Source of the DNA: Clostridia bacterium
GTDB taxonomy: Bacteria > Bacillota > Clostridia > UMGS1883
Assembly: GCA_017414645.1 (NCBI GenBank)
Contig: JAFQLL010000051.1
Location: forward strand, 1 to 55,871
Reading direction: 5' to 3'
Length of the DNA: 55,871 nucleotides
The notes below the pieces were generated by a model. That model did not search any database and had not been told where the DNA came from. It saw only the letters and a list, made by a program, of their open reading frames with translations. Below are positions 1 to 55,871 of this stretch, piece after piece. Both the position numbers and the translations under genes were made by a program. Each line of letters opens with the position of its first letter. Positions within the stretch are counted from its first letter, which is position 1.

Positions 1-50
1 AAATCAAATTTATTTTTTGCCTTATAGGAAATACGCAATTTCCTATAAGG
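1..50. repeat. Family A structured repeat, copy A1 (3' part only, cut by window edge), in tandem with A2
   Basis: 1-50 matches 171-220 except one base; contains hairpin ccttataggaaat-acgca-atttcctataagg. Confidence 0.9.
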
Positions 51-220
51 GAACAAAGTGTATCCGACACTCCTTGGCAACAACTCAAGCTAAGGCAGAC
101 AGAAGAGAAAACACTTTGTAATGCCATATGCGTTTTCCGAGCCATGCGAGGAAATTCTCGCACGGCAATAAAATCAAATTTATTTTTTACCTTATAGGAA
201 ATACGCAATTTCCTATAAGG
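51..220. repeat. Family A structured repeat (~170 bp), copy A2
   Basis: Aligns end to end with 25537-25706 and 55704-55871; several internal hairpins. Confidence 0.92.
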
Positions 221-221
221 T

Positions 222-248
222 AAAAAGCTCCCTTTCGGGGAGCTTTTT
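222..248. terminator. Intrinsic terminator-like hairpin
   Basis: aaaaagctccc-tttcg-gggagcttttt with A/T tails on both sides. Confidence 0.7.
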
Positions 249-262
249 TAGTTCATGCTGTA

Positions 263-305
263 TTGACTTTTTACCCTTTCAGGTGTATACTGATACTTAG
301 TTTCA
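263..305 (+). promoter_or_regulatory. sigma-A promoter with an overlapping Fur-family (Zur) box
   Basis: TTGACT(263-268)-17 bp-TATACT(286-291); 7-1-7 inverted repeat TGATACT-T-AGTTTCA at 291-305. Confidence 0.65.
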
Positions 306-328
306 ATTTCAAAAAAGGAGGCAAAAAA

Positions 329-733
329 ATGCCTGTACATCATAACACAAAGCAAAAGGCTTTAATTACCGAGGTTTTAGAAAATAACCGCAATCACGTT
401 ACCGCCGAGGACGTAATCACACTACTTCATCAGCAGGGCGAAAAGGTAGGCAGAGCAACCGTTTACCGCTACCTTCGTGAGCTTGAAGAGGCAGGCAAGG
501 TAAGAAAATACACCTTAGGCGAAAAGAATACCGCCTACTATCAGTACACAGGCGAAGATGATAACTGTCACGGTCATTATCATTTAATGTGCGACGTATG
601 CGGCAAGCTGGAGCACCTTGACCATTCTGTTGCAGAAAGCTTTGCAAAAAGCGCCCGTGAAAGCTACGGCTTTGTAATTGACTGCTCCAGAACAGTTTTT
701 TACGGCAAGTGCAAAAATTGCGCAGGACTGTGA
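329..733 (+). CDS. zur: Fur-family transcriptional repressor, probably Zur
   Basis: HxTAE..ATVYRYL helix, HxHLMCxxCG and C-terminal CxxC; AAGGAGG RBS before ATG 329; first gene of a metal ABC operon. Confidence 0.8.
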   Translation: MPVHHNTKQKALITEVLENNRNHVTAEDVITLLHQQGEKVGRATVYRYLRELEEAGKVRKYTLGEKNTAYYQYTGEDDNCHGHYHLMCDVCGKLEHLDHSVAESFAKSARESYGFVIDCSRTVFYGKCKNCAGL

Positions 734-741
734 GGTGCACC

Positions 742-1647
742 ATGAAAAAAATACTTTCTTTATTACTTATACTTATGCTTCTGCCCCTCTCGGGCTGCAG
801 TACGGAAAATGCTTCAGATGGCAAAATCCACATAACAGCAACGCTTTTTCCCCAGTATGACTTTGCCCGTCAGATAGGCGGCGACAAGGTTGATGTAACC
901 CTTTTACTTCCCGCAGGTCAGGAAAGCCATCTTTACGACCCATCCCCTGCTGACATGGCAAAAATTTCAAAAAGCGATTTATTTATTTACACAGGCGACA
1001 TGATGGAGGGCTGGGCAGGCGACATTGCTTCCTCTGTTGGGGGGAATGTAAAGGTGCTGGACGTTTCCGATAACATTGAGCTGTTCTCTCACGACGAAGA
1101 AGAGCATGACCACGCTCATTCACTCGACCCTCACATCTGGCTGGACTTTGACAACGCGAAAAAAATGTGCGCTAATATTGCAGCGGAGCTTATATTGCTC
1201 TCCCCGGAAAACGAAGAGTATTTTACTCAAAACCTTTTAAGCTATACAAATTCTCTTACAGAATTGGACGAGGAATATTCTGCGCTTTTTTCCAAGGGTC
1301 AGAATAAGGACTTAATTTTCGGCGGCAGATTTGCTGTGGGTTATCTCACAAGAAGATACAACATACAGTATAAATCCGCTTACGACTCCTGCAGTGCAAA
1401 TTCTGAACCCAGCGTACAGGACGTGGCAGCACTTTCCGACTATGTAAAAGAAAATGATATAAAGGTTGTTTTCTGCGAAGAGTTTTCCGACCCGAAAATT
1501 GCCCGCGAAATTGCAGCTTCTAATAATGCAGAGGTATTGGTGCTGCACTCTTGTCATAACACAAGCCAGGCTGAGCGTGAGAATGGTGAAACCTTTATTT
1601 CAATTATGACACAAAACTTATCAAACATCCGAAAGGGGCTTATGTAA
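742..1647 (+). CDS. znuA: Zn/Mn ABC transporter substrate-binding lipoprotein (ZnuA/AdcA family)
   Basis: Lipobox LSGC; ESHLYDPSP, His-rich loop and DPHIWLD motifs; start moved to ATG 742 after GAGGTG. Confidence 0.88.
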   Translation: MKKILSLLLILMLLPLSGCSTENASDGKIHITATLFPQYDFARQIGGDKVDVTLLLPAGQESHLYDPSPADMAKISKSDLFIYTGDMMEGWAGDIASSVGGNVKVLDVSDNIELFSHDEEEHDHAHSLDPHIWLDFDNAKKMCANIAAELILLSPENEEYFTQNLLSYTNSLTELDEEYSALFSKGQNKDLIFGGRFAVGYLTRRYNIQYKSAYDSCSANSEPSVQDVAALSDYVKENDIKVVFCEEFSDPKIAREIAASNNAEVLVLHSCHNTSQAERENGETFISIMTQNLSNIRKGLM

Positions 1648-2324
1648 TGGAAATATTAACAGCCTCCTGCGTTACAATAAACTACGGCAATGTAACCGCA
1701 GTTGACAATGCCTCCTTCACAGTTAACGAGGGCGACTACTTCTGTATTGCAGGTGCAAACGGAAGCGGCAAATCCACTCTTTTGAAGGGTATTGTAGGGC
1801 TTGCACCCATAAAAAACGGACATTTGCACATTCACTTTCCCAAAGAGCAGATTTCGTATCTCTCCCAGTCCAACAAAGCCGACAGAGATTTCCCCGCAAC
1901 AGTATGGGAAATTATTCTTTCAGGCACCCAGAAATCGGGCAAAACTTTACCCTTCTATTCCAAGGAAGACAAGCTGCGTGCAGAGGAATCCATGGTTAAA
2001 TTAGGCATGGAAAAATTTCGCAACACCCGCATAGGAAATCTTTCGGGCGGTCAGCAGCAAAGAGCGCTTCTTGCAAGAGCCTTGTGTAAAAAGCCACGCC
2101 TCATGCTTCTTGACGAGCCCTTTGCAGGGCTTGACAGTGCAATAAGCGAGGAGCTTTACAGCCTTTATCGTGAGCTTAACGACCAGGGCGTTACAATTGT
2201 AATGGCATCCCACGATTATCAGGCAATAGGGAAATATGCCTCCCGCGTTATGCTCATGAACAATTCCCATGTTGATTTTGTGGGTTCAATTGAAGAATGG
2301 AGGGCTAACTTATGGCAGAATTAA
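1647..2324 (+). CDS. znuC: Metal ABC transporter ATP-binding protein
   Basis: Walker A GANGSGKS, LSGGQ signature, LLDEP Walker B. Confidence 0.88.
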   Translation: MEILTASCVTINYGNVTAVDNASFTVNEGDYFCIAGANGSGKSTLLKGIVGLAPIKNGHLHIHFPKEQISYLSQSNKADRDFPATVWEIILSGTQKSGKTLPFYSKEDKLRAEESMVKLGMEKFRNTRIGNLSGGQQQRALLARALCKKPRLMLLDEPFAGLDSAISEELYSLYRELNDQGVTIVMASHDYQAIGKYASRVMLMNNSHVDFVGSIEEWRANLWQN

Positions 2325-3130
2325 TTAACCTTTTGTCCTACCCATTCATGCTTCGAGCTTTAGTAACAGGCACCGCAATTTCCTTTTGCGCGGCACTTTT
2401 AGGTGTTATTCTGGTTTTAAAGCGCTATTCTATGATAGGCCACGGCTTGGCAGACGTTGCCTTCTGTGCGGTGAGCTTAGCTGTTGCCTTGGGCTTAAGC
2501 CCTGCTCAGCACATTTTTGTTACACTGCCCGTTGTAGTGGCAGCCTCATTTGTTATCATGAGCTTAACCAGAAAAGGCGGCAAGGGTGACGTTGCCATCG
2601 GCATGGTGTCAACAGGTGCACTTAGCTTAGGTATTATAATAACAAGCCTTTCCAAGGGCTTTAATGTAGACGTTTATAATTACATGTTCGGCTCAATTCT
2701 TGCGTCCTCAGAGCATGACATGTATTTAAGCCTTGTGCTGGTTACGGTTGTGCTTATAATGTTTGTGGTTTTCTACAACCGCCTTTTCCTTATAACCTAC
2801 GACGAAAGCTTTTCCGAGGCAAGCGGTATTAACGTAAATTTTTATCAGTTTCTTATATCGTTTTTAACAGCCCTTACAATTGTAATAGGCATGAGAATAA
2901 TGGGCACACTTTTAATTTCCAGTTTAATTATTTTCCCTGCAGTTACAAGCCGAAGGCTGGTAAAGAGCTTCCGCTCACTTGTAGTGCTGTCAGCCGCTGT
3001 TTCAGTGGTGTGCTTCCTTTGCGGACTTTTCACATCTTACTTTCTTGACCTGCCCACAGGAGCATCAATTGTAGGTGCAAATATTATTGTATGTGTTATA
3101 GTTACCCTTTGCACATTAAGAAAGGAATAA
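2312..3130 (+). CDS. znuB: Metal ABC transporter permease (ABC-3)
   Basis: Multi-TM protein with YMFGSIL and GTLLISSL motifs; operon context. Confidence 0.88.
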   Translation: MAELINLLSYPFMLRALVTGTAISFCAALLGVILVLKRYSMIGHGLADVAFCAVSLAVALGLSPAQHIFVTLPVVVAASFVIMSLTRKGGKGDVAIGMVSTGALSLGIIITSLSKGFNVDVYNYMFGSILASSEHDMYLSLVLVTVVLIMFVVFYNRLFLITYDESFSEASGINVNFYQFLISFLTALTIVIGMRIMGTLLISSLIIFPAVTSRRLVKSFRSLVVLSAAVSVVCFLCGLFTSYFLDLPTGASIVGANIIVCVIVTLCTLRKE

Positions 3131-3134
3131 AATT

Positions 3135-3752
3135 ATGGATATAAACGAACTTAAACGCAAGGTGCATTCTACCGAGCTTTACTTTGAAAGCAGCGAGTTT
3201 TTAGGTGAGCAGAGAGAATGTCTGGAGCTTTTATACGATTTTAACAATACACGTCCCTCAGAGATGGCAAAAAGGCAGGAGCTTTTAAAGAAAATGTTTG
3301 CGGAGCTTGGCGAGGGCTGTTACATAGAGCCTCCGCTTCGTTCCAACTGGGGTGGCAAGCACATTCATTTCGGGAACCATGTTTATGCAAACTTTAATCT
3401 TACAGCAGTTGACGACACGCATATCTACGTTGGCGACAACACAATGATTGGGCCTAATGTAACAATTGCCACTGCAGGACATCCCATATATGTTCCCCTC
3501 CGCGAAAAGGGCTGTCAGTTCAATGCAAGTGTAAAAATAGGCAAATGCTGCTGGATAGGTGCAGGAAGCATAATTCTGCCCGGCGTTACTATAGGTGATA
3601 ACACAGTTATAGGCGCAGGAAGCATTGTAACACGCGACATTCCCGAAAACACTGTTGCCTTCGGCAACCCTTGCCGTGTAATGCGCCCCATAGGTGAAAG
3701 AGACAGAGAGTATTATTTTAAAGATTTAAAAATTCCGGAGGAACTGAAGTAA
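3135..3752 (+). CDS. Sugar O-acetyltransferase (LacA/Maa hexapeptide family)
   Basis: Mac N-domain plus hexapeptide repeats, IGPNVTIATAGHP, FGNPCRV. Confidence 0.88.
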   Translation: MDINELKRKVHSTELYFESSEFLGEQRECLELLYDFNNTRPSEMAKRQELLKKMFAELGEGCYIEPPLRSNWGGKHIHFGNHVYANFNLTAVDDTHIYVGDNTMIGPNVTIATAGHPIYVPLREKGCQFNASVKIGKCCWIGAGSIILPGVTIGDNTVIGAGSIVTRDIPENTVAFGNPCRVMRPIGERDREYYFKDLKIPEELK

Positions 3753-4923
3753 GTTAAATTATAATCACACCCTTTATGCCTGCTTTTTAGGCTACATAAC
3801 CCAGGCAGTTGTAAATAACTTTGCTCCGCTTCTGTTTGTTATTTTCCACCAGCAGTTAAACATTCCCCTTCCGCAGATAACCCTTCTTGTTACAATTAAC
3901 TTTCTTGTTCAGCTTTTTGTTGACTTTATATCGCCCTTTTTTGTTGACCGCATAGGCTATAAAAGGAGCATAATAATTGCTCATGTGTTCTCGGCAGCAG
4001 GGCTTGTAATGCTGGGCGTGCTCCCCACCCTCAGCGAAAATGCCTTTCCCATGCTGCTTTCTGCAGTAGTTGTTTATGCTGTAGGCGGCGGCATTATTGA
4101 GGTTCTGATAAGCCCCATTGCCGAGGCTTGCCCTACGGATAACAAATCTGCAGTAATGAGCCTGCTTCACTCCTTCTATTGCTGGGGCACTATGGGTGTT
4201 GTAATTATTTCAACACTTTTCCTTGCAGTATTCGGAAAGGGAAGCTGGCACACATTAGCCTGTATATGGGCGCTTCTTCCCACCTTTAACGCAGTTTTCT
4301 TTTCATTTGTACCCGTTAACCCCCTTACAGAGGAAAACAGCGCAATGAGCCTTAAAGAGCTTTTTACAAATAAGACATTTATCATATTCATTTTCCTCAT
4401 GGTAAGTGCAGGCGCAAGTGAACAGGCAATGAGCCAGTGGGCATCCTACTTTGTTGAAAGTGCTTTAGGGGTTCCTAAGGCTATAGGCGACATAACGGGT
4501 GTGTGCCTGTTTTCGTTAATGATGGGCATTGCCCGTGTTGGGCACTCTCGCTTTGGCGACAAGCTTAAGCTGCGAACTTGTCTTATTGCAAGCGGCTCTT
4601 TAAGCATAGCTTCGTACATTATAGCAGCCCTCAGCCCATACAGTGTGCTTTCACTTGTTGGCTGTGCCCTCTGCGGCTTAGCGGCAGGCATTCTCTGGCC
4701 GGGGGTATTTTCCATGGCGGCAGAGCATTTTCCCAAGGGTGGCACATTAATGTTTGCCTACCTTGCTTTAGCTGGTGATTTAGGCTGCAGCTCAGGGCCC
4801 ACGCTTACAGGCTTTGTTTCCTCAGCGTTTGCCGACAACTTGAACATAGGTCTTCTTGCTGCAACTATATTCCCCTTAATTTTAATAATTTCAGCATTAT
4901 CATTAAAAAAGAGCCAATCTTAA
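3748..4923 (+). CDS. MFS transporter; frame open from 3748 but no canonical start before GTG 3985 (possible start-loss pseudogene)
   Basis: In-frame upstream KLNYNHTLYACFLGYITQAVVNNFAPLL...FVDRIGYKR (MFS motif A); about 12 TM segments over the full frame. Confidence 0.75.
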   Translation, partial: SKLNYNHTLYACFLGYITQAVVNNFAPLLFVIFHQQLNIPLPQITLLVTINFLVQLFVDFISPFFVDRIGYKRSIIIAHVFSAAGLVMLGVLPTLSENAFPMLLSAVVVYAVGGGIIEVLISPIAEACPTDNKSAVMSLLHSFYCWGTMGVVIISTLFLAVFGKGSWHTLACIWALLPTFNAVFFSFVPVNPLTEENSAMSLKELFTNKTFIIFIFLMVSAGASEQAMSQWASYFVESALGVPKAIGDITGVCLFSLMMGIARVGHSRFGDKLKLRTCLIASGSLSIASYIIAALSPYSVLSLVGCALCGLAAGILWPGVFSMAAEHFPKGGTLMFAYLALAGDLGCSSGPTLTGFVSSAFADNLNIGLLAATIFPLILIISALSLKKSQS

Positions 4924-4994
4924 CAGATTGGCTCTTTTCCTTAACTCTTCACTATTCATTATTCACTCACAGCTTTAATTTATTAAAGCTGTGA
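4906..4994. repeat. Family E module, copy E1: terminator hairpin, TTTCCTTAA, four degenerate heptamers, 13-bp inverted repeat over the degV stop
   Basis: aaaagagccaatct-taac-agattggctctttt; actcttc/actattc/attattc/actcac (4944-4970); tcacagctttaat-tt-attaaagctgtga. Confidence 0.6.
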
Positions 4995-5867
4995 ACGGTC
5001 GTCGCCCATAAAGAACAAAGCCAATGTGCCCTGACCTGTATGAGCGGCAATAATTGTACCTATGTCAAAAATTTTAACATCAACGTTTTTGAACTTTTCT
5101 TCAACCATTGCTTTAACGGTGTTTGCATCGTCAATGCAGTCAGCATGGCAGATAAAGCACTTGCCCGAATAATCGTAGCCGTTCTGTGCATGCTCTTCCA
5201 TAACCTTAACTGTTTCAGCCATTGCCTTTTTCTTGCTTCTTACCTTGCCGTAAGCATGAATGCTGCCCTCTGCGTTAAGACGCATGATGGGGCAAATGCC
5301 CAGAACTGTACCAAGCATTGCAGCAGGACCGGAAACACGGCCGCCGCGCTTAAGGTGGAAAAGGTCTGTAGCATAAATCTGATGATGAACATTGAGGCGG
5401 TTTTCAAGCACCCATGCTTCAATTTCTTCCATGGTGCTGCCATTGTCACGCATGTCTGCAGCATAGTCAACAAGCATTCCGTAGCCTGAAGCACTGGCAA
5501 GTGTATCCACAACAATGAGCTTTCTGTCAGGATATTTTTCCTTAAGCTCGTTTGCAGCGTTCATGGCATTTACAACAGATGCGGACATACCTCTGCCGAA
5601 TGCAAGGTGCAACACGTCGCCCTTTTGTAAAAGCTCTTCAAAATATTCAAGATAGGTGTAGTGGTTAATCTGTGATGTAGAGGGCATTTTGCCTTCCTTA
5701 AGCATACGATGGAATGCCGGCAGCGCTTCAGGGTCTCTGCACATATCGTCAACATAAACCTCGCCATCTACTGTATAAGTATAGAACACAACTGTAATAT
5801 CTCTTCCCGATACGTAGGAATAAGGCATATCAACTGTGGATTCGCAGGATAACTGGAACTTACTCAT
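4983..5867 (-). CDS. DegV family fatty-acid-binding protein
   Basis: PSTSQ, VVDTL, LKRGGRVS, IGTIIAAHTGQG motifs. Confidence 0.92.
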   Translation of the reverse strand: MSKFQLSCESTVDMPYSYVSGRDITVVFYTYTVDGEVYVDDMCRDPEALPAFHRMLKEGKMPSTSQINHYTYLEYFEELLQKGDVLHLAFGRGMSASVVNAMNAANELKEKYPDRKLIVVDTLASASGYGMLVDYAADMRDNGSTMEEIEAWVLENRLNVHHQIYATDLFHLKRGGRVSGPAAMLGTVLGICPIMRLNAEGSIHAYGKVRSKKKAMAETVKVMEEHAQNGYDYSGKCFICHADCIDDANTVKAMVEEKFKNVDVKIFDIGTIIAAHTGQGTLALFFMGDDRSQL

Positions 5868-5939
5868 AACATTTCACCTCATAAATTTCTTATTGAACTA
5901 ATTCTATCACTTTTAGCTGTGTTATTCAACAAACACATT

Positions 5940-5970
5940 AAAACGGAGTGTTGCTTTTGCAACACTCCGT
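5940..5970. terminator. Intrinsic terminator
   Basis: acggagtgttgc-tttt-gcaacactccgt just after the 5976 stop. Confidence 0.7.
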
Positions 5971-5975
5971 CTATT

Positions 5976-8156
5976 TTACCATCTGCGTCCGCCGAAATTG
6001 CCACCGTTCCCTATATTGGTTACAGTACTGTTTTGTTCAATTGTATGAACGCTTTCACCGATTGTAACCGTATAGGTTTCGCCAATAGTCAACTTGTCAG
6101 ACGAAAATACAATGCTGTTACCTGTTTTTATTGTGGTGTAGCTGTAAATTACTTCGCCTGCAGCATTCTTTATTACAATGTTACTGCCTGATGCAATGTT
6201 TTCAGGCACAATAAGTCTGAATGAGGGCTGCAGAGAATCATTATCCGGTGTTTCTGCCATACCCGATGCACCAAGAGCAATAATTGTACCGCCATTAACC
6301 CTTATAACACCACCGGAGTCAAGTGCACCGTTACCACTATTTGTGGGGCCTTCAACAATTATATTGCCGCCTTCAATAATCATTCTGCCGTTAGCATCCA
6401 GCCCGTCGCCTGAGGCATTTACAAAAATATTACCACCTGTAATAACAAGATCGTGACCTGTAGCAGCCTCCTTGTCCTGACGGTTAACCGCATCTCTGCC
6501 GCCTGTACCGCCTGCGTTTATGCCATCGTCGCTGCCCTTTATGTTTATTTCGCCGCCGTTAATGGTAAGGTTTGCTTTGCTCTCAAGCCCCTCGGTTGCC
6601 TTGAGCACGTCAATCTTTCCGCCGTCGATAACAACATCGCCATGGGCAGAAATGCCCTTACCCTTTTCAGATGAAAGGCTCAATTCGCCACCTGTTATAT
6701 TAAGTGTGCCTGCACAATGTATTGCATGGTCGGCAGAATTTACAACTATGTTGCCGCCTGTGATTGTAACATCTGTTTCGCCCTTGATGCCCTTTGTTGC
6801 CGTAGCTTCATCCTCAGCTGTTTCGGGCTGTGTTACATTGCCATCAATGGGCATCATTTCATCAGGATTGCCAAAGCCCTCGGGAGGCATCATATTACCT
6901 TCGGGGCGTGTCATACCTTCGGGCGGCATCATATCGCCCTCGGGGCGTGTCATACCTTCGGGCGGCATCATATCGCCCTCGGGGCGTGTCATACCTTCGG
7001 GCGGCATCATATCGCCCTCGGAAGGCACCATGCCCTGCCACTCTCTGTTACCGCGGTTTTTCCAATTGCCTCGCTCTCCACCCGGGAATGGCTGTCCACC
7101 GGGGAAGCTATTAAAGGAATCGGCAACCTCGCCTGTGGTTGTCACGTTTATGTTGCCGCCTTCAATCACAACATCCTCTTCGGCCTGAATGCCGTCGCCC
7201 TTTGCAGTAACCGTTATGTCGCCACCAAGTATTTTTACGGTATTGTTTGCATGGATGCCATCCTTTTTATCGGCATTTAAAACAAGTGTACCCTCTTCAA
7301 TTTTAATATCGTCGTCACTTGCAAGAGCATGGTGTGCCTTACTTGTAACGTAAAGAGTACCTTCACCCTTTATTTCAATATCGTCGTTGGAGAATATTGC
7401 CGCCTTAGCATCAACTGCGTATTTTTCGCCGTCTGTAATGTAGTTTTCTGTGCCCTTTGAAATTGTAATAAAGGACTTGTTTGTGTTTTCAAAGAAAATA
7501 ACGGGGTTTGAGGGATTAGACAGCTTTACCCCTTCAAGACGAAGCTTAACCTTGTATTTTGTGTTAACATGAATCATTACGTTGTCATTTTCGCCTGTAA
7601 CGGTAAAGTCGCCGCCCTCGGTTATGTATACAACATTGTCGGAAATTTCAACACCCTGCCCCGTAGCTGTCATACCGGTTACATTTATTGTGCCGGTGTT
7701 TTCCTTCCATTTATCTTTATTTGCTTCGTATTCGGCGGTTGTAATTTCAACGGTGTTTTTGTCACCTTTCCATTCAACCGTAGCATCTACACTTTCGCTC
7801 ACGGCTCTTACAGGCACCATTGTACTGCCGTTTTCAATGAAGGGCGCAACATTCAGCTCAACCTTTTCGCCATTGAGCTCCATTTCCTTTTCACCGATAA
7901 CAAGCTTTACAACCTTATCGCCTTTTGTTGCGGTAACACTTTTTTCGTCGTTATTCCATTCAACGCTCATGCCGAGAGCTTCAAAAATGGCTCTCATGGG
8001 CACCATTGTGCTGCCGTTTTCAATGCGGGCAGGTGTGGTGCAGTTAAGCTTTTCCTCGTCAATTTTTACAGTAACCTCCTGGGCATGTGAATATAAGCCG
8101 AGGCTGCCAAGAAGCATTACAGCCAATACAATGCATATTATCTTTTTAAATTTCAT
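5976..8156 (-). CDS. Secreted protein: copper-amine-oxidase-like N-terminal (stalk) domain plus Cthe_2159-type beta-helix carbohydrate-binding domain
   Basis: Signal peptide; TMVPMRAIFEALG/TMVPVRAVSE stalk motifs; repeated I.GG.I.I...DDGI beta-helix pattern; GNGALDS. Confidence 0.8.
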   Translation of the reverse strand: MKFKKIICIVLAVMLLGSLGLYSHAQEVTVKIDEEKLNCTTPARIENGSTMVPMRAIFEALGMSVEWNNDEKSVTATKGDKVVKLVIGEKEMELNGEKVELNVAPFIENGSTMVPVRAVSESVDATVEWKGDKNTVEITTAEYEANKDKWKENTGTINVTGMTATGQGVEISDNVVYITEGGDFTVTGENDNVMIHVNTKYKVKLRLEGVKLSNPSNPVIFFENTNKSFITISKGTENYITDGEKYAVDAKAAIFSNDDIEIKGEGTLYVTSKAHHALASDDDIKIEEGTLVLNADKKDGIHANNTVKILGGDITVTAKGDGIQAEEDVVIEGGNINVTTTGEVADSFNSFPGGQPFPGGERGNWKNRGNREWQGMVPSEGDMMPPEGMTRPEGDMMPPEGMTRPEGDMMPPEGMTRPEGNMMPPEGFGNPDEMMPIDGNVTQPETAEDEATATKGIKGETDVTITGGNIVVNSADHAIHCAGTLNITGGELSLSSEKGKGISAHGDVVIDGGKIDVLKATEGLESKANLTINGGEINIKGSDDGINAGGTGGRDAVNRQDKEAATGHDLVITGGNIFVNASGDGLDANGRMIIEGGNIIVEGPTNSGNGALDSGGVIRVNGGTIIALGASGMAETPDNDSLQPSFRLIVPENIASGSNIVIKNAAGEVIYSYTTIKTGNSIVFSSDKLTIGETYTVTIGESVHTIEQNSTVTNIGNGGNFGGRRW
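6877..7020. repeat. 39-bp coding tandem repeat (PEGDMMPPEGMTR)
   Basis: Three identical units at 6901-6939, 6940-6978, 6979-7017 plus a degenerate partial unit. Confidence 0.95.
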
Positions 8157-8226
8157 ACTACCGCCTCCTTGGCTTAATAATATCCTTCAAGTATAGAGCT
8201 TTCGCCAAAGATTAATGAACAATTTG

Positions 8227-8694
8227 TTAATTTAGGAGTGCTATTGCGCGTGTTTCAATGCCTTCTTCACGGCCCGTAAAGCCCATTTTTTCGTTGGTTT
8301 TTGCCTTTACGTTTATTTGCGATGAGTCTATTTTCAAAACAGACGCCATCTTCTCTGCCATAAGAAGCTTATAGGGTGCCATTTTTGGCTTTTGTGCAAT
8401 GATAATTGTGTCGATATTAACAATTTCAAAGCCCTTTTCCCTTACTCTTCTGCCCGCCTCTTCCAGAAGCAGTAAAGACGAAATGTCTTTATACTGCATG
8501 TCGGTGTCGGGGAAAAGTGTTCCTATGTCGCCAAGACCTGCCGCTCCTAAAATTGCATCTATCACAGCATGAACCAGTGCATCTGCATCTGAATGGCCTA
8601 AAAGCCCCTTGTCGTGTTCAATTTCTATTCCGCCTAAAATAAGCTTTCTGCCTTCAACAAGGCGATGTGTGTCGCAGCCTATACCAATTCTCAT
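8227..8694 (-). CDS. ispF: 2-C-methyl-D-erythritol 2,4-cyclodiphosphate synthase
   Basis: [38 protein letters not shown]. Confidence 0.95.
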
Positions 8695-8730
8695 ATTAAT
8701 CCCCTTCCGATGCCTTTGGGCACCCATGTT

Positions 8731-9429
8731 TTAAAGAGCGCCTCTTGAGCGCAAAACCTCTGTCATGTACAAAACGTCCTCAGGATATGTAAGCTTAACA
8801 TTGTCTCTGCCTGTTATAACGGTTTTAATGGGGTAGTTGCACCTTTCTACCAGCATGCATTCATCCGTCCCCTCAAAGCTGTCCTCCAAGGCTTTCTTGT
8901 GTGCCTCCAAAAGAATTTCCTTTTTAAAAATCTGGGGTGTTCTTACCTGCACTGTTTTTTCACGGTCAACGGTGCCTGTTATCATGCCGCCATCATCCAC
9001 ACTTTTCAAGGTGTCCACGCTTAAAACCGAGGCAACCGCACCACCAAAATCAATAGCTGCCTGTGCCACAAGGGTAATAGATTCGTCCTTGATAAGGGGG
9101 CGTGCGCCGTCGTGCACGGCGACGTAATTGCTTTCAGGAGAAACCTTTTCCAAAGCATTTTTTACGCTTTTCTGGCGTGTGCTTCCCCCTTCAACAATCC
9201 ACACAACCTTTGCATAGCCGTTCTTTTTTACTATCTCACCGTACTCCTCAATGCTGTCAGAGGGCGCAGCAATAATAATCTCGTCAATAGCCTCGCAATT
9301 TTCAAAGGCTTCAACTGTTCTTTCAAACACGTTTTTACTGCCTATATTAAGCAGCATTTTGTTGTACCCCATTCTTTGTGACTTTCCTGCCGACAAAATA
9401 ATTGCCGAAAAAAACTTATTGTTTAACAT
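8731..9429 (-). CDS. ispD: 2-C-methyl-D-erythritol 4-phosphate cytidylyltransferase
   Basis: AGKSQRMG, GGSTRQKSV, VHDGARP, NVKLTYPED; start at ATG 9429 after GGAGG. Confidence 0.95.
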   Translation of the reverse strand: MLNNKFFSAIILSAGKSQRMGYNKMLLNIGSKNVFERTVEAFENCEAIDEIIIAAPSDSIEEYGEIVKKNGYAKVVWIVEGGSTRQKSVKNALEKVSPESNYVAVHDGARPLIKDESITLVAQAAIDFGGAVASVLSVDTLKSVDDGGMITGTVDREKTVQVRTPQIFKKEILLEAHKKALEDSFEGTDECMLVERCNYPIKTVITGRDNVKLTYPEDVLYMTEVLRSRGAL

Positions 9430-9467
9430 AAATCTACCTCCATCAACAACAAAACTTCCTGCAATGC

Positions 9468-9497
9468 AAAAAGTGCGACCGCATGTACGGTCGCACT
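9468..9497 (-). terminator. Intrinsic terminator between carD and ispD
   Basis: Minus strand agtgcgaccg-tacatg-cggtcgcact-tttt. Confidence 0.7.
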
Positions 9498-9529
9498 GGG
9501 TAACAATGCCAACTACGCCGCAAAGACAA

Positions 9530-10036
9530 TCATTCCGCCTTGGGCCTTTGAAGCATTTGCTCTTCGATAATATCCTTAAGAGCTTTATCAACCACCTCGT
9601 AAGTGGTATTTTTACTCATTACAATTTCACTTATAAGAATTTGCTTTGCATTTGAAAGCATTTTCCTTTCACCTGTAGAAAGCCCCTTTGCTTTATCACG
9701 CATCATAAGACTTTTTACAACAGAGGCAACCTCAAAAATGTTACCGCTTTTAATTCTTACCATGTTTTCACGATAACGCTTGTTCCAGTTAAGATTTGCA
9801 TCTATTTCAACTGTTTTGAAGGTTTCTAAAACCTCGTCTGCCTCCTTAGCCGAAATAAGGTTTCTTACACCGATTTTATCGGCGCCGTCAATAGGAATGA
9901 GAACTTTCATGTCGCCTAACGGAATGCGCATGGCATAGTAACGGTACATGAGGCCTGACACCTCACGCTCCTCAATAGCTTCGATTACGCCTGCTCCGTG
10001 CAGAGGGTAAACAATGCTGTCGCCTATGCTGTACAT
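9530..10036 (-). CDS. carD: CarD/CdnL family RNA-polymerase-binding regulator
   Basis: IGDSIVYPLHGAGVIEAIE, NWNKRYRENM, LSTGERKML. Confidence 0.92.
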   Translation of the reverse strand: MYSIGDSIVYPLHGAGVIEAIEEREVSGLMYRYYAMRIPLGDMKVLIPIDGADKIGVRNLISAKEADEVLETFKTVEIDANLNWNKRYRENMVRIKSGNIFEVASVVKSLMMRDKAKGLSTGERKMLSNAKQILISEIVMSKNTTYEVVDKALKDIIEEQMLQRPKAE

Positions 10037-10172
10037 AAAAATTCACATCCTTCTCCTTTTATCATGCTATGGTTAGATTATAGCATATTTTTCCGGTTTT
10101 GTCAAACGCAAATTTTTAAACGGGTTATAATATCATATAACAAGGTAAAAAGCAATAGTTTTTTTGAAGAAT

Positions 10173-11270
10173 TTATATTTTTTTGAAATTTCCCAAATAT
10201 TTATAGCTTGTAGCGTATTTTTTCAGCTCATTTATGGCATTTATCATGTTTTCGTCGTTTATATTGCCTTCAAGCTCGGCAAAAAAGCGGTATTCGCCCA
10301 TGCGGTCAATAACCGGGCGCGACTCAATTTTAAGTAAATTTACGCTGTGACGGGCAAAAATTTCCAACGCGCACACAAGTGCACCTGAAACATGGGGCAC
10401 ACTGAATACAACTGCCGCCTTTGTTGCACCTTCGCCAAGCTGTGGGTTTTTCGATATAATGATAAACCTCGTGGCGTTAGCCTTGCCGGAATTGATGCTT
10501 TCACAAAGCACCTCGAGGTTATAAAGCTTTGCCGCTCTTTTCGATGCAATTGCCGCTTTTGTTTTATCGCCGCTTTCGCTTACAGTCTTGGCACCTACAG
10601 CGGTATTTACAACGCTGTTAAGATTCCAGTTTTTGTCTTTAAGAAATTCCTTGCACTGGAAAAAGCCCTGCTCGTGAGAGTATACATCTGTAATATCTTC
10701 CACCTTTGTGCCCTCTGCCACCAGAAGATTGTGTTCAACCTTTATAGCGGTTTCACCCACTATGTAAACCTCGTGGTTACAAAGCATGTCTAAAACATCT
10801 GTTATACTGCCTGTTGTAGAGTTTTCCAGAGGAAGCACGCCGTAGTCCGCATTGCCGCATTCAACCTCTTCTATAACGTTTTCAAAGGTTTTTACGTTGT
10901 AAATATTTTCGTCGAATATTTTCGATGCCGCAATGGAGCCGTAGCCACCATCAACGCCCTGGTAGCAGGCTCTGCCCACCAATGCCTTTTTCATTTCGAA
11001 GGAATCAATGAGCTTTTGCTGAACGGAGCGGGAAAGTGCCATAACCTTTACGAAGAATTCTTCTATAACACCTTCATATTCCTTCTCCGTTACCTTTTCC
11101 ATGCGGCTTCTTAAAACAATTTCTTCACGGGCGCTATCTAAAACCTGCATGCCGTTTTTAAGCTTTACCTCACCTATATGCTTTGCAACATCCATTCTTT
11201 TTTCCATAAGAGCAATTAGCTCTGTATCTATTTTGTCTATTTCTGCTCTGTAATATTCAAGATTTTCCAT
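10173..11270 (-). CDS. pheA: Chorismate mutase / prephenate dehydratase
   Basis: N-terminal CM domain (RAEIDKID), LPLENSTTGS, NATRF, KIESRP ACT domain. Confidence 0.92.
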   Translation of the reverse strand: MENLEYYRAEIDKIDTELIALMEKRMDVAKHIGEVKLKNGMQVLDSAREEIVLRSRMEKVTEKEYEGVIEEFFVKVMALSRSVQQKLIDSFEMKKALVGRACYQGVDGGYGSIAASKIFDENIYNVKTFENVIEEVECGNADYGVLPLENSTTGSITDVLDMLCNHEVYIVGETAIKVEHNLLVAEGTKVEDITDVYSHEQGFFQCKEFLKDKNWNLNSVVNTAVGAKTVSESGDKTKAAIASKRAAKLYNLEVLCESINSGKANATRFIIISKNPQLGEGATKAAVVFSVPHVSGALVCALEIFARHSVNLLKIESRPVIDRMGEYRFFAELEGNINDENMINAINELKKYATSYKYLGNFKKI

Positions 11271-11284
11271 GTTTTTCACCTTTT

Positions 11285-12373
11285 TCAAAACATTTTTGCT
11301 TCAACGAGATAGTCAAAGGCACAAAGTGCGGCACAAGCATCGATAACACTTACCGCTCTCACAACAATGCAGGCATCGTGTCGGCCTTGGATTGTAAGCT
11401 TTTCGTTTGTCTTTTCAACAAAGTTCACGCTGTCCTGTTCACGGGATATGGACGCTGTAGGCTTGATTGCCGTTTTAAATACAATGGGCATGCCGTTTGT
11501 TATGCCGCCGTTAATGCCGCCATCGTGGTTTGTGCGTGTGTAAATGTTTTCGCCGTCGGTATAAAGAGTGTCGTTAGCTTCGCTGCCACGCATTTTTGTT
11601 ACGTTGAAGCCCTCGCCGAATTCCAACCCTTTAACTGCAGGCACCGAGAAAATGAGCGATGAAAGACGTGACTCAAAAGCATCGAATATGGGGTTGCCTA
11701 TACCCTTTTCCATGTTCATGATTGCGCATTCAATAATGCCTCCTGCACTGTCGAGCTCACCCTTAAGTTGAAGAACTCTCTCTTCCATTTTCTTTGCCGC
11801 ATCCTGCGATACTGTAGGCAGGATCATGTTTTTAAGTGCATTTGCTTTATCCATGCTCATATCACTTAAATCCCACGGTGCATCTTCAATGTCCATTATG
11901 CTTTTAATTCTGGACACTGTGTATATACCCTTCTGTTTAAGTGCGCACTTTGCAACTGCCCCTGCAAAAACCAAGGGTGCTGTAAGCCTGCCCGAAAAAT
12001 GGCCGCCGCCACGATGGTCGTTAAAGCCCTTATAACGCAAATAGCCTGTGTAGTCGGCGTGAGAGGGGCGTGCAGTGTTTTTTAAATTATCGTAATCCTT
12101 AGAGTGCTGGTCAGAATTATAAATGACAAACGCAAGGGGTGTTCCTGTTGTTCTGCCGTTTACAACACCCGACAAAATTTCGGGAATGTCAGGCTCTTTT
12201 CTGGCTGTTGCCAAGGCTGAGGAGCCTGTCTGCCTTCTTTTAAGCTCGAACTTAATTTCTTCCATGTCAATTTCTATTCCCGGAGGCAGGTTGTCGATAA
12301 CACCGCCAATGCCTCTTGAATGGCTTTCGCCGAAAATAGAAAGCTTTATATTATTACCCCAGATTGAGCTCAT
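11285..12373 (-). CDS. aroC: Chorismate synthase
   Basis: FGESHS, RPSHAD, RGGGHFSGRLTA, GRHDACI. Confidence 0.96.
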   Translation of the reverse strand: MSSIWGNNIKLSIFGESHSRGIGGVIDNLPPGIEIDMEEIKFELKRRQTGSSALATARKEPDIPEILSGVVNGRTTGTPLAFVIYNSDQHSKDYDNLKNTARPSHADYTGYLRYKGFNDHRGGGHFSGRLTAPLVFAGAVAKCALKQKGIYTVSRIKSIMDIEDAPWDLSDMSMDKANALKNMILPTVSQDAAKKMEERVLQLKGELDSAGGIIECAIMNMEKGIGNPIFDAFESRLSSLIFSVPAVKGLEFGEGFNVTKMRGSEANDTLYTDGENIYTRTNHDGGINGGITNGMPIVFKTAIKPTASISREQDSVNFVEKTNEKLTIQGRHDACIVVRAVSVIDACAALCAFDYLVEAKMF

Positions 12374-13541
12374 CTGCCATACCTCCCAACTGCCTGAATC
12401 TTTCCCAGAAATCAGGCATGCTCTTTCTTACGCTTTCTGCGCCTTTTATAATTACTTCGCCCTTGCAGTAAGGCGAAATTGTTGCAAGTGCCATTGCAAT
12501 GCGGTGGTCATTATGCGAGGAGCACACACCGCCCGTAAGGCTCTTTTTGCCCTGTATTATAAGATAGTCCTCGCCTTCTGTAACAGATGCACCAAGGTTT
12601 CTTAGTTCTTCTGTTATTGCCTGAAGTCGGTCGCTTTCCTTTATTCTGAGGCGTGCAGCATTCACAATTCTGCCCTCGCCCTCACTTACAGCCATAACGC
12701 ATGCTAGAACAGGCACACAATCAGGAATCTGGCTTACATCAACCTCAATGTTTTTAAGCGCTCTGCCATTTGTTATGTAACCGTTTTGGGTATCTTCAAT
12801 TTTCATGCCCATGCGGCGGTACACCTGAACAATTTCCTTGTCGCCCTGGATAGAATTGTTGTCCAGACCTGTAAGGTTAACATTTCCCATTGCAAGAAAA
12901 AACGCTGCCTGAGAAAAATCGCCCTCAACAATGTAGGTTTCGTTTTTATATTTCTGGTTGCCCTTTATAGTGTAGGTGTTGTCTCCCTCTTCTACTTCAA
13001 TGCCGAACTTTTTTAAAACATCAAGTGTCATGTCAACATAAGCCTTGCTTTCAAGCTTTGTAGTAATGACAATTCTGGAGTCTTCCTTTATAAGGGGAAG
13101 TGCAAACAACAGCCCTGTTATAAACTGGCTGGAAACGTCGCCTCGTATTTTGTAGTCGCCGCCTGTAAGGATACCTTTTGCGTAAAGGGTGTTGTTTTCA
13201 AGTTTATATGAAATGCCCTTTTCGTCGAATATTTTAAAGTAATCGTCAAGGGGTCTTTCCATAAGCCTCTCGGAGCCCGAAATTTCCACTTCGCCGTTAA
13301 TAGCAAGGGCAATAGGTATCATAAAGCGCAGCGTTGAGCCGGACTCGTTTGCAAAAAGGCTCTTTTTGTCCCCAATTGCACAAAGGCATTCCATTGTTGC
13401 CTTTGTGTCGGCACTCTCACCTACGCCTACGGCTTTTCCATTACCTAAGTATGCTGCAATCAACCCTCTGTGAGAATAGCTCTTCGAGGGTGGTATTTCC
13501 ATGCGTCCCTGCAGGGGGCATGGTGTTATTTTAATGTCCAC
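12354..13541 (-). CDS. aroA: 3-phosphoshikimate 1-carboxyvinyltransferase
   Basis: PPSKSYSHR, ESGSTLRF, SSQFITG, LRIKESDR, DHRIAM. Confidence 0.96.
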   Translation of the reverse strand: MDIKITPCPLQGRMEIPPSKSYSHRGLIAAYLGNGKAVGVGESADTKATMECLCAIGDKKSLFANESGSTLRFMIPIALAINGEVEISGSERLMERPLDDYFKIFDEKGISYKLENNTLYAKGILTGGDYKIRGDVSSQFITGLLFALPLIKEDSRIVITTKLESKAYVDMTLDVLKKFGIEVEEGDNTYTIKGNQKYKNETYIVEGDFSQAAFFLAMGNVNLTGLDNNSIQGDKEIVQVYRRMGMKIEDTQNGYITNGRALKNIEVDVSQIPDCVPVLACVMAVSEGEGRIVNAARLRIKESDRLQAITEELRNLGASVTEGEDYLIIQGKKSLTGGVCSSHNDHRIAMALATISPYCKGEVIIKGAESVRKSMPDFWERFRQLGGMADELNLG

Positions 13542-13547
13542 TTAAAT

Positions 13548-14591
13548 TCATCCCTTTGCTATGGTTTCAAGCAATGTAACGTCTACCTTTTCGTAGTAGC
13601 TGTCACCCATGCTTTTAACAAGTACAATGCTTATCTTATTACCGCTTCGCTTTTTGTCGTGCATAGCAGCACCCGTCATGCCTTCAAGGTTGTCGATATG
13701 GGTAGGCAGGTTATATTTTTCACAAAGCTTTTTTATAATGTCAAAGGTGCCTTTTTCTGTTATGCCCTGCTTTTCGCTCCAGGCTGTTATTGCACACATG
13801 CCGATTGCCACAGCCGCACCGTGGGAGTAGGTGCCATAGCCTGTGTAGTTTTCAACAGCATGGCCTAAGGTATGGCCAAAATTAAGAAGCATTCTTTCGC
13901 CCTTGTCGTGTTCATCGTTTTCAACAATGGAAGCTTTAATGCGGCAACAGGTGGCAATAACCTCTTCAATTTCAAATTTGCCACAAAGCAAGTCTTCTGC
14001 AAGCTTTTTATCGCGGATAGCTCCGTATTTTATAACCTCTGCCATGCCGCATGCAACCTCTCTGGGCGGAAGAGTATTAAGGGTGTCGGTGTCAATGAGT
14101 ACCATTTTCGGCTGGTAGAAGGTGCCCACCAGATTTTTACCCTCGGGAATGTTTACGGCTGTTTTTCCGCCTACGGAAGAGTCAACCTGTGACAAAAGGG
14201 TTGTGGGCATCTGTATGAGAGTTACGCCACGGAGCACAACCGATGCACAAAAAGCTGTCAGGTCGCCTATAACACCACCGCCTAAGGCAACAATAACGTC
14301 GCTTCGGGTAAAGTCGTGGCGGATAATTTCACGGCACAGATATTCAAGGTTTTCGAAGCTTTTTGCTTCCTCGCCTGCTTTTACAACCAGTGAAAAAACG
14401 TCGCCGCCTGCTTTTTTCACAGCCGCTTCCACCTTGCTGCCGTACAAAGGGAACACATTACTGTCAGACACAATGCAAACCTTTTTTCCGTCGCAAAAGC
14501 TTCTAAGAAGCACAGCTGCTTCATCAAAAAGCTTGTTTCCTATATATATTTTGTATTCCTTTTTGGGGATTTTTACGTCAATAGACAACAT
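13548..14591 (-). CDS. aroB: 3-dehydroquinate synthase
   Basis: GGGVIGD, PTTLLSQVDSSVGGKT, LNFGHTLGHA. Confidence 0.96.
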   Translation of the reverse strand: MLSIDVKIPKKEYKIYIGNKLFDEAAVLLRSFCDGKKVCIVSDSNVFPLYGSKVEAAVKKAGGDVFSLVVKAGEEAKSFENLEYLCREIIRHDFTRSDVIVALGGGVIGDLTAFCASVVLRGVTLIQMPTTLLSQVDSSVGGKTAVNIPEGKNLVGTFYQPKMVLIDTDTLNTLPPREVACGMAEVIKYGAIRDKKLAEDLLCGKFEIEEVIATCCRIKASIVENDEHDKGERMLLNFGHTLGHAVENYTGYGTYSHGAAVAIGMCAITAWSEKQGITEKGTFDIIKKLCEKYNLPTHIDNLEGMTGAAMHDKKRSGNKISIVLVKSMGDSYYEKVDVTLLETIAKG

Positions 14592-14737
14592 ATTCTAAAC
14601 CTTCTTTAAAAAAATGTATATTAGAGTAATTATAGCACCCCCGCTCTGCGTTTTCAAGTTTTTTGCAAATTTACCTTGAAATTTCGGCAGATTATGTTAA
14701 AATAGTATCAATGTTTTTTTGGAAGGTCTTGATTTTA

Positions 14738-15478
14738 ATGTACATCACAGGTATAGGCACCATTGTAAATGTACTTGCCGTTATGCTCGGCTCACTTGTA
14801 GGGCTTTTTGCAAAAAAGCTCATAAGCGACAAGCTTCGTGAGGGCATAATGAGTGCTCTCGGTCTGGCAGTTTTCACCATTGGCATATCGGGCGTTGTAA
14901 CAAACAGCATTTTTGTGTCAGAAGGCAGGCTGTCGTCGGAATTTACACTGCTTATGATAATGTCCCTTGCAATAGGTTCATTTATCGGCACACTTATTGA
15001 CATTGAAAAGCGCCTTGACGACTTAGGTCAGTTTTTCCAGGCAAAGCTCACAAAGAACGAATCCGGTTCAACCTTTGCAGAGGGCTTTGTGTCTGCCTCA
15101 CTTCTTTTCTGTGTGGGCAGCATGGCAATTGTAGGCTCATTAAACGACGGCATTTCCCACGACCCTAACATTCTTTTTGCAAAAAGCATCCTTGACGGCA
15201 TTATGGCTGTTGTGTTTGCATCAACCTTAGGCATAGGCACAATGATGAGCTGCTTTTCACTTATCATTTATCAGGGCAGCATAACCCTTTGCGCATCATT
15301 GGTTGCGCCCTATCTTACCGATATGGTCATTGCCCAGATGGGGCTCATCGGCAACATACTTATTATGGCAATAGGTCTTAACTTTGTTTATAAGCCTAAA
15401 TTCAAGGTGGGCAACATGCTCCCTGCGGTTTTTATCCCCATTATTTATTATGTTTTAAGAACGATTTTTAATTTTTAA
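14738..15478 (+). CDS. DUF554-family membrane protein
   Basis: GTIVN, GFVSASLLFCVGSMAIVGSL, KSILDG, NMLPA. Confidence 0.85.
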   Translation: MYITGIGTIVNVLAVMLGSLVGLFAKKLISDKLREGIMSALGLAVFTIGISGVVTNSIFVSEGRLSSEFTLLMIMSLAIGSFIGTLIDIEKRLDDLGQFFQAKLTKNESGSTFAEGFVSASLLFCVGSMAIVGSLNDGISHDPNILFAKSILDGIMAVVFASTLGIGTMMSCFSLIIYQGSITLCASLVAPYLTDMVIAQMGLIGNILIMAIGLNFVYKPKFKVGNMLPAVFIPIIYYVLRTIFNF

Positions 15479-15489
15479 GGAGAAAAGCT

Positions 15490-16998
15490 ATGTTTAACCG
15501 TTCCTGTGGCGTTTTGTGCCACATTTCATCAATTCCGGGCAGATACGGCATCGGCACCTTCGGCAAGGAGGCTGTGGAATTTGCCCAATTCCTCCGCAGC
15601 ATGGATATCCGGTCTTGGCAGGTGTTACCTCTTTGCCCCACAGACGACTACAACTCTCCCTACGCAGGCTGCAGCGCCTTTGCAGGTAATCCCTTCTTTA
15701 TTGACCCCGAAATTCTTTTCGAAGAAAAGCTTCTTACTAAAGAGGAACTGGAAAGCGCTGTTGCGCCCCAGCCCTACAGTGCCGATTTCAAGTTTTTGAA
15801 AGAAACACGTTTGCCCCTTTTCAAAAAAGCCTTCGACCGCTTTAAAGAAAAGGGCATGGACATACTTGAAAAGTTTTTGGTGGAGCATAGCGAGCTTGAC
15901 GACTACGCTCTGTTTACAGCTATTAAGGAGCATTACGAGCTTCTTCCCTGGTGGGAATGGCCCGAGGGCTTAAAAATGCGAGAGGAAGAAGCACTTAGTA
16001 AAGCAAAGGAAGAATTAAAGGACGAATACTTTTTTGCACTCTTTTTACAGTACGAATTCCACAAGCAGTTCACTTCTCTCAAGGAAAAAGTAAACGCTCT
16101 GGGTGTTTCTATAATCGGCGACATGCCCATTTATCTTGCACATGACTCTGCAGATGTATGGGCAAACAGAAGCATTTTCTCCATCGATGAAAAAACCTGT
16201 GCTCTCCGTGCTTGCGCAGGTGTGCCTCCGGACTATTTCTGTGCCGAAGGTCAGCTTTGGGGCAACCCCCTTTACGACTGGGACGAAATGAAAAAGGACG
16301 GCTACAAGTGGTGGATAAAGAGAGCAGGCTATGCGTTCTCTCTTTACGATGCAGTGCGTATTGACCACTTCAGAGCGTTTTCTGCTTATTGGTCTGTGCC
16401 TGCAGGCGAAAAGGCAACAAAGGGCGAATGGATAAAGGGCCCCGGAATGGACTTCTTTAATGCCCTCAGAAAAGAATACCCCACAAGCCCCATTATTGCC
16501 GAAGACTTAGGCGACATTGACGATGATGTTCGTCAGCTTGTAAAGGATACAAAGTTCCCCGGAATGGGAGTTATGCAGTTTGCATTCCTTTCCGACGGTG
16601 ACAACACACATATGCCCTATAACTACTCTGCTAACACAGTTGCTTACACAGGTACACACGACAACAACACCATCTTAGGCTGGCTCTGGGAAGCAGACGA
16701 TGCGTCCCGCAAGAGAATTTGCTCTTACTGCAACTTTGAAGGCGACTGGGGTATGGGCGGACCTAATGCACCCTGCATTAAAACCATTATCCGCACACTT
16801 TTTGAATCCTCCGCACTTTTGGCTATTGTACCCGTGCAGGATTTAGTGGGCTTTGGCGCCGACACAAGAATGAACACCCCCGGCTTGGCTGACGGCAACT
16901 GGGCTTTCAGAATTACAAAGGACAGCTTAAAAGAGGTTAACCGCGAATTCTTTAAGGATATTTCAAACAGATATCATCGCAACCAGAATCTTATATAA
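15490..16998 (+). CDS. malQ: 4-alpha-glucanotransferase (GH77)
   Basis: WQVLPL, GDMPIY, RIDHFR, IAEDLG, YTGTHDN, RMNTPG. Confidence 0.95.
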   Translation: MFNRSCGVLCHISSIPGRYGIGTFGKEAVEFAQFLRSMDIRSWQVLPLCPTDDYNSPYAGCSAFAGNPFFIDPEILFEEKLLTKEELESAVAPQPYSADFKFLKETRLPLFKKAFDRFKEKGMDILEKFLVEHSELDDYALFTAIKEHYELLPWWEWPEGLKMREEEALSKAKEELKDEYFFALFLQYEFHKQFTSLKEKVNALGVSIIGDMPIYLAHDSADVWANRSIFSIDEKTCALRACAGVPPDYFCAEGQLWGNPLYDWDEMKKDGYKWWIKRAGYAFSLYDAVRIDHFRAFSAYWSVPAGEKATKGEWIKGPGMDFFNALRKEYPTSPIIAEDLGDIDDDVRQLVKDTKFPGMGVMQFAFLSDGDNTHMPYNYSANTVAYTGTHDNNTILGWLWEADDASRKRICSYCNFEGDWGMGGPNAPCIKTIIRTLFESSALLAIVPVQDLVGFGADTRMNTPGLADGNWAFRITKDSLKEVNREFFKDISNRYHRNQNLI

Positions 16999-17116
16999 AA
17001 AAGTGTTTTAACACTTCAACCCCCTCGGTCCCCCAATCTTGGGGGACGAAAAGGTACACTTTTATTTTACAAGCAAATATGCGCACATTCTGCGCGCAAT
17101 TTCCTATGTAATAAAA
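16996..17116. repeat. Family B structured repeat (121 bp), copy B1
   Basis: Matches 36659-36779 with 4 substitutions by manual count; contains tccccca..tggggga and tgcgca..tgcgcg hairpins. Confidence 0.92.
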
Positions 17117-17117
17117 C

Positions 17118-17149
17118 AAAAACGGAATTGCTTTTGCAATTCCGTTTTT
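17118..17149. terminator. Bidirectional terminator between malQ and htpG
   Basis: aaaaacggaattgc-tttt-gcaattccgttttt. Confidence 0.8.
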
Positions 17150-17152
17150 ATG

Positions 17153-19033
17153 TTACATTAATTCACTTACCAACTGAGCAAATTCAACAGCGTTGTCAAT
17201 GGGCATATCGGCAATTAAAAGTGCCTGTGTGTAAAGGATTTTACTAAGCTTTACTGCCCTGTCCTTATCTGTTTCAAAAGCGTTTCTGAGTGCTTCAAAG
17301 GCATGGTGCTCACCGTTCAATTCCAGAACACGTCTTGCTTTTATTGCGTTTTCCTTTTCGCCGGGCAGGCTCTTGAAATATTTTTCCATTTCTAATGTTA
17401 CCTCGCCCTCGCTTGTAAGGCACACGCTGTGGCTTTTAAGCTTATGGGATATACGCACAAACTCAACCTCGCCGCCCAAAGACTCTTTCACAAAATCGAG
17501 CAAGTCCTTGTTTTCCTCTTCCATCTTTTCGGCTTCCTGCTTTTCTTCGTCTGTTTCCAAGCCAAGGTCTTTATCGTTGATGTTCTTAAATTCCTTTTCC
17601 ATATAGGTACCTAAAATATTAACAACAAATTCGTCAACATCGTCGGTAAGGTAAAGAATGGCGTAGCCTGCCTCTTTAACGGTTTCTGTCTGAGGAAGAA
17701 GGTTAATTTTGTTAATACTCTCACCGCGCGCATAGTAAATGTACTTCTGGCTTTCGGGCATACTTGACACGTATTCCTCCAGGCTTACCAAGGAATCGGT
17801 AAGAGAAGAATAGTAAAGAAGCAAATCTGAAAGCTGGTCCTTATGCACACCATAGTCAGACACAACACCGTACTTAAGCTGAAGACCGAATTCACTAAAG
17901 AAGCCTTCGTACTTTTCTCTTTCGCTTGTCATGAGCTTCTTTAATTCACTCTTGATTTTCTTTTCAAGGTTATTTGCAATCTGTTTAAGCTGACGATCGT
18001 GCTGCAAAATTTCACGGGAAATATTAAGGGACAAATTGTCGGAATCAACAACACCCTTTACAAAACGGAAATGCTCGGGAAGAAGTTCTTCGCATCGCTC
18101 CATAATCATAACAGAGGAGGTGTAAAGGCTTAAGCCCTTCTGGTATTCCTTTGTGTAGTAGGTCATTGGTGCCTTTGACGGGATAAAGAGCATTGCCTTG
18201 TAGTTAAGGCTACCCTCGGCATTAATTCTTATAACCTTGCAGGCATCGTTCATGTCGTAGAAGGTTTCCTTGTAGAAGCTGTTGCATTCCTCGTCGGTAA
18301 CATCGCTTTTGCTTCTTTGCCAGATGGGCACCATGCTGTTTACAACCTCGTCCTCGAAGTAGACTGCCTCAGTGCCTTCAACCTTTTTTTCCTCGGGCAT
18401 AACAATGGGGTAGCGCACATAGTCGGAATATTTTTTGATAATGCCCTTAATGCGATAGGGACGTAAAAATTCGTCGTAAACCTCGTCGTCGGTATTGGGC
18501 TTTATGTACATAACAATGGTTGTACCAATTTCGTCTTTAACACATTCACGGATGCTGTAGCCATCAACGCCTGTGCTTTCCCACACATGACTTTCGCCCG
18601 TTTTAAGGCTTTTTGTTGTAACAGTAACCTTTTCGGCAACCATAAACGCACTGTAGAAGCCAACGCCGAACTGACCGATAATGTCAATTTCTTTCTCTTC
18701 TTTTTCCTCATTGGAAAGGTTTTCTTTAAAGCTTAAAGAGCCGCTTTTTGCAATTGTACCAAGGTTTTCTTCAAGCTCTTCCTTCGTCATGCCAATACCA
18801 TTGTCTGAAACTGTAACGGTGCGTCTTTCCTTGTCAAGCTCCACGCGGATCTTAAAATCTGTTCTATCAAAGCCCTCGGCACCCTCAGAAAGTGCCACAT
18901 AGCAACGCTTGTCAATAGCATCGGATGCATTGGAGATTATTTCACGCAGGAAAATTTCCTTATGTGTGTAGATGGAGTTTATCATCAAGTCAAGAATTCT
19001 CTTAGACTCTGTTTTAAACTGTTTTTTTGCCAT
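17153..19033 (-). CDS. htpG: Chaperone HtpG (Hsp90)
   Basis: IFLREIISNASDA, DNGIGM, IGQFGVGFYS, NISREILQ. Confidence 0.97.
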   Translation of the reverse strand: MAKKQFKTESKRILDLMINSIYTHKEIFLREIISNASDAIDKRCYVALSEGAEGFDRTDFKIRVELDKERRTVTVSDNGIGMTKEELEENLGTIAKSGSLSFKENLSNEEKEEKEIDIIGQFGVGFYSAFMVAEKVTVTTKSLKTGESHVWESTGVDGYSIRECVKDEIGTTIVMYIKPNTDDEVYDEFLRPYRIKGIIKKYSDYVRYPIVMPEEKKVEGTEAVYFEDEVVNSMVPIWQRSKSDVTDEECNSFYKETFYDMNDACKVIRINAEGSLNYKAMLFIPSKAPMTYYTKEYQKGLSLYTSSVMIMERCEELLPEHFRFVKGVVDSDNLSLNISREILQHDRQLKQIANNLEKKIKSELKKLMTSEREKYEGFFSEFGLQLKYGVVSDYGVHKDQLSDLLLYYSSLTDSLVSLEEYVSSMPESQKYIYYARGESINKINLLPQTETVKEAGYAILYLTDDVDEFVVNILGTYMEKEFKNINDKDLGLETDEEKQEAEKMEEENKDLLDFVKESLGGEVEFVRISHKLKSHSVCLTSEGEVTLEMEKYFKSLPGEKENAIKARRVLELNGEHHAFEALRNAFETDKDRAVKLSKILYTQALLIADMPIDNAVEFAQLVSELM

Positions 19034-19076
19034 TTTTATTCATTCCTTTCATTTGTACATAATATCACGTTTTTTC

Positions 19077-19961
19077 CTATTGGGCAACAGCAATTTTTAT
19101 AGCCTGCGGTATGTTTTTAACCTCGGCAGAATTGGTTTCGCCCCCATATTCCCCGTCTAAGGTCCAGGCAATGCTTTCACTTGAGGAAAACATAACATAG
19201 TCTGTTTTTATAACATAGTAATGCTTGCTGTCGGTTCTTTTATTTAAAAGGTCTGCTATTATTTCATTCAAATCTGTGGGCTTTGTTATTTTCTTAAGCA
19301 GCAGCACCTCAAAAAGTCCGTCGCATAAATCAACCTGCAGGCTTTTAATTTTTATTCCGCCAACAGAATTTGAATTTGCAACCATGCCGAAAATAAATTC
19401 GTCTTCAATAGTTTCGCCGTTACATTCAATTTTCATTTTATAGCTTTGAACATTTGCCAGCCTTTTTATGCCCTCGGCAATGTAGGCTGCACGCCCGAAA
19501 AGGTTTTTACTTTCCTGGGGGGTGTCGTAGGCAACATCGGTAAGCGCACCGAATGCGGCAACATAAGAAAAATATTTGTCGTTGAACTTGCCTGCGTCAA
19601 TGCTTATAACCTCGCCCTTCATTGCCACCTGCGCTGCCTCAGCAGGGCCTGTGGGAATGCGGCAGGAGGCCGCAAAGTCGTTTGTGGTGCCCATGGGAAT
19701 GTAGCCCAAGACGGGTTTTTCCTCAAGCTCCATAAGGGCGTTGAATGCCTCATTAACGGTGCCGTCACCGCCTGCAACAATAATCTTTTCAAACCTGTTT
19801 CCTTCGTTTTTTATGTATTCACAGCAGTGGTTACGCCTTTTTGTAGGGAAAAGAACAATTTCACTCTCATCCTCTGCAAGAACATCTACAATGTCGGCAA
19901 AGCAGTTTTTTATTTTACCCTTCCCTGCATTAGGATTATAAACAAAAGCTATCTTTTTCAT
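19077..19961 (-). CDS. YegS/Rv2252/BmrU diacylglycerol-kinase-family lipid kinase
   Basis: NPNAG, GGDGTVNE, PMGTTNDFA, LDGE. Confidence 0.9.
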   Translation of the reverse strand: MKKIAFVYNPNAGKGKIKNCFADIVDVLAEDESEIVLFPTKRRNHCCEYIKNEGNRFEKIIVAGGDGTVNEAFNALMELEEKPVLGYIPMGTTNDFAASCRIPTGPAEAAQVAMKGEVISIDAGKFNDKYFSYVAAFGALTDVAYDTPQESKNLFGRAAYIAEGIKRLANVQSYKMKIECNGETIEDEFIFGMVANSNSVGGIKIKSLQVDLCDGLFEVLLLKKITKPTDLNEIIADLLNKRTDSKHYYVIKTDYVMFSSSESIAWTLDGEYGGETNSAEVKNIPQAIKIAVAQ

Positions 19962-20028
19962 AAAATCACCTTCTACTGCAACTATAATACCACTTTTTTA
20001 ATACTTTGTGAACACACTTTTAATTAAT

Positions 20029-20742
20029 TTAAATATTCTTTGCAATGTCTTTTTTCAGCCTTGTCATTATCTTTTTTTCAAGGCGCGATATGTAGCTCTG
20101 ACTTATGCCAAGCATGTCGGCAACCTCCTTCTGGGTTTTCTCCTTTCTGCCCTCAAGCCCGTAACGGAGGTTAATTATCTCCCGTTCTCTTTTATTAAGT
20201 CGCATCATAGCACCCTTAAGCAGCTGAAGCTCCGCTGCTTCCTCCAGTGATGCCTCCACAGTATCGTTTTCGGTACCCAGCACATCGGATAACAAAAGCT
20301 CGTTGCCGTCCCAGTCAACATTCAATGGCTCGTCGAAGCTTACCTCACTTTTTCTGGCGTTATACTTTCTTAAATACATAAGTATTTCATTCTCTATGCA
20401 TCTTGAAGCATAGGTTGCGAGCTTTATCTTTTTGTCGGGTTTAAAGGTGTTCACCGCTTTAATAAGTCCTATTGTGCCTATGCTTATTAAATCCTCAATA
20501 CATATATTGGTGTTTTCAAATTTTTTGGCAATGTAAACTACCAGCCTGAGGTTATGCTCTATAAGAGTGTCCTTTGCTTCTTTTGTGTCAATTTTCTCTA
20601 AAAGTAATTCCTCTTCTTTTTTATCCAAAGCCTGTGGAAGCGCCTCTGTTCCGCCTATGTAATGCACCTCGCCTTTAACGCTGTCCAGAATTTCTCTGTA
20701 GCCTATTTTTGCAATCTGTCCGATAAGTTTTCTTATATCCAT
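20029..20742 (-). CDS. sigE: Sporulation sigma factor E (pro-sigma-E)
   Basis: [58 protein letters not shown]; downstream of spoIIGA. Confidence 0.95.
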
Positions 20743-20755
20743 AATGTGTCTCCTT

Positions 20756-21607
20756 TTATTTAATGAGCATTGCAGGGTTAAGCAACGCATGATATTCGTC
20801 TTCCTTACAAAGGCGGTTTTCTGTAATGCCGATAATGCAAGTTTTTGCCCTATGACCGTCTACCTCAACCATATCGGGTAAAAAAGCAGGCATAAGTCCC
20901 GTCGCTTTACCTACACTTGAAAAAGGAATGAGCCTTACCTTTAGCCCCGCCTTACTCATGTTTTCCATTAAAGCTTCACCCTGTGGCAGCAGGGCATTAA
21001 GCTCACTCTTTTCACACACAATTACAGGTGCGCCTGTTATAGGGTCAAAAAGAGCATTTCCCGTGTCAATAATTGCTGTGGTCTCAAGTTTTTGCCCCTT
21101 TGTATATATGGTAAGGGTACGCCTGGCGGCACGTACGGCAATACGGCGTTTTCGTATTCTTCCAAAAACAAAAATAAGAAAATAAGTTCCCGATGCAGAG
21201 AAAAGCACCCATCGCCAAGGCAAATTAAGATAAATTTCGCCGTTTGAATAAACCATGCCCAGCTTGCTTCCAAGCCCGGTTAAATTCATAAGGGCAAAAA
21301 GACTACCCCCAAAAATGAAGCTTACAACAAAAAAGCTGCCCCACATTTTAAAAAAATGCGCCCCATTATTAAACCCAAAGGCAATTAAAACCATGATTGC
21401 AGAGAGCCCCAGCTTCATTACAACACTTTGTAAAAATGCGGCATTTACAAAAAACATAACCACCGCATAGGCTGCACCGACAAAGGCGCTTAAAAGACTT
21501 CTGTGGTATTTTGTGTGGGCAAAAGCAATTGCCCCCGTGCCTTCAACAATCAGAATATTTATCATAAAATTAACTAAAAAAAGCACATCTATGTAAACAG
21601 TAATCAA
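20756..21607 (-). CDS. spoIIGA: Sigma-E processing aspartic peptidase
   Basis: [11 protein letters not shown], multiple TMs, [11 protein letters not shown] catalytic motif, IPFSSVG. Confidence 0.9.
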
Positions 21608-21688
21608 CTTATCACCCCGCCATTTATATTATACAGTTTCTTTCTTTAAAATATTGTCGCTTGAGGGTGTAAAACATATCTTTTTTTG

Positions 21689-21717
21689 TTGACATACCGC
21701 TTAAAAAGATATAGAAT
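21689..21717 (+). promoter_or_regulatory. sigma-A promoter of the activase-hypD operon
   Basis: TTGACA-17 bp-TAGAAT. Confidence 0.7.
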
Positions 21718-21780
21718 TATTCTTATAAATAGTAATGAGTTGCAAATTGCTGTTTAATTGGAAATTGAAAGGCTACTGCT

Positions 21781-22686
21781 ATGGAAAATGTACTTATATC
21801 CAACCTTCAGCGGTTTTCCACAAAGGACGGTCCCGGCATAAGAACAACGGTGTTTTTTAAGGGGTGCCCCTTAAGGTGTAAGTGGTGTCATAACCCCGAA
21901 ACGCACCTTACTGTTTCGGAAATTATGTACAACCGCGAAAACTGTACCCTTTGCGGAAGATGCGTCCGTGCGTGCCCCAAGGGTGCCGTAACAATTGAAA
22001 ACGATACTGTAATTACAGATACAAACAAATGCACCATCTGCAAAAGGTGTACCGACGAGTGCTATTACAATGCAAGAGAGGTTGTCGGCAAGGGCCTCAC
22101 CTTTGACGAAATATGCGATGTTTTAGAGCGCGACATGGCGTTTTATAGTGAGTCGGGCGGTGGCGCTACCTTCTCGGGCGGCGAATGCTTAATGTTCCCC
22201 CAAATGCTTACAAAGCTGTTGAAGTTTTGCAAGGCAAGGCGCATACATACCGCGGTTGATACCTCAGGCTTTGCTGCATGGGAGGTTTTTGAGAAAATTC
22301 TCCCTTATACCGATTTGTTTCTTTATGACATCAAGGCTTTTTCGCCCGATGTTCACAAGGAAGTAACCGGTGTAGACAACGCCCTTATATGGGAAAATCT
22401 TGAAAAGCTTTGCTCGCTTGGAGCAAATGTTAATTTAAGGCTTCCTGTTATAGAGGGCTGCAACGCAGACCTCTCAGGCATTGAGGAAACTGCAAAAAAA
22501 GCTGCCTCTTTCGGCATAAAAAAGGTAAATATTTTGCCCTACCACGATATGGGCAAGTATAAATACACCAAGCTCGGTCGTGATTACGATTCGAACTCGA
22601 TGGCAACCCCATCAGATGAAAAGCTTGAAGAAATCAAGACAATATTTAAAAATCATGCATTTACCGACATCAAAATAGGTGGATAG
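21781..22686 (+). CDS. Glycyl-radical enzyme activating radical-SAM protein (HypD activase)
   Basis: DGPGIRTTVFFKGCPLRCKWCHNPE plus ferredoxin-like CxxCxxCxxxC inserts. Confidence 0.93.
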   Translation: MENVLISNLQRFSTKDGPGIRTTVFFKGCPLRCKWCHNPETHLTVSEIMYNRENCTLCGRCVRACPKGAVTIENDTVITDTNKCTICKRCTDECYYNAREVVGKGLTFDEICDVLERDMAFYSESGGGATFSGGECLMFPQMLTKLLKFCKARRIHTAVDTSGFAAWEVFEKILPYTDLFLYDIKAFSPDVHKEVTGVDNALIWENLEKLCSLGANVNLRLPVIEGCNADLSGIEETAKKAASFGIKKVNILPYHDMGKYKYTKLGRDYDSNSMATPSDEKLEEIKTIFKNHAFTDIKIGG

Positions 22687-22721
22687 TAAACTAAAACCCA
22701 CCAAAGGAGGATTATACCACT

Positions 22722-25091
22722 ATGAGAGGTTACACGGAAAGAACAAAAAAGCTTCGCGAAATGAGTGTTTCCACAAATCCTGCACTTTCAATTGAGCGAG
22801 CTGTAATTATGACAGAGGCTTACCAGAAGTACGAGGGCAGTGTTGACATTCCCGTGCTTCGCGCGTTGGCTTTTAAGGAATACATGGAAAGAAAAACCCT
22901 CGTTATTAACGAAGGCGAATTGATTGTAGGTGAAAAGGGCCATAACTTACAGTGTGCGCCCTCCTTCCCTGAGCTGTGTTGTCACACAATTGAAGATATG
23001 GAGGTTATGGACCAGAGAGAGCTCATAAGCTTTTCCGTAACCGAAGAGGATAAGCAGCTTCAGGCAGAAAAGGTTATCCCCTACTGGGAAAAGCGTTCTA
23101 TCCGCCACAAAATTATGCAGTCAACCTCACAGGAATGGAAAGATTGCTATGCTGCAGGTATGTTCACAGAATTTATGGAGCAGCGCGGTCCCGGTCATAC
23201 AGGTGCAGGTAACGTTATTTATAAAAAGGGCTTTTCCGACTTCAAGAAGGACATTGATGCACGTATTGCCCGTCTTGACTTTGTAAACGATGAACAGGCA
23301 TACGATAAAAAAGCAGAACTTGAAGCCATGAAAATTGCCTGTGACGGCATTATCACCTTTGGTCGCCGTTACAGCGAATACGCAAAGGAGCTTGCAGAAA
23401 AGGAAACAGACACACAGAGAAAGGCTGACCTTCTTTTAATCAGCGAAAACTGTAAGCAGGTACCCGAATTTGCACCTAAGACCTTCCACCAGGCACTTCA
23501 GATGTACTGGTTTGTGCACATTGGTGTAACAAGCGAGGTTAACCCCTGGGATGCGTTCACTCCCGGCAGACTTGACCAGCACCTTTACCCCTTCTATAAG
23601 AAGGAATTGAAGGAAGGCACAATTGACTACGATAAGGCACGTGAGCTTTTAGAGTGCTTCTGGATTAAGTTCAACAATCAGCCTGCTCCCCCTAAGGTTG
23701 GTATCACCCTTAAGGAAAGCGGCACATATACAGATTTCTGTAACATGAACACAGGCGGCATTACCGAAGACGGCAAGGACGGCGTTAACCCTGTAAGCTA
23801 CATTATCCTCGACACAATGGACGAAATGAAGCTTCTTCAGCCCTCCAGTAATGTACAGATTTCAAGAAAAACTCCCGACGATTTCCTGCTTCGTGCATGT
23901 GAAATTTCCCGCAAGGGCTGGGGTCAGCCTGCATTCTATAATACAGAAGCCATCATTCAGGAGCTTCTCAACGCAGGAAAAACAATTGAAGATGCACGCC
24001 ACGGTTGCTCCACAGGCTGTGTTGAAACAGGCTGCTTAGGCAAGGAAAACTACGCTCTTACAGGCTATTTCAACATTCCCAAGGTTTTGGAAATTACCCT
24101 TAACAACGGCTTTGACAACTACACAGGCAAGCAGATAGGTCTTAAAACAGGTAACCCCGAGGACTTCAAGAGCTTTGAAGAATTGTACGATGCATTCCTT
24201 AAGCAGATGCATCACTTCCTTGACATAAAGATTGCAGGCAACAACATTATCGAAAAGATTTATGCAAAATACATGCCCGTGCCCTTCCTTTCCATTATTA
24301 TGGAGGACTGTATTGAAAAGGCAGTTGACTACAACGCAGGCGGTGCACGCTACAACACCTACTACATTCAGGGTGTAGGTATAGGCACAATTACAGATGC
24401 TCTCTCTGCCATCAGCTACAATGTATTCGACAACAAGAATTTTACAATGGCAGAATTGGTTGATGCCCTTAAGGCCGACTTTGAAGGCTATGACCGCATT
24501 TATAACCTTGTATGTAACAAAACACCCAAATACGGCAACGACGATGACTACGCCGACGATATTATGAAGAGAGTTTTCAACAGCTACTGTGACTACATAA
24601 CAGGTCGACCCACTATTAAGGGTGGTCAGTATCGTATTGACATGCTGCCTACAACCTGCCACGTTTATTTTGGCGAGGTTTGCGGTGCTCTTCCCAACGG
24701 CAGAAAAGCACAGAAGCCCATGAGCGAGGGTATCTCCCCCGAAAAGGGCGCCGATACAAACGGTCCCACCGCTGTAATAAAGAGCTGCTCCAAGATGGAC
24801 CACCTCAAAACAGGCGGTACACTTCTGAACCAGAAGTTTACACCTGCTGTGCTTAAGGGCGAGGATGGCTTAAAGAACCTGGCTGCCTTGATTCGTGCTT
24901 ACTTTGCTCTTGACGGTCACCACATTCAGTTCAATGTTATTGACCGTGCAACACTTATTGAAGCACAGAAGCACCCCGAGGAATATAAGGACCTTATTGT
25001 TCGTGTTGCAGGCTACAGCGACCACTTCCGTAACCTTTCCAAGGCTTTACAGGACGAAATTATCAACAGAACGGAGCAATCCTTCTCCTGA
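22722..25091 (+). CDS. hypD: Trans-4-hydroxy-L-proline dehydratase (glycyl radical enzyme)
   Basis: 789 aa; FTEFMEQRGPGH, WDAFTPGRLDQ, ESGTYTDF, GCVE, MLPTTCH and VRVAGYS match C. difficile HypD motifs as recalled. Confidence 0.88.
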   Translation: MRGYTERTKKLREMSVSTNPALSIERAVIMTEAYQKYEGSVDIPVLRALAFKEYMERKTLVINEGELIVGEKGHNLQCAPSFPELCCHTIEDMEVMDQRELISFSVTEEDKQLQAEKVIPYWEKRSIRHKIMQSTSQEWKDCYAAGMFTEFMEQRGPGHTGAGNVIYKKGFSDFKKDIDARIARLDFVNDEQAYDKKAELEAMKIACDGIITFGRRYSEYAKELAEKETDTQRKADLLLISENCKQVPEFAPKTFHQALQMYWFVHIGVTSEVNPWDAFTPGRLDQHLYPFYKKELKEGTIDYDKARELLECFWIKFNNQPAPPKVGITLKESGTYTDFCNMNTGGITEDGKDGVNPVSYIILDTMDEMKLLQPSSNVQISRKTPDDFLLRACEISRKGWGQPAFYNTEAIIQELLNAGKTIEDARHGCSTGCVETGCLGKENYALTGYFNIPKVLEITLNNGFDNYTGKQIGLKTGNPEDFKSFEELYDAFLKQMHHFLDIKIAGNNIIEKIYAKYMPVPFLSIIMEDCIEKAVDYNAGGARYNTYYIQGVGIGTITDALSAISYNVFDNKNFTMAELVDALKADFEGYDRIYNLVCNKTPKYGNDDDYADDIMKRVFNSYCDYITGRPTIKGGQYRIDMLPTTCHVYFGEVCGALPNGRKAQKPMSEGISPEKGADTNGPTAVIKSCSKMDHLKTGGTLLNQKFTPAVLKGEDGLKNLAALIRAYFALDGHHIQFNVIDRATLIEAQKHPEEYKDLIVRVAGYSDHFRNLSKALQDEIINRTEQSFS

Positions 25092-25124
25092 TTTGTTCAA
25101 AATCACAAAATTTCATAAATGGTG

Positions 25125-25153
25125 TTGACAAATAAGTTTTTTCAGTATACTAT
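25125..25153 (+). promoter_or_regulatory. sigma-A promoter
   Basis: TTGACA-17 bp-TACTAT. Confidence 0.65.
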
Positions 25154-25214
25154 GTGCCTGTAAGGCAAAGTCTTACTTATATTTAATACTCTCAATTATG
25201 AGGAGGTTTTAACT

Positions 25215-25478
25215 ATGAGAAAATTTACAGTACACGATCTTGATCTTCAGGGCTTCATTCACGAGCTTTCCAACTGCACAGGCAACGTATGGATGACAAC
25301 AGAAGATGGCGACAAAATCAACCTTCAGTCCGCATTCTGCCGTCTTATCGGTCTCAAGAGCATTCTTGAAGGCGGTAAGCTCAGCCAGGCAACAATTGAA
25401 TGCGACAACGTTGAAGACGAATCCCGTCTTTTCAGATTCAACCTCTACGGCAGAAGCTCTTCCGAAGACGCTGAGTAA
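25215..25478 (+). CDS. Small conserved protein, HPr-like fold suspected
   Basis: GAGGAGG RBS, own promoter and terminator; F...L..C.G.V.....GD.INL.S pattern. Confidence 0.7.
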   Translation: MRKFTVHDLDLQGFIHELSNCTGNVWMTTEDGDKINLQSAFCRLIGLKSILEGGKLSQATIECDNVEDESRLFRFNLYGRSSSEDAE

Positions 25479-25497
25479 TAGCTTAATATTAAAAATG

Positions 25498-25529
25498 AAA
25501 ACCGCACCAGTGAATGGTGCGGTTTTTTT
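25498..25529 (+). terminator. Intrinsic terminator
   Basis: aaaaccgcacca-gtgaa-tggtgcggttttttt. Confidence 0.8.
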
Positions 25530-25536
25530 GTGCAAC

Positions 25537-25706
25537 GAACAAAGTGTCTCCGACACTCCTTAGCAATAGTTCGAGCTAAGGCAGACAGAGGAGAAAACAC
25601 TTTGTAATGCCATATGCGTTTTCCGAGCCTCGCGAGGAAATTCTCGCATGGCAATAAAATCAAATTTATTTTTCACCTTATAGGAAATACTCAATTTCCT
25701 ATAAGG
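25537..25706. repeat. Family A structured repeat, copy A3
   Basis: Colinear with 51-220, about 12 substitutions by manual count. Confidence 0.92.
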
Positions 25707-25710
25707 TGAA

Positions 25711-25736
25711 AGGAACGCAACCTTTGTTGCGTTCCT
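25711..25736. terminator. Terminator-like hairpin
   Basis: aggaacgcaac-cttt-gttgcgttcct. Confidence 0.6.
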
Positions 25737-25823
25737 TCATTTACTCGCCAAAAGCGATTTTCACATTCGTAAGCATATTGTCAATCCGCAGGATTGCTTG
25801 CGCTCACTTGAATAGCTTTTAAA

Positions 25824-27143
25824 TTATTTCAAAAGTCCCAGAGCTGCGTTCATTGCATTGTGAATAATTACCGCACATTCTGCTCTTGTTGCAGGAAGTG
25901 TGGGTTCAAACTTATTGTTAACTGCATCTCTTAATGGAGCAACACCTGTTGAATACAATGCATTTACAGCCTCAACGTCCCAGGAAGGAACAGCTGCAGC
26001 ATCACCAAAGGTGATTGCAGTGCCGTCAGCATTAGTCTTCGCCTTGAATTCGGGGTTGATAGATTTAATGTAACGGTAAACAATAAGGCAAAGGTCTCCT
26101 CTTGTTATGTTTGAATTGGGGTCAAAAATTGTTGTGCTTCTACCTGTAATAAATCCAAACTTATATGCAGCAGAAACATAGGTATAGTGCCATTCTGTTG
26201 CTGCTACATCCCAAAAGCTGCTTACATAGGTTGCCTTGTCCTTTTCGCTGTACCTGCCCGAAGCAAGAGTTATCATCTTTGAAAATTCAGCTCTTGTAAC
26301 GGGGTTGTTGGGCTTAAAGGTTTTGTCGGGGTAGCCATTTATAATTCCTGAATTAACAAGTGCATAAATAGCCTTTTCTGCCCAGGGTGCATCCTTTATA
26401 TCGGTAAATACAATTTTGGGCTCTGTGCTTGCTTCCTCGGAAGGCTGTGTAGCTTCTTCGCCCTCGTCGCCATAATCGGGGCCACCAATGCCGGGTTCCT
26501 TGCCGGGGTTTGTGGCAGGCTCTGTTTCGGGTTCCTTCTCGGGTTCTGTAGGAGCATCTGTCTCGGGCTCTGTGGGCTGAGTAGCAGGCTCGGTAGGAGC
26601 ATCTGTCTCAGGCTCTGTGGGCTTTGTAACAGGCTCTGTTTCGGGTTCTGTGGGAGCTTCTGTTGTAATTTCCTCAGTTTCTTCCTCTGTTGTGGGTTCT
26701 TCTGTTTCGTCTTCAACTTCGGCAAAAAGAATGAGCTTTATTGTTTCAACCAGGGGCTGAAATTCGGGAGCAATAATGCCGTCCATGCCGTCAAGAGCCG
26801 CACCGGGGAACGCCCCTACAAGAGCATCTCTCAGCTTCATGTGCTTTCTTTTAGACATTGAGTCTAAGATTGCTTCGATAAAGTAATCTTCGAAATTATC
26901 TTCTGTTACTTCAACATCAAGGCTAAGAAGATAAGATTGTACATCGCCAAGGAAATTGATAATCTGGCTTTCAGTTGCACCCTGTGCAAGGACTGCATCT
27001 ACAAATTCGGGGTACATAGCTGCACATTCCTCATATGCAACCCCAATGTCCATGCCTATGCCTGCAAAAGCAACAGGTGCACTTGTAAGCATAAACGCTA
27101 ATGTTAATAAAACTGCGGTTAATCTTTTAAAAGTCTTTTTCAT
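25824..27143 (-). CDS. Secreted SLH-domain protein with Pro/Thr/Glu-rich linker
   Basis: Signal peptide; TEP repeats; GIINGYPDKTFKPNNPVTRAE, ITRGD and ATRAE SLH motifs. Confidence 0.88.
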   Translation of the reverse strand: MKKTFKRLTAVLLTLAFMLTSAPVAFAGIGMDIGVAYEECAAMYPEFVDAVLAQGATESQIINFLGDVQSYLLSLDVEVTEDNFEDYFIEAILDSMSKRKHMKLRDALVGAFPGAALDGMDGIIAPEFQPLVETIKLILFAEVEDETEEPTTEEETEEITTEAPTEPETEPVTKPTEPETDAPTEPATQPTEPETDAPTEPEKEPETEPATNPGKEPGIGGPDYGDEGEEATQPSEEASTEPKIVFTDIKDAPWAEKAIYALVNSGIINGYPDKTFKPNNPVTRAEFSKMITLASGRYSEKDKATYVSSFWDVAATEWHYTYVSAAYKFGFITGRSTTIFDPNSNITRGDLCLIVYRYIKSINPEFKAKTNADGTAITFGDAAAVPSWDVEAVNALYSTGVAPLRDAVNNKFEPTLPATRAECAVIIHNAMNAALGLLK

Positions 27144-27206
27144 GGTATAATTGTTTCCTTTCTTTCAGGCAAAATTGCCTTAATTTTCCACACACGTAAA
27201 ACAATC

Positions 27207-27238
27207 TCAAAAGGTTGCAGCAAGCTGCAACCTTTTGA
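27207..27238 (-). terminator. Intrinsic terminator
   Basis: tcaaaaggttgcagc-aa-gctgcaaccttttga. Confidence 0.75.
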
Positions 27239-27268
27239 TTTATACCTTAATTATTGATTAAGTTAAAC

Positions 27269-30200
27269 TCAGTCGAGTTCAAGAACTTCGGGCCAAGCAC
27301 GTGCAAGAAGTGTACATGCTTCTGCTCTTGTTGTGAAGCCGAGAGGCTTGTAGGAACCATCCTGGTAACCTGTGATGAGGCCGTTAGTTACAGCTGCATC
27401 CATTTCACCATCGAACCACCATGAGATATCTTCAGCGTCTGTGAAGATGTCCTTAGCGCCTTCTTCTGCTTCCTTCCAAACTGCGCTCTTAGCTCTTGCG
27501 ATAATTGCAACTGCCTGTTCACGAGTGATGAAGTCGTTAGGACCGAAGTTGCCGTCGCCGTAACCACGAGTCATACCGTAACCTTCGGGAAGAGACATTG
27601 TTGCGATTATATCCTGAGCCCAGTGACCTACTGTATCGTCGTAAAGTACACCGTCTTCAGCGATTTCAAGACCAAGAATTCTGTAAACAATTGCTGTGAA
27701 TTCAGCTCTTGTGATGTTCTGGTCGGGCTTGAACAAGCCATCGGGGTAACCCTTAATGTAGCCGTTAATTGTCATAGCGTCGATTGTAAGGTGAGCCCAG
27801 TGAGCTTCTGTCTTACCTTCCCAGCCTACAGCGATATCGGGCCATTCACATTCATGTTCCTTAACAACTGTATCGCCTTCAGTTACTGTGAAGATGTAGT
27901 CGCCTGTAAGCACTACGTTACCCTTTTCGTTAGTAACCTTAATTGTACCCTTAACTTCGCCTTCCTTAACACCTGTTACAGTTACAACGCCGTCAACGAT
28001 TTCAACCTTAACTTCGCCGTCGCCTGTGCCTGTAAATTCAACGTCTGTACCACCAGCGGGAACCTTTACAACATCCTTAGTTTCGTCAACCTTAACTGTG
28101 ATGTTAACTGCAGGATCGCTGCCGCCACCACCTGTGGGTACCTTAACTTTGATTACCTTAGAGTCAACTTCTACACCATTTACAAGAAGTGTAGCTGTGA
28201 TTGTCTTTGTGCCCTTTGCCAATCTTGTGATTGTAGCAATGCTTGCATCGTTAGCTGCTGTAGCAACGTTTGTAATTTCAAGAACTGTACCGTCTTCTGT
28301 TGTCCAAACGATTTCTACAGTTGCACCTTCAGGCTGAATGTTCTGAGGTGTTGCTGTGATTTCAATTGTCTTACCAACCTTCATGCTTCTTGTTGTCTTA
28401 CCAACAGAAAGTGTACCGGAAGGAGCAACAGCTGTTTCGGGAAGAATTTCGAATGTATCTTCAGCTTCTGTACCTGTCTGACCAACTGCTACTGTGTATA
28501 CGTTACCAACCTGAGCATTGTCAAGTGCAATTGTAACGCCTGCTTCGTATTCTGCCTTTGTATGTGTTACTGCATATACATTGTCTGTGCCAAGTGTAAC
28601 TGTAACTACTACAAAGTCAAGGTTTGTTGTACCCTTAATTGTGATTTCAGCGTTTTCATTATCGCTGAGCTTGAAGTCTTCAATATCTTCAAGGTTGATG
28701 TAGGGAGATTCAACAACTGTTACATCAGCATCGTCAAGAACGCTGTCATCAGCGGGGTCCTTAACTTCTACTGTGAACTGGTCGCCACCTTCAACGCCGT
28801 CGGGAAGAACGATTACGATACCGTCTTCGAAATCTTCCTTGCTAACTGCATCGGGATCAAGCTCGTTGCCGTCCTTATCCTTGATTGTTACCTGAACTTC
28901 GTTGCCGTTTTCGTCCTTAACTGTAACCTTTACTTCGTCAAGGCTTGTTTCACCACTTACTTCGATAGTGGGATCAGCTGTTGTGGGCTGCTTGTCAACA
29001 TTAACTGTTGTTTCGCCTTCTGCGATAATTGTAAATTCGTCAGAGTCGGAAGCCTTTTCTGTACCAACAACTACTGTATAAACATCGCCTTCCTGAGCAT
29101 TGTCGGGAGCGTTAAGTGTGATACCTGCTTCAAATTCTGCCTTGGAGTATACTACTGCGTAAATTGTTTCGCCATTCTTAACGATAGCTACTGTTACGTA
29201 GTCGAGGTTTGTTGTAGTACCCTTGATTGTGATTGTACCGTCAGCTGTTGTATCAAGTACATCTTCAAGAACTACTTCGTATGTTTCGTCTGCGCCTTCG
29301 ATTGCGAATTCGTCAGAGTCGGAAGCCTTTTCTGTACCAACTACTACTGTGTAAACTTCGCCTTCCTGAGCATTGTCGGGAGCGTTAAGTGTGATACCTG
29401 CTTCAAATTCTGCCTTTTCGTATACTACTGCGTAGATTGTTTCGCCATTCTTAATGATAGCTACTGTTACATAGTCAAGGTTTGTTGTACCCTTGATTTC
29501 AATTGTACCATCAACTGTTGTGTCAAGTACGTCGTCAAGAATTACATAGGGATTTTCAACGTCTTCGCCAACTGTTACATCAGCATCGTCAAGAACGCTG
29601 TCATCAGCGGGATCCTTAACTTCTACTGTGAACTGATCGCCTGCAACAACTCCATCGGGAAGAATGATTACGATACCGTCTTCAAAGTCTTCCTTGCTAA
29701 CTGCATCGGGATCAAGCTCGTTGCCGTCCTTATCCTTGATTGTAACTTCTACTTCGTTGCCTTCTTCATCCTTAACTGTAACCTTTACTTCGTCAAGGGG
29801 TGTTTCACCACTTACGTCAACTGTAGGATCGTCAACTGTGGGCTGCTTGTCAACATTAACTGTTGTTTCAGCAGATGTTGCTGTAACTGTAAATGTTGTT
29901 ACATATCTGTAAACGTCTTCAGGATCACCATCCTGAACGCCGTCCTGATCGTAGTCTGTATAACCACGGTAAACTGTTACTGTAGCTTCACCTTCAGTAC
30001 CTTCAGTAACTTCGATCATAATCTGACCAATGTCATCACCTGCATAAACCTTAATGCCGTCAGCATCGTAGTTTGCATCGAAGGAAGCAATGCCGTATTC
30101 GCTCACGGAAGAGAATACAGGATAAAGGTTGTGAGCAAAGCCAAGGCCAAGCTCTGCAACTTCATTACCGTTGATTTCAGCACCTTCAAGAACAGGACCA

Positions 30201-31423
30201 CGTTCTTCGTGAGAAAGGTTGTATTCGCCGCCTTCATTGTAACGAAGAAGTGCTCTGCCAAGGTATGCGTTGATGTGAACAAGTTCAAGGCCGTGTTCGG
30301 GGTGAACCACTGCCATAGCATCGTTGAGCTTTCCAACAGCGCTGTCGATGAGGTCTTCTGTTGCAACAAAACCGAGTTCATCTGCTACATATTCTTCAGC
30401 TTCTTCGATCTTATCCATCTTGTCCTCGAGCATGTACTTTGCAAGGTTGCTCATTGTATCGTATATAGCTTTTGCTGCAGCTTCGTTGTTGCCGCCGAGG
30501 ATAGGTGTTGCATCGCCGATTACAGCTGCAAGAATTTCCTTTTTGTCGAGCTTGAGGAGCTGTCCGCGAGCACCGGGAACAAGTTCATCAATGATGTATC
30601 TTGTAATGTCTTCACCAACAAGAAGGAATGCTGCCTTCATGTCGCGGTCCTTGATTTCGTCAAGAAGACCTGTTGTGTTTTCCTTTGTAAGCTTGAATGT
30701 AGCAAGTCTCATGCCGATGTCGAAAGTATTAACAATACCGTCAACCATGAGTTCCTTAACGTCGTCTACAAGATAGTCATGGATAGAAGCCATGTCGTCA
30801 TCTTCGTCTTCGCCATCGCCGTTAATGTCGTATGCGTTTACATAAGCTGTTGCCTTAGCTGCGCCTGCGCCTTCAAATACAAGGCCGCCGTCAACTAAAC
30901 CTACGAGTTCACCAAAGAACTCTGTAAGGTCTTCGGAGTAATCGCCAAGGCCATTAAGAGCACCGATAGGAGCAGATGCGCTGATTGCTTCGTCGTTAGC
31001 TTCTTCGAAAGCTGTGAAACGATCAAGCCAATCAGTATAGTCTGCATCTGTGTTTGTAATTTCAAGTCTGCCTTCCATGATGTCTCTCATAAGCTTCCAC
31101 TTATAAAGGTCCTTCATGGTTTCTGTACCATAGAACTTAGCAAGATCTGCGTTCTGGCTTTCGTCAAGAAGTTCGTCCACAAATGCCGCTGCAAGAGCTC
31201 TGATTTCGTCTCTCTTTGCATCATAATTGTCCCAGGACTCGTTCATGACAGCCATTCTTTCTTCTGTCATGGCATCAAGCTGGTTAGCCTGCCATTCCCA
31301 AATTCTGTCCTTGTAGAGCTCAAGAAGCTTGCCGATGTCGGACTGTTCAGCAGCATAACCAAAGGTTACCATGCTGAGACACATCGCAAGAACAAGCACT
31401 AAGCTCAAAATGCGTTTTTTCAT
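27269..31423 (-). CDS. Large acidic SLH-domain surface (S-layer-like) protein with internal Ig-like repeats
   Basis: Signal peptide; duplicated beta-rich modules; three C-terminal SLH motifs (ITRAE, ITREQ, TTRAE); strong codon bias. Confidence 0.88.
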   Translation of the reverse strand: MKKRILSLVLVLAMCLSMVTFGYAAEQSDIGKLLELYKDRIWEWQANQLDAMTEERMAVMNESWDNYDAKRDEIRALAAAFVDELLDESQNADLAKFYGTETMKDLYKWKLMRDIMEGRLEITNTDADYTDWLDRFTAFEEANDEAISASAPIGALNGLGDYSEDLTEFFGELVGLVDGGLVFEGAGAAKATAYVNAYDINGDGEDEDDDMASIHDYLVDDVKELMVDGIVNTFDIGMRLATFKLTKENTTGLLDEIKDRDMKAAFLLVGEDITRYIIDELVPGARGQLLKLDKKEILAAVIGDATPILGGNNEAAAKAIYDTMSNLAKYMLEDKMDKIEEAEEYVADELGFVATEDLIDSAVGKLNDAMAVVHPEHGLELVHINAYLGRALLRYNEGGEYNLSHEERGPVLEGAEINGNEVAELGLGFAHNLYPVFSSVSEYGIASFDANYDADGIKVYAGDDIGQIMIEVTEGTEGEATVTVYRGYTDYDQDGVQDGDPEDVYRYVTTFTVTATSAETTVNVDKQPTVDDPTVDVSGETPLDEVKVTVKDEEGNEVEVTIKDKDGNELDPDAVSKEDFEDGIVIILPDGVVAGDQFTVEVKDPADDSVLDDADVTVGEDVENPYVILDDVLDTTVDGTIEIKGTTNLDYVTVAIIKNGETIYAVVYEKAEFEAGITLNAPDNAQEGEVYTVVVGTEKASDSDEFAIEGADETYEVVLEDVLDTTADGTITIKGTTTNLDYVTVAIVKNGETIYAVVYSKAEFEAGITLNAPDNAQEGDVYTVVVGTEKASDSDEFTIIAEGETTVNVDKQPTTADPTIEVSGETSLDEVKVTVKDENGNEVQVTIKDKDGNELDPDAVSKEDFEDGIVIVLPDGVEGGDQFTVEVKDPADDSVLDDADVTVVESPYINLEDIEDFKLSDNENAEITIKGTTNLDFVVVTVTLGTDNVYAVTHTKAEYEAGVTIALDNAQVGNVYTVAVGQTGTEAEDTFEILPETAVAPSGTLSVGKTTRSMKVGKTIEITATPQNIQPEGATVEIVWTTEDGTVLEITNVATAANDASIATITRLAKGTKTITATLLVNGVEVDSKVIKVKVPTGGGGSDPAVNITVKVDETKDVVKVPAGGTDVEFTGTGDGEVKVEIVDGVVTVTGVKEGEVKGTIKVTNEKGNVVLTGDYIFTVTEGDTVVKEHECEWPDIAVGWEGKTEAHWAHLTIDAMTINGYIKGYPDGLFKPDQNITRAEFTAIVYRILGLEIAEDGVLYDDTVGHWAQDIIATMSLPEGYGMTRGYGDGNFGPNDFITREQAVAIIARAKSAVWKEAEEGAKDIFTDAEDISWWFDGEMDAAVTNGLITGYQDGSYKPLGFTTRAEACTLLARAWPEVLELD
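28715..29869. repeat. Intragenic module duplications (X-Y-Y-X)
   Basis: ~300-bp X at 29570-29869 and 28715-29014; ~245-bp Y at about 29305-29545 and 29032-29275; near-identical at DNA level. Confidence 0.85.
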
Positions 31424-31657
31424 TAACTGCACCTTCCTTTATTTAAACTAAAATTAAATACTTACTTGCGCATTTATCGACACTACCCGATAATACACAG
31501 TAACATTGTATCACAACATATTTCCCATTTCAAGTATTTTTATTTATTTTTTTTAACTTTTCTTAGGGGATTTATGATATTTTTTTACATTACATATTGT
31601 TTTTTTGGGTTTATTTTATTATAATGTATTTCATATATTCCCGAAAGGTATGATTTT

Positions 31658-32833
31658 ATGAACATTCTCAGAACACCTGCAGGTGTAAGCGACATTTTTG
31701 GCAAGGACTGCCTTTTAAAGGCGCACACCACCGACGCAATAAAAAAAGTTTGTACAGCCTTCGGCTACAATGAAATACAGACCCCTACCTTTGAATATCT
31801 TGAGGTTTTCGGTGACGACATGTCGATTCCTACTGATGAGGCAATAAAACTTATTGACCCAAGTGGCAAAATACTGGCTCTCCGCCCCGACTTTACAACC
31901 TCAATTTCGCGTGCAGTGGCCTCGCATCTTTCCGAGGAGCCCCTTCCTTTAAGACTGTGGTATTCGGGCAACGTTTTCCGCAGCGGCGAAGCTTACAAAA
32001 GTGCAAAAAAGAGAGAGTTTGCTCAGGCAGGCGTTGAAATAATAGGCGTAAACACCCCCGAGGCAGATGCCGAGGTAATAGCCCTTACAACAGCCGCCCT
32101 TAAGGAGGCAGGGTTAGAGGACTTCCAGATAGAGCTTTCCCATTCCGATTTTATACAGGGTATTATTGGTGATTGCAATCTTTCCGCATCCGATGCCGAA
32201 ACGCTCCGCTCACTTATTGACAAAAAATTTGCCATCGGAATTGAAGAATTTTGCAACAGCCACCATATCACAGGCATTAACCGCGAAATTTTAACCGAGA
32301 TCTCTCTTTTCTTCGGCGACGGCGAAGAGGTTTTGTCAAAGTATAAGGCATGTAATCTTAACAGTGTTTCACAAAACGCAGTGCAGGACTTGTGCAAGGT
32401 TTATGAAATTCTGAAAGACTACGGGCTTGAAAAATACATAACCGTCGACCTTGGTCAGGTAAGAAGCTTCAAGTACTACACAGGCGTTATTTTCCGTGCC
32501 CTTACAACAGCCTCCGCCTTCCCCATTTGCGGTGGCGGTCGTTATAACACCTTAGGCAGGCGCTTCGACCTCGACCTTCCCGCAACAGGTGTGGCATTCT
32601 GGGTTGATCGCCTTGCTGATGCAATTTTGCGTGCTAACGGTGACCTCGGCTTAACCCCTTGTGCCGATGCAATTGTTTTTGTCTCTCGGGGGAATCGCAA
32701 GGAGGCATACAATCTTGCCCAGTCACTTCGCGCAGAGGGTAAAAAGGTTATTTTGGACGTTACCTCACCGGACGAGGAAACCGCGAAGAAAATTGCCAAG
32801 GACAAAAACATTAAAAACATTTACTTTATATAG
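31658..32833 (+). CDS. hisZ: ATP phosphoribosyltransferase regulatory subunit
   Basis: LRPDFTTSISR, REFAQAGVE, YYTGVIF, GGGRY; adjacent to short hisG. Confidence 0.92.
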   Translation: MNILRTPAGVSDIFGKDCLLKAHTTDAIKKVCTAFGYNEIQTPTFEYLEVFGDDMSIPTDEAIKLIDPSGKILALRPDFTTSISRAVASHLSEEPLPLRLWYSGNVFRSGEAYKSAKKREFAQAGVEIIGVNTPEADAEVIALTTAALKEAGLEDFQIELSHSDFIQGIIGDCNLSASDAETLRSLIDKKFAIGIEEFCNSHHITGINREILTEISLFFGDGEEVLSKYKACNLNSVSQNAVQDLCKVYEILKDYGLEKYITVDLGQVRSFKYYTGVIFRALTTASAFPICGGGRYNTLGRRFDLDLPATGVAFWVDRLADAILRANGDLGLTPCADAIVFVSRGNRKEAYNLAQSLRAEGKKVILDVTSPDEETAKKIAKDKNIKNIYFI

Positions 32834-32847
32834 GAAGAGGCAGCACT

Positions 32848-33486
32848 ATGAAATATCTTACAATCGCCCTGGCAAAGGGTCGCCTTGCAGAGCTCAGTGT
32901 TAAAATTCTTATGGATTTGGGCTACAACTCAGGCGAGGTACTTGAAAAAACAAGAAAGCTCATTTTTACAGATGAAGAGCACAAGCTTAAATTTATACTT
33001 GTAAAGGCAAGCGACGTTGCAACCTATGTTGAATACGGCGCAGCCGATATAGGCATTGTAGGCCGTGACACCATTTTAGAGGAAGGCAGAAACGTTTACG
33101 AAATGGTCGACTTAAAGTTCGGCAAGTGCAGAATGTGTGTATGCGGCCCCAAGGAATTAAAGGGCAGGCTCGGCGAGCATTCCCCCTTAAGGGTTGCATC
33201 AAAATATACAAATATCGCAAAGGACTACTTCGATTCAAAGGACATGTCAATTGAGCTGATAAAGCTCAATGGCTCTGTGGAGCTTGCACCCCTCACAAAT
33301 CTTTCCGACGTTATTGTGGATATTGTTGAAACAGGCAAAACCCTCTACGAAAACGGACTTGACGTATTGGAGGAAATTTGTCCCTTGTCGGCACGAATTA
33401 TTGTTAACCGTGTAAGCGCAAAAATCGAACGCGAACGCATAAGCAAAATTGTAAGCGAAATGAAAGAGAAGGTAAACGAGCAATGA
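32848..33486 (+). CDS. hisG: ATP phosphoribosyltransferase (short form)
   Basis: IALAKGRL, ADIGIVG, GSVELAP, IVDIVETGKTL. Confidence 0.96.
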   Translation: MKYLTIALAKGRLAELSVKILMDLGYNSGEVLEKTRKLIFTDEEHKLKFILVKASDVATYVEYGAADIGIVGRDTILEEGRNVYEMVDLKFGKCRMCVCGPKELKGRLGEHSPLRVASKYTNIAKDYFDSKDMSIELIKLNGSVELAPLTNLSDVIVDIVETGKTLYENGLDVLEEICPLSARIIVNRVSAKIERERISKIVSEMKEKVNEQ

Positions 33487-34079
33487 TAGCTATAATTGAC
33501 TACGGTGCAGGCAACCTTAAAAACGTGGCAAAAGCCTTCGACTTTCTCGGCATTGAAAACATTGTCACTTCTGATGCTTCGGTTATAAGAAATGCCGATA
33601 AAATTGTTCTTCCGGGTGTTGGTGCATTCGGCGAAGGCATGGCAAACCTTACCCGGGCAGGGCTCTGTAATGTAATTAAAGAAGAAGCTCAGTCCGGCAA
33701 GCCTCTCATGGGCATATGCCTGGGCATGCAGATGCTTTTCGACGAAAGCGAAGAGTCGCCCGGTGTAAAAGGTCTTGGAATACTTAAGGGCAAAATTCGC
33801 AGGCTTCCCAAACTTGGCGATCTGAAAATTCCCCACATGGGCTGGAACGACCTTAAGTGTGAAGGCAAGCTTTTCGAAGGGCTCAACAAGCCTTTTGTCT
33901 ACTTCGTTCATTCCTATTATCTCGACGCAGAGGACAAAAGCATAGTTTCAGCTACAACCCATTACGGAATTGATATTGAGGTTGCTGTTGAGTCGAAAAA
34001 TGTGTTTGCAACACAGTTCCACCCCGAAAAGAGTGGCGAAGAAGGCCTTCGAATGCTTTCCAATTTCGCAAAATTATAA
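33483..34079 (+). CDS. hisH: Imidazole glycerol phosphate synthase glutaminase subunit
   Basis: IIDYGAGNL, GICLGMQ, QFHPEKS. Confidence 0.96.
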   Translation: MIAIIDYGAGNLKNVAKAFDFLGIENIVTSDASVIRNADKIVLPGVGAFGEGMANLTRAGLCNVIKEEAQSGKPLMGICLGMQMLFDESEESPGVKGLGILKGKIRRLPKLGDLKIPHMGWNDLKCEGKLFEGLNKPFVYFVHSYYLDAEDKSIVSATTHYGIDIEVAVESKNVFATQFHPEKSGEEGLRMLSNFAKL

Positions 34080-34087
34080 GGCAAAAA

Positions 34088-34226
34088 AACGGTGACCATC
34101 AAGACGCCTGAAACCCATGTTCGTATAGTACGGGGACGTTCCCGACCCACAGTCAACCTACCCAGTCGGATTTCCTCGTAAAAATAAAAAATGAATGAGC
34201 GGGTGTGTCCCCGCTCCTTAAGGAGA
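34088..34226 (+). promoter_or_regulatory. Candidate structured cis-regulatory leader (or REP-doublet) upstream of hisF
   Basis: Mutually exclusive helices CGGGGACGT/GTGTCCCCG versus GAGCGGG/CCCGCTC, and CTCC/GGAG over the RBS. Confidence 0.45.
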
Positions 34227-34232
34227 AAACTT

Positions 34233-34991
34233 ATGTACGCAAAACGAATAATCCCTTGCCTTGACGTTAAGGACGGCAGAGTTGTAAAGGGAGTAAATTT
34301 TGTAAACTTAATAGATGCAGGCGACCCCGTTGAGGCGGCAATCGCCTACGACAAGCAAGGCGCTGACGAGCTTGTGTTTTTAGACATTACCGCCACAAGC
34401 GATAACCGCGACACAGTTGAAGACATGGTAAAAAGGGTTGCAGAAAACGTGTTCATCCCCTTTACTGTTGGCGGTGGCATAAAAACCGTGGAGGATTTCA
34501 GAAAGCTGCTTTTAGCAGGCGCTGACAAAATTTCGGTTAACTCCTCTGCAATAAAACGCCCTGAGCTCATAAGCGAGGCTGCGGAAAAATTCGGCAGTCA
34601 GTGCGTGGTTGTTGCGATTGATGCAAAAAGGCGCGAGGATAAATCAGGTTGGGATGTTTACGTGGCAGGCGGAAGGATAAATACTCACCTTGATGCATTG
34701 GAGTGGGCTAAGAAAGCCGAAAGCTTAGGTGCAGGTGAAATTCTTTTAACAAGCATGGACTGTGACGGCACAAAGGCAGGCTATGACCTGGAATTGACAC
34801 GAACAATTTCTGAAAGCGTTTCCATTCCCGTAATTGCCTCCGGCGGCGCCGGCAGCATGGAGCATTTTTACGACGCTTTCTGCGATGGCAAGGCTGATGC
34901 CGTGCTTGCAGCAAGCCTTTTCCACTTTGGCGAAATAGCCATTAAGGATTTAAAGAGTTATTTGTCAGGTAAAGGTATCAGTGTACGATAA
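34233..34991 (+). CDS. hisF: Imidazole glycerol phosphate synthase cyclase subunit
   Basis: [33 protein letters not shown]; start at ATG 34233 after AAGGAG. Confidence 0.97.
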
Positions 34992-34996
34992 AGTTC

Positions 34997-35056
34997 TTTA
35001 CAATTGCCTTTTTTCATGGTAAAATGTAGGCTGAAAAGCGGTATGCTTTTCAGCCT
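34997..35056 (+). promoter_or_regulatory. Extended -10 sigma-A promoter with a 12-bp inverted repeat over the predicted start site
   Basis: TTTACA-17 bp-TAAAAT with TGn; aggctgaaaagc-ggtat-gcttttcagcct at 35028-35056. Confidence 0.55.
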
Positions 35057-35101
35057 TTGTTTTTAATTTTAAGTTTACTATAAAATGAGGAGGAAATTTA
35101 C

Positions 35102-36658
35102 ATGAACAGAATTTTTGTAAATGAGCCCGAACGTGATTTTTCCATTCCCGCAGTAAAGGAAAACATGGAAAAGGCAATTGCTGCAGTTGAGCTCGAACTC
35201 GGTCGCGACTACCCCTTAGTTATCGGTGGCGAAAAGATTTTCACAGAAAAGAAAACAACATCCATTAACCCCTGTAAGAAGGACCAGGTTATAGGCTACG
35301 CATCCAATGCATCGAAGGAATTGGCCGACAAAGCTATCCGTGTTGCATACGACACCTACGAAGAATGGAGACTTGTTCCCACTCGTGTAAAGTATGACTA
35401 TATTATGCGCCTTATCGGCATTTTACAAAAGCGCAGATACGAAATCGCAGCCTGGATGATTCTTGAAACAGGCAAGAACTTTGGCGAAGCTGACGGCGAA
35501 ATCTGCGAAGCTATCGACTTCTTCAACGCTTACGCGCAGGGCGCTGTATATCTTGAAGAGCATCCCGTTCCCCTGGTTGAATCAACTGTTGAAAACAACC
35601 GCTCGGAATACCGTCCTATTGGCGTTGGCTTGGTAATTCCTCCCTGGAACTTCCCCTTCTCCATCATGGCAGGTATGGTAATCAGTGCAGTTGTTACAGG
35701 TAACACTGTTTGCATTAAGCCTGCAAGCGATGCGCCCATCACAACATGCAAGTTTGTTGAAATGTGCGAAGAAGCAGGTATTCCTGCAGGCGTTGTTAAC
35801 CTTATCCCCGGCTCAGGTAGCGAAATTGGTGACTTTGTAGTTGACCACCCCCTTACACGCTTTATTAACTTCACAGGCAGTAAGGCAGTAGGTCTCCGCA
35901 TTGCAGAAAGAGCAGCAAAGGTTAACGAAGGTCAGAAGTGGATTAAGAGAATTATTGCAGAAATGGGTGGCAAGAACGCAATTGTTGTTGACTCCTCCGC
36001 AGACCTCCGCTGGGCTGCAAAGCAGGCAGCAGCTGCAGCATTTACCTTCCAGGGTCAGAAGTGCTCCGCATGTAGCCGTGCGATTGTTCTTTCCGATGTT
36101 TATGACGAATTCCTTACATATTTCAAGGAAGAAGCTGAAAGCTACCAGCAGGGCGAAGGCAAGGCAAACAAGGACATTTGTGCCGTTATCAACAAGGCAT
36201 CCTTCGATAAGATTGCAGGCATGATTGAACAGGGTAAAACAGAAGGCAGACTTATTACAGGCGGCACATACGACGATTCCGTAGGCTTCTATGTAAAGCC
36301 CACAATTATTGCCGACGTTGACCCCAAAACAAGCGTTATCGCAAACCAGGAAATTTTCGGACCTGTTGTTGCAGTTATGAAGGTTGACACCTTTGAAGAT
36401 GCTATCGACCTTGCAAATGCTACAGAATATGGTCTTACAGGCTCTGTATTCTCCGCAAACCGCGAAAATATCGAATACGCAAAGGACAACTTCTTTGTAG
36501 GCAACCTTTACATTAACCGTAAGTGCACAGGCGCAGTTGTTTACAACCACCCCTTCGGCGGTTACAACATGAGCGGCACAACAGCTAAGACAGGTACAGT
36601 TGACTACCTTTACAACTTTGTACAGCTTAAGTCTATATCCGAAAACGTTGTATATTAA
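35102..36658 (+). CDS. rocA: 1-pyrroline-5-carboxylate dehydrogenase (RocA/PruA type)
   Basis: F.NEP..DFS N-terminus, PPWNFP, FTGS, AEMGGKN, GQKCSACSR, EIFGPV, GNLYINRKCTGA. Confidence 0.88.
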   Translation: MNRIFVNEPERDFSIPAVKENMEKAIAAVELELGRDYPLVIGGEKIFTEKKTTSINPCKKDQVIGYASNASKELADKAIRVAYDTYEEWRLVPTRVKYDYIMRLIGILQKRRYEIAAWMILETGKNFGEADGEICEAIDFFNAYAQGAVYLEEHPVPLVESTVENNRSEYRPIGVGLVIPPWNFPFSIMAGMVISAVVTGNTVCIKPASDAPITTCKFVEMCEEAGIPAGVVNLIPGSGSEIGDFVVDHPLTRFINFTGSKAVGLRIAERAAKVNEGQKWIKRIIAEMGGKNAIVVDSSADLRWAAKQAAAAAFTFQGQKCSACSRAIVLSDVYDEFLTYFKEEAESYQQGEGKANKDICAVINKASFDKIAGMIEQGKTEGRLITGGTYDDSVGFYVKPTIIADVDPKTSVIANQEIFGPVVAVMKVDTFEDAIDLANATEYGLTGSVFSANRENIEYAKDNFFVGNLYINRKCTGAVVYNHPFGGYNMSGTTAKTGTVDYLYNFVQLKSISENVVY

Positions 36659-36779
36659 TAAAAAAGTGTTTTAACACTTCAACCCCCTCGTTCCCCCATT
36701 CTTGGGGGATGAAAAGGTGCACTTTTATTTTACAAGCAAATATGCGCACATTCTGCGCGCAATTTCCTATGTAATAAAA
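36659..36779. repeat. Family B structured repeat, copy B2
   Basis: Near-identical to 16996-17116. Confidence 0.92.
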
Positions 36780-36840
36780 AAGCGGTGTAAAATGCACAGA
36801 CCGCATAAAGGCTGAATTTTCATATCAGAATTATATATGT

Positions 36841-36871
36841 AAGAAGCACTTCAACGAAGTGCTTCTTTTTT
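36841..36871 (+). terminator. Intrinsic terminator
   Basis: aagaagcactt-caacg-aagtgcttctt-tttt. Confidence 0.75.
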
Positions 36872-36877
36872 ATTTAT

Positions 36878-36966
36878 GCCTTTATGCTATCGTCCAAACA
36901 AACCTCTCGGAGTATAGCATACACCTTCGGATTTGTTTGAACAATTCTGCACTATTTTCCCCTCGC
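36878..36966 (+). repeat. Family C hairpin repeat, copy C1
   Basis: Aligns with the reverse complement of 43767-43854 with compensatory changes. Confidence 0.7.
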
Positions 36967-37002
36967 TTTTTTTGCACTCTCCATTCAATCAGCAATTAAA
37001 CT

Positions 37003-37036
37003 AAACGAGGAAATCCGGTTGGATTTCCTCGTTTTT
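37003..37036. terminator. Intrinsic terminator
   Basis: aaacgaggaaatcc-ggtt-ggatttcctcgttt. Confidence 0.75.
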
Positions 37037-37373
37037 ATTTTACAGTATATATCCATTCATGGTTTGTTTTGTGATTATTTTTCCAATCGCCATCAATAGG
37101 GTTTGCCTGATCGATTTTAATTTCATTGTCACTTATCCACTCAATTGCAGCAGGCACAGGGCAGAGCTTATTCCACGAAGAAAGCAACCCCTTTTCTTTC
37201 ACATAGTAGTTACCGCCGTAGCCCCAACCGCCTTTATCTACTATAATTCCAACAACCTGATGCCCTCCGTCAGGCGAATTGATAACCGTCACGTCACATC
37301 TTGAAGCCGCAAAAAGAAGCATCATACATAGCGAAACTAACACCAAAATAATTACAATCCATTTTTCTTTCAT
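37035..37373 (-). CDS. Small membrane-anchored protein, DUF5412-like
   Basis: GGGAGG RBS; N-terminal TM; SPDG...GG...IEW.S...I.I pattern. Confidence 0.6.
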   Translation of the reverse strand: MKEKWIVIILVLVSLCMMLLFAASRCDVTVINSPDGGHQVVGIIVDKGGWGYGGNYYVKEKGLLSSWNKLCPVPAAIEWISDNEIKIDQANPIDGDWKNNHKTNHEWIYTVK

Positions 37374-37395
37374 ATATCCTCCCTATTAATTCAAT

Positions 37396-37496
37396 AACCA
37401 CTCAACGAAAATTTCGTTGAGTGGTTTCCTTAATTCTGCATTTTGCACTCTGCACTCTGCATTTAATAACATTTGCTGCAGCAAATGTTATTAAAT
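37396..37496. repeat. Family E module, copy E2: hairpin, TTTCCTTAA, four heptamers, perfect 36-bp palindrome over the nadE stop
   Basis: aaccactcaacgaaa..tttcgttgagtggtt; tctgcat/tttgcac/tctgcac/tctgcat; atttaataacatttgctg|cagcaaatgttattaaat. Confidence 0.65.
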
Positions 37497-38222
37497 CTCA
37501 GGTTTAAAGCAGGGCATAAATTCAAGCTTGAATTTATTTATTTTATGAAGATGGTCAATCCTTGCCTTCTTTGCTGTATCTTCGATAATGCCTTCGCGGA
37601 TATAATGGTCAAGCTCAGCATAGGTAAAGCCTAAGTTGTCCTCATCGGTTTTACCGCACAAGCCGTCGATGGGTGTTTTTTCAACCAGGTCAGAAGGAAG
37701 CCCCAAAAGATGGCCAATCTCCTTAACCTCGCGTACCGTAAGGAAGGAAAGAGGCGAAAAGTCGCCTGCCGCATCGCCGTAGCGCGTGGAATAGCCAACC
37801 CAGTCCTCAGAAAGGTTACAGGTGTTGCACACTCTACCGTTCAAGCTCTGGCTTACTGCATAAACCACGCTCATTCTTATTCTGGGAGGCAGGTTTGTTT
37901 TCGACTGTACGCTGAGCTCCAGTTCCTCGGGGATTGCACCCAAAACACCGTCTACTGCATCCTTTATATTTATAACATAGCGTTTTATTCCTAAATGGTC
38001 ACAAAGTTTATGTGAGCAGTCAATGTCAAACTGGTCACCCTGAGGCATCAGCACGCCGATAACCCTGTCTTTACCTAAGGCTTCAACACAAAGTGCTGCC
38101 GCAACGGAGGAATCCTTACCGCCTGAAATGCCTAAAACAGCATTGCAGGTAGGGCCGTTTTCTTCAAAAAACTTTCTTATCCACGCTACACATTCATTTT
38201 TAACCTTTAAAGCATCAAACAT
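37491..38222 (-). CDS. nadE: NH3-dependent NAD+ synthetase
   Basis: GISGGKDSS, NLPPRIRM, GYSTRYGD, TDEDNLGFTY. Confidence 0.93.
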   Translation of the reverse strand: MFDALKVKNECVAWIRKFFEENGPTCNAVLGISGGKDSSVAAALCVEALGKDRVIGVLMPQGDQFDIDCSHKLCDHLGIKRYVINIKDAVDGVLGAIPEELELSVQSKTNLPPRIRMSVVYAVSQSLNGRVCNTCNLSEDWVGYSTRYGDAAGDFSPLSFLTVREVKEIGHLLGLPSDLVEKTPIDGLCGKTDEDNLGFTYAELDHYIREGIIEDTAKKARIDHLHKINKFKLEFMPCFKPEI

Positions 38223-38227
38223 GATAA

Positions 38228-38339
38228 TCCACTCCTTATTCTTGTTGCCAAAGGCAACATATCGAGCCATCAGGCATATCGAGTGCTTGCACATATCGAA
38301 AATCTCGCAAGAGAGTTATATCGACTATCTCCACTCCTT
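38228..38339 (-). repeat. Array of four TCGATAT-plus-hairpin units between 10-bp direct repeats in the nadE leader
   Basis: atatcga at 38259, 38276, 38293, 38318; tccactcctt at 38228-38237 and 38330-38339. Confidence 0.8.
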
Positions 38340-38346
38340 TTAGCTT

Positions 38347-38375
38347 ATTTTACCATGTGTGTGCTCATTTTTCAA
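38347..38375 (-). promoter_or_regulatory. sigma-A promoter of nadE
   Basis: Minus strand TTGAAA-17 bp-TAAAAT with TGn. Confidence 0.55.
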
Positions 38376-39100
38376 GGTGCAGTTATGTAGTCTTTCACGC
38401 AATATTCCTCCCCGTTGAGGATGAATGTTTCATTATCTGTCCAGATAATTTCATATTCCTCTGCCCATCTGCCGTGCTCTATTGCATGGCTTCTTTCTTT
38501 GAGCGTTCCTAAGCCTACAAAAATTTCGTCTGTGCCTTTAAGGCACACCTTTGTGGAGCCACCCATTGCACCCTCATCGTAGGTGATAATTTCGATTGCA
38601 TAGTCGCCATCCGGCGATGTTACGCTCCGTGTCAGCTCAAAAGACACAAACCATCTCGACCACAGGAAGCCTGCGCAAATAATGAAATAAATTCCTAAAA
38701 TGAAGCCTGCTGTTATACCTACCATTATTTTTACCCATTCTCGTTTTGCATAAGCGAAAAATACAACCAGTGAGGTTATCACTGTTACAGGCAGAATAAA
38801 AGCCGCACACAAAGCGCTTTGCTTTGCATATATTCCGTCAGTTTCGAGCACCGTAGCCAAAATTATTGTCCCTGCCGGCATAATAACAGGCGTCAGAATG
38901 CCCAATGCCTTCGATATTTTCTCTGCATAGCTTTTGAATTTCACAGCGAAGAATGCATATAAGATGTGTAACAGCAAAAAGCCAATAAGAAAACCATTGT
39001 AACTAACAGGCACAAAGCTATAGCCCATGCCCAGAACCATGGCCCACAACAGCAAGGGCAGAAGAGTTAATAAATTAAAATACTTTTTAATGTATGTCAT
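38372..39100 (-). CDS. Membrane protein with C-terminal DUF5412-like domain
   Basis: About 5 TMs, then SPDGDY...EGAMGG...IIWTDNETFILNG. Confidence 0.65.
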   Translation of the reverse strand: MTYIKKYFNLLTLLPLLLWAMVLGMGYSFVPVSYNGFLIGFLLLHILYAFFAVKFKSYAEKISKALGILTPVIMPAGTIILATVLETDGIYAKQSALCAAFILPVTVITSLVVFFAYAKREWVKIMVGITAGFILGIYFIICAGFLWSRWFVSFELTRSVTSPDGDYAIEIITYDEGAMGGSTKVCLKGTDEIFVGLGTLKERSHAIEHGRWAEEYEIIWTDNETFILNGEEYCVKDYITAP

Positions 39101-40887
39101 TTCAGTTCTCCGTAAATTTTATAAAGTCTTTCCCGGGACAAATTGAGGCTACGCCAGCCGTTGTCGAGCATCTTAGCTTCAGCTTGTTTTTCTTCAAGCC
39201 ATTTTTCCGCATTCTGAATTGCTACAGGGTCTGTGCTTTCATGATATATTCGTGCAATTTCTTCTGCAGCATCAATTGAAAGTGTTCTTGCGTAGATTGT
39301 TTCGTTTCTTTGTCCGCTAAGGTATCTGTCTACCTGGTTTTTTGCCACGATAGCGTCCATGGGTACAACATTTAAAACCAGATAGTAGCAAAGTGCAAGC
39401 GCACCATAAACCATAACAATATTAAACTTTGGTTTTGCAATGTAGAAGAAGGTTGCAAGAAGGCCAATCAGCTCAAAGGCTAAAAAGCCGAAAACTAAAA
39501 AGCGGAGCCTTGTCAAGCCGTCGGTTTCGTTATACAGGTGCATTCTGTAAAAAGAGGATGCCAGAAGCACCACCGTTACCGCACAAAGATACATATTTAT
39601 TGTTTTTACAAAAACGGCTCTTTTGCCCTTTATGTGCTCGGTGAGCTTTGTCACAACAAGTATTGCGGCAAGGTTAACCCCTGTTAAGCCTAAAAGCTCA
39701 AAGAAGCCCTTTCGTGCATACTCGGTCACATTAAGGCCGTAAGGAAGAGTGCTTCCTGCAAATAAATACTTGAACTGGATAATAACAAAAATGGTGTACA
39801 CAGCTAAAACTGAAAGCATAACGCAGGCAATGATAAGTAAATCGCCCTTGATTTTAAATTCCTTTTCGTCCTTATCGTAACTAAAATAGGAATTGTACAC
39901 AACACCGAAAAGATACAATCCTGCTAAGATGCCAAGTGTAATTTTCCACAAGGTTTTTGCGGTAAAAATATTTGAAAAATAGTTTGCAAAGTCCTCAATG
40001 CCGTGCAAAAATACCATGTCGGCACTTGAAAGCACCACGCACAGCACGCTAACGCAGGCAAGGCTTATAACCGCCGCTATTGCTCCGCGCTTTACGTAGC
40101 CCTTCTTCCCCTCGGTTATTTCAAAAAACCAGGAAAAAGGAGTTATTAAATCAGCTAATGGCGCACATGCTCTTTCTGCAATGTCAACAAAAAAGCCAAG
40201 GGTAACATTTTTTATGTTAAGAGGTGTGAACATGAGCGCAAAAAGAATTATGCACACTATAAAATTGGGTGCACGCCATATTGTGTTTGCGCTTAAAAGC
40301 GAGTTAAGGCATAAAATGCCTATGGGAACAAGCCATAACAGCCTCTTCTTTTCATTCACTACAAAGCTGAGCATTACAGCCTGCAGAGCTATGAACACAA
40401 ACACACTTACCCCTGCCCCATCTGCAAGCACAAGGTAAGAAAAGCTGATTGCCGTCAATACGGCATATATAAGCATTTTAATTTTTAAGCTTTTGCTGAA
40501 AACTTCGTTTTTCTGCATTTTTTCACCCTTTTCTTGCATTTTATTTAAAAGCTTTTCCGACACACCTGTTTCTATAAGCATATAGGATACCAAAACGGCA
40601 ACCATTATTCCGAAAAAGCCATGCACATATACCTCGAACCATTCTGAAGGATAGAAGCTTTCATCCAGCCCTATTACAAGGTCCAGGGGTACAAGTGCAA
40701 AAAGTGCAGCAAAGCCACAGCCGAACATTTTTGCAAAGCTTTTACTTGTTGCAAGGTACCCTACCCCCACCAAAAAGAATGTAACAAACGCCAAGAAGCT
40801 GACATTCTGCATATTAAAGCTTAAAATCAGCCTGTTTACCACAACAAGGCTTGTTGCATAAATTATTCCTTTTAAAAGAGTTTTCAT
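39097..40887 (-). CDS. DUF4153/DUF4173-family multi-pass membrane protein
   Basis: LSSADMVF, QFKYLF, EYARKGFFELL, GLTRLR motifs. Confidence 0.8.
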   Translation of the reverse strand: MKTLLKGIIYATSLVVVNRLILSFNMQNVSFLAFVTFFLVGVGYLATSKSFAKMFGCGFAALFALVPLDLVIGLDESFYPSEWFEVYVHGFFGIMVAVLVSYMLIETGVSEKLLNKMQEKGEKMQKNEVFSKSLKIKMLIYAVLTAISFSYLVLADGAGVSVFVFIALQAVMLSFVVNEKKRLLWLVPIGILCLNSLLSANTIWRAPNFIVCIILFALMFTPLNIKNVTLGFFVDIAERACAPLADLITPFSWFFEITEGKKGYVKRGAIAAVISLACVSVLCVVLSSADMVFLHGIEDFANYFSNIFTAKTLWKITLGILAGLYLFGVVYNSYFSYDKDEKEFKIKGDLLIIACVMLSVLAVYTIFVIIQFKYLFAGSTLPYGLNVTEYARKGFFELLGLTGVNLAAILVVTKLTEHIKGKRAVFVKTINMYLCAVTVVLLASSFYRMHLYNETDGLTRLRFLVFGFLAFELIGLLATFFYIAKPKFNIVMVYGALALCYYLVLNVVPMDAIVAKNQVDRYLSGQRNETIYARTLSIDAAEEIARIYHESTDPVAIQNAEKWLEEKQAEAKMLDNGWRSLNLSRERLYKIYGELK

Positions 40888-40910
40888 TTTTCCATCCCCT
40901 TTCAAGAAGT

Positions 40911-40964
40911 AATATACACTACCGCTCTCTGTTTGTCAACAACTTTTTATCGTTTAACAATAAA
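40911..40964 (-). promoter_or_regulatory. sigma-A promoter with an upstream palindromic operator
   Basis: Minus TTGACA-17-TATATT; TTTATCG-N5-CAATAAA at 40946-40964. Confidence 0.65.
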
Positions 40965-41007
40965 TATTTAACGAAAAATGAGAGGTTGCTGTTGCAACCC
41001 CTCATTT

Positions 41008-41211
41008 TTATTCCACAAATTCAATTATGTCTCCGGGCTGGCACTCGAGAACCTTGCAAATTTCCTCCAAGGTTGAAAAGCGGATTGCCTTAGCCTTGTT
41101 GTTTTTAAGTATGGACAAATTTGCAGGGGTAATGCCGATTTTTTCGCTCAGCTCCATAAGCCCTATTTTCCGCTTTGCCATCATAACGTCTAAATTTATA
41201 ATAATGGGCAT
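41008..41211 (-). CDS. YozG-like Xre HTH regulator
   Basis: IIINLDVMMAKRK, ITPANLSILKNNKAKAIRFSTL, CQPGDI. Confidence 0.92.
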   Translation of the reverse strand: MPIIINLDVMMAKRKIGLMELSEKIGITPANLSILKNNKAKAIRFSTLEEICKVLECQPGDIIEFVE

Positions 41212-41221
41212 TTTCCTCACC

Positions 41222-41674
41222 TCAGATAGTAAGATCGTTTTCTGTTTTATAGTTAATAGCCTGCTTGAATAAATCCTTCAAGGTTAAACAGAAAAGGCAG
41301 GCAATTGCAAAAATGAGCGCAATGGTTACACTTCCCACCGTGAAGGCAAGAATTGACTGTACGATAAATATTACACAAATTAAAGCCGCAGCCACAGCCA
41401 TACGTCTGAAGGCTGTAACGTTCTCGTCCACAAAGGGGCTGCCGTCAAGAAGTGTTTTGTACATTTTCTTTATATTAAAAAGAATATACACAGCACAAAC
41501 CCCAGCCAATGTTAGGGTTATGCGGTAAACAGATTCGCACTGGGGCGAATAAGAAAAATATTTAATAAGACTTCCGATTGTGAAAGGCACCAATACTGTG
41601 CACACGATGCCACAGTAGAACATAATTTCTATAACCCATTTAGCAATATGATGCACTATGCTTTTTTCGTACAT
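41222..41674 (-). CDS. DUF2975 (YoaS-like) membrane protein
   Basis: 4 TMs; PF...NV; LF.QA...K.ENDLTI C-terminus; coupled to the YozG-like gene. Confidence 0.88.
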   Translation of the reverse strand: MYEKSIVHHIAKWVIEIMFYCGIVCTVLVPFTIGSLIKYFSYSPQCESVYRITLTLAGVCAVYILFNIKKMYKTLLDGSPFVDENVTAFRRMAVAAALICVIFIVQSILAFTVGSVTIALIFAIACLFCLTLKDLFKQAINYKTENDLTI

Positions 41675-41699
41675 GCTTACCACCCTTTCCTATAAATAC

Positions 41700-41754
41700 A
41701 TATTAACCTTTTCACATTGCCTTTGTCAACCAAATTTTATCGTAAAACAATAAA
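41700..41754 (-). promoter_or_regulatory. sigma-A promoter with the same palindromic operator
   Basis: Minus TTGACA-18-TAATAT; TTTATCG-N5-CAATAAA at 41736-41754. Confidence 0.6.
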
Positions 41755-41771
41755 AGCACCCGAAGGTGCTT

Positions 41772-42443
41772 TTATATTATTCCAAACAGCATAAACCCTA
41801 TTGTGTTTATTGCAAAGTTTGCCGACATATGCACAAACCATGAGGTGTAGATATTGTCGCTTTTTTCGTTAAGGTAATTGAAAATAAGTCCGCCCAGGAA
41901 AAGCCCTGTAAGTGCGATTGCAAAAACCCATACATTAAACCAGCCTGTCATCATGGCAATGTGATAAAGGGCGAAAGCCAAAGCGCTGAATATGTAGGCA
42001 AGCTTTCGTGACGCATATTTTTTCAACGTAAGGAACGAAAATCCACGGAAGAAAAATTCCTCCAGAAGTGAATTGACAAAGGATATGTACATTGCCACAA
42101 AAATGAAGTTGTTTTTATTAACGCCAATGTTCCCTGTAAGTGCACCTGTAACTGCCGAAAAGTCGAACACGTCCTTCAAAAGAAGGTATGCCCCGAGTAT
42201 GAGAACATACAGCGGCACGCACAAAAACATTGCCAGCTTCATGCCCTTTTTGTTTGGTTTAAAAAGGCTTTTAATGTCCACATTTTTATTACACAGTGCA
42301 AAAATGCCCGGCAGAATGAGAAACAATGCCACCTTACAGGCAGATTTTATCCAATACTGAGGCTGAATAATTGCATCCACAACGCCCATTACACTGCAGC
42401 ACACAACCGCAATTGCAATTATTACCCATGCTTGCTTTTTCAT
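41772..42443 (-). CDS. CPBP (CAAX/Abi) intramembrane metalloprotease
   Basis: LEEFFFRG, FALYH, HMSAN motifs. Confidence 0.9.
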   Translation of the reverse strand: MKKQAWVIIAIAVVCCSVMGVVDAIIQPQYWIKSACKVALFLILPGIFALCNKNVDIKSLFKPNKKGMKLAMFLCVPLYVLILGAYLLLKDVFDFSAVTGALTGNIGVNKNNFIFVAMYISFVNSLLEEFFFRGFSFLTLKKYASRKLAYIFSALAFALYHIAMMTGWFNVWVFAIALTGLFLGGLIFNYLNEKSDNIYTSWFVHMSANFAINTIGFMLFGII

Positions 42444-42507
42444 TTAATCACCTCTTATGTAAAAAGGATTTTGCGTTGCAAAATCCTTTTCGTAATTACT
42501 AATTAAA

Positions 42508-42912
42508 TCAGTGGTGGCAATGTCCGCCGCCGCAGCCATGTTCACCGCAAGTATGACCTTCACCATGATGGTCATGGTCGTGATGAGAGCAGTTTGCTTC
42601 TGCATTAATGTCAAGGTTTCCTGCAAGAAGGTTTTCAACAGCTTCGTCGCAATCGCCACTGTTACCTGCATAAATTTCAATACCTACCATGTTAAGTGCG
42701 TTCACCGCACCGCCACCGATACCACCGCAGATAAGTGCGTCAACGCCTAAATTAAGAAGCATGCCTGCCAATGCACCGTGACCGGAACCATTTGTGTCTA
42801 CAACCTCGCTCTTAATAACTTCGCCGTCCTTAACGTCGTACACCTTGAATGCCCCGGTGTGACCAAAGTGCTGAAAGATCTGTCCTGCTTCATAAGTTAC
42901 TGCAATTTTCAT
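42508..42912 (-). CDS. NifB/NifX-family FeMo-cofactor-binding-like protein with His/Cys-rich tail
   Basis: MKIAV...IFQHFGH, LICGGIGGGA, CSHHDHDHHGEGHTCGEHGC. Confidence 0.88.
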   Translation of the reverse strand: MKIAVTYEAGQIFQHFGHTGAFKVYDVKDGEVIKSEVVDTNGSGHGALAGMLLNLGVDALICGGIGGGAVNALNMVGIEIYAGNSGDCDEAVENLLAGNLDINAEANCSHHDHDHHGEGHTCGEHGCGGGHCHH

Positions 42913-42914
42913 TT

Positions 42915-43694
42915 TTATACTTCCTTTACTAAATATTTTGTTAATTCTTCATCAAGCTCCCAGCAATCTTCACTGTATGAGTCTATAAGCTTATATTTTT
43001 CCTTATGTTTTCTGAGTATAAGATAGTAGTTGTCTCCTGCTTGTGCCAAGCATCCATGAGAAACCATCTGTTCAAACTTACCGTACAGCTCACTTTTAAA
43101 AGTAACCATGGGAATGTTTGCGTGACGACCCACATGGTGAACAGAATTCACTCTTGCCAGGAGAATAATTATGTTGTTTGCCATAAGCGCTGTTAAATCG
43201 TTTTTCGACTTCATGTCCGCAGTTATGCGCCACACAATATATACAGTCCAAGGGAAAGCCAACAGAATTGCCGACCCGGGCCAGTTATGGATAGCATAAT
43301 CAACACCGTGCTTGTAGCAGGCATACGCCACAATTCCTGCCACCAATACAGTCCATGCAGCAATCAGCCCGTTGGCAAGCTTCTTCTCGGCAGAGGCGTT
43401 TGCGTGCACCTTAACTAAAATTGCGTTTTTCATAAGAACTGTTTTGTTCTCTTCAATTTCCTTCTCAGAGCGCACAATTTTAGTTTCTTGTTTGTTCTTC
43501 TCAATCAATATTGCACCAAGAATAGCCAAAGCAGCCCCTATGTAAAGACAGAGGCTATTATCAGTTGTTTTGAAAAAAACAAGCATAGTTAGTGATGCCG
43601 CAATACATACGTGTCCGATACGTCGCCGCAAAGTACGATTTTCTTTTCGTGTTTCTTCTTCCGGGATACTTAAATGTCGGTTTTCCTTTTTCAT
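42915..43694 (-). CDS. Hypothetical membrane protein
   Basis: Open frame with about 4 TMs; GAGG before ATG 43694; 2-bp gap to the next gene. Confidence 0.6.
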   Translation of the reverse strand: MKKENRHLSIPEEETRKENRTLRRRIGHVCIAASLTMLVFFKTTDNSLCLYIGAALAILGAILIEKNKQETKIVRSEKEIEENKTVLMKNAILVKVHANASAEKKLANGLIAAWTVLVAGIVAYACYKHGVDYAIHNWPGSAILLAFPWTVYIVWRITADMKSKNDLTALMANNIIILLARVNSVHHVGRHANIPMVTFKSELYGKFEQMVSHGCLAQAGDNYYLILRKHKEKYKLIDSYSEDCWELDEELTKYLVKEV

Positions 43695-43766
43695 AAAGCT
43701 TTCCTCATTTAAAATCGGCACCCTTAAAGATGCCGATTGCCTGTATTCGTATTTTCAATGGCTGAA

Positions 43767-43854
43767 CGAGTTTAGATGCAGAATGTTCAAACCTGACCCG
43801 AAGCTGTACTTTGTGTACTGCGAGTGGTTGGTTTGGGCATTATGCGCTAAAGGC
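43767..43854 (-). repeat. Family C hairpin repeat, copy C2
   Basis: Begins right after the pyrE stop; aligns with 36878-36966. Confidence 0.7.
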
Positions 43855-43855
43855 G

Positions 43856-44524
43856 TCAGTCATTTGCGCCGTAAACAGAAAGATATTCTCTTATTCTGTT
43901 AATACAGTCGGGGTCGCTCATTCTTTCGGGATGGCTTTCAAGATATTCAATAATTTCATAAACTGTTACAACGGAATATACAGGGAAGCCATGCTGCTGT
44001 TCAATTTCCTTCATTGCAGAAATTTCGCCCAGGCCTTTTTCCATTCTGTTAACCATAATCATAACAGCATTAATCTTAACGCCATCAAGTGTTTTCATAA
44101 GCTCAATGCTTTCACGGATAGCAGTGCCTGCTGTAATAACGTCTTCAACAATTACAACGTTCTGCCCTGCCTTAGGTGTGTAGCCAACGAAAATACCGCC
44201 TTCGCCATGGTCCTTAACTTCCTTGCGGTTAAAGAAGAAGGGCAGGTCAATGCCATCACGGGAAAGTGCGCTTGCAGCGCTTACAGCCAAAGGAATGCCT
44301 TTATATGCGGGGCCGTAAAGAACAACGTTGTCTGCCTTAATGTTTTCCTTGTAGCACTGTGCGTAGTATTCACCTAATTTGCAAATCTGGTCACCTGTTT
44401 TAATTTCGCCTGCATTGATGAAATAAGGGAGCTTTCTGCCGCTCTTTGCGATAAAGTCACCAAACTTAAGAACGCCTGCATCCAGCAAAAATTCAATAAA
44501 CGAAACTTTATAATCTGCTAACAT
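43856..44524 (-). CDS. pyrE: Orotate phosphoribosyltransferase
   Basis: KSGRKLPYFINAG, GPAYKGIP, RKEVKDHGEGG, IVEDVITAGTA. Confidence 0.96.
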   Translation of the reverse strand: MLADYKVSFIEFLLDAGVLKFGDFIAKSGRKLPYFINAGEIKTGDQICKLGEYYAQCYKENIKADNVVLYGPAYKGIPLAVSAASALSRDGIDLPFFFNRKEVKDHGEGGIFVGYTPKAGQNVVIVEDVITAGTAIRESIELMKTLDGVKINAVMIMVNRMEKGLGEISAMKEIEQQHGFPVYSVVTVYEIIEYLESHPERMSDPDCINRIREYLSVYGAND

Positions 44525-44584
44525 AATGTAGCCTCCTTCGTGTTTTCTATAATCATACCACATTTTGCACTGGTTTTCAACCTA

Positions 44585-45442
44585 TTATTTAATAAGGCTT
44601 GTAATATCCTGCGGTGTAGCTGCTGCGATTGTGATCTCCGTGTTTTTCAAAGGATGCGTAAAGCTTATTTTTCTGCAATGAAGCCTGATTCTTTCACCTT
44701 CAATTGCCCTGCCATAAAGCCAGTCGCCGTAAATCGGGGTTCCAAGGCTTGCAAGATGCACCCTTATCTGATGTGTTCGCCCTGTTAATGGCTGCACCCT
44801 CACAAGGCTCAAGCCATTCACTTCTTCAACAACCTCATATTTCGTTAAAGCCTCTTTGCCGTCAGGCGAAGTCATGCGCTTAATTCCATCGCCTTTTATT
44901 ATGGGCACATCTATAGCGCCTTCATTTTGAGGCAACTCTCCACATACAAGAGCAACATATTCCTTTTCAATTTGCCTTTCTTTCATTGCTGCATTCAGCT
45001 TTTGTGCGCTGATTGCGTTTTTGGCAATTAATACAACACCGCTTGTTTCTTTGTCGAGCCTTGTTATCACATGAAAGGAGGCATCATTTTCAAGATAAAA
45101 CATAACAGCATTGGCAAGTGTTCCGGATTTATGCTCGCCTACGGGATGTGTTATCATAAATGGCGGCTTGTTGACCACAAGTATGTCCTCGTCTTCATAA
45201 AGCACCTCAATGGGAATGTTTTCAGCTATAATATTTCCAGAAGTCTCCTCGGGGAAAATTAACTCTAATTCATCACCCATGGAAAGTCTTTGATTAACAT
45301 GTGCATTTTTGCCGTTTAACAAAATACCACCCGAGGCCTTAAGCTTTTTTATAATGTTTCCCGAAAGGCCTAAATCTCCGGATAAAATGTATTCAATTTT
45401 CCGATTGTTCATGTCGCATGTAGCGACAAGCTTTTTTCGCAT
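44585..45442 (-). CDS. RluA/RluD-family pseudouridine synthase
   Basis: VVNKP, RLDKETSG, TGRTHQIRVH, PIYGD.LYG. Confidence 0.93.
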   Translation of the reverse strand: MRKKLVATCDMNNRKIEYILSGDLGLSGNIIKKLKASGGILLNGKNAHVNQRLSMGDELELIFPEETSGNIIAENIPIEVLYEDEDILVVNKPPFMITHPVGEHKSGTLANAVMFYLENDASFHVITRLDKETSGVVLIAKNAISAQKLNAAMKERQIEKEYVALVCGELPQNEGAIDVPIIKGDGIKRMTSPDGKEALTKYEVVEEVNGLSLVRVQPLTGRTHQIRVHLASLGTPIYGDWLYGRAIEGERIRLHCRKISFTHPLKNTEITIAAATPQDITSLIK

Positions 45443-45548
45443 ATTAGTTCACCTTGTAAAAATCATGATTTCCTAAATAATCTTTTTCGCCACGCTCAGT
45501 CGGCAAAGCACAGGCTCTTACTATGATTGTTAAAGCCAATAGCCAAAC

Positions 45549-45578
45549 AAAAAAGCAAGTCATGCGACTTGCTTTTTT
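45549..45578 (-). terminator. tRNA terminator
   Basis: aaaaaagcaagtc-atgc-gacttgctttttt. Confidence 0.75.
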
Positions 45579-45581
45579 GTT

Positions 45582-45657
45582 TGGCTCCTCCAGTTGGACT
45601 TGAACCAACGACATCATGATTAACAGTCATGCGCTCTACCGACTGAGCTATAGAGGA
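45582..45657 (-). tRNA. tRNA-Asn (GTT)
   Basis: 76-nt cloverleaf TCCTCTATAGCTCAGTCGGTAGAGC..CTGTTAA..GGTTCAAGTCC..GGAGCCA. Confidence 0.97.
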
Positions 45658-45678
45658 ATATTCATTTGCTACCCTGTC

Positions 45679-45707
45679 ATTATAACCGCTATCAAACGAA
45701 TTGTCAA
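45679..45707 (-). promoter_or_regulatory. Consensus sigma-A promoter of tRNA-Asn
   Basis: Minus TTGACA-17 bp-TATAAT. Confidence 0.85.
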
Positions 45708-45741
45708 GCACTTTTTGTAATTTTTATTATTATTTTTTAAA

Positions 45742-45773
45742 AACAAAGCAACCTCCTGAAGAGGTTGCTTTGT
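45742..45773 (-). terminator. Terminator of the surface-protein cluster
   Basis: aacaaagcaacctc-ctgaa-gaggttgctttgtt. Confidence 0.75.
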
Positions 45774-45797
45774 TCACACATTTATAGAATGTTAAAA

Positions 45798-48700
45798 TTA
45801 TTCAGCGTTTACGACTTCTTCCTGAACCTGGTTATAGAAATCAGAGAGGTAATCAAGTTCTGCTGCATCATCGGAAATGATAAAGATATCGTTAATAGCG
45901 TAACCTGTAAGAGCCTGCCACTTGGGAGATGTGTCGTATGCACGCTTTCTTACAATTACGAACTGACCAGGTGCGATATCGTCAAGAGAACCTCTTGAGA
46001 TGGAATTAATCTTACCTTCACGGTCAAAATTAATTCTGTAAACAGTACCTTCAAGTCTTTCGTTAGAAAGAACGGAAAGGTTATATGTGTTTGCACCGTC
46101 AACGCCTGCGCCCTGGTTTTCGCCTGTTGCTGCCGCAACATTGAAGAGCTTCTTACCAACAACTTCGTCGATACTTGTTACAAGACCGCAATAGAAGCGT
46201 GTGCAGTAGTTGTGGCTGGACCAGTAGTTCCATCTTCTCCACTGTTCCTGGTAGAAGGGCTTAAAGGGCATTACATAGCTCTTTGTGGATTCGTTGAAGA
46301 TAGGCTGTGTAACGTTAACCATCTTTGCATAATCAGCAAGATTTGCTTCGTCAAAGTAAGGAGCAATGTCTTCAATGTATGCACCATCTGTAGATACTCT
46401 TACGGGGAAACCATTGGGATAAAGTGCGTTGTTTACATCGCCACCAATGTGTGCTACCCAGGAATACTGAGGTCTGATGAGTGCGTTTCTTACGCTTGTA
46501 CCATCAAAGTAATAAACTCTGTATGTGGGTTCGCCGCTTGCCTTATCGTAAGCAGAAGTAATGTTCTGGATGAACTTGATAGCTGTGTTGTCCTGATAGT
46601 ATGTAGCATCTCTGTTCTGCTCCAAGTCTTCAGAAGAGTCAACAGAATCATCGTACCAGTTAGCCATTACAAGGAAGTTACATACAGTCTTCTGCATGTC
46701 GATTTCTTCGCCATCAGCGCTGTAATAGTAAGCCCAGCAGTAATCATAAATATCGAAATTGTAGTTATCCCAATATGTATTCATCTGCTTTGTATAGAAG
46801 GACTGGTTGTCATCAAGCTTGGAAACAGCTTCTTCAACAAGGAAGTTAGTTGTCTTGTCGTCACAGTATGTTCTCTTACCTACTGTGTTACCGAATTCGT
46901 CAACTGTTGTTTCCTGGCTGTAGTGTAAGCAGTGGTGACCTGCACTGTAGTAAAGGTAACCGGAAGTTTTAATCTGACGTGTCTGGAGATATCTATCATC
47001 TTCGCCTACAACTGTAATTTCGCAGATTTCGTCACGGCTGTTAACCTTGTAAAGGAAGCCTGCTCTTGAAGGATGAGGACGCTGAAGACCATTGGAAGCG
47101 TATTCCGGGTCTTCGCTTGTACCAAAGAGTGCATCTGTAAATGCAAGTTCGTAAATTTCGTCAGCTGTCATGCTTTCGCCATTAACTTCAACGGAGGAAG
47201 CAATGTTGAAAATTCTTACGCCACTGTTCTGTGTAAGAACCTTCATCTGATAGCCTCTTCTTAAGCCACCGTCGTTAACAGCAATGAACATACCGATGTT
47301 CTTACGGATAACTGTTGTACCTTCGAAGCCCGCAATGCGGTTGTCTGCATCGAGGTAGTATTCACCTGCGTCAGAAACTGCAAGCTCAATTCTACCTGCA
47401 ACAGCGGGAGAAATTTCGTATTCAATACCACCGATTGTGTACAAATCATCGCTGGAAACTTCGTCTACAGTACCTGTTGTCTTTCTGTTAGAAATTACAA
47501 CCTTTTTTACCTTCTTGTCGAGGGATTCGTAAACGTAAAGCACGCTGTACTGTCTGATGTCAGAAAGCTGTGCGATTCCGCCGTATTCGTTGAGGAATGT
47601 TACATGATAATCCTCATCGTCGGGGTTGAACTTGTATGTTGTTGCACGGTCGTAGTAACCGGAAACATTACCGGAAGTCTGTGATGCGGAGAATACAAAC
47701 ACGAGCTCATATTCCCAAATGTCAATGATATCGTATTCGTCGTCACCATTATTGTCGATAAGAACAACTTCGCCATGCTGAGGAACGAGAATATCTGCTG
47801 TTACATCAATAACTGCCTTGCCATTGTAAAGCACAAGAGGTGTCGCAGAGGTTTTAACTTCCTTAGTCTTCTTGTCGGTGTCCTTATTCACCCAGTATTC
47901 GAAGGTATAACCTTCGCCTACAGATGATGTTACGTCTTCAAGGTTTTCGTCCTTGATTGTGATAGTGTTATTCTTAACACTCTTTGTTGTGTATGCAATA
48001 ACTGTTCTGTTTTCTGTAGCATCTTCAGCGTCGAGAACATAAACTGTTGCATAGTAACCAAGGAAATTCTTTATGTCTGTATGACCAACGTTGAAAACTT
48101 CATCATTGATAAGAACCTGCTCTTCTTCGATAGTTGTTTCGCCATCGATAGCTGCATATTCATTTTCTGTAATAATGCCGTTAATTTCCTGTATTTCGAA
48201 GTAGGTGTTGAGAGCATTCTTACCTTCAACAACCTGAGATGTCACGATTGTACCATCATGAGAGTAGGAAACGGGAAGCATAAGGTCCACTGTAAGAGCC
48301 TTGTAAACAAGCTTAGCAACATCGCCACGAGTAATGTTCTGACCCATAGCTGTGTTGAGCTTCTTTGTAAGACCGAGCTTCTGAGCTACATAAACATAGT
48401 CCTTAAGTTCGTCGCCACGTACCTGAGCTTCGTGACCGTAACCAAGAGCGGAAACGATCATCTGCATTGCATCTTCATAGGAAGCAGACATGTCGGGGTT
48501 GAAATTACCGTTTTCGTCACTACGAGCAATACCCTTTGTCTTTGCCATTGCAACAGCACCTGCTGCCCAGCCTTCATAATCGTACATGTCATTGAAGAGC
48601 TCCATGTCGTCGGGTGCTTCTTCACCGTAGCCGTCAAGACCTACAAGTTTAATTGCAATAGCTGCCATTTCAGCTTTTGTAATTGTGTTATAAGGAAGGA

Positions 48701-48875
48701 AGCTTCCGTCCGTATAACCTCCCATAATGCCCAAAGCGCTGAGTACATCAACTGCAAGCTCACAGTCAGTGTCAACTGTGTCGTAATAAGATGCAGCAAG
48801 CACGCTGTTCGGAACAACTATAAGAGAGCAAACCATTGTGAGCATTAAGAGCATGCTCAGAATTCTTTTTTTCAT
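45798..48875 (-). CDS. S-layer-type protein with N-terminal SLH domains
   Basis: Signal peptide; LGIMGGYTDGSFLPYNTITKAE and ITRGD SLH motifs; DNNGDDEYD Ca-binding-like motif; acidic beta-rich body. Confidence 0.82.
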   Translation of the reverse strand: MKKRILSMLLMLTMVCSLIVVPNSVLAASYYDTVDTDCELAVDVLSALGIMGGYTDGSFLPYNTITKAEMAAIAIKLVGLDGYGEEAPDDMELFNDMYDYEGWAAGAVAMAKTKGIARSDENGNFNPDMSASYEDAMQMIVSALGYGHEAQVRGDELKDYVYVAQKLGLTKKLNTAMGQNITRGDVAKLVYKALTVDLMLPVSYSHDGTIVTSQVVEGKNALNTYFEIQEINGIITENEYAAIDGETTIEEEQVLINDEVFNVGHTDIKNFLGYYATVYVLDAEDATENRTVIAYTTKSVKNNTITIKDENLEDVTSSVGEGYTFEYWVNKDTDKKTKEVKTSATPLVLYNGKAVIDVTADILVPQHGEVVLIDNNGDDEYDIIDIWEYELVFVFSASQTSGNVSGYYDRATTYKFNPDDEDYHVTFLNEYGGIAQLSDIRQYSVLYVYESLDKKVKKVVISNRKTTGTVDEVSSDDLYTIGGIEYEISPAVAGRIELAVSDAGEYYLDADNRIAGFEGTTVIRKNIGMFIAVNDGGLRRGYQMKVLTQNSGVRIFNIASSVEVNGESMTADEIYELAFTDALFGTSEDPEYASNGLQRPHPSRAGFLYKVNSRDEICEITVVGEDDRYLQTRQIKTSGYLYYSAGHHCLHYSQETTVDEFGNTVGKRTYCDDKTTNFLVEEAVSKLDDNQSFYTKQMNTYWDNYNFDIYDYCWAYYYSADGEEIDMQKTVCNFLVMANWYDDSVDSSEDLEQNRDATYYQDNTAIKFIQNITSAYDKASGEPTYRVYYFDGTSVRNALIRPQYSWVAHIGGDVNNALYPNGFPVRVSTDGAYIEDIAPYFDEANLADYAKMVNVTQPIFNESTKSYVMPFKPFYQEQWRRWNYWSSHNYCTRFYCGLVTSIDEVVGKKLFNVAAATGENQGAGVDGANTYNLSVLSNERLEGTVYRINFDREGKINSISRGSLDDIAPGQFVIVRKRAYDTSPKWQALTGYAINDIFIISDDAAELDYLSDFYNQVQEEVVNAE

Positions 48876-48905
48876 ATTGCTAACCTCTCTATCTGTTGGA
48901 TTTAA

Positions 48906-50723
48906 TTACTTCATGTATCTGTAAATCTGATCAAGAATTACTGCAAGATATGCACGGGATGCATCTACTGTAGGTTCAAACTTATCCATCTGCTTATGGT
49001 TGGTTGCACCAATGTAAACGCCTGCGTGGTAAAGAGCACCAACTGCCTCTACCGCATAGGGTGCGATTTCATTGCTATCCTTGAACAAACTAACACTTGC
49101 TGTAAACTTATCAAGAGACAAGCCCTTCAACTTAGCAGCTCTGTAAAGAACTGTAACTGCATCCTGTCTTGTTACAGTGTCGTTCACGCCAAAAATACCG
49201 TTACCGTAACCCTGTGCAAGACCAAGCTTTTCAGCACTTGCTACATAAATGTAATACCAAGCATTGGGGTCAACATCTGTGAAGGAGCATGTTGCTGTTA
49301 CATCAGCCATACCGAGCACGTTAATAATCATCTTCATGAATTCGGCTCTTGTAACACTCTTTTCGGGACCGAATGTCTTATCGCCATAACCTAAAAGAAT
49401 CTTATTCTTGGAAAGGTTAAGGATAGCATCGCTTGCCCAGTCATACTGAGTGCCGGCTACGTCTGTATAGTAGTCCTTAATTTCAACATTGGGGTCCTTG
49501 TTGTTTTCATCCTGAGAAAGCTGTGTGCTTACTTCGGAAGTCTTTACAACACCACCGATCGAAGAGCCGCTGCCTCCGCTACCGGTCTTTGTGTTATCAT
49601 ATTCCTTCTTGGCTGCCTTGTAAGCGTCTTCCCAAGCTTCCTGAATTTCGTCAATGCTGTAATATGTGCCCTGGAATTCTTCGCAGAAGAGCTTTCTGAG
49701 CTTCTTTGTATCTTCAAGCTTTTCAATTTCATCTTCGTCAACCTGGAAAATATCATTGTTAGCCTTTACCACGTCAACAAGATTGAGCCAGTGTGTTTCG
49801 TTAACAATCTGAACTGCTGCTGCCTTTTCCATAGCCACAGCGAGCTCGTCAACACTTGCTACTGTGGGAGCAATTGTCTTTACAACCTTCGCAAGTGTGT
49901 CTGTGTTCTGGATTTTGCCGTAAAGGCTTTCATCGTCTGCATCAAAGCCGATTACAGATTCAAATCTGTAAAGAAGCTCTGCCATCGCTTTGTCGGAAAT
50001 ACCATCTGCATTATATGCAGCTATAAGATATGCATCTTTAACAAAATCTTCACTGTTTTCAGCAGTGTAGCTACCCTTACCGGCAGAATATCCACCATTA
50101 ACACCGTTAAGAATAAGCTCTGCAAACAATGCCTTTGCACCGTTTTCGCCATCTGTAAGAGCCTCGTAATCTTCGCCTGTAAGCTTAAGAATTACGTTGC
50201 CCTCTTCATCTTCGGAGCATTCAATAACAGAAAGTGCATTGTAAGTAGCATCGAACTTTTCTTTTACAACACTTGCTTCAACATCAGTGAGGTTAATTGC
50301 TTCAAAGAAGCCGTTAACGTCTTCAACGCCGATGTAGAAAACTTCGCTCTTGAATACGTCAGCTGCCTTGTTAAGAGCAGCAACAAGAGTGTATGTACCG
50401 GTGTCTGCATCATCAGGAGCACCAAGCTTTACTTCAGCTTTGTTGCTGCCTACAGGTGCGTAACCAACTGTTACAAGCTCACCTGCTGCATCGAGCATGT
50501 AAACCATAACGGTCTGGTCGTTGTCACTGTTTTCAGTAACAATATCAACATATACGTAGTTATTACCAACCTGGTTAGCAACAACGCTTGTTACTTCAGG
50601 TCTTACGTATACAACTGCTTCGGGCGCAATATCGGCAGCGAGAGCGCCGATTGCTGTGCACTGAATGAGCATAAAAGCACAAACAGCTACAGCTATAAGT
50701 CTTATCATTTTATTGCCGTTCAT
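48906..50723 (-). CDS. Secreted protein with C-terminal SLH domains
   Basis: Signal peptide; GSGGSG linker; VTRAE, VTRQD and ASRAY SLH motifs. Confidence 0.85.
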   Translation of the reverse strand: MNGNKMIRLIAVAVCAFMLIQCTAIGALAADIAPEAVVYVRPEVTSVVANQVGNNYVYVDIVTENSDNDQTVMVYMLDAAGELVTVGYAPVGSNKAEVKLGAPDDADTGTYTLVAALNKAADVFKSEVFYIGVEDVNGFFEAINLTDVEASVVKEKFDATYNALSVIECSEDEEGNVILKLTGEDYEALTDGENGAKALFAELILNGVNGGYSAGKGSYTAENSEDFVKDAYLIAAYNADGISDKAMAELLYRFESVIGFDADDESLYGKIQNTDTLAKVVKTIAPTVASVDELAVAMEKAAAVQIVNETHWLNLVDVVKANNDIFQVDEDEIEKLEDTKKLRKLFCEEFQGTYYSIDEIQEAWEDAYKAAKKEYDNTKTGSGGSGSSIGGVVKTSEVSTQLSQDENNKDPNVEIKDYYTDVAGTQYDWASDAILNLSKNKILLGYGDKTFGPEKSVTRAEFMKMIINVLGMADVTATCSFTDVDPNAWYYIYVASAEKLGLAQGYGNGIFGVNDTVTRQDAVTVLYRAAKLKGLSLDKFTASVSLFKDSNEIAPYAVEAVGALYHAGVYIGATNHKQMDKFEPTVDASRAYLAVILDQIYRYMK

Positions 50724-50752
50724 TTCTCTTCCTCCATTCATATCGGATTAAA

Positions 50753-51979
50753 TTACTTACCTTCTACTATGTAGGGGTTCATCAACGAAGGCATCTGACC
50801 ATAGTACTGAGTAGGTGTTGTATCGCTTATGAAATACACCATGTACTTGTACTGAGTAAGGTCTTCGTCTTCGGGGATTTCAATTTCCAAAGTAACTTCT
50901 GCTTCATCCAATACGAGAGCACATTCTTCAGCAGTTACAAAGTCAATCATGATGTCGTTCTTGTAAAGAACGCCTACTGCTGTGAAGAACACGTCATCTT
51001 CATCGGAGTTATAAAGAGTTGTTGTATGTGTAAGTGTTCCGCTTGTTGTAAAGCCGGAAGCACGATCATATTCGTTGCCGTTTGCATCTTTACACAAAAC
51101 AGTTTTTATTTCCAGAGGATTGTCAAAAATTTCTGCTTCATAAAGCTCAATGTCATCCATTGAAAGAGTATTCTTACCCTTATAGTTAAAGTCTATTGCA
51201 AAGAGACCTGTCGCAGGAGCTTTAAATGTGAAGAGAACCTGCTGCCAGGAACCTGTAACATCAACCTCTCTGCCGATTTCATTCCAGCCAACAACGTATG
51301 TGTCACCATTTTCTGCAATAACCTTGAATGCGCGGTCATCGTCAGCAATAGAGCCACCGGAGGGCATCTTAAGCCATGCGGAGAACACATAAATGCTGTC
51401 GCCTGTTACAGCTGTACGGTAAATAACATCGCCTGCGGAAATGGAAAGACCAAAATAGCCGCTGTGTGCTGCATCTGTTGTGATTTCACCGTTTGCCTGA
51501 AGTCTGTTCTTTGCAGTTGCGGAAATGGGGCCGGGAACAATTTCGGGGTTTGATTCAAAACCATCGAGCTTGATTGCGTTGCCCTGACCTGCAGCTACCT
51601 TATAGCGAAGGTTGTCATATGTGAATACTGCTGCGTTGTCCTCACCGGGTGTTACATAAATACCACCGTCACGGAGAGTTGCTGCGAAAAGATCGAGAAC
51701 TTCCTCTTCTTCGATTTCTTCTTCAGCTTCTGTAGCAGTTTCTTCTTCAGTAGCCTCTTCAGTAGGTTCTTCTGTTTCTTCTTCAACTTCTTCTGCTTCT
51801 GTTACTTCAACCTCTTCCTCAGCTTCAGTCACTTCTTCAGCATCGGGAGTGATTTCTGTAACTACTTCTTCAACTGCTTCTTCAACCGCTTCTTCTGCAA
51901 AAACAGTAACCACAGAAGAGCAAAGTGCAATTGCGAGAGTCAAGCAAATCATCTTGAAAATCATACTTTTCTTTTTCAT
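50753..51979 (-). CDS. Secreted protein with Glu-rich linker and CBM4/9/22-like domain
   Basis: Signal peptide; E/T-rich stretch; AAHSG..., YVFSAWLK, WQQV.FTF, MDDIEL jelly-roll pattern. Confidence 0.65.
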   Translation of the reverse strand: MKKKSMIFKMICLTLAIALCSSVVTVFAEEAVEEAVEEVVTEITPDAEEVTEAEEEVEVTEAEEVEEETEEPTEEATEEETATEAEEEIEEEEVLDLFAATLRDGGIYVTPGEDNAAVFTYDNLRYKVAAGQGNAIKLDGFESNPEIVPGPISATAKNRLQANGEITTDAAHSGYFGLSISAGDVIYRTAVTGDSIYVFSAWLKMPSGGSIADDDRAFKVIAENGDTYVVGWNEIGREVDVTGSWQQVLFTFKAPATGLFAIDFNYKGKNTLSMDDIELYEAEIFDNPLEIKTVLCKDANGNEYDRASGFTTSGTLTHTTTLYNSDEDDVFFTAVGVLYKNDIMIDFVTAEECALVLDEAEVTLEIEIPEDEDLTQYKYMVYFISDTTPTQYYGQMPSLMNPYIVEGK

Positions 51980-52087
51980 TTGGCATTCCTCCTAATAACC
52001 GTCGGCAACCCGACCAGTATATTCAAAAAATTTAAAACATATTCATTGCCTTTGCAGGCACAAAACCAACCTCACGGTCGGTATTGT

Positions 52088-53425
52088 TTACTCATTAAGC
52101 TGCCATGCTCTGACATAATCTATACAGAACTCAGCAGGCCACTGTGTGCTCGAGTCGGGCTTGCCGTCCCAACCGTCAATGGCAAGATTAAGAATCATGT
52201 ACATTCCCGTTGCTTCCTTTATGGCACTCTTGTTGGTGAAATCATGTCCCACCTGCACACCGTCCACATAGTAGCGCATGTAATCGGGAGTCCATTCAAA
52301 GCCGTAGGTGTGGAAGTCGTCGCTGGTACTGTAGCCAAGGTTTAAAACCTGTTCATGACTGTAGTGCTCATTCCATGCAGGGCCATAGTGAAAATTCACA
52401 TGCAGCTCATTGGGTTTTGAACACAAAACCTCAAGCATATCAATCTCGGGCGGCCATCCGTCCTTGAGCATCCACCAAGCAGGCCACATGCCCTTGCCCT
52501 TCGGCATTTTCATTCTGGCTTCAAAGTAGCCATAATCAAAGTTGTATTTGTGGTGAGTGTTTACTGCACCGGAAGTATAAACAATGTCATACTTTTTATT
52601 ATTGAAGGTACCCTGTTTTCCTTGCGCATCGGGATGCTGTTTGTTTTCGCCCTTCAGGGTGAGAATACCATCCTTCACAATTACATTTTCGGGAACACAC
52701 CATGCAGCATGGTTGTGCGAGTGGCCCCAGGAATAGTTATAGCCCCATTTTGTAGTATCCAGGCTGTCTCCGTTAAAATCGTCGCTAAACACCAGGCGGT
52801 ATCTCTCGTCGATATAATCGGGTCTTTCAACACCGCTGTTTTCAATAACAGGAAACTGAATTCTTCTTATCCCGCTACCCTTTACAACGGGCAGTCTCAT
52901 GTAGCTTTCCTTCATAACATCAATCCACTGATACATTGCATATTTCTCCACAATGTGCTTGGGATCAAAAGCTTCATCGTTTTCAATAATGCCGTTAGCG
53001 GCAGCCACCTCTATATATGTAAGGTATTTCGGGTCAATCTCATTCTTATCTTTAAAATTCAGATCACAACCGACCGCCAGCTCATTTTTCTTTGCGATAA
53101 GAGTTTTTACTATTAAAGTAATAAGCTCCTCTGTTGTAAGATAATCGCCAAGATTAAGCTTTCCGTTTTCGTCGGCAAAGGTCTGGTCGAGGATGCCCTT
53201 TCGCATAAGAGCGGCAACCATACCTGCATTCGGATCATTCGGTTTAATATCGGCAAAGCCACCTTCATACAAAAGCTCTTTACCCTCTACCCAGTTAAAA
53301 ATTTCATTGAGAAAATCCCACTTTATAGCTTCTGTGTCAACATGCGCATTAATACTGACACAGGAAATTATAAGCAAAAAGCACAATACCGCAGACAATA
53401 TTCTTTGTATGCGTTTCATTTTCAT
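52088..53425 (-). CDS. GH16 glycoside hydrolase (beta-1,3-glucanase-like) with N-terminal SLH-like region
   Basis: LVFSDDFNG, YGYFEARMK, WPAWWML, catalytic EIDMLE; FADI.../FKD..EI SLH-like N-terminus. Confidence 0.88.
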   Translation of the reverse strand: MKMKRIQRILSAVLCFLLIISCVSINAHVDTEAIKWDFLNEIFNWVEGKELLYEGGFADIKPNDPNAGMVAALMRKGILDQTFADENGKLNLGDYLTTEELITLIVKTLIAKKNELAVGCDLNFKDKNEIDPKYLTYIEVAAANGIIENDEAFDPKHIVEKYAMYQWIDVMKESYMRLPVVKGSGIRRIQFPVIENSGVERPDYIDERYRLVFSDDFNGDSLDTTKWGYNYSWGHSHNHAAWCVPENVIVKDGILTLKGENKQHPDAQGKQGTFNNKKYDIVYTSGAVNTHHKYNFDYGYFEARMKMPKGKGMWPAWWMLKDGWPPEIDMLEVLCSKPNELHVNFHYGPAWNEHYSHEQVLNLGYSTSDDFHTYGFEWTPDYMRYYVDGVQVGHDFTNKSAIKEATGMYMILNLAIDGWDGKPDSSTQWPAEFCIDYVRAWQLNE

Positions 53426-53533
53426 TTTCTCTCCTTCGCATAGAGATACCTATATTATTATACATCTATCATATATAATACACCAAATTTTCGTCCGTGT
53501 AAATAGTTTTGTTACTTTTTTTGCATAAATTTT

Positions 53534-55414
53534 TTACCAAATTTTTAACATTTCCAGAGAATTTCCCCATTTATCCTTGGTTTTGGCTTCAATGAGCTTT
53601 TCTACAGCCAGCACGAAAAAGCGGCACATTGAATCTGCTCCGCGCGAAGAAAGATGCATCATGTCCTTCGGAGCATTGTTTTCATAGTCCCACAAGTGAT
53701 ATACCTTGTATACCTCTTCGCGCCCTACCTCTGAAAACCAGCCGGAGGACATGTCGGTAAGGTCAACATAGAAGCAGCCTTTTTCTTTGGCAAGATCTCT
53801 GACCGCATTGAAAAACTCGCTGTAATTACCGCCGTCGCTCTTGCCTGTGTCCTTTTCGTCGCCCCAGCCGTAGCCTGCAGAAATCTGCGGACTTACCAGA
53901 ATAGGTATCATACCCTTTTCACCACAATAATCAACCATATAGGAAAGGCACTCTGTCATTTCCTCCGCTGTAGACTTGTCTCTGTCGTTAATACCGAACT
54001 GAATAATAAAAATATCACCCTTCTCGCCTTCCTTTTCAATAACAGAAAAGCTGTTGTCGAACCATTTTTTCGCCCAGTCACCGCTTGCCGCCAGATTCAT
54101 TACACGGGCATCCACATATTTTTCCAAAAACATTCCCCAGCCTGACATAACAGTGCCGTCAGCCTCTTGGCCTGTTCTTAAAAGCGGGTAGTAGTTACAC
54201 ACTGTAGAGTCGCCTGCCATGAAAATGCGGGGTTTGTGATCGTTTACCAAATCTGTTTCACGGAACATTATATAGCTGAGCTTATCCGTGAGACCTGCTA
54301 CTTTAACAGAAAATTCTCCACCTTGGAAATGATATTTATCAAAGGTGTGCACGGCAGGCTCTGTCACCTTCTCTGTACCGGGCATGTCAAGATTTGATGC
54401 AATAAGGTAATTATCAAGATACACACTCGCCTTAAGAGGCTCGCTCTTTTTTACACTTATGTCATAAAGCCCCGGGTACATTTGTGCCGTAAAAGGTTTT
54501 TCAGTTGTGGCAAAATCCCCGGCTTCGATTGCGAAGACAGGTGCCAGCTGTATTTTTTCGCAGGAGGTAAAGCTTACATTTATTTTCCCGCCCACGCTTT
54601 TTGCCACCATTGCCCTTCCGTCGTCAAAAAGAGGGTTCTCAACAGTTACATTCACACCGTTTTTAGTATAAACAGCAAAGGTGTCTGTAATATAGCTTTC
54701 AGGCAAAACATCGATAGACAAGCTTCTTTCGCCCGGTTTTACGTCATAGAAACTGCTCATTCCCATTTTAAGGTTACCCTTAACACTTTCAATTTTCATA
54801 AGAGCTTTAAAAACCTCAAAGGCACAGGCTCTGTCAGCACTCTTTGTAAGTTCAAGGGTTGACTTATAAACCGAACCTATACCCGAGGAGCCCGCTTTTG
54901 TTGCCATAGATGCAGTAAAGGCTGCGAGGTCAATGTATGTAATACTCTTTGCTTTTGCTGTGCTGCGCGTTGTTTCGGTATAAAAGTTTTTTGTTTCAGC
55001 CATCTGCCCTGTAAGAGAGTTGAACCTGACACTGCTGCATATAGAAACAAAAATTATGTTTACGTTCTTTTTCTTAAGCTCGGCTATAACCGAATCAAGG
55101 CTTTGCTTAAAGTCGGCATTTTTGTCCATAAGGCGGTCCTTTTCCAGAATGCCGTAGGAAATAATTACCGTGTCGCCTGTTTTTATGCGTGCATACTCCG
55201 CCTTTTTCTGAAGGTTGCTCAGGAGGTCTCCGTTTTCTGCACCATTAACGAAAAGTGCAGAATCGCAGAAAAAACTTTCAAGGCTTTCGCCCCAGCCTTT
55301 TGCCCAATCGTCACCAAAGAGATAAACCTTCCCCGAGCCTTCCTCGCCCAAGGCAAAATGCACCTCGGAAAACAGCATACATATAATAAGGAAAAGAGCC
55401 GTTACTTTTTTCAT
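53534..55414 (-). CDS. Secreted SGNH/GDSL esterase (CE12 rhamnogalacturonan-acetylesterase-like) with a degenerate N-terminal SGNH domain
   Basis: C-terminal MAGDSTV, SGWG, IQFGIND, DMMH; N-terminal LFGDDW..GWG lacks the catalytic Ser. Confidence 0.8.
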   Translation of the reverse strand: MKKVTALFLIICMLFSEVHFALGEEGSGKVYLFGDDWAKGWGESLESFFCDSALFVNGAENGDLLSNLQKKAEYARIKTGDTVIISYGILEKDRLMDKNADFKQSLDSVIAELKKKNVNIIFVSICSSVRFNSLTGQMAETKNFYTETTRSTAKAKSITYIDLAAFTASMATKAGSSGIGSVYKSTLELTKSADRACAFEVFKALMKIESVKGNLKMGMSSFYDVKPGERSLSIDVLPESYITDTFAVYTKNGVNVTVENPLFDDGRAMVAKSVGGKINVSFTSCEKIQLAPVFAIEAGDFATTEKPFTAQMYPGLYDISVKKSEPLKASVYLDNYLIASNLDMPGTEKVTEPAVHTFDKYHFQGGEFSVKVAGLTDKLSYIMFRETDLVNDHKPRIFMAGDSTVCNYYPLLRTGQEADGTVMSGWGMFLEKYVDARVMNLAASGDWAKKWFDNSFSVIEKEGEKGDIFIIQFGINDRDKSTAEEMTECLSYMVDYCGEKGMIPILVSPQISAGYGWGDEKDTGKSDGGNYSEFFNAVRDLAKEKGCFYVDLTDMSSGWFSEVGREEVYKVYHLWDYENNAPKDMMHLSSRGADSMCRFFVLAVEKLIEAKTKDKWGNSLEMLKIW

Positions 55415-55528
55415 AGAATTCCACACCACCTTTCTGAAAGAGACTTCTCCCTAATGTATATTATATATTTTTATATTTTTCAGTCAATAATAGTAACAGA
55501 ATTGTAAAGGAGGTGTAATGTTAATTAA

Positions 55529-55699
55529 ATGAACGGCAAAAAGAAACCCCATATCAATGAACGTATAAGGAAGCTTGGCGAGGAAATTGCAAAGGAGTTC
55601 ATAAACCCCGACACACTTCACTCAGACCCCTTAGGCAGCTGGACAGGCACCCCCGCCGACCGGGATGATAAGCCCACTCAGGATGCAGATGATTTATGA
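55529..55699 (+). CDS. 56-aa small protein ending SDPLGSWTG...QDADDL (below the ORF-track cutoff)
   Basis: AGGAGGTG upstream; clean frame; C-terminus resembles a recurring clostridial small-protein motif as recalled. Confidence 0.65.
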   Translation: MNGKKKPHINERIRKLGEEIAKEFINPDTLHSDPLGSWTGTPADRDDKPTQDADDL

Positions 55700-55703
55700 G
55701 CAA

Positions 55704-55871
55704 GAACAAAGTGTCTCCGACACTCTCTGGCGATAGTTGCAATTAAGGTAAACAGAGGAGAAAACACTTTGTAATGCCATATGCGTTTTCCGAGCCTCGC
55801 GAGGAAATTCTCGCATGGCAATAATATAAAATTTATTTTTGCCTTATAGGAAATACGCAATTTCCTATAAG
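55704..55871. repeat. Family A structured repeat, copy A4 (runs to window end)
   Basis: Colinear with A2 and A3; starts 5 bp after a stop codon. Confidence 0.92.

Follow-up and report, generated by a model that had tools for sequence, protein, structure and literature searches.

The repeat described here, Family A, is an element of about 170 nt that inserts in one orientation directly 5' of the A-run preceding an intrinsic-terminator hairpin and leaves the terminator intact. It was analysed starting from a 55,871-nt stretch of DNA (the window), which is contig C26 of genome G000, a MAG of 2.11 Mb in 112 contigs that is 89% complete. The features of the window used below are as follows.

1–50, plus strand: 3' part of a Family A copy (linker and terminal palindrome), truncated by the contig start and abutting the following copy head to tail
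51–221, plus strand: full Family A copy, GAACAAAG...CCTATAAGGT
222–249: docking target, consisting of the host A-run, a unique hairpin (gctccc tttc gggagc) and a T-run, that is, a terminator; a promoter and the start of a Fur-family gene lie downstream, at about 329
9468–9496: unoccupied target, AAAAA and then the hairpin GTGCGACCG catgta CGGTCGCAC; the G008 ortholog (C57:27378–27553) holds a Family A copy
25498–25530: terminator of the upstream plus-strand gene, kept in G007 and G008
25537–25708, plus strand: full Family A copy; the orthologous site in G007 and G008 is without the element
25709–25735: host A-run and hairpin GGAACGCAA...TTGCGTTCC; G007 and G008, whose orthologous sites are empty, both have the A-run, hairpin and T-run, and a convergent gene ends at 25824
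55704–55871, plus strand: Family A copy truncated by the contig end, beginning 5 nt past the stop codon of a 56-codon plus-strand ORF

Copy number and assembly breaks

The four copies, all on the plus strand and two of them in tandem, lie where a preliminary description of this DNA had placed them, with two ends adjusted here to 221 and 25708. Its 3' edge had to be moved, as the true boundary lies just before the A-run, which a filled/empty pair identifies as host DNA. The junction of the tandem copies at 1–50 and 51–221 reads ...cctataagg followed at once by gaacaaag, with zero spacer. A second head-to-tail tandem occurs in G000 at contig C108, and both tandems are compatible with a second insertion into the same joint. 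A whole-genome blastn search of G000 returned 71 Family A matches of at least 70 nt, 26 of them internal and 45 within 30 nt of a contig end. Since 45 of the 71 matches sit at contig ends, occupying 45 of the 224 ends and spread over 39 of the 112 contigs, Family A breaks the G000 assembly, in agreement with the earlier suggestion that a high-copy repeat interrupts it. Contig depth summed over the element exceeded that of its flanks 60–100-fold in three metagenome runs.

Docking beside terminator hairpins

Alignment of the 21 internal full copies of G000 together with their flanks defined both boundaries of Family A, which runs for about 170 nt from GAACAAAG to CCTATAAGG plus 1–2 nt. The 5' edge is sharp, at GAACAAAG, and the 5' flank of the aligned copies is unconstrained, while the 3' end is formed by a palindrome, CCTTATAGGAAAT-N5-ATTTCCTATAAGG, with a T-run before it and an A-run after it. 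Directly 3' of nearly all copies lies a hairpin whose sequence differs from copy to copy, usually followed by a T-run. In 37 of 40 copies, the 45 nt 3' of the element fold to −10 kcal/mol or below. This energy is reached by 16% of 2000 windows drawn at random from the genome and by 4 of 50 flanks on the 5' side of the element. An A-run of 5–8 A stands directly 3' of the element in 33 of 40 copies, and the host hairpin is not duplicated. The same layout of element, A-run and hairpin was found in copies from eight related genomes, belonging to the same genus (G001, G002, G003, G006–G009) or to another genus (G023).

Genes around the copies were called by a simple longest-ORF rule. By this rule, 36 of 43 copies face a convergent gene, on the opposite strand, past their 3' end, most often at a distance of 12–50 nt, and the flanking hairpin is therefore the terminator of that gene; read on the opposite strand, the order is gene, stop codon, hairpin, T-run and element. 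The 5' side carries a co-directional gene in 25 of 46 copies, its stop codon often flush with the element, and a divergent gene in the other 21. An intergenic position near gene ends or terminators had already been noted for the window copies; the precision of the docking at terminator hairpins, which is the defining feature of the family, had been overlooked. In two cases (C72:45715 and C7), Family A lies directly 5' of the A-run and hairpin that open a second repeat family. As this second-family target is without a T-run, an A-run plus hairpin appears to be enough as a target. Short forms of the element without the palindrome also adjoin an A-run and terminator.

Filled and empty sites

Eight G000 loci were compared with sister species of the genus, and clean, collinear empty orthologous sites were found at five of them:

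Window 25537–25708, filled in G000: empty in G007 and G008, both retaining the GGAACGCAA hairpin, the A-run and the T-run
C42:2040–2215, filled in G000: empty in G008 and G007
C9:5903–6078, filled in G000: empty in G007
C72:16049–16224, filled in G000: empty in G007, with the same hairpin
C75:24276–24451, filled in G000: empty in G007 and G008

At the remaining loci, a single flank was recovered in the relative (C24:32594–32769), about 975 nt including the element were missing from it (C13:4357–4532), or the right flank was non-collinear (C72:45715–45890). Three reciprocal cases, filled in a relative and empty in G000, were also identified:

G007:C18 filled: G000 C51 empty
G008:C57 filled: G000 window 9468–9496 empty
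G003:C81 filled: G000 C11 empty

The presence of A-run, hairpin and T-run in empty sites indicates that the terminator predates the insertion. In the first reciprocal pair, the empty site of G000 C51 reads TAA followed by AAACAATAAAAGGCTG..., and the filled site of G007:C18 reads TAA, the element (GAAC...CCTATAATG) and then AAACAAAAAAAGGCTG..., from which it follows that the A-run with its odd C is host DNA and that there is no duplication. The same pair rules out that the first seven element bases are a copy of a target heptamer, the AAACAA flank being host DNA. Aligned copies and filled/empty pairs are thus free of terminal inverted repeats and target duplication, and Family A contains no conserved ORF, all as the preliminary description had stated.

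The sub-families of Family A are species-specific, and pairs that are 98–99% identical occur at different loci in G000, G001 and G006; such near-identical pairs, clustered by species, support what was probably recent activity. Filled sites and their empty counterparts belong to different species, with flanks 70–96% identical, and we infer insertion rather than precise loss as the probable cause of their differences, because filled sites occur in both directions and the species-specific sub-families contain 98–99% pairs. At the one site covered (window 24600–26600), no joint skipping the element was present in the contigs of three DNA runs. The earlier proposal of a non-autonomous mobile element is supported by filled and empty sites in both directions between species.

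Fold and composite stem

Two folds were compared on alignment A1, which comprises 41 distinct full copies drawn from seven genomes. The tested fold, comprising a long-range 5' helix, the stem CCATRTGCG/CGCAYGG with an inner TTTCC/GGAAA, and the terminal palindrome, has 94.8% of its cells paired. It shows both-side changes at 14 pairs in 88 cells, where the cells are sequences from few sub-families and not independent events, compared with 26 ± 6 in shuffled alignments; none of 500 shuffles reached the observed value, and slid registers paired in 37–50%. Three covarying domains are thereby shown: a 5' domain closed by CAAAGTGTCTCC/GGAG..ACACTTTG, an irregular core hairpin and the terminal palindrome. 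The conserved core hairpin is CCATRTGCG-TTTTC...GAAAT-TCT-CGCAYGG. Related element types carry independent compensatory variants of the 5' helix (GTGT/ACAC, GTGA/TCAC and GCGA/TCGC, plus outer-pair changes), and the core-hairpin tip likewise varies among them (GCC/GGC, GTGC/GCAC and GAT/ATC).

The structure proposed in the preliminary description is retained in part. Its long-range alternative pairing, CAAAGTGT/ACACTTTG, covaries across the 41 copies, as does its terminal hairpin, but its local hairpins (AGTGT/ACACT and GCGAG/CTCGC) have 83% of cells paired with no covarying pairs and no gain over shuffles. Pairing in the CCTTRGC/GCTAAGG stem reaches 78% of cells, which marks it as weak. A plus-strand fold had been argued from G.U versus A-U variation in this stem; the wobble cells number 72 G.U versus 61 A.C overall, and 52 versus 47 in the stem itself, so neither strand is preferred and the argument fails.

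The terminal palindrome has 13-bp arms and a 5-nt spacer of variable sequence, which in some copies, for example G000 C24:32594–32769 and C53, is the reverse complement of the usual one. Pairing extends about 10 bp past the palindrome core in most of 63 distinct copies. The extension consists of 3–4 element-internal pairs, which covary (gcc/ggc, acc/ggt, aca/tgt and cac/gtg), followed by pairing of the element's T-run with the flanking A-run, so that the joint between element and host falls within one uninterrupted stem of about 20 bp stacked directly on the host hairpin. Unusual bases are matched between T-run and flank in some copies (TTTATTT/AAATAAA in G000 C97 and TTTGTTG/CAACAAA in G008), and other copies are without such matches (G000 C37 and G007:C18). 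The matches may reflect guide-matched target choice, co-evolution after insertion or capture of flanking DNA. Matched changes of T-run and flank occur in a few copies, and the flanking A-run may not be host DNA in every copy.

Strand bias

With GC skew as a proxy for replication direction, the plus strand of the element lies on the C-rich side in 47 of 53 copies when contigs of 8 kb or more are taken, and in 41 of 47 copies where the absolute skew is at least 0.03. By comparison, 51% of 401 unoccupied A-run-plus-hairpin motifs have their A-run strand on the C-rich side (binomial p of 1.4e-7 against 41/47). The G-rich strand carries 76% of long ORFs and is thus probably the leading strand. The sign of the bias fits that expected if the strand reading hairpin, T-run and element enters the exposed lagging-strand template. 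Gene direction is a confounding factor for this bias, and counter-selection of insertions within 3' UTRs would produce the same sign; the few copies near lagging-strand genes divide 3 to 3.

Distribution and relatives

Family A is present in seven of the nine other genomes of the genus, with 2–31 matches each, and partial or core-only matches were found in other genera and in one other family of the order. An exact-pattern scan for the core across 185,579 species genomes yielded 67 loci, about 60 of which belong to MAGs of uncultured Clostridia or Oscillospiraceae whose hosts, where named, are roe deer or goat; the core matches in Mesorhizobium, Anaerolineaceae and Armatimonadota look like chance. 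The core hairpin is common to related modular repeats of ruminant-gut Clostridia genomes, and its association with differing 5' domains and end palindromes makes this a modular superfamily.

Search for known families and for an enzyme

In the window, Rfam at gathering thresholds recognised only a tRNA, and across eight related loci its sole match was a c-di-GMP-I riboswitch, located elsewhere in a single locus. With E values up to 10, window positions 1–300 gave no family and no Intron_gpII, the sub-threshold matches being to generic hairpin-plus-terminator sRNAs; the element had been called undescribed, and this search agrees. The core was also considered as a group II intron domain V, for which Rfam gave no support. 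Blastn searches of phage and plasmid collections with the element returned no match, and no description of such an element was found in the open-access literature searched.

The preliminary description had supposed mobilisation in trans by an HUH/RAYT or RT type enzyme. Genes of both types exist in G000, but they show no link to Family A. Y1_Tnp genes are carried by 8 of the 10 genomes of the genus, among them G000, which encodes two RAYT-like Y1 proteins of 250 aa (NF047646, 68–75 bits, cut-off 80), each gene bracketed by its own palindrome of about 70 nt unrelated to Family A. Across the 10 genomes, Y1 presence does not track the element, G004 having Y1 without the element and G007 the element without a Y1 match. 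A Y1 gene near a Family A copy in G006 was rejected as a partner, with two genes in between, a partly masked stretch and no shared ends. The two RVT_1 matches in G000, of 312 and 335 aa, are retron-type and score 65–80 bits with the group II model (cut-off 300). No TnpB (PF07282) was detected in the 10 genomes of the genus, and neither an IS110 DEDD transposase (PF01548) nor, by all-against-all ORF comparison, a multi-copy transposase was detected in G000. No autonomous copy with Family A ends was found. The genomes searched are incomplete MAGs, G000 at 89% completeness. When the 460 ORFs lying no more than 2.5 kb from the 67 related loci were clustered, only ordinary host families recurred, each at 3–4 loci; neighbouring genes are functionally unrelated, and the copies are dispersed among housekeeping genes.

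Comparison with known systems

IS200/IS605 elements, PATEs and REP/BIME-RAYT systems resemble Family A in that terminal inverted repeats and target duplication are absent and hairpins stand at or near the ends. They further share with it an oriented insertion set by a short one-sided target, with an internal stretch beside the end hairpin pairing with the target. IS608 and ISDra2 reportedly show an orientation bias with the replication strand. In the IS200/IS605 family, the left- and right-end hairpins resemble each other, whereas those of Family A are unlike, the terminal palindrome and the 5' domain having no common sequence on inspection. Unlike in IS200/IS605, the guide of Family A is located on the distal side of the hairpin, whose stem it lengthens, and what is targeted is an A/T run next to a hairpin that is free in sequence, rather than a fixed tetra- or pentanucleotide. 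Family A also differs from both IS200/IS605 and REP-RAYT in that no cognate Y1 with Family A ends and no autonomous copy were found, and it is much longer and more modular than REP. Two further likenesses to IS200/IS605 are the Y1 homologues in G000 and the terminator hairpins directly upstream, the latter according to the accessible part of PMC13548323.

As described in the available text of PMC1702495, group IIC introns integrate directly behind a terminator stem-loop with its T-run and are oriented like the gene that ends there. They share with Family A the target position after the terminator hairpin and T-run, the gene direction, and the recognition of a hairpin plus a few base pairs. Family A differs in being 170 nt only, without ribozyme domains (V and VI), without intron-type ends on inspection, and without a maturase-type RT in G000.

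SPRITE, BOX, RUP and classical MITEs, set beside Family A by description, are likewise small, non-coding, high-copy, structured and intergenic. SPRITE of Streptococcus pneumoniae is enriched near gene 3' ends, as the accessible portion of PMC3049150 reports. SPRITE is itself terminator-like, whereas Family A adjoins a pre-existing host terminator, and the end hairpin of Family A has a T-run before its stem and an A-run after it. Classical MITEs share insertion polymorphism with Family A, along with small size, lack of coding capacity and high copy number, but the terminal inverted repeats (GAACAAAG... versus ...CCTATAAGG) and target duplications of MITEs are absent in Family A. A terminator-targeting MITE is not mentioned in the part of a MITE review available to us (PMC10969869).

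For IS110, which acts by bridge RNA, the differences are that the A-run is the only sequence which Family A targets share and that no DEDD transposase was found in G000. The attC site of integrons is a folded hairpin whose stem base is partly neighbouring DNA, and it undergoes precise recombination without duplication. Family A is, unlike attC, dispersed rather than arranged in cassette arrays, with no attC-type boxes seen on inspection and no linked integrase found. Because each of the compared families has at least one defining feature that Family A lacks, we assign it to none of them. Family A is a small non-autonomous structured repeat, a known sort of element, with an unusual and well-defined docking rule.

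Proposed mechanism and alternatives

Our leading reading, held with about even confidence, is that Family A is a terminator-docking non-autonomous element moved as folded single-stranded DNA by a trans-acting candidate enzyme of HUH (Y1) type. The folded element would move at the replication fork, where the strand opposite the window plus strand would enter the lagging-strand template after the hairpin and T-run. The internal T-run would act as a built-in guide or splint, lining up the 3' end of the element with the A-run beside the hairpin, and the enzyme would cut and join as in IS200/IS605 and REP-RAYT. Guide–target pairing and lagging-strand bias are features of the IS200/IS605 family. Terminator-like hairpins are over-represented directly upstream of insertion sequences, and most of all for IS200/IS605, in the accessible text of PMC13548323, an enrichment with which this hairpin-guided single-stranded DNA reading fits. 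A broader proposal, which we regard as rather doubtful, is that Family A, the second high-copy family sharing its 3' motif and their modular relatives form an undescribed system, in which the T-run would pair with the terminator A-run, the joint would lie in the composite hairpin, and a possibly host-encoded enzyme would read the core.

Several features of the joint would suit a tyrosine recombinase acting on a folded hairpin site (integron attC-like or Xer-like), with a circular intermediate whose junction would equal the tandem junction. These are the palindrome with its 13-bp arms and its 5-nt variable spacer, reverse-complemented in some copies, the position of the joint within a stem to which flanking DNA contributes, as in attC, the spacerless head-to-tail tandems, and the precise insertion without duplication. 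Such a reading is nevertheless unlikely: all that the targets share is an A-run and a hairpin whose sequence varies freely, inspection revealed no core sequence conserved between element and target, the palindromes vary among related types, and the short forms without a palindrome still dock at terminators. No recombinase gene recurs beside the 67 related loci, and a strand bias is unexpected for double-strand recombination. The bias, together with the guide-like flank pairing, would instead agree with RNA-mediated mobility like that of group IIC introns or target-primed reverse transcription, in which element RNA would pair with the terminator T- or A-run (EBS/IBS-like) and be copied into DNA after the hairpin. 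The position and orientation of Family A on the opposite strand match those of introns downstream of an inverted repeat and then Ts, as given in the accessible part of PMC1702495, and G000 has two reverse transcriptase genes. Both of these, at 312 and 335 aa, are retron-type, however, and the 170-nt element is well under ribozyme size, has ends unlike those of group II introns on inspection, and matches neither Intron_gpII nor any other group II model in Rfam with E values up to 10. Its 5' ends are precise, without variable truncation, and no promoter-like site was seen in the two copies scanned, which makes this route very unlikely.

The least probable of the readings considered is that Family A serves mainly as a functional structured RNA (an element of 3' UTRs or a small RNA that uses the host terminator), maintained by selection and mobile only in second place. 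A structured RNA had been offered as an alternative in the preliminary description and is weak here. In its favour are the covarying helices and the conservation of the core across genera. The copies also have the shape of a 3' UTR or sRNA, with 25 of 46 beginning a few bases past a co-directional stop codon and the copies ending at a terminator, and the sub-threshold Rfam matches are hairpin-plus-terminator sRNAs. Against this, the other 21 of the 46 copies have no co-directional upstream gene, no sigma-70-like promoter was found inside the element in the two copies scanned, the wobble cells (72 versus 61) show no strand preference, and the neighbour genes are functionally unrelated, while the presence/absence differences between sister species and the near-identical paralogues fit selfish spread. 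In the one RNA run examined over window 24600–26600, a single 152-nt contig was obtained, touching 42 nt of the element.

Implications

What is new here is the terminator-hairpin docking rule. If it holds, Family A would be a clean natural example of a mobile element picking a harmless site, outside genes and with the terminator spared, the site being found by DNA shape (the hairpin) plus a few base pairs. The filled/empty pairs, the composite stem and the strand bias yield testable predictions. The broader proposal of an undescribed system, if true, would mean a structure-plus-guide targeting distinct from that of IS200/IS605, IS110 and group IIC introns, perhaps retargetable through a change of the guide. 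The finding also touches on how REP-like and MITE-like repeats without a transposase of their own spread. With Family A at 45 of the 224 contig ends of G000 and the second family similarly numerous, the two together may explain much of the fragmentation of ruminant-gut Clostridia assemblies, and both repeat families could act as strain markers.

A second high-copy repeat family

Analysis of G000, the source genome, revealed a second repeat family of high copy number, with 48 blastn rows. It comprises two forms, a short one of ~122 nt and a longer one, and has no match in Rfam. Its copies include, among others:

Window 16995-17116: second repeat family (blastn)
Window 36658-36779: second repeat family (blastn)
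G000 C72:45891-46113: second repeat family (blastn)
G000 C7:135-255: second repeat family (blastn)

The motif GCGCAATTTCCTAT is common to this family and the 3' arm of Family A. As with Family A, most copies are directly followed by unique terminator hairpins, and at two loci Family A adjoins the second family on its 5' side. The window additionally contains the following features:

45585-45657, minus strand: tRNA gene (72 bits)
6877-7021, 26493-26720 and 28709-29863: in-frame tandem or domain repeats within long ORFs

Site occupancy and long variants of Family A

At one A-run-plus-hairpin site, Family A is present in G006 (locus L071), whereas the orthologous G000 locus (C101:10616-10819) holds an unlike insert of ~200 nt, flanked on both sides by the target stretch cataaaaaaatcctc. 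The G001 locus orthologous to window 25537 (L088, C15:26900-27428) holds a divergent member of the family that lacks the palindrome, and the terminator after it is also a different one.

Family A also occurs as a long variant, at three loci:

G002 C25 (L046): long variant
G009 C333 (L047): long variant
G002 C14 (L076): long variant

In these variants, the 5' helix contains an additional structured insert of ~100 nt, which interrupts the helix's 3' strand at ACAC|TTTG. A c-di-GMP-I riboswitch (63.8 bits) is located near the G009 copy, at L047:1875-1958. Comparison of the G003 copy on C81 (L075) with G000 C11:20208-20261 revealed that the copy starts with TAACAAAG, in which TAA is the stop codon of the upstream G003 gene; the final codons of this gene are unlike those of its G000 orthologue.

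Y1 and reverse transcriptase genes

G000 C72, ~10.3-11.1 kb (L051:1129-1881): RAYT-like Y1 (HUH) protein, 250 aa
G000 C10:82-834: RAYT-like Y1 (HUH) protein, 250 aa
G000 C80 (L048:1354-2361): retron-type reverse transcriptase
G000 C88 (L049:1228-2166): retron-type reverse transcriptase

Either side of each Y1 gene carries that gene's own ~70-nt palindrome. With 16 occurrences genome-wide, the motif of one such palindrome, GGGGACGGGT, may mark a separate REP-like family. The reverse transcriptase loci are possible defence systems; a gene for a 354-aa AAA-type ATPase directly precedes one of the two enzymes.

Related elements adjoining start codons

Five relatives share the Family A core, with a different 5' domain:

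G007 C18, ~47.0-47.3 kb (L042): core-sharing relative
G007 C27 (L044): core-sharing relative
G033 C29 (L043): core-sharing relative
G006 (L040 and L041): core-sharing relatives

These relatives occupy entire intergenic regions, right up to the start codons of genes including ornithine carbamoyltransferase-like and glucokinase-like ones, and a long stem sequesters the putative ribosome-binding site. Since their opposite strand reads GGAGATTATT-ATG, they seem to provide the ribosome-binding site for these unrelated genes.
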